From the NCBI GenBank assembly GCA_964610345.1, contig CAZSVQ010000004.1, forward strand, positions 7,570 to 31,569: DNA of 24,000 nt, given 5' to 3'. Positions within the stretch are counted from its first letter, which is position 1. Every line of letters begins with the position of its first letter. Positions 1 through 24,000 of this stretch are shown here, piece after piece. The DNA is from an uncultured Candidatus Saccharibacteria bacterium (lineage in GTDB: Bacteria > Patescibacteriota > Saccharimonadia > Saccharimonadales > JAGQNJ01). The notes under the pieces are model-generated. The model had not been told where the DNA came from. It saw only the letters and a program-made list of their open reading frames with translations, and did not search any database. The position numbers and the translations under genes were made by a program.

Positions 1-175
1 CTTCTTTGCGAGCAAAATTACCAATTCGCGATTCTGAAGTTTTTTCTTGAGAATTTGCTGAAGAATAGCCATCCTTTACGTGACTACTTTCAGCACTACG
101 ACGCATTCTACCTCGCATCAATCCATCTACATTACTAGTATTAACTACACGTTTTGGCTTTCGGAAATTATCCAT
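1..175 (-). CDS. N-terminal fragment (58 codons) of an unidentified protein; the gene continues beyond the left edge
   Basis: Not in the ORF track. The reverse-strand ATG at 175-173 opens a stop-free frame to position 2: MDNFRKPKRVVNTSNVDGLMRGRMRRSAESSHVKDGYSSANSQEKTSESRIGNFARKE. The N-terminus is basic and low-complexity, and no family is recognisable from this fragment. Confidence 0.4.
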   Translation of the reverse strand, partial: MDNFRKPKRVVNTSNVDGLMRGRMRRSAESSHVKDGYSSANSQEKTSESRIGNFARKE

Positions 176-246
176 ATGACGTGCTCTTAAGTATAGCGGT
201 TATGTCGAATTTATCAAAACTATTCTGAACAAAATTTTTATGGCTA

Positions 247-275
247 TTTAAAGATGTTTGAAGTATAGTTATAGT
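247..275 (+). promoter_or_regulatory. candidate sigma70-type promoter of lepB (TTTAAA, 17 nt, TATAGT)
   Basis: A -10-like TATAGT sits at 270-275, with a tandem copy at 264-269, and a -35-like TTTAAA sits at 247-252. The first ATG (282) lies 6 nt after the -10 and has no purine-rich SD. Confidence 0.3.
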
Positions 276-281
276 TTGAAT

Positions 282-977
282 ATGCCAGAAATTAAATCTT
301 CAACACCATACGATTATTCGGGTCCACCACCAAGTTCAACCCCTCAACCAGAATCACCCGGCCAGCAAGTAGATGAGTCTCAGGATAATGATTCTCAAAA
401 ATCTAATTCAATTCGTAATATCATATCTACTGTCGCCCTGTTCTTGGCCGCACCACTTCTTGCACTATTCTTGATAGTTTTTGTTATCCAATCTTACGAG
501 GTTGATGGGCCAAGCATGCAAGAGACATTGCAAAATAAAGATTTATTAATAGTTAATAAGTTAGATCGCACACTATCTCGCATAACCAGAAAAGACCATA
601 TTCCTCCACGTTACCAAGTTATTATCTTTAGTCGTGACGAATCTGGTGGGCTTGGTGGTGGTAATGTTCGTCAGTTAGTTAAACGAGTAATCGGTTTACC
701 GGGCGAACGTGTCGTAGTAAAAGATGGTCATGTAACGGTTTATAATAAAGAAAATCCAGGTGGCTTTGACCCTGACAAAGGCCATGAATACAGCAAATCA
801 ATCAAAACCACCCCTGGTAATGTTGATATTACTGTACAGCCTGGTGAAGTCTTTGTGTTAGGTGATAACCGAACAAATTCGTTGGATTCTCGATACTTTG
901 GGTCTGTAGATGCAGGTGATGTTGTAGGAAAACTTGGCCTGCGAATCTTCCCTCTAAATAAAGCGCGATCTTTTTAA
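282..977 (+). CDS. lepB: signal peptidase I (S26 family)
   Basis: The track ORF 258-977 begins at TTG, and the first ATG is 282. The protein has an N-terminal TM segment (IISTVALFLAAPLLALFLIVFVI), the catalytic Ser box GPSMQETL, the Lys box KRVIGLPGE and the GDNRTNSLDSR box. Confidence 0.9.
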   Translation: MPEIKSSTPYDYSGPPPSSTPQPESPGQQVDESQDNDSQKSNSIRNIISTVALFLAAPLLALFLIVFVIQSYEVDGPSMQETLQNKDLLIVNKLDRTLSRITRKDHIPPRYQVIIFSRDESGGLGGGNVRQLVKRVIGLPGERVVVKDGHVTVYNKENPGGFDPDKGHEYSKSIKTTPGNVDITVQPGEVFVLGDNRTNSLDSRYFGSVDAGDVVGKLGLRIFPLNKARSF

Positions 978-1834
978 TTAATCAGCGTTCTTGTTATTCG
1001 TTCAAGTTCCTCATCATTTTTAAAAAATACCTCCAATTTGCCACCCTTGGCTGTTCGTTTTATAGACACTGGGGTGTTTAAAAACTTAGCTAGTTTTTCA
1101 GTCTGTTCATTTTCAGTGGCCATATGTTTTTTAACAGATTTTATAAAATTTTTTTCAGTTTTCTTGCTTACCGTTACATATTGTTCGGCTTGTCGGACCG
1201 ACCAACCAAACTGCAAAATTGAATCCAGCAGCTCAGCTTGCATGTGTGTGTCATCCTTAAGTGCTAGAATTGCCCTAGCGTGACCTTCACTAATCTGATT
1301 TTTATATAGCGCAACGCGGGCATCTTCTGGCAACTGCAGTAAGCGCACGGTGTTATGAATTGTCGGCACAGCCTTACCTAATTTTTTAGCAATTTCACTA
1401 TAACTTAGGCTAAATTGATCATGCAAGCGTTCAATGGATTGAGCCTGCTCCAGAGGAGACAAATCAACTCTCTGGACATTTTCAATTATCGCTACCTCTA
1501 ACTCTTCTATTAGTTGCATAGAGCGCACAATTGCTGGCACCTCTTTTAGTCCAGCAATTCCAGCCGCTCGCCACCGACGTTCCCCTGCAATAATTCTATA
1601 CCTATCGCCATTTTTAGTAACAACTAGAGGCTGAACTATGCCGTGGTTTTTTACTGATGTAGCAAGCTCATTTAGGGCTTCATCATCAAAATGCTTGCGT
1701 GGCTGATCTGGGTTTGGTTCTATATGGGTTATTGGAATTTTTTGTACCTTTTCATTATTCTCTAGAATACTTCCATCAAACTCTTTTGGAATCAACGCAT
1801 CTAGCCCCCTACCTAACCCTGATTTAGTGCTCAT
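974..1834 (-). CDS. parB: chromosome partitioning protein ParB
   Basis: The protein has a GLGRGLDALIP N-terminus, the ParB box GERRWRAA and a central HTH region. It overlaps parA by 11 nt, and its stop codon shares the TTAA at 974-977 with the convergent lepB stop. Confidence 0.93.
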   Translation of the reverse strand: MSTKSGLGRGLDALIPKEFDGSILENNEKVQKIPITHIEPNPDQPRKHFDDEALNELATSVKNHGIVQPLVVTKNGDRYRIIAGERRWRAAGIAGLKEVPAIVRSMQLIEELEVAIIENVQRVDLSPLEQAQSIERLHDQFSLSYSEIAKKLGKAVPTIHNTVRLLQLPEDARVALYKNQISEGHARAILALKDDTHMQAELLDSILQFGWSVRQAEQYVTVSKKTEKNFIKSVKKHMATENEQTEKLAKFLNTPVSIKRTAKGGKLEVFFKNDEELERITRTLIN

Positions 1835-2579
1835 GATTATCTATCTCCTTTGCGAGTGCTTTGTATGCCCTGGCGCCCCGTGACCATTTATCATGATCTA
1901 AAATAGTCTTACCGTGACTTGGCGCCTCAGCTAAGCGTACATTTCTTGGGATAACCGTCTTAAATAACTTTTGACCAAAATGCTTTTGTAACTCCTTATA
2001 TACACTGTCAGATAATGAGGTTCGGCTATCATACATTGTAACTACAACACCCAGTAGCTCTAGGCTTGGATTCAATCCTTCTCGGACGCGCTGAACGGTA
2101 CTTAACAATTGTGTAAGCCCTTCTAAAGCATAATATTCTGCCTGAACCGGAATCAACACTGAATCTGCTGCAGTCAACGCATTTATACTTAAAAGCCCTA
2201 GTGATGGCGGGCAATCTATCAATACATAATCGTGCGATACATGAGCCAGGGCGTTTTTAAGCCTTAATTCACGGCCATTTCCTGACACAAGCTCAACCTC
2301 TGCGCCGGCTAGTTCTGCATTAGCTGGGACCAAAGAGACATCTGAATGATCTAAATCAATTATAGCCGTACTTATCAATGCCCCGTTAACCAAAATGTCA
2401 TAAGTTGTTACTTCGGCATTTTTTGACTGTCCAAGCCCACTGGTGGCGTTGGCCTGAGGGTCAAGATCAACGACCAAAACCGATCGACCCATTTTTGATA
2501 AGTATGCAGCAATGTTAATAGTACTGGTTGTTTTACCAACACCGCCCTTTTGATTTAGTACTGCAATTATTTTTCTCAT
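1824..2579 (-). CDS. parA: chromosome partitioning ATPase ParA/Soj
   Basis: The protein has the deviant Walker A KGGVGKTT, VVDLDPQANAT and the DYVLIDCPPSLG Walker B region. It sits immediately upstream of parB. Confidence 0.95.
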   Translation of the reverse strand: MRKIIAVLNQKGGVGKTTSTINIAAYLSKMGRSVLVVDLDPQANATSGLGQSKNAEVTTYDILVNGALISTAIIDLDHSDVSLVPANAELAGAEVELVSGNGRELRLKNALAHVSHDYVLIDCPPSLGLLSINALTAADSVLIPVQAEYYALEGLTQLLSTVQRVREGLNPSLELLGVVVTMYDSRTSLSDSVYKELQKHFGQKLFKTVIPRNVRLAEAPSHGKTILDHDKWSRGARAYKALAKEIDNHEH

Positions 2580-2643
2580 GCCCTCTTTTCACTCTTTAGG
2601 GTAGCATTTTCACGCACTACTATCAATGCTAGACATAATAAAA

Positions 2644-2663
2644 ATCCCCCCCACTAGAGGGAT
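2644..2663 (-). terminator. weak intrinsic terminator candidate after rplU
   Basis: The minus strand reads AUCCC-UCUAGUGGGG-GGGAU followed by UUUUUAUUAU, directly after the rplU stop (2669-2671). The stem is short (5 bp). Confidence 0.35.
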
Positions 2664-2668
2664 ATTTT

Positions 2669-2980
2669 TTAATTAGTTGTGATTTTGTCTATTGTGATTG
2701 TGGTTAAGACTTGTCTATGGCCGTGTACTTTATGGACACGCTTTTTAGCTTTGTAACGAATTGAGGTAACTTTGTCAGCCTTTGATTCTTCAACAACTTT
2801 TGCCGTAACTGTAGCACCCTTTATTTCTGGGGTGCCAACGCTTGTTTTGTCACCATCTATTACTAGTAGTGGGGCAAAGTTCAGTTTCTTGTCTTCACTC
2901 TTAATACGCTCTACTTGGAGCGTTTCACCTTCTTTGACTAAATATTGTTTGCCACCTGTGGCAATAACTGCTTTTTTCAT
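2669..2980 (-). CDS. rplU: 50S ribosomal protein L21
   Basis: MKKAVIATGGKQYLVKEGETLQVERI... is a typical L21 N-terminus. The protein is 103 aa and has a basic C-terminal half. Confidence 0.95.
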   Translation of the reverse strand: MKKAVIATGGKQYLVKEGETLQVERIKSEDKKLNFAPLLVIDGDKTSVGTPEIKGATVTAKVVEESKADKVTSIRYKAKKRVHKVHGHRQVLTTITIDKITTN

Positions 2981-3058
2981 TTATTCTCTTATTTACTCTG
3001 TTAAGATTTAAAGTTACCAAACAAGTTTAACAGATAAGCCCCCTTCTGTAAACCCTCA

Positions 3059-5920
3059 TTAAGTTACCTTTTTTAATTCAATGAATAGTTCTGCTTTTTC
3101 AACAATGACGGGCAATTTGCTGTTACTCTTGTCGGCATTAACTATTACAGTTGTTGCTAGGGTTTCTTTGGCGATTTCTGCCTTGTATTCGATTATCGCC
3201 TTTTCTAGCTCAGTATCTTTGGTGCTAAGCACCAGCTCTATCCGGTCATCTACATTTAGCCCCGCTGTCTTACGAGTATTTTGAACTTGGCGAATTACCT
3301 CACGCATCATACCCTCACGCCTAAGCTCTGGTGTTATATCTAAATCTAATTTAAACTTTCCAGTTTTTACTGATTTTACATTCAATTCTTCTTGTAAAAT
3401 ATTATCAAAACTAAATATTTTGCCGTTATCTGGTATTGATACCGATTTTAACGGTTGACGTACTTTTATTTGATTATTTGCCCGTACACTCAAACCTTCA
3501 TTAACGTATACCCTTAAGTTTTGCATGTCAGCAACGACAAGCTCATTTACATCCCCAGCTTTTGGCCAGTCTAGTAAGTGAACTGACTCACCGCCTGTTA
3601 GTTTTATAAACAATTCTTCTGCCAAAAACGGCGTAAATGGCGCCATAACCATACTTAATTGGGTTAATACATAATGCAGGGTGCGGTAGGCATCGTTTTT
3701 GTCGGCATCGTCTCCACTCTTCCAGAATCGTCGCCTACTCCGGCGTACATACCAATTGCTAGCGTCATCAATAAACGGCAAAATTGGACGAACAGCATCA
3801 GCTAGCTGATAATTATCCATATTTTTTTGAACTTCTTTAGTCAACTGGTGTAATCGACTAACTATCCATGTATCTAGTGGATTGGTTAGCTTATTCGAGG
3901 GGTCGATTAAATCACCGTCGAACTCCCAGTTGTCGACTTCGGCGTACATTGTAAAAAAGTCATACATGTTCCAAATCATGCCTAATTTACGAGCAACATC
4001 ATTTAGATCTTTATCTTGAAGTACAAAGTTGTCTCCACTGGTTAGCGGACTACTCATCAATGTAAAGCGATAAGCATCTGCCGAGACTTTATCCATGAGC
4101 TCAACTGGATCAGTATAGTTTTTGTGTTTTTTACTCAACTTTCTGCCATCCGATGCCATTACAAAACCGGTACAGATCAAATTTTTATAAGGTGACCTAC
4201 CAAACAAAGCTACATTTACAGCCGTTAAGCTATAAAACCAGCCCCTTGTCTGATCGATCGCCTCAGTAATAAAATCAGCCGGAAAGCCCTGTTCAAATTT
4301 AGCTTTATTTTCAAACGGATAATGAAATTGAGCAAACGGCATAGACCCGCTTTCAAACCAGCAGTCCAGCACCTTGCCAATGTGACGCATCTCAACACCA
4401 TCACATTCAAAAGTTACATCCATCACCATTGGCAGGTGGTAATCGTCCAATTTTTTGCCGGTTTCTTTAGCAAACTCCTCATAACTACCAAAAACTCGCA
4501 CCACCTCTGTTCCATCAGTGCGGACACCCTTCCAAACCGGAATCGGCGTTGCCCAGTAACGGTCTCTGGATAAGTTCCAGTCTGGTGCTGATTCAACAAT
4601 ATTATGGAATCTACCTTCTTGTAGTGCTTTTGGCACCCACCTGGTTTTGTCAGTTGCGCTTAACATTTCGTGTTTTTGAGCTTGAATATCCATAAACCAA
4701 CTAGGATGAGCCCGGTACATCAGCTTTGTTCCGCAACGGTGGCAATGCGGATAATCGTGCTGAATATATTCAACCTTCAGAGCTCGACCCTCTTTTACAA
4801 GTGTTTTGGCTATCTCTTTATTCACTTCCCAAATATTTTGGCCAAGCCATCGCCCTTCGGTATAATGACCGTTTTCGTCAACTATAGACACAACTGGGAT
4901 GCCGGCTTTTTTACAAAGCTCATAATCTTCCTCACCATAAGCTGGTGCTTCATGAACAATTCCTGTGCCGTCTTCGGCAGTTACAAAATCTGCCTCTAAA
5001 ACAACATGAGCATCTGGGCCGCGGTTTTCAAATAGTGGGCTGTACTTTAGGCCAATTAGCACTTTGCCATGTATAGTTTTTAGCACTCTATACTCTAGTG
5101 GCTGGTGTTTTTCGTCTGTTAGTACTTTTTTTATTGCATCGGTTGCAATATAAAATTTCTTATCATCATACTGCACTAGCGAGTATTCAATTGCCGAGTT
5201 AACAGCAATCGCAACATTAGCTGGTAATGTCCATGGCGTAGTTGTCCAGGCTAATAAATACTCATCTGTATCTTCTATCTGAAAGTACACAAAAACACTT
5301 GGGTCGGTGTCTGTTTGATAACTATTTTCCATCGCCACTTCACTTTTACTAATTGGAGTAGCGTCTTTGGTGCAATAAATTAGGATTTTCTCGCCCTCAT
5401 AAATTTTGCCGGTTTCGTACAGCTCTTTAAACGCCCACCAGACCGACTCCATATACTCGTTATCCATGGTTTTATATGCACCTTTAAATTCTACCCAACG
5501 GCCAATGCGGTCTATTGTGTCTTCCCACTCGGTACCGGTTTTGACCATTGCCGCTCTGCAAGCATTTACATAGTCTGTGATGCTAATTTTTGTGCCGATT
5601 TCTTTTTTATTTTTAATGCCTAGTTGGTTTTCTACAAACACCTCTGCCGGCAATCCATGACAATCCCAACCCCACACACGTTCCACGCGCTTACCTTGCA
5701 TTGTTTGATAACGCGCAACTGTATCTTTGATTGTAGATACCAACAAATGACCGTGATGTGGTGTGCCAGTCAAAAATGGAGGGCCATCATAAAATACAAA
5801 GTTATTGTTTTTTGGCCGATTTGCAACTGATTTTTCAAATGTCTTGTTTTTTTGCCACTGCTTAATTAAATCTATCTCGTATTCAATTGCTCGTCTTCGC
5901 GTCCCTGATTTAAACTTCAT
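3059..5920 (-). CDS. ileS: isoleucyl-tRNA synthetase (type 2, eukaryote-like architecture)
   Basis: The protein has YDGPPFLTGTPHHGHLL (HIGH region), a WDCHGLP editing-domain context, the KLSKKHKN (KMSKS) motif and no C-terminal Cys cluster. The track start is 5932 (MEIKMKF). I prefer the ATG at 5920 because GGAG lies 6 nt upstream and this ATG overlaps the upstream TGA as ATGA. Confidence 0.95.
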   Translation of the reverse strand: MKFKSGTRRRAIEYEIDLIKQWQKNKTFEKSVANRPKNNNFVFYDGPPFLTGTPHHGHLLVSTIKDTVARYQTMQGKRVERVWGWDCHGLPAEVFVENQLGIKNKKEIGTKISITDYVNACRAAMVKTGTEWEDTIDRIGRWVEFKGAYKTMDNEYMESVWWAFKELYETGKIYEGEKILIYCTKDATPISKSEVAMENSYQTDTDPSVFVYFQIEDTDEYLLAWTTTPWTLPANVAIAVNSAIEYSLVQYDDKKFYIATDAIKKVLTDEKHQPLEYRVLKTIHGKVLIGLKYSPLFENRGPDAHVVLEADFVTAEDGTGIVHEAPAYGEEDYELCKKAGIPVVSIVDENGHYTEGRWLGQNIWEVNKEIAKTLVKEGRALKVEYIQHDYPHCHRCGTKLMYRAHPSWFMDIQAQKHEMLSATDKTRWVPKALQEGRFHNIVESAPDWNLSRDRYWATPIPVWKGVRTDGTEVVRVFGSYEEFAKETGKKLDDYHLPMVMDVTFECDGVEMRHIGKVLDCWFESGSMPFAQFHYPFENKAKFEQGFPADFITEAIDQTRGWFYSLTAVNVALFGRSPYKNLICTGFVMASDGRKLSKKHKNYTDPVELMDKVSADAYRFTLMSSPLTSGDNFVLQDKDLNDVARKLGMIWNMYDFFTMYAEVDNWEFDGDLIDPSNKLTNPLDTWIVSRLHQLTKEVQKNMDNYQLADAVRPILPFIDDASNWYVRRSRRRFWKSGDDADKNDAYRTLHYVLTQLSMVMAPFTPFLAEELFIKLTGGESVHLLDWPKAGDVNELVVADMQNLRVYVNEGLSVRANNQIKVRQPLKSVSIPDNGKIFSFDNILQEELNVKSVKTGKFKLDLDITPELRREGMMREVIRQVQNTRKTAGLNVDDRIELVLSTKDTELEKAIIEYKAEIAKETLATTVIVNADKSNSKLPVIVEKAELFIELKKVT

Positions 5921-6534
5921 TTTGATCTCCATGTTGAATCTTTTATGTCTTTTAATCTCTTTCCGTTATAGCTCCAGTAAGCCGCACCCTGATATGCTCC
6001 ACTTGAATTAAGTTGTCCTTTATCCTCATATACTTTATAAGTCAAAGGAGATAATTTCCAATTTTGACCCCCATATTCAACTTCTCGATCACCCGATACT
6101 TTAGCTACTATACTTTTATCGGAGATTAATTCAATTATGTCACCATCTTTCAGACCTATTTTATAAAAACTAAACAAGGCACCTTGTTTTCTGGTTTGAG
6201 TTATCTTGTCGAACTCATTTTCTTTATTAATTCTTTCCGGAAAAATTACTTTACCTTCAAAAGATATTAATAATTGTCTGGCTAGATCTTGATCTAGAGC
6301 AAACAATTCACTACTCCCGACTTGATGTTTATTAAAAATTTCATGTATCAGATCTTCTTTGTCGTCATAATCATTCAACTCAATTGCAAAAAATCTTTTT
6401 AAGCCAGCGACATTATAATATCCGTTAGACTCAAGAAATCGCATTCGATCTTGATAGTTTCCAGAGCCTGTTTTGCCAATTTTAATTAAGCCCGAAACAG
6501 CCGTTGTCATAATATAAACTATTCCTTTTGCCAT
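5917..6534 (-). CDS. T5orf172 / GIY-YIG-superfamily domain protein with an uncharacterised C-terminal domain
   Basis: The track ORF runs to 6621, but the ATG at 6534 has AAGGAG 10 nt upstream and begins MAKGIVYIMTTAVSGLIKIGKTGSGNYQDRMRFL. That matches the G-I-(V)-Y ... KIGKT ... R pattern of T5orf172/GIY-YIG N-terminal domains. The C-terminal ~70 aa (FSFYKIGLKDGDIIELI...WKLSPLT...YWSYNGKRL) are an unassigned small domain. I counted 197 G+C in 594 nt (33 percent) for 5941-6534. Confidence 0.8.
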   Translation of the reverse strand: MAKGIVYIMTTAVSGLIKIGKTGSGNYQDRMRFLESNGYYNVAGLKRFFAIELNDYDDKEDLIHEIFNKHQVGSSELFALDQDLARQLLISFEGKVIFPERINKENEFDKITQTRKQGALFSFYKIGLKDGDIIELISDKSIVAKVSGDREVEYGGQNWKLSPLTYKVYEDKGQLNSSGAYQGAAYWSYNGKRLKDIKDSTWRSK

Positions 6535-6564
6535 ATTAAAAGCACTCCTTTTACAACTTAAATT

Positions 6565-6780
6565 AAAAACACTTCTCTTAGATATCGGAATCCTCTTGTA
6601 TTTTAACGAGGACGGTACCATCCGATTTCTAAAAGAAGCGTTCTGTGTGATTCTTTTAGCACTTATTTACAAGCTATTACGGGCTTACCCGGCAAGGTCT
6701 ACTAATCTTACTAGGATGTTCTTCTTGCTGCTTCACGGTTGATAGCCGTTAATTTGCTGTTTTAAGCAAAACGCATTTAC
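6565..6780 (-). promoter_or_regulatory. T-box riboswitch leader with Ile (AUC) specifier and ultrashort Stem I
   Basis: Minus strand 6626-6584 reads AUCGGA|UGGUACC|GUCCUC-12 nt-GAGGAU|UCCGAU, which gives helix A1, a 7-nt bulge and helix A2. It matches AGGGUGGNACCGCG at 10 of 13 positions. Stem III is CUAAAAGAA-13 nt-UUCUUUUAG (6659-6629). The specifier hairpin is ACGG-CUAUCAA-CCGU (6749-6735) with AUC+A in the loop. There is also an F-box-like CCGUAA (6682-6677), and ileS lies downstream. Confidence 0.8.
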
Positions 6781-6786
6781 GCTTTT

Positions 6787-6816
6787 ATAATAACATATAC
6801 AGAGGTGGTTGAGCAA
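6787..6816 (-). promoter_or_regulatory. candidate promoter of the T-box leader (TTGCTC, 18 nt, extended -10 TGtTATTAT)
   Basis: On the minus strand, TTGCTC is at 6816-6811 and TGTTATTAT is at 6795-6787. The predicted start near G6780 is just upstream of the leader structures. Confidence 0.45.
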
Positions 6817-7083
6817 TTATAATTTATCTACATAAGCAGAAACGTCGTTGATCAAGGGTAAAGGCCTGCCAGACCATGCCCGCAAAAATTGCCCATCGTC
6901 AGATACAGCCACAAATGTTGGGTGATCCATCACCCCATAAATTTGAGCTTTGCTTATGCCCTCTGGCGAATCAATGTTTATTATTTCTATCTTCTTAGCA
7001 GTTCTATGCTCAAATTCCCGCACAAATTCCTCTGCTCCACGTGCAAATTCCGAATCTGGCCTATAAAACATTATCACTTTCAT
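6817..7083 (-). CDS. small thioredoxin/glutaredoxin-fold-like protein without any cysteine
   Basis: This 88-aa protein has the pattern KVIMFY (beta1), then SEFA where a CxxC would sit, then IEIINID, then HPTFV (cis-Pro position), then GQFLRAW. That layout resembles an NrdH/Grx-like fold, but the sequence contains no Cys. The fold call comes from pattern recognition only. Confidence 0.65.
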   Translation of the reverse strand: MKVIMFYRPDSEFARGAEEFVREFEHRTAKKIEIINIDSPEGISKAQIYGVMDHPTFVAVSDDGQFLRAWSGRPLPLINDVSAYVDKL

Positions 7084-7098
7084 ACTACCTACTATACC

Positions 7099-7127
7099 AA
7101 AAGAGACGGAAAATAACCGCCTCTTTT
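7099..7127 (-). terminator. intrinsic terminator-like hairpin after nrdJ
   Basis: The minus strand reads AAAAGAGGCGG-UUAUUUU-CCGUCUCUUUU. The stem is about 7 bp GC-containing plus A-U extensions, with a U tract on the 3' side. It lies 19 nt after the nrdJ stop. Confidence 0.5.
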
Positions 7128-7145
7128 GTGAGCTTGTATCTTAGA

Positions 7146-9887
7146 TTAACTACAGCCAGTAGTGGATCCACAAGATGTACAAACATAACAACTGCCAGAA
7201 CGTTGAGTTTGGTTGCCACAGTTAAAGCACAGTGGCGCGTTATCGTCTTTAGAAGCCGACTTGCTGGCTGGAGCAGTCTCTGTTTTTGGCTCAAGCTTTT
7301 GCTGGTGGCGAACGCTCTCCGTAACCGACTCCTCGATCAACGTCGTTTGTGCCTCTGGCATATCAATAGATGCTAATCCAAGTTCCAGACGGTCATCAAA
7401 CGACAAATAATCTAGGGCCAATCTACGAACAATGTAGTCAGTTATCGACGTTGCGGTACGGATATCTGAATCATCGGTAATCCCTGCTGGCGCAAAGGTA
7501 GTTCCACGCAATGTTTTAACATAGCTTTTTAGCGGCACACCGTATTGCAAACCGTGGCTAACGCTAATCGCAAACGAATCCATCAATCCGGCCAAAGTAG
7601 AGCCTTGCTTTGATACGTTGATAAACAGCTCGCCTGGAGCGCCATCTTCGTATTCGCTAACCGTAAAGTATCCTTTTAAGTCAGAAATCCCAAAACGATA
7701 GGTCTTGCTATTACGAACGCGTGGTAACTTGCGCCTAACCGCACCTTTAACAATAATCTTATCTTCAATGGTGGCTGTAGTATTAGGTTCTTCTTTTTTA
7801 TCACCCTCTTTCTTGGCCATAGATAGTGGCTGAGCAACCTTACAATTATCGCGGTAGATTGCCACAGCCTTTAAGCCCAACTTCCAAGATTCAATATGTA
7901 GTTGCTCAACATCCTCTACACTAACTTCTTCTGGCATATTAACGGTTTTGCTAATTGCTCCAGATATAAATGGTTGCACAGCACCCATCATCTTTACGTG
8001 GCCCATGTAGTGGATAGAATTATCACCCATTGAGCAAGCAAAGACTGGTAGATGCTCTTTTTTAAGTTGTGGTGCACCGATAATAGTCTTTTCGGTATCG
8101 ATATAATTAACGATATCATCCACCTGACTCTTATTGTAGCCCAAGACTTTAAGCGCCCGTGGTACTGTTTGGTTAACAATATGCATGGTACCGCCACCAA
8201 CTAGCTTTTTCACTTTAACTAAACCTAAGTCAGGTTCAATACCGGTAGTATCACAATCCATCATCAAGCCGATTGTACCGGTTGGCGCAAGTACGCTAGC
8301 TTGTGAATTTCGCACACCAAACATAGTTCCAAGCTCAACCGCATCATCCCAAGACTCGGCTGCTGCACTCAGTAATTCCTCTGATACAAGGCTGGCATCA
8401 ATATTAGAAACTTCTTCGCGGTGCATTTTAAGCACATTTAGCATACCCTCTCGGTCTTTATGGAAACCACTGAAAGGACCAACTCGGCGAGCAATTCTTG
8501 CACTGGTAGCGTAAGCATGGCCAGTTAATAACGCTGTAATTGCGCCAGCTTGTGCCCGGCCTTCAGTAGAGTCGTATGGCAAACCTTGGGCCATTAATAG
8601 TGCCCCAAGGTTAGCATAGCCTATACCTAGCTCTCGGTAAGCACGAGCATTCTTGCCAATACTCTCGGTTGGATATTCAGAATAACCAACTAATATTTCT
8701 TGCGAGGTAAAAATAACTTCTACGGTGTGTTTGTAAGCAGGAATATCAAAACTGCCATCGTCTTTAAGATATTTAAGTAAGTTAATAGATGCTAAGTTAC
8801 AGGCTGAATTGTCTAGGTGCATATATTCACTGCATGGGTTAGAAGCATTTATGCGCCCAGCATTCGGCGCGGTGTGCCATTTATTGATTGTTGTATCAAA
8901 TTGCATACCCGGATCTGCACATTCCCACGCTGCATCAGCAAATTGGCGGAACAGCTTGCGGGCTTTAATAGTTTTAACTGATTCTCCAGTCTTAACTGCC
9001 TTTAAATCCCAATCGGCATCGTCTACTACGGCTTGCATAAATTCATCTGTTACGCGCATAGAATTATTAGCATTTTGATATTGAACCGAAAACGAATCTT
9101 TGCCATCAAGACTCATATCAAACCCCGCTTCTTGCAATGCCCGAGCTTTACGCTCCTCGATAGCTTTACACCAAATAAACTCCTCGATATCTGGGTGATC
9201 AGCGTTTAAAATAACCATTTTTGCGGCTCGGCGGGTCTTGCCGCCACTTTTAATAGCCCCAGCTGATGCATCAGCTCCACGCATAAAGCTTAGTGGCCCA
9301 GATGCCGTACCAGCACTTTTGCCTAATTTTTCAACTGATGAGCGAATTGGGCTCATGTTAATACCAGAACCAGAACCACCTTTAAATATCATGCCTTCTT
9401 CTTTGTACCAGTTTAATATTGCTGGCATGGTATCTTCTATTCCCAAGATAAAACAAGCGCTAGCCTGTTGCGAGCGTGAAGGCGCACCGATATTAAACCA
9501 AACCGGTGAGTTAAAAGCTGCTCTTTGTGTAGCGAGGATATATTTAAGTTCTTGCTTAAAATCTTCTGCTTCATCTTTGGTCTCAAAATAATCTTCTTGT
9601 AAACCTTGCCTTGTAATAGTGTCTGCAACGCGGTTAATCAGGTCTCTGAGTGATGTCTCTCGCTCCTCTGTACCTGGTGTACCTGTAAAATACTTTTGAG
9701 CTACGATATTTATAGCGTTTAGCGACCAACCTTCAGGAAAGTCAACATCGCGTTGCTCGAAGACGTATTCGTTCGTCATTGGATTTTTAATAATTGAGTC
9801 TCTTTTGACCCATTTAAGTTGGTCGTAAGCTTTTTGACCGGGCTTCGTAAAGAAGCGACCAACCCCTAGCGTAGTAGTTTGTCCCAT
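7146..9887 (-). CDS. nrdJ: ribonucleoside-diphosphate/triphosphate reductase, class II (adenosylcobalamin-dependent)
   Basis: This 913-aa protein has an N-terminus (FTKPGQKAYDQLKWVKRDS...NAINIVAQKYF) and core motifs (NPCSEY, SACNLASINL, GIGYANLG) typical of monomeric class II RNR. Its C-terminal tail is Cys-rich (CFNCGNQ...CYVCTSCGSTTGCS). A GAGGG SD lies 6 nt upstream. Confidence 0.92.
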   Translation of the reverse strand: MGQTTTLGVGRFFTKPGQKAYDQLKWVKRDSIIKNPMTNEYVFEQRDVDFPEGWSLNAINIVAQKYFTGTPGTEERETSLRDLINRVADTITRQGLQEDYFETKDEAEDFKQELKYILATQRAAFNSPVWFNIGAPSRSQQASACFILGIEDTMPAILNWYKEEGMIFKGGSGSGINMSPIRSSVEKLGKSAGTASGPLSFMRGADASAGAIKSGGKTRRAAKMVILNADHPDIEEFIWCKAIEERKARALQEAGFDMSLDGKDSFSVQYQNANNSMRVTDEFMQAVVDDADWDLKAVKTGESVKTIKARKLFRQFADAAWECADPGMQFDTTINKWHTAPNAGRINASNPCSEYMHLDNSACNLASINLLKYLKDDGSFDIPAYKHTVEVIFTSQEILVGYSEYPTESIGKNARAYRELGIGYANLGALLMAQGLPYDSTEGRAQAGAITALLTGHAYATSARIARRVGPFSGFHKDREGMLNVLKMHREEVSNIDASLVSEELLSAAAESWDDAVELGTMFGVRNSQASVLAPTGTIGLMMDCDTTGIEPDLGLVKVKKLVGGGTMHIVNQTVPRALKVLGYNKSQVDDIVNYIDTEKTIIGAPQLKKEHLPVFACSMGDNSIHYMGHVKMMGAVQPFISGAISKTVNMPEEVSVEDVEQLHIESWKLGLKAVAIYRDNCKVAQPLSMAKKEGDKKEEPNTTATIEDKIIVKGAVRRKLPRVRNSKTYRFGISDLKGYFTVSEYEDGAPGELFINVSKQGSTLAGLMDSFAISVSHGLQYGVPLKSYVKTLRGTTFAPAGITDDSDIRTATSITDYIVRRLALDYLSFDDRLELGLASIDMPEAQTTLIEESVTESVRHQQKLEPKTETAPASKSASKDDNAPLCFNCGNQTQRSGSCYVCTSCGSTTGCS

Positions 9888-9935
9888 AATACCCTCACTT
9901 ATATTGTTATTTTGATTTTTTATTTAGAGTTCTTG

Positions 9936-9977
9936 CTCGCCTATGTAGCTCTCCCAAAAAAGTTACTACAATGCGAG
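9936..9977. repeat. imperfect inverted repeat in the nrdR-nrdJ spacer
   Basis: CTCGCCTATGTAG (9936-9948) faces CTACAATGCGAG (9966-9977). This gives a 5-bp outer and a 5-bp inner pairing with a 17-nt centre. It could act as an RNA hairpin or as an operator. Confidence 0.4.
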
Positions 9978-10042
9978 TTCGTGAGCTCCCCACGATTCTT
10001 AATTATTTTAAGGACCCTGGAGAGCCTACTAAAGTCTTAAAT

Positions 10043-10516
10043 TTAGGCTTTAGCTTGCTCTGTTTGGTGTTTACGTATTTGTGATAATTCCCGTTCGAAG
10101 CTGGCAATATCCTTAAAGCGCCGATACACACTTGCAAAGCGTACATAAGCAACCTCACTAACATTTGCCAATTGATCCATTACCAGCTCGCCAATCTTGG
10201 AAGAAGATACTTCAGATTCTCCACAAGCATATAGTTGTTGCTCGATGTCAGAAACTATCTTTTCAAGTTGGACACTTGTAATTGTTGTCTTTTCACACGC
10301 TCTGTACAAACCACTCATTAGCTTTTCGCGGCTAAACAGTTCTCTGGTGCCATTTTGCTTAATAACCACTAATTGTGGGCGCTCAACACGCTCATAAGTA
10401 GTAAACCTATTATTGCATTTAGGACAAGAGCGACGACGACGAATCGATTCGCCTTCGGCAACATCACGCGATTCAATCACCTTAGTATCGTCATGTTGAC
10501 ACTGGTTGCATCGCAT
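10043..10516 (-). CDS. nrdR: transcriptional repressor NrdR
   Basis: The protein has MRCNQCQHDDTKVIESR...CPKCNNRFTTYERVE (Zn ribbon) followed by an ATP-cone. A GGAG SD lies 8 nt upstream. Confidence 0.95.
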   Translation of the reverse strand: MRCNQCQHDDTKVIESRDVAEGESIRRRRSCPKCNNRFTTYERVERPQLVVIKQNGTRELFSREKLMSGLYRACEKTTITSVQLEKIVSDIEQQLYACGESEVSSSKIGELVMDQLANVSEVAYVRFASVYRRFKDIASFERELSQIRKHQTEQAKA

Positions 10517-10561
10517 TATGTGCTCCTTTCTATCAGTAAACTAAATGTACAATCGCTAAAA

Positions 10562-10577
10562 TCTCTATATATAGCGT
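10562..10577. promoter_or_regulatory. NrdR box 1
   Basis: TCTCTATATATAGCGT is self-complementary at 12 of 16 positions. Its core CTATATATAG is identical to the core of the published NrdR-box consensus acaCwAtATaTwGtgt. Confidence 0.65.
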
Positions 10578-10588
10578 CTATGCTTACT

Positions 10589-10617
10589 AGCATAACCCCA
10601 TGTATAGCGTTTTTCAA
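10589..10617 (-). promoter_or_regulatory. candidate nrdR-nrdJ promoter (TTGAAA, 17 nt, TATGCT)
   Basis: On the minus strand, TTGAAA is at 10617-10612 and TATGCT is at 10594-10589. NrdR box 2 lies in the spacer, and box 1 starts 11 nt downstream of the -10. Confidence 0.45.
10595..10610. promoter_or_regulatory. NrdR box 2 (more degenerate)
   Basis: ACCCCATGTATAGCGT shares the TATAGCGT half-site with box 1. Its centre is 33 bp from the box 1 centre, and it fills the -35/-10 spacer of the candidate promoter. Confidence 0.5.
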
Positions 10618-10657
10618 GCTTTTTTGTGCTGTATTATTTATCACGTTTTGTCAGTCT

Positions 10658-11941
10658 CTACTGATGTTCCTCGTCTGTTGGTTTTGGGTTGTTGCGTTTA
10701 CGAAAACGTCTTAAAAATGAAGGTTTTTCTAATTCATCGTCTTGATGTTCGGTGATAGGTATTGGCGGTTGAGTATCTGATGAACTGTTATTTTCATGTT
10801 CGCCATGATCGAGCGCCCAAATATTTGGCATTGGATTATCATTATGAAAATCACCCATGTCATGTGCTGGCTCAGCTTTTTGCTCAAGATCCATATTAAT
10901 ACTAGCGATTTCTTCCTCTTCTTTAGGTGAAGGTTTTTCCTCGGCAGGCTTAGATTCTATAATTTCAGTTTTGCGATTTGTAAAATATGAGTCGTCAAAA
11001 CCAGTTGCTACAACTGTAATAATAATCTCATCCCCAAGTTCTGGGTTGATTGTTGCGCCAAAAATAATATTGGCGTCACTGTCAGCTGCATTGGTAATTG
11101 TTTCAGCGGCGGTGTTAATTTCATGCATGGTCATATCATTACCACCAATAACATTAAATAGTACACCCCTAGCACCATCAATTGAAACTTCAAGTAGCGG
11201 TGATTCAATTGCTTGTTGGGCCGCCTTTACAGCGCGGTCTTCACCATTGGCTCGCCCAATACCCATTAACGCAGAACCTGCACTACTCATAACCGCTTTA
11301 ACATCGGCAAAATCCAGGTTTATCAAACCATGCACAGTTATAAGATCCGATATTCCCTGGACACCCTGCCTTAATACATCGTCGGCAACTTTGAATGCTT
11401 CCATTAAAGGTGTTTGCCTATCTATTGTTTGGAGTAATCTGTCGTTTGGAATAATAATAAGCGTATCTACAGATCCGCGTAAGTTATCAATTGCCGACTC
11501 AGCATTTCTTCGGCGTTTTTCACCTTCAAAAGCGAATGGCTTAGTTGCAAACCCAACCACTAAGGCATTATCAGCTTTTGCGGCCTTAGCAACAATATGC
11601 CCGGCCCCACTTCCAGTTCCACCGCCAGCACCTAACGTTACAAAGACCATGTCAGAACCTTGCAGTGCCTGTTTTATTTCATCTAATGATTCTTGAGCTG
11701 CTTTTTCACCAACTGTAGGGTCAGCACCTGCACCAAGACCTCTAGTGGCTTCTTTGCCAATATGTATCTTTTTAGTAGCCTTTGAGTGATGGAGAGCTTG
11801 GGCATCAGTATTAACTGCAATAAACTCCACGCCATCAACACCAGCTTCTACCATTCTATTAATTGCAGCACCACCGGCACCACCGACACCTACTACTTTA
11901 ATGCTTGCGAATGTTTCAATTGCTGGTTCTACTTGAGGCAT
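10658..11941 (-). CDS. ftsZ: cell division GTPase FtsZ
   Basis: The protein has the GGGTGSG tubulin signature and NTDAQAL. It also has the C-terminal peptide [11 protein letters not shown] followed by a short charged tail. Confidence 0.97.
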
Positions 11942-11980
11942 TTAATGTTTCCCTATTCTTATACTTGCTTACGTAAATCC

Positions 11981-12009
11981 AGTATACGATAGTGCCTGAA
12001 CAACTGCAA
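11981..12009 (-). promoter_or_regulatory. candidate internal promoter for ftsZ (TTGCAG, 17 nt, TATACT)
   Basis: On the minus strand, TTGCAG is at 12009-12004 and TATACT is at 11986-11981, inside the 120-nt ftsA-ftsZ gap. Confidence 0.4.
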
Positions 12010-12061
12010 TGCTACAACAACTTTTTTTAATTTTGGCTGTGAATAACTATTATGTTTGCTG

Positions 12062-13297
12062 TCATTTACGTTTAAATTTATGCCAAACACCCTCTAGAGC
12101 CCCGAACACATTTCCACCACTAAGTTGAGAACTACCAGTATGCCCGTTGGTTGGTAACAATAGCATGTCGAGTAACATCAAACCCACAGCTGAAGCAAAC
12201 GAAGGATCAGCAACAGTATCAATCAATCCACCTATTGGTTGTAATTTACCTACCCTCGCAGCAAGTTGCAATTTTTCGCGTGCAAAATCTGCAATTCCCG
12301 GCAGTTTTGCCATACCACCAACTATTACGACGCCACCTGGTAATTTTTGTGACTTATGAATCTTTTTTAATTCTTTATCTACTAACTCAAAAAGCTCCTC
12401 GATACGAGCTTCGGTAATCATAGCAATTTCTTCAGCATCGAAACTATAACTCTTTTTCTGAACACTTACACTAACTGTACCTATTTTTACCTGTTCACCC
12501 AAGCCAGCATGTTGGATTTTTACCGCTTCGGCAATATCTAAATCAGTCTTTAGTCCAATTGCTAAATCATTGGTTAAGAACGTACTGCCGACTGGCACCA
12601 CACCAACATGTTGCACTTCACCGTCTTCTACGACAACCATATTTGTAGTACCAGCACCGATATCCAATAACAAAGTACCTGATTCTTTTTGTTGACGAGT
12701 TAAAACTGCTTCGGCTGCCGCCAGACTTGACACCGTATAATGACTTGGCTGAATCCGTGATTTCTCAAGTACCATATCCAAGTTGCGTAAATTTGAGCCA
12801 ATTGCGGTAACTATGTGTGTATCTACCTCTAATCTAATACCCTGCATACCAACTGGGTCTTTAATATTATCTTGACCATCGATACGATAATTCTTAGCAA
12901 ATACTTGAATTATTTCTCTGTTAGGTGGTAGTTTTATAATCGTCGCTGCTTCCTCGACTCTTGCCCTGTCAGACTCAGTAATTTCTTTATTGGCTGTACT
13001 GATTGCCACTACACCTCGAGAATTTATACCTGACACATGCGTCCCATTAATGTTTACGGTTGCCCTTTGAATGTGCACACCAGATACTTGCTCTGCTTGA
13101 TTAACTGCCTTGATTATTGAATCTGCAACATCATCAATATGCGCAACGATACCTTTACGCATTCCAAGGTTGGGTGCAACTCCATGACCAATTACAGAAA
13201 CTTTACTATTGTCTTGTTGGTCAATTATACCAACAACACATCTGACTGTACTTGTACCAATATCTAGTCCTACATAATGTGGAGATTGTTCGCGCAT
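12062..13297 (-). CDS. ftsA: cell division protein FtsA
   Basis: The protein has actin-fold motifs (VGLDIGTSTVR, LLDIGAGTTN, GGMAKLPG) and a C-terminal amphipathic tail (GALEGVWHKFKRK). It is adjacent to ftsZ. Confidence 0.95.
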   Translation of the reverse strand: MREQSPHYVGLDIGTSTVRCVVGIIDQQDNSKVSVIGHGVAPNLGMRKGIVAHIDDVADSIIKAVNQAEQVSGVHIQRATVNINGTHVSGINSRGVVAISTANKEITESDRARVEEAATIIKLPPNREIIQVFAKNYRIDGQDNIKDPVGMQGIRLEVDTHIVTAIGSNLRNLDMVLEKSRIQPSHYTVSSLAAAEAVLTRQQKESGTLLLDIGAGTTNMVVVEDGEVQHVGVVPVGSTFLTNDLAIGLKTDLDIAEAVKIQHAGLGEQVKIGTVSVSVQKKSYSFDAEEIAMITEARIEELFELVDKELKKIHKSQKLPGGVVIVGGMAKLPGIADFAREKLQLAARVGKLQPIGGLIDTVADPSFASAVGLMLLDMLLLPTNGHTGSSQLSGGNVFGALEGVWHKFKRK

Positions 13298-13304
13298 GAA
13301 AGAT

Positions 13305-13334
13305 AGTATAACGCTTATACTATAATTTCATCAA
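13305..13334 (-). promoter_or_regulatory. candidate ftsA promoter (TTGATG, 18 nt, TATACT) placed 7 nt from the ATG
   Basis: On the minus strand, TTGATG is at 13334-13329 and TATACT is at 13310-13305, followed by AUCUUUC and then the ATG at 13297. There is no SD. Confidence 0.35.
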
Positions 13335-13347
13335 GCTGATAAATTTT

Positions 13348-14109
13348 TTATTCAATTGTCCGGGTAAGAATTTCATACCCGTCATCTGTGATTAGTACTG
13401 TGTCCTCAAAATGGGCCGACAAAGATCCATCTTTGGTTGTGACTGTCCAATTATCATCTTCAACGTAAACTGATTCACCACCTAATGTAGCCATGGGTTC
13501 GATTGCAATAGACATACCAGTCTCTAATACTTGGCCCGTATTGGCTTTACCGTAATTTGGTATATTTGGCTCTTCGTGAAGGTTATGGCCAACACCATGT
13601 CCAACATACTCACGAATAATCCCTAGCTTGGAATTGTGTAAAACTTTCTCAATCTCTGCCGAAATCGTTCCAACTCTTACTGTATTTTTAACAACTTTAA
13701 TTCCAGCAAGTAATGATTGTTCAGTTTTTTCTATAAGAAGTTTTTTTGTTGAATTTGTATTTCCAACAACATACGTTCTAGCAGCATCGGTAATCATTCC
13801 GTTGTATTTGACACCAAAATCTATGCTAACGACATCACCATCATCAATAATCACATGATTCTTAGGTATCCCGTGTATTACCTGATCATTAACCGAAACA
13901 CAAAGCACATGTGGAAACCCATAATAATTCAAAAATGCTGGCTGAGCATTATCGTAGTTAGCCAATTTATCAGCAGCTAAATCTGCCAAATCCTTAGTTG
14001 ACATACCTTGCTTTGTGGATTGAATAACAAATTGTAGCACCTCTTCTAGTATTCGCCCGCTCCGTCTCATACTGTCAATTTCTGAACTTGTTTTAACTCT
14101 TGTTTGCAT
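13348..14109 (-). CDS. map: methionine aminopeptidase, type I
   Basis: The protein has the metal-ligand context ...VSIDFGVKYNGMITDAARTY..., HGVGHNLHEEP and SIAIEPM. It is 253 aa. Confidence 0.95.
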   Translation of the reverse strand: MQTRVKTSSEIDSMRRSGRILEEVLQFVIQSTKQGMSTKDLADLAADKLANYDNAQPAFLNYYGFPHVLCVSVNDQVIHGIPKNHVIIDDGDVVSIDFGVKYNGMITDAARTYVVGNTNSTKKLLIEKTEQSLLAGIKVVKNTVRVGTISAEIEKVLHNSKLGIIREYVGHGVGHNLHEEPNIPNYGKANTGQVLETGMSIAIEPMATLGGESVYVEDDNWTVTTKDGSLSAHFEDTVLITDDGYEILTRTIE

Positions 14110-14116
14110 ACAAAAA

Positions 14117-14656
14117 TTATTTATCTCTGTTTATTGCTTGTCTGATTTCTTTTTGTACATCTTCAATAGACTGTTCTGCATTTATATCATAGACATCAAT
14201 GCCGGCAACTTTAAAATGTTCAAGGATGGGCAAAATAGTTTCCGCATATTCTAAGAATCGTTCTTTTATAGCACTATCGGTATCATCTTGTCTGCCTCTT
14301 TTAACCAAACGATTCTTAACCGCCTCTTCTTTTGCAGTTAGGTGAACTACGCTAGAAATTTTAAGTTGTCCGTGTTTTGCCTGATTTAAGAGCCAGTCAG
14401 CTTGAGCTACAGAGCGTGGAAATCCATCTAGTATAAACTCATGTTTAGTATCGACTACATTAAAAATTCTTTGCACTAATGCAATAATTTCTTTATCCTC
14501 TAATAACTTCCCAGCCAACATATCTTTACGGCGCTCGCCGGATATTAGCATACGCAAGAATTCACCAGTTGAAAGCCATGGTAACCCTAAATGATCAGCT
14601 AACATTTTCCCTTGGACGCTTTTGCCTGACCCCGCAACTCCAGTAAATATAATCAA
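14117..14656 (-). CDS. adk: adenylate kinase (short-LID form)
   Basis: The protein has the P-loop GVAGSGKS, LSTGEFLR, ILDGFPRSVAQADWL and RGRQDD. It is 179 aa. The start is a TTG with AGGAG 10 nt upstream. Confidence 0.8.
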   Translation of the reverse strand: MIIFTGVAGSGKSVQGKMLADHLGLPWLSTGEFLRMLISGERRKDMLAGKLLEDKEIIALVQRIFNVVDTKHEFILDGFPRSVAQADWLLNQAKHGQLKISSVVHLTAKEEAVKNRLVKRGRQDDTDSAIKERFLEYAETILPILEHFKVAGIDVYDINAEQSIEDVQKEIRQAINRDK

Positions 14657-14671
14657 AGCTTATTTTCTCCT

Positions 14672-15124
14672 TTAGCTTAATCTGCTTTTCACGAGTCGTG
14701 CCACCGTTGCACCATCTGCAGTGCCTTTACTAGATTTTTTAACTTCTCCAATAATTATACCCATTGTCTGGCCAGTTACGTTGCCGTGCTTAGAAACAAC
14801 ATCGTCAATTAATCTTTCTATGTCTTCATCAGGCATTAACTCTGGCAAATAGGCCTCGATAATTTCTTTTTCGGCTAATTCTTTATTTGCACGCTCATCT
14901 GAGCCAGCTTTTTTGTAGAGCTCGGCAGCCTCTTGACGTTTTTTGACTTCTTTTCTTAGGCAGGCAATAATCTCTTCGTCTGTTAAGCCTTGCTCTCTTT
15001 TGTTCTGTGCGATTTCTTCATTTAAAACCACACTCTTAATGACTCTAAGAGTTTCAGATTTGAGTTTATCACCACCAAGTAAAGCTTGTTTTAAGTCTTG
15101 ATTTATATCTTGCTTCAGGTTCAT
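14672..15124 (-). CDS. yqeY: GatB/YqeY domain protein
   Basis: The N-terminus LKQALLGGDKLKSETLRVIKSVVLNEE and the 150-aa length are typical of YqeY. Its start overlaps the rpsU stop as TAATG. Confidence 0.85.
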   Translation of the reverse strand: MNLKQDINQDLKQALLGGDKLKSETLRVIKSVVLNEEIAQNKREQGLTDEEIIACLRKEVKKRQEAAELYKKAGSDERANKELAEKEIIEAYLPELMPDEDIERLIDDVVSKHGNVTGQTMGIIIGEVKKSSKGTADGATVARLVKSRLS

Positions 15125-15342
15125 TAACGCTGACTTAGCCTGACGACATGTTTGCCTTTGATGTTCTTGCGCTCATTGCGAATAATCGCACGTTGGCGTC
15201 GGTCTCGTTTGCTCATTGGCTTTTCGAAATACTGATTTTGCTTTGCGACAGCCATTACACCCGATTGTTGCACTTTACGGGTAAATCGGCGTAATAAATT
15301 TTCTGTCGACTCTTTTGCGTCTTTACGTGTTACTTGAATCAT
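15124..15342 (-). CDS. rpsU: 30S ribosomal protein S21
   Basis: The sequence is MIQVTRKDAKESTENLLRRFTRKVQQSGV...KPMSKRDRRQRA. It is a basic 72-aa protein. Confidence 0.93.
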   Translation of the reverse strand: MIQVTRKDAKESTENLLRRFTRKVQQSGVMAVAKQNQYFEKPMSKRDRRQRAIIRNERKNIKGKHVVRLSQR

Positions 15343-15351
15343 ATATTTTAT

Positions 15352-15380
15352 ATTCTACACTAACAGATTGAAATCTGCAA
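15352..15380 (-). promoter_or_regulatory. candidate rpsU operon promoter (TTGCAG, 17 nt, TAGAAT)
   Basis: On the minus strand, TTGCAG is at 15380-15375 and TAGAAT is at 15357-15352. The ATG at 15342 is only 9 nt downstream, and the spacer AUAAAAUAU has no SD. Confidence 0.4.
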
Positions 15381-15388
15381 GTTAGTGT
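15357..15388. repeat. 32-nt near-perfect palindrome overlapping the rpsU promoter and the wHTH gene stop
   Basis: The sequence is ACACTAAC-AGAT-TGAA-ATCT-GCAA-GTTAGTGT. The outer arms pair over 8 bp, and an inner 4-5 bp stem also forms. Confidence 0.7.
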
Positions 15389-15678
15389 TATGACTGCTTC
15401 CTTGATTGGGCTGCAGCGCGTTGTGATTTTAATACAATGCTTTGAAGCTCTTTAAATATTACAAACTGTTTATTTGTGTAATAGACTTTAGTATTGCCTT
15501 GTTTTTCTGAAATTAAGAAGCCAATCTTCTCTAATTTCTTTAATTCACGTTGTATATTACCTGCGTCTTCTTTAATAAGTTTAGCAAGCCCTCGTACGTG
15601 CGTCTTGAAGTCTGGGTACTTAGCGTACACGACAACAATTTTTCTCCTCACTCGTGATGTTATGAATGTATCTAGCAT
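15388..15678 (-). CDS. winged-helix (ArsR/MarR-like) DNA-binding protein
   Basis: This 96-aa protein has the pattern SRVRRKIVVVY...HVRGLAKLIKEDAGNIQRELKKLEKIGFLISEKQGNTKVYYTN, which is a helix-turn-helix plus wing. Confidence 0.7.
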   Translation of the reverse strand: MLDTFITSRVRRKIVVVYAKYPDFKTHVRGLAKLIKEDAGNIQRELKKLEKIGFLISEKQGNTKVYYTNKQFVIFKELQSIVLKSQRAAAQSRKQS

Positions 15679-15738
15679 AAGCCGTTTATTGTCATTAGAA
15701 CAACGTCGTATATTTAGTATAGCTATTTAACAAAGTTT

Positions 15739-15768
15739 TTCAAGCTTTTATATTTTATCTCTTATAAT
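15739..15768 (+). promoter_or_regulatory. candidate priA promoter (TTCAAG, 18 nt, TATAAT) 6 nt from the ATG
   Basis: A consensus TATAAT sits at 15763-15768, and the ATG at 15775 follows after ATACCT. There is no SD. The -35 is weak. Confidence 0.35.
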
Positions 15769-15774
15769 ATACCT

Positions 15775-17724
15775 ATGTATTGTTATGAGATATGGGTAAA
15801 AAGCCCGCAGTATCATGGTAAATCACCACTAACCTACACATCTGTCACCAAGCTGTTGCCCGGAACTGTTGTAAGAATTGATCTTAGAAAAAGACCAGTA
15901 ATGGGAATAGTCCGCCGCGAAGCACCAGCTCCAAAAGGTGTTGCCATGAAACCAATTGATGAGATTTTATTTAATGGTGATTACACTTTGCCGCCTGAAA
16001 GCCTCAAGCTTTTGCACTGGATATTATTATATTACCCGGCACCAAGTGGTACTGTTGCCCAATTATTCTTACCTAGTTCCTGGCCTAAACTCACCATAAG
16101 CACTGTTGAAGATGCTAGCTCGCAATCCTTACTAAAACTACCTAAGTTAACAGCCGAGCAATCTTATGTCTTAAAAACAATCAAAGCTAGGCAAGGTAGC
16201 TTTCTTTTGCACGGAGAGACAGGTTCTGGCAAAACACGTGTTTATATAGAGCTAATCCGCGAAGTATTAAAAAATAATAAATCCAGCCTGGTGCTAGTTC
16301 CAGAAATCGGCTTGGTGCCACATTTGCAAGCAGAAATTAAACAAGTATTTAGTAATACTTCAATAAAGGTTTTTCATTCTGGCCTAACACCTAACCAGCG
16401 CAAACTGACATGGTCAGAAATACTTACCTCTGAGCAACCATTAATTGTAATTGGTCCACGTTCAGCACTTTTTGCACCATTAAAAAATATTGGCTTAGTG
16501 ATAGTTGATGAGTGTCACGATGATGGCTATAAACAAGATAGCACACCTTATTATCATGGGCTACGTGTAGCATCAAAGCTTGCCCAACTACATAGTGCGA
16601 ACTTGATTTTTGGTTCAGCCACACCTTCAATCAATGACACCTACATCGCAAACGAGAAACAAATACCGATTTTACGTATGGAAAAAACTGCCAAACTAAA
16701 GTCTGGCAATGAAACGAAAACTATAATAATTAATAAACTCGATAAAAGTGAATTTACTCGCTCCAAAATACTCAGCACCAGCCTAATAAATGAAATACAG
16801 TCACAACTAAAGCAAAATCAGCAAACATTACTCTTTTTAAACCGTCGTGGTAGTGCAAAAGTTGTAAACTGCGACAATTGTGGTTGGCGTGCAATGTGTC
16901 TTAACTGCGATCTTCCGCTAACCTTTCATGAAGATGTTTTTACGGTGCGGTGCCATACTTGTGGTTTTACTGATAAAGCCCCCTTGCATTGTTCAGACTG
17001 CAATAATCCTGAAATAATCTTTTATGGGCCAGGAACAAAATCTGTTGAAAAGGAAGTTTCTAAATTATTCCCGGATGCCAAGATAGCCCGTTTTGATGGC
17101 GATAACCTGACAAGTGAACGCCTTGATAAAAATCTCTCTAAAATCCATAGCGGAGAAATTGACATAATTATCGGAACGCAAATTTTGGTTAAGGGTTTTG
17201 ACATTCCCAGATTAGGCCTAACTGGCATTATTGACGCTGATTCTAGCCTATCATTCCCTGATTATGCTACCGAAGAAAAAACTTATCAGCTAATTACTCA
17301 AGCAATTGGTCGAGTTGGCAGAGGTCATGTACCTGGTGTGATAGTTTTACAAAGCTTCCAACCTGATAGCAAACTATTAAAGCAAGCAATTAACAAAGAC
17401 TGGGGTAGCTATTACTCAGATCAACTTAAACAACGTAAGATCCACAATTTTCCACCCTATACTTTTTTACTAAAGCTAGAATGTAGTCGGAAGCGCCGTG
17501 AATCTGCCTCAAAAGCTGCTGAAAAATTAAAATCCACCCTGCTTACAAAGCATACATCTATAATTACTATACTTGGTCCCACACCAGCTTTTAAAGAAAA
17601 AAGAAGTACGGAGTTTGTTTGGCAATTAATTATTAAATCACCCCGTCGGTCTGTTCTGTTAGATATCATAAATAACCTACCCAGTGGCTGGCATCACGAT
17701 ATTGACCCGACACATCTGTTATAA
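15775..17724 (+). CDS. priA: primosomal protein N' (PriA helicase)
   Basis: The protein has Walker A HGETGSGKT, DECH, the Cys-rich insertion CDNCGWRAMCLNCDLPLTFH...CHTCGF...CSDCNN and QAIGRVGRG. Confidence 0.93.
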   Translation: MYCYEIWVKSPQYHGKSPLTYTSVTKLLPGTVVRIDLRKRPVMGIVRREAPAPKGVAMKPIDEILFNGDYTLPPESLKLLHWILLYYPAPSGTVAQLFLPSSWPKLTISTVEDASSQSLLKLPKLTAEQSYVLKTIKARQGSFLLHGETGSGKTRVYIELIREVLKNNKSSLVLVPEIGLVPHLQAEIKQVFSNTSIKVFHSGLTPNQRKLTWSEILTSEQPLIVIGPRSALFAPLKNIGLVIVDECHDDGYKQDSTPYYHGLRVASKLAQLHSANLIFGSATPSINDTYIANEKQIPILRMEKTAKLKSGNETKTIIINKLDKSEFTRSKILSTSLINEIQSQLKQNQQTLLFLNRRGSAKVVNCDNCGWRAMCLNCDLPLTFHEDVFTVRCHTCGFTDKAPLHCSDCNNPEIIFYGPGTKSVEKEVSKLFPDAKIARFDGDNLTSERLDKNLSKIHSGEIDIIIGTQILVKGFDIPRLGLTGIIDADSSLSFPDYATEEKTYQLITQAIGRVGRGHVPGVIVLQSFQPDSKLLKQAINKDWGSYYSDQLKQRKIHNFPPYTFLLKLECSRKRRESASKAAEKLKSTLLTKHTSIITILGPTPAFKEKRSTEFVWQLIIKSPRRSVLLDIINNLPSGWHHDIDPTHLL

Positions 17725-17756
17725 AACTCGTTTCTAAGGTATACTTGTCAGGAATC

Positions 17757-18326
17757 ATGAACAATAAGCTTATCACCCTACCCAACCCCCACCTCAGGCA
17801 ACGCTCTAAAAAAGTTGGCCTTGTTGACGGAAAGATAAAACAAATCATTGACAACATGAAGCGGGCAACCATTGAATGGGAAGACAGCCGAGAACACGAG
17901 GTTGGTGTTGCACTTGCTGGGGTGCAAATCGACCATCTATTACGCATTGTTATCATTCGCGAAGACACCGAACACAAAGAAAATAAAAATTTCATAGTGT
18001 TTATAAATCCAGAAATTACCAAATACGAAGGCGATATTTTAGAAGATTACGAAGGTTGCTTGAGCATTAAGGATGTATACGGCAAAGTTCCGCGTTATAG
18101 CAAGGTCAAGGTTAAAGCCCTTGATGAAAATGGCAAATCTTTTAGGGTTACCGCTGAAGGATTTTTAGCAAGAATATTTCAACACGAAATTGACCACACT
18201 AACGGTACTGTCTTTATTGACCATATCCAAGACAAAGAAGATGCGTTTTATAAGCTTCAAGATGACGGTAAACTAACTAGCTTAGACTATGAAAAAGATA
18301 TCAGAAACAATAGTATTCTTTGGTAG
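17757..18326 (+). CDS. def: peptide deformylase
   Basis: The protein has GVALAGVQI, EGCLS and QHEIDH motifs. The track start is TTG 17745. The ATG at 17757 gives MNNKLITLPNPHLRQ, a typical Def N-terminus, with AGGA 4 nt upstream. Confidence 0.92.
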   Translation: MNNKLITLPNPHLRQRSKKVGLVDGKIKQIIDNMKRATIEWEDSREHEVGVALAGVQIDHLLRIVIIREDTEHKENKNFIVFINPEITKYEGDILEDYEGCLSIKDVYGKVPRYSKVKVKALDENGKSFRVTAEGFLARIFQHEIDHTNGTVFIDHIQDKEDAFYKLQDDGKLTSLDYEKDIRNNSILW

Positions 18327-19212
18327 TGGTCCGGTTGCAGCTAGATCACTAGAGTTGCTCGCAAAAAATTTTACAATTGAAACGGTTATAACTAAACCCC
18401 GTCCACCCCATCATAAAGGCGATGTCCCGGTTCTAACCGTTGTTGAGAAATTAAACATACCCCTACTAACATCAAGCAACAAGCAAGAACTTAATGAGCT
18501 GATTAAAAATTGCATGATCAAAAGTAGAATAGCAATCTTAATTGACTTTGGGATAATTGTTTCCAGAGAAGTTATTGATTTCTTTCCGCTAGGTATAGTA
18601 AATAGTCATTTTTCATTATTACCCTTATGGCGTGGTGCAGACCCAATTACTTTCGCAATACTTAATGGGGATTCTAAAACAGGTGTCAGTCTTATGATGA
18701 TTGACGAAGGTATGGATACTGGCAAAATCTTAACCCAAAAAACTTATCAGCTACCGAAAGATATAACTACTCCAGAATTAACCAACAATTTGATAAATCT
18801 TAGCGCTGAATTATTGTACGATTTTGTACCTCGCTACATTAGTGGAGAGATTAAGCCCCATAGTCAGCCTCATCCAGACCGCGCAACATATTCACGTAAA
18901 CTTTCGAAAGCCGATAGTTTAATCGACTGGTCCAAACCAGCCAGTCAAATTGAACGAGAAATCCGCGCATTTATCGGTTGGCCTGGCTCAAAAACAATAC
19001 TATTTGATAAAGAAGTGACGATAACCTCAGCTAACGAGACACCTGACACCCCGCCAGATTCTGAACCTGGCGATATTACAGTCAGTAAAGAAACAAGTGA
19101 GCTATCGGTTACTACTTCTAATGGTTCAATTTTAGTCAACAAACTTAAGCCTGCCGGCAAACGTGAGATGACTATTAAAGAATTTATAATAGGTTACGGC
19201 AAAATAAAATAA
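18289..19212 (+). CDS. fmt: methionyl-tRNA formyltransferase
   Basis: The protein has the IVFFGSGPVA N-terminus, NSHFSLLPLWRGADPI (the SLLP/HxSLLP motif) and a C-terminal tRNA-binding domain. It overlaps def by 38 nt. Confidence 0.92.
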   Translation: MKKISETIVFFGSGPVAARSLELLAKNFTIETVITKPRPPHHKGDVPVLTVVEKLNIPLLTSSNKQELNELIKNCMIKSRIAILIDFGIIVSREVIDFFPLGIVNSHFSLLPLWRGADPITFAILNGDSKTGVSLMMIDEGMDTGKILTQKTYQLPKDITTPELTNNLINLSAELLYDFVPRYISGEIKPHSQPHPDRATYSRKLSKADSLIDWSKPASQIEREIRAFIGWPGSKTILFDKEVTITSANETPDTPPDSEPGDITVSKETSELSVTTSNGSILVNKLKPAGKREMTIKEFIIGYGKIK

Positions 19213-19219
19213 CTTAAGT

Positions 19220-19573
19220 CTAATTGGAAGACTGCTCTTGGCTAGCAGAAACAATTTGCGGAGCAGCTTGTTTGACCTCGCTTTTTAGCTTTTCTAATTC
19301 TTCGGCGACCACTTGTTTATAATTTGGGAAGTTCGTTTCAAGCCAAGTTAGTGCGTACTTTTCTTTCTGTGACTTGGTTTCAGCACTATCCTCAGGTTTG
19401 GGCATTAACTGCTCAAATTCATCTAGTTGCTCGTTGGTCATACGCTCAGCCAGTTTCATACCCACCCTAAGCTCAAGTGTTTCATAAATATGACGCAACA
19501 TCATATTTTTCTCTTGTGGTGGTAGAGTGCCTAATCCTAAATCTTCTAGTAGTGCATTATCTAACTTAAACAT
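19220..19573 (-). CDS. small helical protein of unknown function (resembles the DUF5663-type proteins I associate with CPR genomes)
   Basis: This 117-aa protein begins MFKLDNALLEDLGLGTLPPQEKNMMLRHIYETLELRVGMKLAERMTNEQLDEFEQLM. A GGAAGG SD lies upstream. The family assignment is from memory only. Confidence 0.6.
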   Translation of the reverse strand: MFKLDNALLEDLGLGTLPPQEKNMMLRHIYETLELRVGMKLAERMTNEQLDEFEQLMPKPEDSAETKSQKEKYALTWLETNFPNYKQVVAEELEKLKSEVKQAAPQIVSASQEQSSN

Positions 19574-19612
19574 ACCTTCCTCTTTTCAGTTCTTATTGTA
19601 TCAAGCATACCA

Positions 19613-21103
19613 TTAATTCAGCAAACTCCAGATGAAAGCGATTATTCCAAACGATACTAGCATTATAATACCAGCCGTAACGCCTTGCTGTGCTGCTCTC
19701 TTTAACTCCTTTTGATTATTTAAAGCCTTACGCTGTTGCATGCTAAGATTTTGTATATTTTTTCCCTTACCTGATTCTCTCTCGGTGTTTACTTTTTGAT
19801 TTGTTTGCAATATATCATTTTTAACTAAAATTTTGCTACTGTCATCTAATTGATCCGAATATCCGTCGTCGTAAAAAGGCTCTTCTTTAACCTCGTGTTT
19901 GCGTTCAATATATCGCTCAAATGCAAAAGAATTATTCGTCTTTTCTGATGCAATATTAGATTTATCAATATTAGCAATCAATGTTTCACCGATTTTTTGT
20001 GACCGTAAGATAGTTTGACTCTGATTTATTTCTGGCTTAGTTCTGGCTTGATATGTGTTTTTTGATTCACTTACCTCTGAACCTACGATTTCTGACTCTT
20101 TATATAAATTGTTACTTCTATCAACTAAATCTTTAACTATCGTGTCTGGCTTAGTATTAACATGTGTGGGATTTGCTAATTCCAGCGTATTCAGAGGCTC
20201 CTGATGGTTTATTTTTCGTTTTTTACGTAATTCTAGTGCTTGTTTTTTGCTAATAGCCCTGAGGCGATCTATACCCCTTTTAATTGCATATTGTTCTGTC
20301 TCTATACTTCTGTCTCTTTTGTCGGATGCTTCAAATCGATTTTTTAAATCTTCATACCGTTGTTGGTTTAATCTTTCGGTCGCAATATCACCAAACTTAG
20401 TTGCGCCACTTGAATCATTTTGTGTTTGTAAAATACGATTTTCCGTATGGCTTGCATTAATGGCATAAACTTCAGATTCAAGATCGTCTGTTTTAGTAGG
20501 TATTTCTACCTTGTCATTATTATCCTCACCTACCAGACCCGGTATTTTAGTGCTGTGCTCGCGATTAATAGCTTGCCTCGCTTCTTCTATTGCAATATTG
20601 GCTTCTTGATCAATATCATTTATTGATTCTGCTTCTAGCACCCCGTCATTAGTTAGCTCAATTTCAATTTCTTTACTGCTATTTTCAGTTATAAGCAAAT
20701 TATTTACGTTTTCTATACTATTTTGCGTTAGTGGTATATTAAGCATATTTGGGTCATTTAGAACTTTTGTTGCGACAGTGTTGTTATCAGACTCTTCAGG
20801 TGCAACCTCAACACTATTTAATATCGGTAAGCGTAAATCGGGTTCGCTTTTAGCTTCAGTGATTTCTGTAATTTCGTCTTTTTCTACGCCGGTTGCTTTA
20901 CTAAAAAATGCACTGAATGACTCCAGAAAGCCTTTTTGCTCATCTTTGGGCTGATCTTCTGCTTTATTAAATAGTCTTTTCCATAATTGTGAAACTGGAT
21001 TCTTTTTTTTCTTCTTAGAAGAATCTACTTCATCGCCATCAATATCTTGGTCTGATAAATCATATTCTGTGCCGCTTGTGTAAAATGGAGATTTTTCTTG
21101 CAT
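19613..21103 (-). CDS. acidic, low-complexity, C-terminally membrane-anchored protein of unknown function
   Basis: This 496-aa protein has a D/E/K/N/S-rich body and a central charged helical stretch (ERLNQQRYEDLKNRFEASDKRDR...KKQALELRKKRK). A single hydrophobic segment sits at the extreme C-terminus (GVTAGIIMLVSFGIIAFIWSLLN). An AAAGGA SD lies 8 nt upstream. Confidence 0.7.
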   Translation of the reverse strand: MQEKSPFYTSGTEYDLSDQDIDGDEVDSSKKKKKNPVSQLWKRLFNKAEDQPKDEQKGFLESFSAFFSKATGVEKDEITEITEAKSEPDLRLPILNSVEVAPEESDNNTVATKVLNDPNMLNIPLTQNSIENVNNLLITENSSKEIEIELTNDGVLEAESINDIDQEANIAIEEARQAINREHSTKIPGLVGEDNNDKVEIPTKTDDLESEVYAINASHTENRILQTQNDSSGATKFGDIATERLNQQRYEDLKNRFEASDKRDRSIETEQYAIKRGIDRLRAISKKQALELRKKRKINHQEPLNTLELANPTHVNTKPDTIVKDLVDRSNNLYKESEIVGSEVSESKNTYQARTKPEINQSQTILRSQKIGETLIANIDKSNIASEKTNNSFAFERYIERKHEVKEEPFYDDGYSDQLDDSSKILVKNDILQTNQKVNTERESGKGKNIQNLSMQQRKALNNQKELKRAAQQGVTAGIIMLVSFGIIAFIWSLLN

Positions 21104-21119
21104 GGCAATAATCCTTTGC

Positions 21120-22889
21120 CTATAACGTCCGCGCTACCTCTTGCCGAGTATAAACTTCGATATGGTCGCCTTCTTGTAAATCTACCTTATTGATAGTTTG
21201 AAGCTGTATACCGCACATTTCACCGGTCTGCACTTCTTTTGTATCAGTTGGTCCTCGTTTTAGCCCAGTCACCTCAACATCAGCCAACCTTTCACCGTCT
21301 CTAAATACGCGAGCCAAAGCTGGTGCTGACAATTTTCCTTTGGTGACCTCACCTCCGGCGATAATGTCAGTTTTAGTGGTTTTAAACACACCCCTTACTA
21401 CGAGACGACCCATGTCAGTTTCTGTAATCTCTGGACTAAGTAGGCTAGTAAGCTCTTCTTTTACATCGTCAATAAGTTCATATATTACTCTATACAAACG
21501 AACACTAACTTTGTCACGTGAGGCAATTTGACGCAAGCCATTGGTCAAATCAACATTAAAACCATAAATTACAGCACTACTGGTTGAGGCAAGTTGTAGG
21601 TCATTGTCGGTAATATTTCCGACCCCACTACCAACAACCCTAACACTAACCTCTTCGTTTTCTAAAGTTTTAAGACTATCGATAACCGATGTTAACGACC
21701 CCTGAACGTCAGCTTTAACAATCACATTAAAATCACTCACTTCAATGTTGCGATTTATCATTCGGAGTAACTGACTACTGGTGCTGACATTGGTTTTTAA
21801 AGTACTGTTAATTTGGCGGCTGCGATTTTCGGCTAATTTCTTTGCTTCTTTTTCATTAGCCACTGCTGTAAATTCTTCGCCAAACTCTGGCAAGTTCCTA
21901 AAGCCCGTCAGGATGACTGGTGTAGACGGGCCAGCTTCTGCTATAGCATCACCCAAGGTTGTTTCAAGGTTCCTAATCTTGCCGTAAGTCGAACCCACGA
22001 CCACCGCCGAACCATTCGTAAGTGTTCCTGTCTCAACCAGAGCTATCGCCACGGGACCTCTGCCCTTTTCCATATGCGATTCAATAATCAAACCTTTAGC
22101 CGAGGTACCTACATCAGCCTTCAATTCTTCTACATCAGCTACCAATAAGACCATGTCAAGCAATCCCGCAATACCATCTTTAGTTTTGGCAGAAACAGGC
22201 ACGATAATTGTGTCACCGCCCCAATCTTCTGGTACCAAGTTTTGTTCGGCAAGCTGTTGTTTGACTCGGTCGGGATTAGCTTCTGGTTTATCCATTTTAT
22301 TCAAAGCAAAAATCATCTTTACGCCTGCTTTTTGGGCAAATCTGATTGCTTCTAAGGTTTGTGGCTTAATACCGTCATCAGCTGCAATTACGATTATTGC
22401 CAAATCTGTTAATTGGGCGCCGTGCTCCCGCAAAGCCGCAAAAGCCTCATGCCCAGGAGTATCAAGGAAAGTTATCTTACGCTCACCATGCTTAATTTGG
22501 TAGGCAGAAATATGCTGGGTGATACCTCCAGCCTCTTGCCTTACAACCTCGGCACCCCGCACTGCATCAAGTAAAGATGTCTTGCCGTGGTCAACATGTC
22601 CCATTACCGCAACTACTGGTGGACGCAGTTTGGCTTGATCACTAACCTCATGTGTGCGCTTTGTAGACGCAACGGCATCTTCTGCCTGTTTGCGTGTTAG
22701 CACAATATCTGGCAATTTCAACTCTTCGGTAATTATTTGTGCTGTCTCAAAGTCAATTCGCTCATTAACGGTTACCATAATACCGTTTTTCATTAGCTCT
22801 CCGATTAATTTAGTAACCGGAATCATCAACTTATTAGCGAGATCGCCAACGGTAATCATGTCATCTATTTCTATACTTGCTCGTGGCAT
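21120..22889 (-). CDS. infB: translation initiation factor IF-2 (short form)
   Basis: The protein has the G domain motifs GHVDHGKTSLLD, DTPGH and NKMD, plus C-terminal IF-2 domains. A GGAG SD lies 6 nt upstream. Confidence 0.96.
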   Translation of the reverse strand: MPRASIEIDDMITVGDLANKLMIPVTKLIGELMKNGIMVTVNERIDFETAQIITEELKLPDIVLTRKQAEDAVASTKRTHEVSDQAKLRPPVVAVMGHVDHGKTSLLDAVRGAEVVRQEAGGITQHISAYQIKHGERKITFLDTPGHEAFAALREHGAQLTDLAIIVIAADDGIKPQTLEAIRFAQKAGVKMIFALNKMDKPEANPDRVKQQLAEQNLVPEDWGGDTIIVPVSAKTKDGIAGLLDMVLLVADVEELKADVGTSAKGLIIESHMEKGRGPVAIALVETGTLTNGSAVVVGSTYGKIRNLETTLGDAIAEAGPSTPVILTGFRNLPEFGEEFTAVANEKEAKKLAENRSRQINSTLKTNVSTSSQLLRMINRNIEVSDFNVIVKADVQGSLTSVIDSLKTLENEEVSVRVVGSGVGNITDNDLQLASTSSAVIYGFNVDLTNGLRQIASRDKVSVRLYRVIYELIDDVKEELTSLLSPEITETDMGRLVVRGVFKTTKTDIIAGGEVTKGKLSAPALARVFRDGERLADVEVTGLKRGPTDTKEVQTGEMCGIQLQTINKVDLQEGDHIEVYTRQEVARTL

Positions 22890-22935
22890 ACTCGCTCCTT
22901 TCGTGTGACGATATATTTACATCTTGAATTTATAG

Positions 22936-23982
22936 TTATTTTTTGCCGTCTTTAAGGCTCAACGCTATTTTTCGGCCTTCAGTGTCAATATCAATTACTT
23001 TGAACTGTTTCTTTTCATTTAGTTGAAATAGTTTTTCAGGGTCAACACTTTCTTCATCACCCATTTCAGAAACATGCACAAGCGCTTCCACAGCTGAGCT
23101 TAACTGAACAAATGCACCAAATGGTGTTATCCGAGTAATTTTACCCTCTACAGTGTCACCTTTTGTGAATGATTTAACTTCTTTTAACCATGGATCTTCG
23201 GTTGTTTGCTTCAGGCTTAAGCTAAGGCGATCTTTGTCAATACCGATAATCTTAGCTTCAACCGTCTGGCCAACTTTTACATAGTCTTTAGGTGTTTCAA
23301 CACGCTCCCAAGAAATCTCAGAAATATGAATCAACCCTTCAATACCAGTAACATTTACAAATGCACCGAAGTCGATAACTCCCGTAATTACACCTTCAAC
23401 TGAATCACCAATTTTAAGCTTCGCAAATCGATTTTGAAGTTCATCACGAACAGCTTCTTTTTCTGAAACAATTAGTTTGTTATCTTTTTTACTTACGTCT
23501 AATACCCGCACTTTAATTGGCTTATTAGTGAGCGAATTTAGCTTTTGCAAGATTTCATCTTTATCAGCACCAGAAACGCGAGGATAGTGACCAGCTGCCA
23601 ATTGACTCACCGGCAAGAAACCACGAATACCTTCTGCCTCAATTAATAATCCACCCCGATTCGCATCATAGGGATAAATATCGATGATTTCTTGAGCTTC
23701 TTGCAATCGTTTAAGTTCATCCCAGCCTCGATCTTTAGCGGCACGACGCATACTTAACAATACGTAACCGTCTTCTAGCTCGGGCTCTAAAACGCTGACA
23801 TTGATCTTCGCATTGAGTTCAAGTTTTTGAGCTCCGCTAATCTCTCGTCGTAACACTACGCCAACTCCGTTAGCGCCAAGATCAACCCAGATCTCTTGCT
23901 TTTTTATACCTGTAATAACGCCTTCGACAACGTCACCTGTTTTTAATTGTTTTACTTCGGATGACTCTAATAATTCATCCAT
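22936..23982 (-). CDS. rpsA: 30S ribosomal protein S1 (four S1 domains)
   Basis: The protein has repeated S1/OB motifs (GDVVEGVITG, GFLPVSQL, GDSVEGVITGVIDFGAFV, GDTVEGKITRITPFGAFV). The frame stays open to the window edge at 24000. The ATG at 23982 (MDELLESSEVKQLKTGDVV) is the likely start, but an upstream start outside the window cannot be excluded. Confidence 0.9.
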   Translation of the reverse strand: MDELLESSEVKQLKTGDVVEGVITGIKKQEIWVDLGANGVGVVLRREISGAQKLELNAKINVSVLEPELEDGYVLLSMRRAAKDRGWDELKRLQEAQEIIDIYPYDANRGGLLIEAEGIRGFLPVSQLAAGHYPRVSGADKDEILQKLNSLTNKPIKVRVLDVSKKDNKLIVSEKEAVRDELQNRFAKLKIGDSVEGVITGVIDFGAFVNVTGIEGLIHISEISWERVETPKDYVKVGQTVEAKIIGIDKDRLSLSLKQTTEDPWLKEVKSFTKGDTVEGKITRITPFGAFVQLSSAVEALVHVSEMGDEESVDPEKLFQLNEKKQFKVIDIDTEGRKIALSLKDGKK

Positions 23983-24000
23983 TGTTATGGTTTTAGACAC

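Follow-up and report, generated by a model that had tools for sequence, protein, structure and literature searches.

The window, i.e., the whole 24,000-nucleotide stretch of Candidatus Saccharibacteria DNA analysed here, carries a predicted nuclease gene between an isoleucine T-box leader and ileS. We consider it probable, at roughly two chances in three, that this is an accessory restriction/defence-type nuclease gene that was recombined into a recurrent cargo slot, is read only through T-box read-through and is coupled to ileS. The gene (5917..6534) lies on the minus strand, as do all features described below. Its open reading frame of 205 amino acids runs from ATG 6534-6532 to TGA 5919-5917, in agreement with the original prediction, which also recognised its strong Shine-Dalgarno sequence AAGGAG (6550-6545). 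This motif is separated from the start codon by 10 nucleotides and is conserved in two related loci, L009 and L024. A 234-amino-acid version starting at ATG 6621 is spurious, as that codon lies within the T-box motif GGAUGGUACC and the homologues begin at MAKGI. The frame has a G+C content of 33.2% (GC3 23%) versus 40.9% (GC3 37%) for ileS and 39.9% for the window, matching the earlier estimates of about 33% and 41%, and the lowest-G+C 618-nt stretch of the window falls within it. Relative to the L009 and L024 copies, dN/dS is 0.06–0.07 over 199 codons; judged from this codon comparison, the slot-resident copies are under strong purifying selection and the gene is intact and functional.

The AF2 model of the protein (pLDDT 87) comprises two domains. 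The N-terminal domain (residues 1–100; 6235..6534), modelled with a pLDDT above 90, is a T5orf172 domain of the GIY-YIG superfamily, an assignment made earlier from motifs that the profile search now bears out. Pfam T5orf172 (PF10544) matches residues 4–87 with 27.6 bits (cut-off 20) and MUG113 scores 21.5 bits, slightly below its cut-off of 22.3. In Foldseek, viral T5orf172 proteins match this domain with an rmsd of 1.7–3 Å over about 90 residues; the Slx1 and UPF0213 GIY-YIG folds are weak matches. The residues that are conserved in the family (G4, Y7, K18-I19-G20, R30, E60, E76 and F78; alignment A3) appear to be of the catalytic type, and nuclease activity has been reported for T5orf172 (PMC10448857). 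The C-terminal module, unassigned in the original prediction, is predicted to be a RAMA-like DNA-binding domain (residues 125–200; 5935..6162), similar to that at the CcrM C-terminus. In the PDB, the C-terminal 80 residues match CcrM 6pbd best (E 8e-3, prob 1.0), and hhalign aligns the inserted protein to the CcrM C-terminal domain over 54 columns (probability 79%, E 1.6e-5). The CcrM C-terminus itself is recognised as Pfam RAMA with 64.5 bits. A Pfam RAMA search with the window protein itself gave no matches, and distant family members reach 24.0 and 19.3 bits, below the GA of 35.2. The CcrM domain binds the DNA backbone non-specifically (PDB 6PBD; PMC6787082). Unlike in CcrM, the inserted domain is attached to a nuclease instead of a methyltransferase, and several DNA-contact residues of CcrM are unconserved in it (e.g., W332 is aligned to Ala by hhalign).

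Besides CcrM, many enzymes of adenine-methylating restriction-modification (R-M) systems carry RAMA domains, and the combination of T5orf172 and RAMA is an architecture linked to N6A R-M systems (Iyer, Zhang and Aravind 2016; PMC4738411). The inserted protein shares it, and is matched by the PADLOC candidate defence family PDC-S57 with an E-value of 1e-55 and, over its full length, 7e-35. This family is mostly found in Saccharibacteria; PADLOC lists it as a candidate single-gene defence system, and a literature search on PDC-S57 returned nothing. Around 2000 full-length homologues exist, with 72–93% identity to the best 120 of them. Genomic contexts were sampled for about 15 lineages from these homologues, a small sample. 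In three lineages, the family gene is the fourth and last gene after hsdM-hsdS-hsdR in a type I R-M operon, as described for RAMA-nuclease fusions (PMC4738411). One copy lies upstream of a gene with an HsdR-type N-terminus, recognised by eye, and others have defence-type neighbours (a Type ISP enzyme, as well as proteins that look Fic- or DUF3800-like by eye). Unlike these relatives, the inserted gene is detached from an R-M partner (no methyltransferase or other R-M gene was found in the 24-kb window) and stands alone in a core housekeeping region, where it is promoterless, follows a T-box riboswitch and overlaps ileS; its RAMA match also stays below the Pfam cut-off by sequence. The RAMA-like module, the PDC-S57 membership and the type I R-M and defence contexts together argue for a restriction/defence-type nuclease and not a classical free-standing homing endonuclease. 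Most likely, the predicted nuclease acts on DNA in a restriction or defence role and binds it through its RAMA-like domain.

The Ile T-box leader (6565..6768) consists of an upstream hairpin, an ultrashort stem I, a stem II region, stem III, the T-box/antiterminator domain, a terminator and a U-run. The specifier AUC (6743-6741) is located in the terminal loop of stem I (ACGG-CUAUCAA-CCGU). An Rfam scan at the gathering threshold did not report the T-box; RF00230 aligns to 6583-6763 with 39.5 bits, below the GA of 93 (E 2e-7 in a 451-nt search). Comparative sequence evidence nevertheless supports the 3' domain as real despite this sub-threshold score. Compensatory changes occur in the leader helices of a five-sequence alignment (A1), and among 27 related leaders the helices of the 3' domain are 94% paired (93.8% of cells) versus 33–51% in slid controls, with 21 out of 26 pairs showing changes on both sides. 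The T-box bulge UGGUACC (6614..6620), which pairs with the NCCA 3' end of the tRNA, is invariant in all 27 aligned leaders and fits the Rfam consensus GGUGGUACCG. The intrinsic terminator (6565..6640), obtained from the MFE fold and covariation, is a hairpin (6640-6570) followed by U5 (6569-6565). It is formed by the 3' strand of stem III, then the T-box helices A1 and A2, and then the downstream strand 6583-6570. For the alternative stem III (6659-6651 with 6637-6629), pairing reaches 81% in the aligned related leaders. The actinobacterial ileS T-boxes with an ultrashort stem I (Sherwood 2015; reviewed in PMC7583486) share the AUC specifier, ileS as a regulated gene, a truncated stem I that lacks the distal tRNA-elbow platform, and the stem II region, stem III and UGGNACC bulge domain. 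They regulate translation by hiding the Shine-Dalgarno sequence (PMC7583486). In contrast, the leader in the window looks transcriptional, as it ends in a hairpin and U-run with the Shine-Dalgarno sequence downstream and unpaired. Its terminator also contains the whole T-box domain instead of replacing it, and the first regulated gene is not ileS. A candidate leader promoter (6787..6816), comprising TTGCTC (6816-6811), 18 nucleotides and the extended -10 element TGT-TATTAT (6795-6787), directly follows the stop codon of an upstream 88-amino-acid gene. A consensus promoter scan did not report it because its -35 element fits at just three out of six positions.

Downstream of this leader, the inserted frame starts 30 nucleotides past the terminator U-run. 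No terminator-like site occurs between the leader and ileS, and promoter-like matches in this stretch are not above chance; one such site, TTGAAT-16-TATAGT (6134-6107), is internal to the inserted frame and might act as a promoter. The ileS gene (3059..5920) encodes an isoleucyl-tRNA synthetase of 953 amino acids from ATG 5920 (Pfam tRNA-synt_1 at 7e-124, Anticodon_1 and DUF5915). This start is backed by an N-terminus, MKFKSGTRRRA, that is conserved across about 25 related loci, and by a nearest homologue of 953 amino acids. The TGA of the insert (5919-5917) and the ATG of ileS (5920-5918) overlap as ATGA (5917..5920), and a GGAG (5930-5927), contained in the final codons of the inserted frame, lies six nucleotides upstream of the ileS start, just as first proposed. 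The junction GGAGATCAAAATG is common to the window, L009 and L074-78. As the insert shows no terminator-like site and leaves no space for its own promoter, the simplest reading remains the one given initially: the inserted gene and ileS would share a single T-box-gated, isoleucine-responsive transcript with translational coupling. Transcription would begin upstream of the leader, and uncharged tRNA-Ile would pair at two sites, the AUC specifier and the UGGUACC bulge. With the tRNA bound, stem III and the antiterminator would be favoured at the expense of the long terminator hairpin, which would permit read-through. The nuclease would then be translated from its own AAGGAG, and ribosomes ending at its TGA would re-initiate at, or unmask, the overlapping ileS start with its embedded GGAG.

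The position of the insert appears lineage-specific and its gene horizontally acquired, as indicated by comparison with related loci. A strain of the same species (L019) is collinear with the window except at 5924..6603 (blastn breakpoints 6604 and 5923, with sliding identity). In the window, this segment holds the 3' half of the leader and the nuclease gene, whereas L019 has its own leader 3' half and a 178-amino-acid GNAT acetyltransferase gene. The flanks are 97.6% and 95.4% identical (blastn). The first 450 nucleotides of ileS (5471..5920) may have been co-transferred: they are 89–92% identical to L019 versus 94–100% for most other flanks (150-nt sliding windows), and dS is 0.33 for ileS versus 0.06–0.08 for the upstream genes. 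In a relative with 84% IleRS identity, the slot is empty. The deviating G+C of the inserted gene and its dS to the L009 and L024 copies, which is below that of the flanking genes, likewise point to a horizontal origin. Overall, the slot is occupied in 13 of 31 distinct leaders. Of the about 24 loci at which ileS could be placed in an unbiased, leader-anchored metagenome scan, 9 hold cargo of another kind, likewise promoterless (GNATs, GDSL hydrolases, a cupin and an unknown protein). In 9 out of 12 measured occupied loci, the stop codon of the cargo gene and the ileS start share 4 or 11 nucleotides, and the occupied loci are scattered on the IleRS clustering. On these comparisons, cargo recurs at the T-box/ileS junction in this clade, with roughly a third of the scanned loci filled, and the arrangement is not a unique case. 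While the gene type is already known, the slot appears to be undescribed. With integration hotspots such as defence islands and tRNA-adjacent islands, it shares a fixed position with conserved flanks and a content that differs from one close relative to the next and shows a scattered phylogenetic distribution. Unlike those, it holds a single promoterless gene within a riboswitch-controlled operon before an essential gene, its cargo is usually fused to the ileS start codon, and it has no integrase or repeats. Exchange appears to proceed by plain homologous recombination: with homology arms provided by the conserved leader 5' half and by ileS, a segment would be replaced that extends from the middle of the leader across the inserted gene and possibly into the first ~450 nucleotides of ileS. 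The T5orf172 and GNAT alleles could have been swapped in either direction, and the landing site lies past the T-box terminator and ahead of the ribosome-binding site of ileS. The link of the nuclease to isoleucine sensing is then most likely a by-product of this landing site.

The original observation is thereby confirmed and its interpretation partly supported: the T5orf172 match is present, neither a terminator nor room for a promoter isolates the gene from ileS, and the gene is absent from the site in relatives. Of the selfish insertion that had been suggested, the insertion itself, its non-universal occurrence and the deviating composition stand, but the RAMA-like module and R-M contexts favour a restriction/defence type over homing. 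A homing endonuclease would cleave related genomes either at a T-box/ileS junction that lacks the ORF or close by within ileS, and repair would then copy the gene with its flanks into the cut allele. Such an origin is possible but less supported, and on balance we think it unlikely. T5orf172 genes are documented phage homing-endonuclease-type genes that lie beside essential genes and at the limits of exchanged regions (ICP1, T5-like phages; PMC10448857), and PHROG 18411, 'homing endonuclease', matches the N-terminal half of the protein at 3e-9. With these genes and with Odn and CapR of ICP1/PLE, the insert shares the catalytic domain family, the format of a small free-standing gene that adjoins an essential gene and relies on host transcription, and a position at the edge of a recombination tract. 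A ribonucleotide reductase gene is also found 0.6 kb upstream. That close relatives differ in the presence of the gene at one exact intergenic position fits homing, as does the low G+C, and the divergent 450-nt ileS tract with the replaced leader half is what co-conversion would produce. Moreover, divergence between lineages is lower for the inserted gene than for its flanks (dS of 0.5 to the L009 and L024 copies versus 1.1 to >2 for flanking genes), and a homologue identified by its exact sequence, P0094, is situated where conserved DNA gives way to variable DNA. However, the insert resides in a bacterial chromosome and carries a RAMA-like module typical of R-M enzymes instead of the CapR, DUF723 or DUF4397 zinc fingers of the phage homing genes. 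IMG/VR matches are confined to its N-terminal ~115 residues. The operon-end and defence contexts of its relatives are not intergenic sites between conserved genes, copies in different contexts share no sequence beyond the frame, and a host-like G+C in most other genomes indicates long residence there. Finally, the slot cargo is mostly non-nuclease, so that neither insertion nor turnover at this site needs a nuclease, and homing is here only a candidate.

Still less probable is that selection placed the gene under the T-box as a domesticated factor tied to isoleucine starvation or IleRS stress, for instance a nuclease or DNA-binding regulator that is turned on as tRNA-Ile charging drops, also when a phage takes over translation. 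The purifying selection on slot-resident copies and an expression that, by its arrangement, must depend on T-box read-through agree with this idea. Tight coupling to ileS has also evolved, and L024 keeps a 111-nt spacer lost in the window and in L009. About a third of the scanned slots are filled, often by small enzymes, and one may speculate that the GNAT and GDSL hydrolase cargo detoxifies IleRS inhibitors. Yet most sampled family members reside outside the slot and have no T-box, closely related strains lack the gene or carry unrelated cargo, the cargo types have no obvious function in common, and nothing in the protein points to amino-acid metabolism. A decaying remnant or mis-assembly without function, which the atypically low G+C and the modest Pfam score might suggest, is effectively refuted by the intact frame and its low dN/dS, the identity to the best homologues, the confident AF2 model, and the recurrence of the identical protein, leader and junction in five independent assemblies, which excludes an assembly artefact.

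The 205-aa gene lies in a run of core housekeeping genes, all on the minus strand. From the high-coordinate end, the window encodes FtsA, FtsZ, NrdR, a class II ribonucleotide reductase, IleRS, L21, ParA, ParB and a signal peptidase (names from Pfam; FtsZ, NrdR, L21, ParA and ParB were named via synteny with annotated relatives). Between the ribonucleotide reductase gene (7146-9887) and ileS (ATG at 5920 to 3059), the same strand carries an 88-aa thioredoxin-like gene (6817-7083), a leader of 280 nt and the 205-aa ORF (6534-5917). The original prediction had placed a nuclease-like gene between an isoleucine T-box and ileS, and its description of the arrangement and composition proved accurate. 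The ORF has its own Shine-Dalgarno sequence (AAGGAG, 6550-6545), its TGA (5919-5917) overlaps the ileS ATG (5920-5918), a GGAG precedes this ATG by six nt, and the G+C content is 33.2% (GC3 23%) for the ORF compared to 40.9% for ileS and 39.9% for the window, whose lowest-G+C stretch is located inside the ORF. The ileS start at 5920 is the conserved one, with the N-terminus MKFKSGTRRRA found in around 25 related loci. An alternative 234-aa version of the ORF starting from the ATG at 6621 is spurious because this codon falls within the T-box motif. As the ORF starts 30 nt past the U-run of the leader, no terminator-like site was found before ileS and promoter-like matches show no excess over chance (three observed, 4.8 expected), we infer that the ORF is co-transcribed with ileS. 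The identical protein, leader and junction occur in five independent assemblies. Elsewhere in the window, a 496-aa ORF (19613-21103, minus strand) adjoins infB; its N-terminus is acidic, lysine-rich and of low complexity. It has no Pfam match at E <= 1e-4 and, upon comparison, is not related to a 495-aa unannotated gene near the corresponding site of L009, a related locus.

The leader (6565-6768, minus strand) is a real Ile T-box of unusual build. An Rfam scan of the window at the gathering threshold gave no matches, and a permissive scan scored the leader at 39.5 bits against RF00230 (gathering threshold 93), because a 7-nt loop stands in for 76 model positions of the distal stem I. The resulting short stem I hairpin (ACGG-CUAUCAA-CCGU) presents the Ile codon AUC in its loop (6743-6741, minus strand); the specifier AUC-A (6743-6740) has a purine after the codon and matches the regulated gene, ileS. 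The AUC specifier is also present in L009, L019, L022 and L024, related loci that were retrieved with a protein query, independently of the leader pattern. Further downstream, the UGGUACC bulge is located at 6620-6614 (minus strand). From 31 distinct related leaders, a 27-sequence alignment of the 3' domain (A5) was made, in which the 7-nt UGGNACC bulge is invariant. Helices A1 and A2 of the two-helix T-box domain are 93-99% paired, with nine out of 12 pairs changed on both sides, and the 3'-domain helices are 93.8% paired, with such changes in 21 out of 26 pairs; a control with partners slid by 1-3 columns gives 33-51% pairing.

Covariation also delineates the intrinsic terminator as one long hairpin (6640-6570, minus strand) followed by five U residues (6569-6565). 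This hairpin encloses the whole, intact two-helix T-box domain, and at its base the 3' strand of stem III pairs with the strand just downstream of that domain, while an alternative stem III (6659-6651 with 6637-6629) covaries likewise. The leader departs from the canonical arrangement, in which the terminator or sequestrator takes up the antiterminator's 3' strand and so excludes the antiterminator. From the alignment, the switch appears to oppose stem III to the terminator base through three strands, rather than the antiterminator to the terminator; switching is plausible despite a topology unlike that of canonical T-boxes. Whether the locus is empty or occupied, the Shine-Dalgarno sequence of the first gene always follows the U-run and is not part of the covarying helix; therefore, control looks transcriptional, and a translational T-box that sequesters this sequence was rejected. 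The specifier thus sits in the 7-nt terminal loop of an ultrashort stem I, the tRNA-elbow platform is missing, and the leader nevertheless ends in an intrinsic terminator. This build bears on the view that the stem I platform is essential, as reported for transcriptional T-boxes in a review (PMC7583486).

The position of the ORF beside ileS is lineage-specific and acquired. L019-21, whose IleRS is 97% identical to that of the window, carry a 178-aa GNAT acetyltransferase gene at the same site, with an 11-nt overlap with ileS. At L022/23 (IleRS 84% identical), the slot between the T-box terminator and ileS is empty and ileS starts 12 nt after the U-run. L024/25 (83%) contain a T5orf172 gene separated from ileS by a 111-nt spacer, and L009-12 (around 80-83%) contain one with an 11-nt overlap. 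Hence, one precise site with collinear flanks is polymorphic, with the T5orf172 gene in the window, the GNAT gene in L019 and nothing in L022. The window and L019 are collinear (97.6% and 95.4% identical) apart from one swapped segment, which runs from the stem III loop of the leader to the ileS ATG (5924-6603 in the window; 3424-3997 in L019). Beyond it, the first 450 nt of ileS are 89-92% identical compared to 94-100% across most other flanks, and between the two loci dS is 0.33 for ileS versus 0.06-0.08 for the upstream genes. Another tract, at 4271-4720 (ileS codons around 401-550), is 79-88% identical to the otherwise 94-100% identical L019, and the alignment suggests that ileS is a mosaic of recombination tracts independent of the cassette. 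Compared with L009 and L024, the nuclease gene has a dS of around 0.5 and a dN/dS of 0.06-0.07, while the dS of the flanking genes ranges from 1.1 to more than 2. By these estimates, the gene is intact, under purifying selection and younger in the lineage than the divergence of its hosts. The 111-nt spacer of L024 (3890-4000) holds a 9-bp hairpin (AACCGATGC...GCATCGGTT), which is followed by a T-run on the opposite strand only, and then AAGGAGG and the ileS ATG. Possibly, this spacer represents an older state, before spacer deletion and gene fusion as in the window and L009.

The same slot receives other genes as well. Scanning metagenome contigs with a 20-nt stem I pattern yielded 37 loci; the pattern contains the specifier, whose invariance in these loci is by construction. 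Five pattern matches (L042, L049, L051, L058 and L062) with ample downstream sequence and no ileS were set aside. Among the loci with a placeable ileS, this gene starts 10-40 nt after the U-run in around 15 and 400-610 nt after it in nine, each of which has one promoterless gene in between. This cargo comprises GNATs from three or more additional families, two hydrolases of the GDSL/SGNH type, a cupin and a protein of 178-188 aa without Pfam match. Altogether, non-nuclease cargo occupies the slot at 10 loci other than the window (L028, L031, L033, L034, L036, L046, L047, L048, L053 and L019). At the junction with ileS, the cargo shows a 4-nt ATGA overlap at six loci including the window, an 11-nt overlap at three, direct abutment at one and a short spacer at two. 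Since clustering of IleRS N-termini usually gives an empty locus as the nearest neighbor of an occupied one, the distribution argues for repeated gain or loss of slot cargo. The idea that the slot GNATs are one ancient, conserved partner of ileS was rejected, as they belong to at least four unrelated or barely related families and as occupied loci are interspersed with empty ones. The nuclease gene was found in none of the loci from the stem I pattern scan and is confined to the window's own clade. Small acyl-transferases and hydrolases are in excess beside this synthetase gene, whose product is an antibiotic target.

The ORF product consists of two domains. Its N-terminus matches the Pfam T5orf172 profile (PF10544) above the cut-off (27.6 bits, cut-off 20; residues 4-87, profile 1-95 of 101), and its relatives score 29-52 bits. 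Among 36 sequences down to 33% identity, residues G4, Y7, K18-I19-G20, R30, E60, E76 and F78 are either invariant or conserved to 90% or more, so that the protein carries the GIY-like Tyr, the (Y/K)IG motif, the Arg and the Glu in E-x-F; by analogy with GIY-YIG enzymes, E76 may be the catalytic Glu. An initial structure prediction from a shallow alignment (72-93% identity) was unusable (pLDDT 57). The second AF2 model, from an alignment down to 33% identity, reached a pLDDT of 87 with domains at residues 1-100 and 125-200. The N-domain (pLDDT >90) adopts a GIY-YIG-like alpha/beta fold according to AF2 and Foldseek: it aligns to viral T5orf172 models (rmsd 1.7-3.3 A over 87-108 residues, E down to 1e-5) and weakly to GIY-YIG folds in the PDB (Slx1, BH0048; prob 0.3-0.5). 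The N-terminal half also hits a PHROG annotated as 'homing endonuclease' (3e-9), and nuclease activity was demonstrated for at least one phage T5orf172 protein (PMC10448857).

For the C-domain, the window protein has no Pfam match to RAMA (PF18755, cut-off 35.2 bits), and distant family members score 24.0, 19.3 and 13.4 bits, all under this cut-off. The best PDB match of the model in Foldseek is the methyltransferase CcrM (6pbd; E 8e-3, prob 1.0), and a C-domain profile aligns to the CcrM C-terminal domain in hhalign (prob 79%, E 1.6e-5, 54 columns), which itself matches Pfam RAMA at 64.5 bits and binds DNA non-specifically (PMC6787082). Judged by predicted fold and profile similarity, the domain is RAMA-like and not a certified RAMA member, because its sequence score stays under the curated cut-off. 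Fusions of RAMA to nuclease domains, T5orf172 among them, have been described, mostly as restriction enzymes of adenine-methylating restriction-modification (R-M) systems (Iyer, Zhang and Aravind; PMC4738411). The RAMA-like module also occurs in four to five tandem copies in the larger proteins P0205 (499 aa), P0244 (983 aa) and P0254 (546 aa), of which two lack any Pfam match; these tandem copies show that the module is independent and repeatable.

At full length, the ORF product fits PDC-S57, a candidate single-gene defence system of PADLOC, by profile similarity: PDLC05041 matches residues 2-201 (profile 4-206 of 212; E 7e-35), PDLC05040 the N-terminal half (E 1e-55) and PDLC05043 at E 9e-21. 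Around 2000 homologues were retrieved, the best 120 of which are 71-93% identical, with the named ones mostly from Saccharimonadales. At the 50% cluster level, there are 1043 matches, many comprising the N-domain only and some with tandem repeats of the C-domain, and matches in an IMG/VR scan are confined to the N-terminal 115 residues or so. In three independent lineages, a family copy follows hsdR at a distance of 5-28 nt as the fourth gene of an hsdM-hsdS-hsdR operon (L013, 6001-6603; L068/L069, 5001-5603; L072, 5001-5603), which suggests that type I systems use the 200-aa protein as an accessory subunit or a back-up nuclease. An association with N6-adenine R-M nucleases and methyltransferases is hence observed in these three lineages, and not for the window copy. 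One further lineage has a copy upstream of a gene with an HsdR-type N-terminus (recognized by eye), another has one in a variable region beside a tRNA, which also encodes a Type ISP enzyme, a resolvase and a nuclease, and several have copies beside Fic-, Abi-like, DUF3800-like and GIY-YIG-like-helicase proteins, as read from translations. A contig scan with the single protein gave eight reference-genome loci of the family, none with ileS nearby, a contrast set too few for statistics; the sample of family contexts is small. The different contexts have no flanking DNA in common, and in most of the other-context genomes the gene matches its host in G+C content. In L015-L018 (around 5400-6000), an identical copy of the homologue P0094 directly follows a tRNA gene; because the upstream content varies between samples and the downstream side is conserved, this copy lies at the edge of a variable island. 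Next to other family copies, two large neighbors of 1315 and 835 aa (L001, 5881-9828; L004, 6864-9371, opposite strand) carry at their start a GIY-YIG/T5orf172-like motif (YVYS...LKIG/LKVGYT) and, after it, a region resembling a helicase (WNAKMRFGKT), identified by eye; they look like second, larger nuclease-helicase defence genes beside the small one.

The simplest account of these observations comprises three steps. An accessory restriction- or defence-type nuclease gene would have arrived by homologous recombination, for which the conserved leader and ileS supplied the homology arms; it would have entered a slot where lone promoterless genes are tolerated and expressed; and it would then have been welded to the ileS start, whereby ileS translation was kept. 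The main rival, that the ORF is a free-standing homing endonuclease gene, draws on the polymorphism of the site (T5orf172 gene, GNAT gene or empty), the divergent tracts flanking the ORF, the stronger conservation of the gene than of its flanks and the phage precedent. Its case is weaker because the same slot also holds non-nuclease cargo, which a nuclease does not explain, and because of the R-M operon contexts of the family and the R-M-type DNA-binding domain of the ORF product. A selected link of the nuclease gene to isoleucine sensing is not supported. The broadest version of that idea, which we regard as distinctly improbable, holds that Saccharibacteria maintain a selected riboswitch-gated cargo slot, in which ileS-welded genes are swapped in and out by recombination between the conserved leader and ileS and are expressed when tRNA-Ile charging falls, so that the link is selected rather than a positional accident. 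If so, the GNATs, GDSL hydrolases and cupin would form an inducible resistance module against IleRS-targeting antibiotics, and the T5orf172-RAMA-like nuclease would be a defence nuclease gated by translation stress, for instance during phage takeover.

The type of gene, a T5orf172 nuclease with a RAMA-like DNA-binding domain and a candidate role in defence, is known already; its location and what that location shows are new. The library that was searched returned no paper about PDC-S57, nor about T-boxes of Saccharibacteria or Patescibacteria, which is weak evidence of novelty. Saccharibacteria are host-dependent bacteria with reduced genomes. In these bacteria, the short stretch that separates a riboswitch terminator from an essential tRNA-synthetase gene acts as a recurrent landing site, where promoterless single accessory genes land, pass between lineages and end up joined to the essential gene by translational fusion. 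The slot provides a small, natural example in which accessory genes take over how a housekeeping operon is regulated, and could help explain how new genes are expressed in promoter-poor genomes. All statements on expression are sequence-based. The slot is also a candidate neutral insertion site for Saccharibacteria genetics. For the window itself, a putative defence nuclease has come under tRNA-charging control and, if the link is functional, this would tie translation stress to immunity.

Upstream of the leader, the 88-aa gene (6817-7083, minus strand) is predicted to encode a thioredoxin fold, with a weak match to the MJ0307-family thioredoxins (21.6 bits). It lies between the ribonucleotide reductase gene and the T-box leader in all related loci examined, and its product is plausibly a reductant for the ribonucleotide reductase. 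Its stop codon abuts the putative promoter of the leader.

Follow-up and report, generated by a model that had tools for sequence, protein, structure and literature searches.

The stretch of DNA analysed here, referred to as the window, is 24,000 nucleotides of a contig from an uncultured Saccharibacteria bacterium. On its minus strand, a gap of 282 bases precedes the ileS operon of this Candidate Phyla Radiation (CPR) genome, and the gap holds a T-box leader. The operon consists of the following two genes.

5917 to 6534, minus strand: T5orf172/MUG113 gene, 205 aa, the first gene of the operon (Pfam T5orf172, E 4e-6)
3059 to 5932, minus strand: ileS, 957 aa, the conserved target (Pfam tRNA-synt_1, E 7e-124, with Anticodon_1 and DUF5915)

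The first-pass annotation of this DNA had placed ileS downstream of the leader, in agreement with the specifier. The agreement stands, but the directly adjoining gene is the T5orf172 ORF, and ileS comes second with an overlap of 16 nt. The T5orf172 protein is a candidate defence gene product, PDC-S57 (PADLOC, E 1e-55). A Shine-Dalgarno (SD) sequence, AAAGGAG, lies at about 6551-6545, 8 nt ahead of the ATG at 6534. A longer ORF of 234 aa, opening at ATG 6621 (5917-6621), was rejected because the T5orf172 homologues in five Nanosynbacter loci begin at the Met equivalent to 6534. The protein is 66-71% identical to the Nanosynbacter copies. This is about the identity of IleRS (70%), so that there is no sign of recent horizontal transfer of the gene. 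The first gene behind the leader varies between genomes. It may be that ileS has its own internal promoter inside the inserted gene, and this was counted against reading the operon as controlled by the leader. The elements of the leader are listed below from 5′ to 3′.

6787 to 6795, minus strand: putative extended -10 element, TGTTATTAT, read from the sequence
6773 to 6775, minus strand: 5′ strand of the base helix P1, UGC, within the conserved AAAUGCGUU; pairs with GCA at 6731-6729
6753 to 6770, minus strand: extra 5′ hairpin, UUUGCU-UAAAAC-AGCAAA, between P1 and the specifier hairpin
6735 to 6749, minus strand: specifier hairpin, ACGG-CUAUCAA-CCGU, with AUC (Ile) at 6743-6741 followed by the purine A6740
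6729 to 6734, minus strand: GAAGCA, with GA as a K-turn-like motif beside the specifier stem, and with GCA as the P1 3′ strand
6692 to 6728, minus strand: Stem II, with lower helix GCAAG/CUUGC, upper helix AUC/GAU, and S-turn halves GAAGAA and (U)AGUAGA
6670 to 6691, minus strand: Stem IIA hairpin CGGG-UAAG-CCCG (6691-6680) and linker GCUU (GCUU(G) at 6674-6670)
6677 to 6682, minus strand: F-box-like CCGUAA, likewise read from the sequence
6627 to 6664, minus strand: Stem III, CUAAAAGAA (6659-6651), a 13-nt loop and UUCUUUUAG (6637-6629), with AAGUG before and AA after
6584 to 6626, minus strand: discriminator core, with A1 formed by AUCGGA (6626-6621) and UCCGAU (6589-6584), and A2 between
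6614 to 6620, minus strand: 7-nt bulge UGGUACC, between the 6-bp A1 and the 6-bp A2
6590 to 6613, minus strand: A2, formed by GUCCUC (6613-6608) and GAGGAU (6595-6590) around a 12-nt loop, with closing pair G6613-U6590
6560 to 6583, minus strand: 3′ strand of the predicted terminator, AU-CUAAGAGAAGU (CUAAGAGAAGU at 6581-6571), pairing with G6639-G6629 and followed by G-UUUUU-AA-UUU

The leader was examined with covariance models. No Rfam family other than RF00230 reaches E<=0.1 anywhere in the window (39.5 bits, E 1.1e-5), and the RF00230 match spans the full model length (6763-6583, minus strand). A match to RF00230 had been named as a check on the T-box assignment. It is obtained by E-value, but the score lies far below the curated cut-off of 93 bits, and at gathering thresholds Rfam gives no match in the window. 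Among the 14 relatives searched, none reaches the RF00230 gathering score. The shortfall arises mainly because distal Stem I is missing; in the alignment, 7 nt stand in for 76 distal Stem I positions of the model. The lack of an RF00230 match above threshold, which had been named, together with a lack of covariation, as a finding against a T-box, is literally what was found, but it is outweighed by covariation. A covariance model built from this leader family, R1, was searched in 80 related Saccharibacteria loci, from genomes whose IleRS is 62-78% identical to that of the window. It detected a single leader per genome in 73 of the 80 loci, with scores of 33-182 bits, and all 73 are on the ileS strand, upstream of ileS. 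In the complete genome of Nanosynbacter sp. TM7-008 (NZ_CP157587.1), the leader corresponds to L032:3769-3970. Alignment of the orthologous leaders revealed compensatory changes in A1, A2, Stem III, the specifier hairpin and Stem II, and the sub-threshold score is overridden because these helices covary across relatives. Thus, the proposal of a T-box leader with an Ile specifier and a short Stem I ahead of ileS is supported by RF00230, by the 73 relatives and by covariation. Judged by its sequence, this is a T-box RNA switch that is conserved across the Saccharibacteria lineage and missed by standard annotation. The TBDB short-Stem-I model is applied only to Actinobacteria. The host had been suspected to be CPR-like, and is confirmed as a member of Saccharibacteria. 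T-boxes in this group were not found described: a limited literature search combining T-boxes with Saccharibacteria, Patescibacteria or CPR yielded no relevant paper, which is not proof of novelty.

An extended -10 element had been claimed just upstream of the leader, and TGTTATTAT is indeed located at 6795-6787. In an upstream alignment of 31 sequences, a TATAAT-like consensus appears at the same distance, about 10-12 nt ahead of the conserved AAAUGCGUU. The promoter is putative, and a generic sigma-70 scan of the window did not report this element. The predicted transcript probably starts near 6780. Downstream of it, P1, the extra 5′ hairpin and the specifier hairpin are predicted to form a three-way junction. 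The P1 pair at columns 32/85 of alignment A3 is GC in 18 cases, AU in 6 and GU in 3, and the neighbouring U-A pair is replaced by A-U or G-C in L078, L074 and the Nanosynbacter group. The support for P1 as a predicted base helix is moderate, with 79% of cells paired and some rows misaligned. In the extra 5′ hairpin, all four tested pairs changed on both sides among 31 genomes, and its loop has no sequence conservation across the aligned relatives.

The specifier hairpin lies at 6749-6735, where it had been placed, with AUC followed by a purine. All 72 leaders that span the specifier region carry AUC (70 from the automated search, and L049 and L064 by eye), and a purine comes after it in 67 of the 70 leaders from the automated search. 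The stem is 99% paired, and 4/4 of its pairs show compensatory changes in a 74-sequence alignment. On its 3′ side, GAAGC is conserved in relatives, and RF00230 aligns the GA with the GA of the Stem I K-turn. By inference only, GAAGCA might adopt a K-turn or k-junction geometry. The earlier description of an ultrashort Stem I is partly right, since Stem I is short and presents AUC in its apical loop; however, it is not a bare hairpin, as the base helix P1 and the extra 5′ hairpin are added to it. The distal T-loop platform for the tRNA elbow, a criterion of classes I and II, is absent, and a 7-nt loop replaces the 76 model positions.

The tentative assignments of Stem II, its S-turn and the IIA/B pseudoknot all proved right. 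Compensatory pairs were found at 5/5 positions in the lower helix of Stem II and at 3/3 in the upper helix. AGAA and UAGA (within AGUAGA) of the S-turn are invariant or nearly so among relatives. In hairpin IIA, the closing C-G is invariant, and the second pair, whether G-C or G-U, is present throughout; the two inner pairs form less regularly, and overall pairing of the helix is about 82% in alignment A1. The IIB pseudoknot consists of the linker GCUU and the loop sequence AAGC, and has 3-6 bp across relatives. Its partners change jointly, the linker shifting in step with the loop, as in AGC/GCU, CGC/GCG, GGC/GCC, GAC/GUC, GUGA/UCAC, AUUUGA/UCAAAU and GAGUA/UACUC. On average, the best match is 3.4, against 2.6 for shuffled sequences, with each single case weak.

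Stem III was likewise located as claimed, with 9 bp at 6659-6629 and its end 2 nt before A1, and it covaries. Its 8 contiguous pairs are 97% paired in a MAFFT alignment. In the 74-sequence alignment, whose underlying model left Stem III unconstrained, they are 91-98% paired and 6/8 are compensatory. The purines flanking Stem III, RRRxG...AA, are well conserved, with A95, G96, G98 and A130/A131 invariant or nearly so. Both this RRRxG-Stem III-AA motif and the S-turn residues agree with T-box motifs described in the literature (PMC7583486).

The discriminator core occupies 6626-6584 as claimed. In the 74-sequence alignment, A1 is 100% paired with 4/6 pairs compensatory, and A2 is 97% paired with 5/5 compensatory. 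UGGUACC is found in 68 of the 73 leaders covering the bulge, and three members, L057, L060 and L061, have UGGA instead of UGGU, which was counted against the T-box reading. A recount of CGGAUGGUACCGUC against AGGGUGGNACCGCG gave agreement at 9/13 defined positions, one fewer than the 10 reported before. The pair closing A2 is GU in 48, UA in 12, GC in 7, AU in 4 and CG in 2 of the 74 leaders. A G-U wobble at this position is the steric sensor of the aminoacyl group, through which a T-box would discriminate against charged tRNA. The G-U closure holds in the window, and other pairs take its place in about one third of the members, so that it is not universal. Position N of the UGGN bulge would pair with tRNA base 73, and bacterial tRNA-Ile generally carries A73. 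ARAGORN, run on the window and the 80 loci, found no tRNA-Ile gene and only one tRNA-Gly.

These data bear on whether there is a working riboswitch at all. A chance or decayed T-box look-alike, or merely a part of the coding ORF 5917-6621, would explain why the RF00230 score is below the gathering threshold and why an ATG at 6621 opens a frame of 234 aa that runs through the leader. We give this reading almost no credence. The look-alike is effectively refuted by the compensatory changes in all helices across relatives, seen in 74 genomes whose IleRS is 62-78% identical to the window's; proteins homologous to the ORF begin at the Met that corresponds to 6534, and the same leader stands ahead of unrelated first genes.

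The fold of the region suggests how the T-box could act. The 251-nt region folds at z = -3.96, and 0/200 shuffles were equally stable. A long helix is present in both the MFE and the centroid folds, and the RNAalifold consensus predicts the same helix. It joins the 3′ strand of Stem III, as its 5′ side, to the AU-CUAAGAGAAGU segment. In the predicted OFF fold, this terminator helix forms without disturbing A1, the bulge or A2. Its pairing in the 74-sequence alignment is 93%, with 9/10 pairs compensatory, and a U-run of at least 4 follows the helix in 69 of 71 leaders. These counts are column-based, and replace a strict contiguous-pairing terminator scan that under-counts helices with single mismatches. 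A generic terminator scan of the window did not flag the leader's predicted terminator because it is too long and interrupted for a simple pattern. A classical hairpin-plus-U terminator lies 3′ of rplU in the same window, at 2663-2644. The base of the leader's predicted terminator stem is A/U-rich; this and the negative outcome of the generic scan were counted against termination.

Both folds are preserved across the family. In the MAFFT alignment, the ON structure is 94.4% paired with 23 compensatory pairs, a result equalled by 0/500 shuffles and compared with 33-52% in slid controls; the OFF structure is 93.6% paired with 25 compensatory pairs in this alignment, and 94.8% paired with 32 in the 74-sequence alignment. 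Where the shared strand has changed, both of its partners show a matching change. For example, C>U at column 184 is accompanied by G>A at column 160 and G>A at column 246, and column 183 changes jointly with columns 161 and 247. In L020, all three strands are rewritten and both pairings are still formed. In 25 of 28 genomes the OFF fold has the lower energy, and its mean advantage over ON is 4.6 kcal/mol; for the window itself, OFF is at -30.2 and ON at -20.0 kcal/mol. A mutually exclusive and more stable alternative fold, as expected of a T-box, is thus present, and the partner exchanged in it is non-canonical. Since both the Stem III pairing and the terminator pairing covary, we infer a switch between Stem III (read-through) and the terminator extension.

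A more conventional arrangement was also considered, in which some other terminator or structure disrupts A1 and A2 and the long helix is just a stabilising extension or the terminator of the upstream gene. In every transcriptional T-box described so far, the terminator 5′ strand is made up of the 3′ halves of A1 and A2 (PMC7583486), and the divergent members L057 and L074 do have terminators that consume the A2 5′ strand. However, no sequence complementary to the A1 and A2 3′ strands exists downstream in the window or in most relatives, and the downstream segment has just one partner that is conserved and covaries with it, namely the 3′ strand of Stem III. A terminator of the upstream gene is further opposed by the -10-like box between that gene and the leader. 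This arrangement is therefore regarded as very improbable. The divergent members L057, L074, L060 and L061 possess other hairpins, each again with a U-tract after it.

Control could instead be translational, as in the short-Stem-I ileS T-boxes of Actinobacteria, with the alternative fold hiding the ribosome-binding site. The decoding module is of the class III type, which has been described as translational (PMC7583486, PMC10482949), and in many relatives the start codon is only 25-40 nt past the helix, where a bulky hairpin might hinder the 30S subunit. However, the SD sequence AAAGGAG at about 6551-6545 is unpaired in either conserved fold, and the SD lies 12-30 nt past the helix and outside any conserved pairing. 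Neither the sequence nor the spacing of the SD is constrained, and not all genomes have the same first gene; the conserved element right after the helix is the U-run. Translational control is thus unlikely, although less so than the disruption of A1 and A2.

The reading we prefer, which we hold with considerable confidence, is a T-box riboswitch through which uncharged tRNA-Ile would govern read-through into the T5orf172-ileS operon. In this mechanism, the anticodon GAU of tRNA-Ile would pair with AUC in the apical loop of the short Stem I, and this decoding contact would be supported by Stem II with its S-turn and by the IIA/B pseudoknot, as in class III T-boxes. The tRNA would also pair, through ACCA at its free 3′ end, with UGGU in the bulge that separates A1 from A2. 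As for the output, CUAAGAGAAGU, just downstream of A1, offers the 3′ strand of Stem III an alternative partner with which it would pair more stably. When no uncharged tRNA is on the discriminator, CUAAGAGAAGU is expected to displace the 5′ strand of Stem III; A1 would then be extended into a long hairpin ending at the U-tract, and transcription would terminate. Uncharged tRNA-Ile would hold Stem III in place, and the polymerase would pass the U-tract. Thus, the leader appears to switch transcription off in a way that is not described for other T-boxes. Because no described T-box terminator keeps A1, the bulge and A2 intact, the case for this output mechanism is built entirely on covariation and energetics. 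As a rule, a T-box that acts on transcription depends on a long Stem I that provides a platform for the tRNA elbow (PMC7583486). The leader has no such elbow-binding long Stem I, which leaves fast co-transcriptional capture of the tRNA without an explanation and counts against this mechanism.

Among known systems, the closest are the class III ileS T-boxes of Actinobacteria, such as Mycobacterium tuberculosis, M. smegmatis and Nocardia farcinica; the class is defined here after PMC7583486, PMC10482949 and PMC11297988, which summarise Sherwood et al. 2015 and Battaglia et al. 2019. The leader shares with them the regulated gene, ileS, and the same specifier logic, with a short Stem I that displays the specifier in its apical loop and has no distal tRNA-elbow platform. 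Also common to both are Stem II with an S-turn, a IIA/B hairpin with a linker pseudoknot of about 3 bp, the RAG/RRRxG purines ahead of Stem III, and A1, a UGGN-ACC bulge and A2 with G-U closure. In contrast to the SD sequestration of class III, the output of the Saccharibacteria leader looks transcriptional, with a helix and a conserved U-tract, and its alternative fold consumes Stem III and spares A1 and A2. The apical loop has 7 nt (YUAUCAR) instead of the 5-6 nt of class III (PMC10482949), an extra covarying hairpin is present on the 5′ side of Stem I, and the host belongs to Saccharibacteria (CPR).

With class I T-boxes of Firmicutes (e.g., Bacillus subtilis tyrS; RF00230), the leader shares the order Stem I, II, IIA/B, III and antiterminator. 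Both appear to exert control at an intrinsic terminator, which has a stability advantage over the tRNA-free antiterminator state. The differences from class I are the absence of distal Stem I (7 nt against 76 model positions, hence 39.5 bits against the cut-off of 93) and the terminator 5′ strand, which is the Stem III 3′ strand here and the 3′ halves of A1 and A2 there. A resemblance is also seen to attenuators and riboswitches based on three-strand competition: UUCUUUUAG has two exclusive partners, of which the downstream one is more stable and predicted to be terminating. Unlike in those systems, the ligand pocket, namely the T-box bulge, survives both folds, and the exchanged part is an accessory helix that the ligand complex would need.

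It can be proposed that these leaders make up a distinct new T-box class of Saccharibacteria, in which decoding of the class III type, with a junction hairpin, is combined with a Stem III-invading terminator that keeps the tRNA-acceptor pocket folded, and in which the junction between leader and ileS is a landing site for defence or selfish genes that come under isoleucine-starvation control. We consider this wider proposal plausible, with the odds slightly against it. The leader family extends T-boxes to the Candidate Phyla Radiation, and demonstrates that a curated Rfam threshold can overlook a whole lineage-wide T-box family, which in this analysis numbers 74 leaders. It also challenges the rule given in a review (PMC7583486), as the family is without an elbow-binding long Stem I and its output is apparently transcriptional; if this is true, a transcriptional T-box would not need the tRNA-elbow platform. 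The suggested switching logic, which preserves the ligand pocket and swaps an accessory helix, is different and could serve riboswitch engineering. Saccharibacteria are now genetically tractable, and riboswitch-based expression control has been called for (review PMC11665869). A native tRNA-responsive leader, as predicted here, would be a ready-made part for these bacteria and a reporter of the amino-acid supply from the host. Whether starvation signalling is coupled with phage defence is a question raised by the defence genes that recur behind the leader, which include PDC-S57/T5orf172 and R-M systems; a GIY-YIG gene is found inside the A2 loop.

On the minus strand, every leader element named in the first-pass annotation was recovered at its position by reading the sequence.

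6817 to 6534, minus strand: leader interval, between the stop of an 88-aa ORF (6817) and an ATG (6534)
6749-6735, minus strand: specifier hairpin ACGG-CUAUCAA-CCGU (sequence)
Minus strand: Stem II region, present in the sequence
6691-6680, minus strand: Stem IIA hairpin CGGG-UAAG-CCCG (sequence)
6659-6629, minus strand: Stem III, perfect 9 bp, followed by an AA linker (sequence)
6626-6584, minus strand: helix A1, UGGUACC bulge and helix A2 (sequence)

Of the 13 defined consensus positions, the 14-nt T-box sequence matches 9 rather than the 10 first counted. At curated thresholds, Rfam gave no match in the 24-kb window. In E-value mode, RF00230, the Rfam T-box model, is the sole family with E<=0.1 in the window; its match (39.5 bits, E 1.1e-5) lies below the gathering score of 93. 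It spans the model end to end (positions 1-219 on 6763-6583), 7 nt standing in for the 76 positions of the distal Stem I. The leader region folds far better than its shuffles (z = -3.96).

The IleRS of the window is 62-78% identical to that of 80 genomes, labeled mostly Candidatus Saccharibacteria, Saccharimonadales or Nanosynbacter, with one Nomurabacteria; their ileS loci are numbered with L below. This places the window in the CPR, as the annotation had supposed. Blastn with the window leader finds homologues 5' of ileS in about 45 of the 80 loci. Covariance model R1, built from alignment A1 (28 sequences, MAFFT), recovers 74 leaders from 81 sources, at most one from each and all on the ileS strand upstream of ileS, with scores of 33-182 bits; the window leader scores 166.6 bits at 6547-6755. 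Among the seven loci without an R1 match, three have less than 700 nt of upstream sequence, the leader of L002 is interrupted and clipped by the locus start, and L028, L042 and L066 have none despite 1.3-4 kb of upstream sequence. In the locus labeled Candidatus Nomurabacteria (L078, JACKGR010000004.1), the IleRS and the leader (177 bits) are both of the kind typical for Saccharibacteria; the genome may be mislabeled, or the leader family may reach beyond Saccharibacteria. The Rfam threshold was reached by 0 of 14 relatives examined. Since the window leader and all 14 fall below it, the curated cut-off misses every leader tested. The short-Stem-I model of TBDB has been applied only to Actinobacteria and to Rfam-detected matches, and no report linking T-boxes with Saccharibacteria, Patescibacteria or CPR was found in a search of mainly open-access literature.

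The specifier is AUC in 72 of 72 leaders spanning this region (70 by automated search, L049 and L064 by eye), with a purine directly 3' in 67 of the 70 in the automated set; the Ile specifier proposed at first matches the downstream gene in all of these leaders, which lie upstream of ileS. The bulge is UGGUACC in 68 of 73 leaders that span it, UGGUAAC in two (L065 and L074) and UGGAACC in three divergent ones (L057:3814-4000, L060:3440-3621 and L061:3823-4002), which all keep the AUC specifier. UGGAACC would require U73 in tRNA-Ile of these three genomes. The purines AAGUG (RRRxG or "RAG") 5' of Stem III and the AA 3' of it are invariant or nearly so, as are the Stem II S-turn halves AGAA and AGUAGA among the aligned leaders, which bears out the S-turn candidates of the annotation; all of these are described T-box motifs (PMC7583486; PMC11297988). 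The closing pair of A2, a proposed aminoacyl sensor, is G6613-U6590 in the window; it is G-U in 48 of 74 leaders and Watson-Crick in most others.

Covariation was assessed for the ON structure, the putative tRNA-bound, read-through fold, comprising the specifier hairpin, both Stem II helices, IIA, Stem III, A1 and A2. Its pairing in the MAFFT alignment reaches 94.4%, 23 pairs being altered on both sides, and none of 500 shuffles was as good; slid controls, in which partners were moved by 1-3 columns, were only 33-52% paired. The signal is especially clear in A1 (AUCGGA/UCCGAU, GUCAGA/UCUGAC, UCGAGA/UCUCGA, ACUGGA/UCCAGU and others) and A2. The IIA/B pseudoknot, at first tentative, gains support from loop and linker partners that change in step across genomes. 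It is short (3-6 bp; AGC/GCU, CGC/GCG, GGC/GCC, GAC/GUC, GUGA/UCAC, AUUUGA/UCAAAU, GAGUA/UACUC), and resembles a linker pseudoknot of 3 bp that has been reported in the ileS T-box of M. tuberculosis (PMC11297988).

Stem I is more elaborate than the "ultrashort" hairpin first described. It is indeed short with an apical specifier, but it is not a bare hairpin.

6795-6787, minus strand: promoter-like box TGTTATTAT (sequence)
U6775-A6729, G6774-C6730, C6773-G6731, minus strand: Stem I base helix
6770-6753, minus strand: extra hairpin 5' of the specifier hairpin (covariation)

All four tested pairs of the extra hairpin covary (alignment A3, the upstream alignment of 31 relatives). The conserved 5'-terminal AAAUGCGUU pairs with GAAGCA directly 3' of the specifier hairpin, and this base helix shows compensatory switches from G-C to A-U in six genomes and from U-A to A-U or G-C in others; its support is moderate, with 79% of positions paired and some rows misaligned. 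Together, the extra hairpin and the AAAUGCGUU base helix (6753-6775) make the foot of Stem I a three-way junction. At the site of the Stem I K-turn of canonical T-boxes, the junction has residues of the UGA/GA type, and it may adopt a K-turn-like geometry. The extra hairpin is unlikely to substitute for the tRNA-elbow platform, because its loop sequence is not conserved. Most genomes have a TATAAT-like box 10-12 nt 5' of AAAUGCGUU, a place matching that of the putative promoter in the annotation.

The expression platform consists of two competing folds. A long helix, at the base of the OFF or putative terminator fold, appears in the MFE fold and the centroid fold of the window, as well as in the RNAalifold consensus of the family.

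G6639-G6629 with C6581-U6571, minus strand: OFF base helix (predicted fold and covariation)

Its upstream strand is in essence the Stem III 3' strand with two bases added, and the two pairings are mutually exclusive. The downstream strand begins two bases 3' of A1, so that the helix runs straight into A1, the bulge and A2, all retained, and G-UUUUU-AA-UUU follows directly in the window. The OFF structure is 93.6% paired with 25 compensatory pairs in alignment A1, and 94.8% paired in the 74-sequence alignment, where 9 of 10 base-helix pairs are compensatory. The model left Stem III unpaired, so that this alignment is not fitted to it; even so, Stem III is 91-98% paired there, and 6 of its 8 pairs are compensatory. 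Where the shared strand has changed, both partners have changed to match: C>U at column 184 goes with G>A at 160 and 246, and changes at column 183 are matched at 161 and 247. In L020, all three strands are rewritten with both pairings preserved. OFF has the lower energy in 25 of 28 genomes, with a mean advantage over ON of 4.6 kcal/mol (mapped pairs only); the window values are -20.0 (ON), -30.2 (OFF) and -36.6 (MFE) kcal/mol. In 69 of 71 leaders, four or more consecutive U come after the helix, and the SD lies beyond the U-tract, unpaired in both folds alike.

Within the family, at least three designs of the putative terminator occur. Besides the Stem III 3' strand, the downstream strand can have as its partner the Stem III 5' strand, as in the divergent L060 and L061 (GCCUUCUA/UAGAAGGC), or the A2 5' strand and loop, as in the likewise divergent L057 and L074 (CGCCCC/GGGGCG-type), a U-tract following in both cases. 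To judge from the sequences, the expression platform is re-invented while the sensor is unchanged. The U-tract closing every divergent hairpin supports termination as the common output, and the leader apparently acts by transcriptional termination on these sequences and modeled folds. The same window has a textbook hairpin-plus-U terminator 3' of rplU.

From these features we propose a switching mechanism, in which the two exclusive pairings, their stability ranking and the U-tract are seen in the data, while tRNA binding, discrimination by charge, displacement of the strand and termination are inferred. Stem III would be transcribed and folded first, then A1, the bulge and A2. Uncharged tRNA-Ile would be bound via two predicted contacts, AUC with anticodon GAU and UGGU with ACCA, and Stem III and the purine string would then lock onto the acceptor-bulge duplex, as in published discriminator structures (PMC7583486). 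With this lock in place, nascent CUAAGAGAAGU would be barred from invading and the polymerase would clear the U-tract. When tRNA is absent or charged, Stem III would be unprotected; the downstream strand would zip up from the A1 base, displacing the Stem III 5' strand, and the extended hairpin beside the U-tract would stop transcription. Retention of the bulge in the OFF fold would be harmless, because the antiterminator without Stem III shows no appreciable tRNA binding (PMC7583486).

In the four-class scheme of PMC10482949, class III is the actinobacterial ileS type. The decoding half is alike: a short Stem I, an apical-loop specifier and a required Stem II domain. However, class III T-boxes are described as translational, whereas the Saccharibacteria leaders appear transcriptional, and transcriptional T-boxes generally need a long Stem I with an elbow-binding platform (PMC7583486). 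These leaders apparently pair a class III-type decoder with transcriptional output. In canonical T-boxes the terminator 5' strand is the 3' halves of A1 and A2 (PMC7583486); here the Stem III 3' strand is used instead. Since all structural hallmarks tested are present, though the Rfam score is too low, the leader is a T-box in the broad sense, and its family is a variant outside class I and outside typical class III.

In the window, the leader does not directly precede ileS, which lies downstream of another gene.

5917-6534, minus strand: T5orf172/MUG113-domain (GIY-YIG-like) ORF, 205 aa, first gene after the leader
3059-5932, minus strand: ileS, second gene after the leader
6817-7083, minus strand: 88-aa ORF upstream of the leader
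7146-10516, minus strand: class II (B12-dependent) ribonucleotide reductase with TSCPD domain, just 3' of nrdR on the same strand

The T5orf172 ORF overlaps the ileS start by 16 nt at its 3' end, and is therefore probably co-transcribed with ileS under T-box control, although an internal ileS promoter may lie within the inserted gene. PADLOC matches the T5orf172 gene to PDC-S57 (E 1e-55), a candidate anti-phage family, and the gene occupies the same slot in five Nanosynbacter loci (L018, L021, L030, L031 and L079), whose copies are 66-71% identical to it, with about equal IleRS identity. In 43 loci, ileS follows the leader immediately; in 30 of 73 loci, as in the window, same-strand genes spanning 240-2,820 nt intervene (for example, L024:1495-4001, L029:1214-4001, L037:3210-4004, L059:3315-4013 and L052:3393-4010). 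These inserts are very diverse, including an EcoRI-type adenine methylase with a GmrSD_N+HNH endonuclease, DUF4145 proteins, inositol monophosphatase, GDSL hydrolase, and GNAT, HAD, NUDIX and NYN proteins. The slot looks like a hypervariable insertion hotspot, partly a defence islet, within a riboswitch-controlled operon.

In L002, among the closest relatives (IleRS 77% identical), a gene for an 84-aa GIY-YIG nuclease (L002:59-313; Pfam E 2.6e-18) sits within the A2 terminal loop, bracketed by a perfect 13-bp inverted repeat, GCACCUUUUCAUC/GAUGAAAAGGUGC, which merely lengthens A2. The A1 3' strand, terminator strand and U-tract are intact 3' of the insert (L002:1-360), and an EcoRI-like methylase, an HSDR_N-like protein, a GmrSD_N/HNH endonuclease and a CdiA_C-domain protein are encoded before ileS. 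Upstream of the window leader, the 88-aa ORF, first described as Trx-fold, matched nothing in Pfam or PADLOC at the cut-offs applied. FtsZ is encoded further upstream of ribonucleotide reductase and nrdR, and these surroundings are an ordinary housekeeping context.
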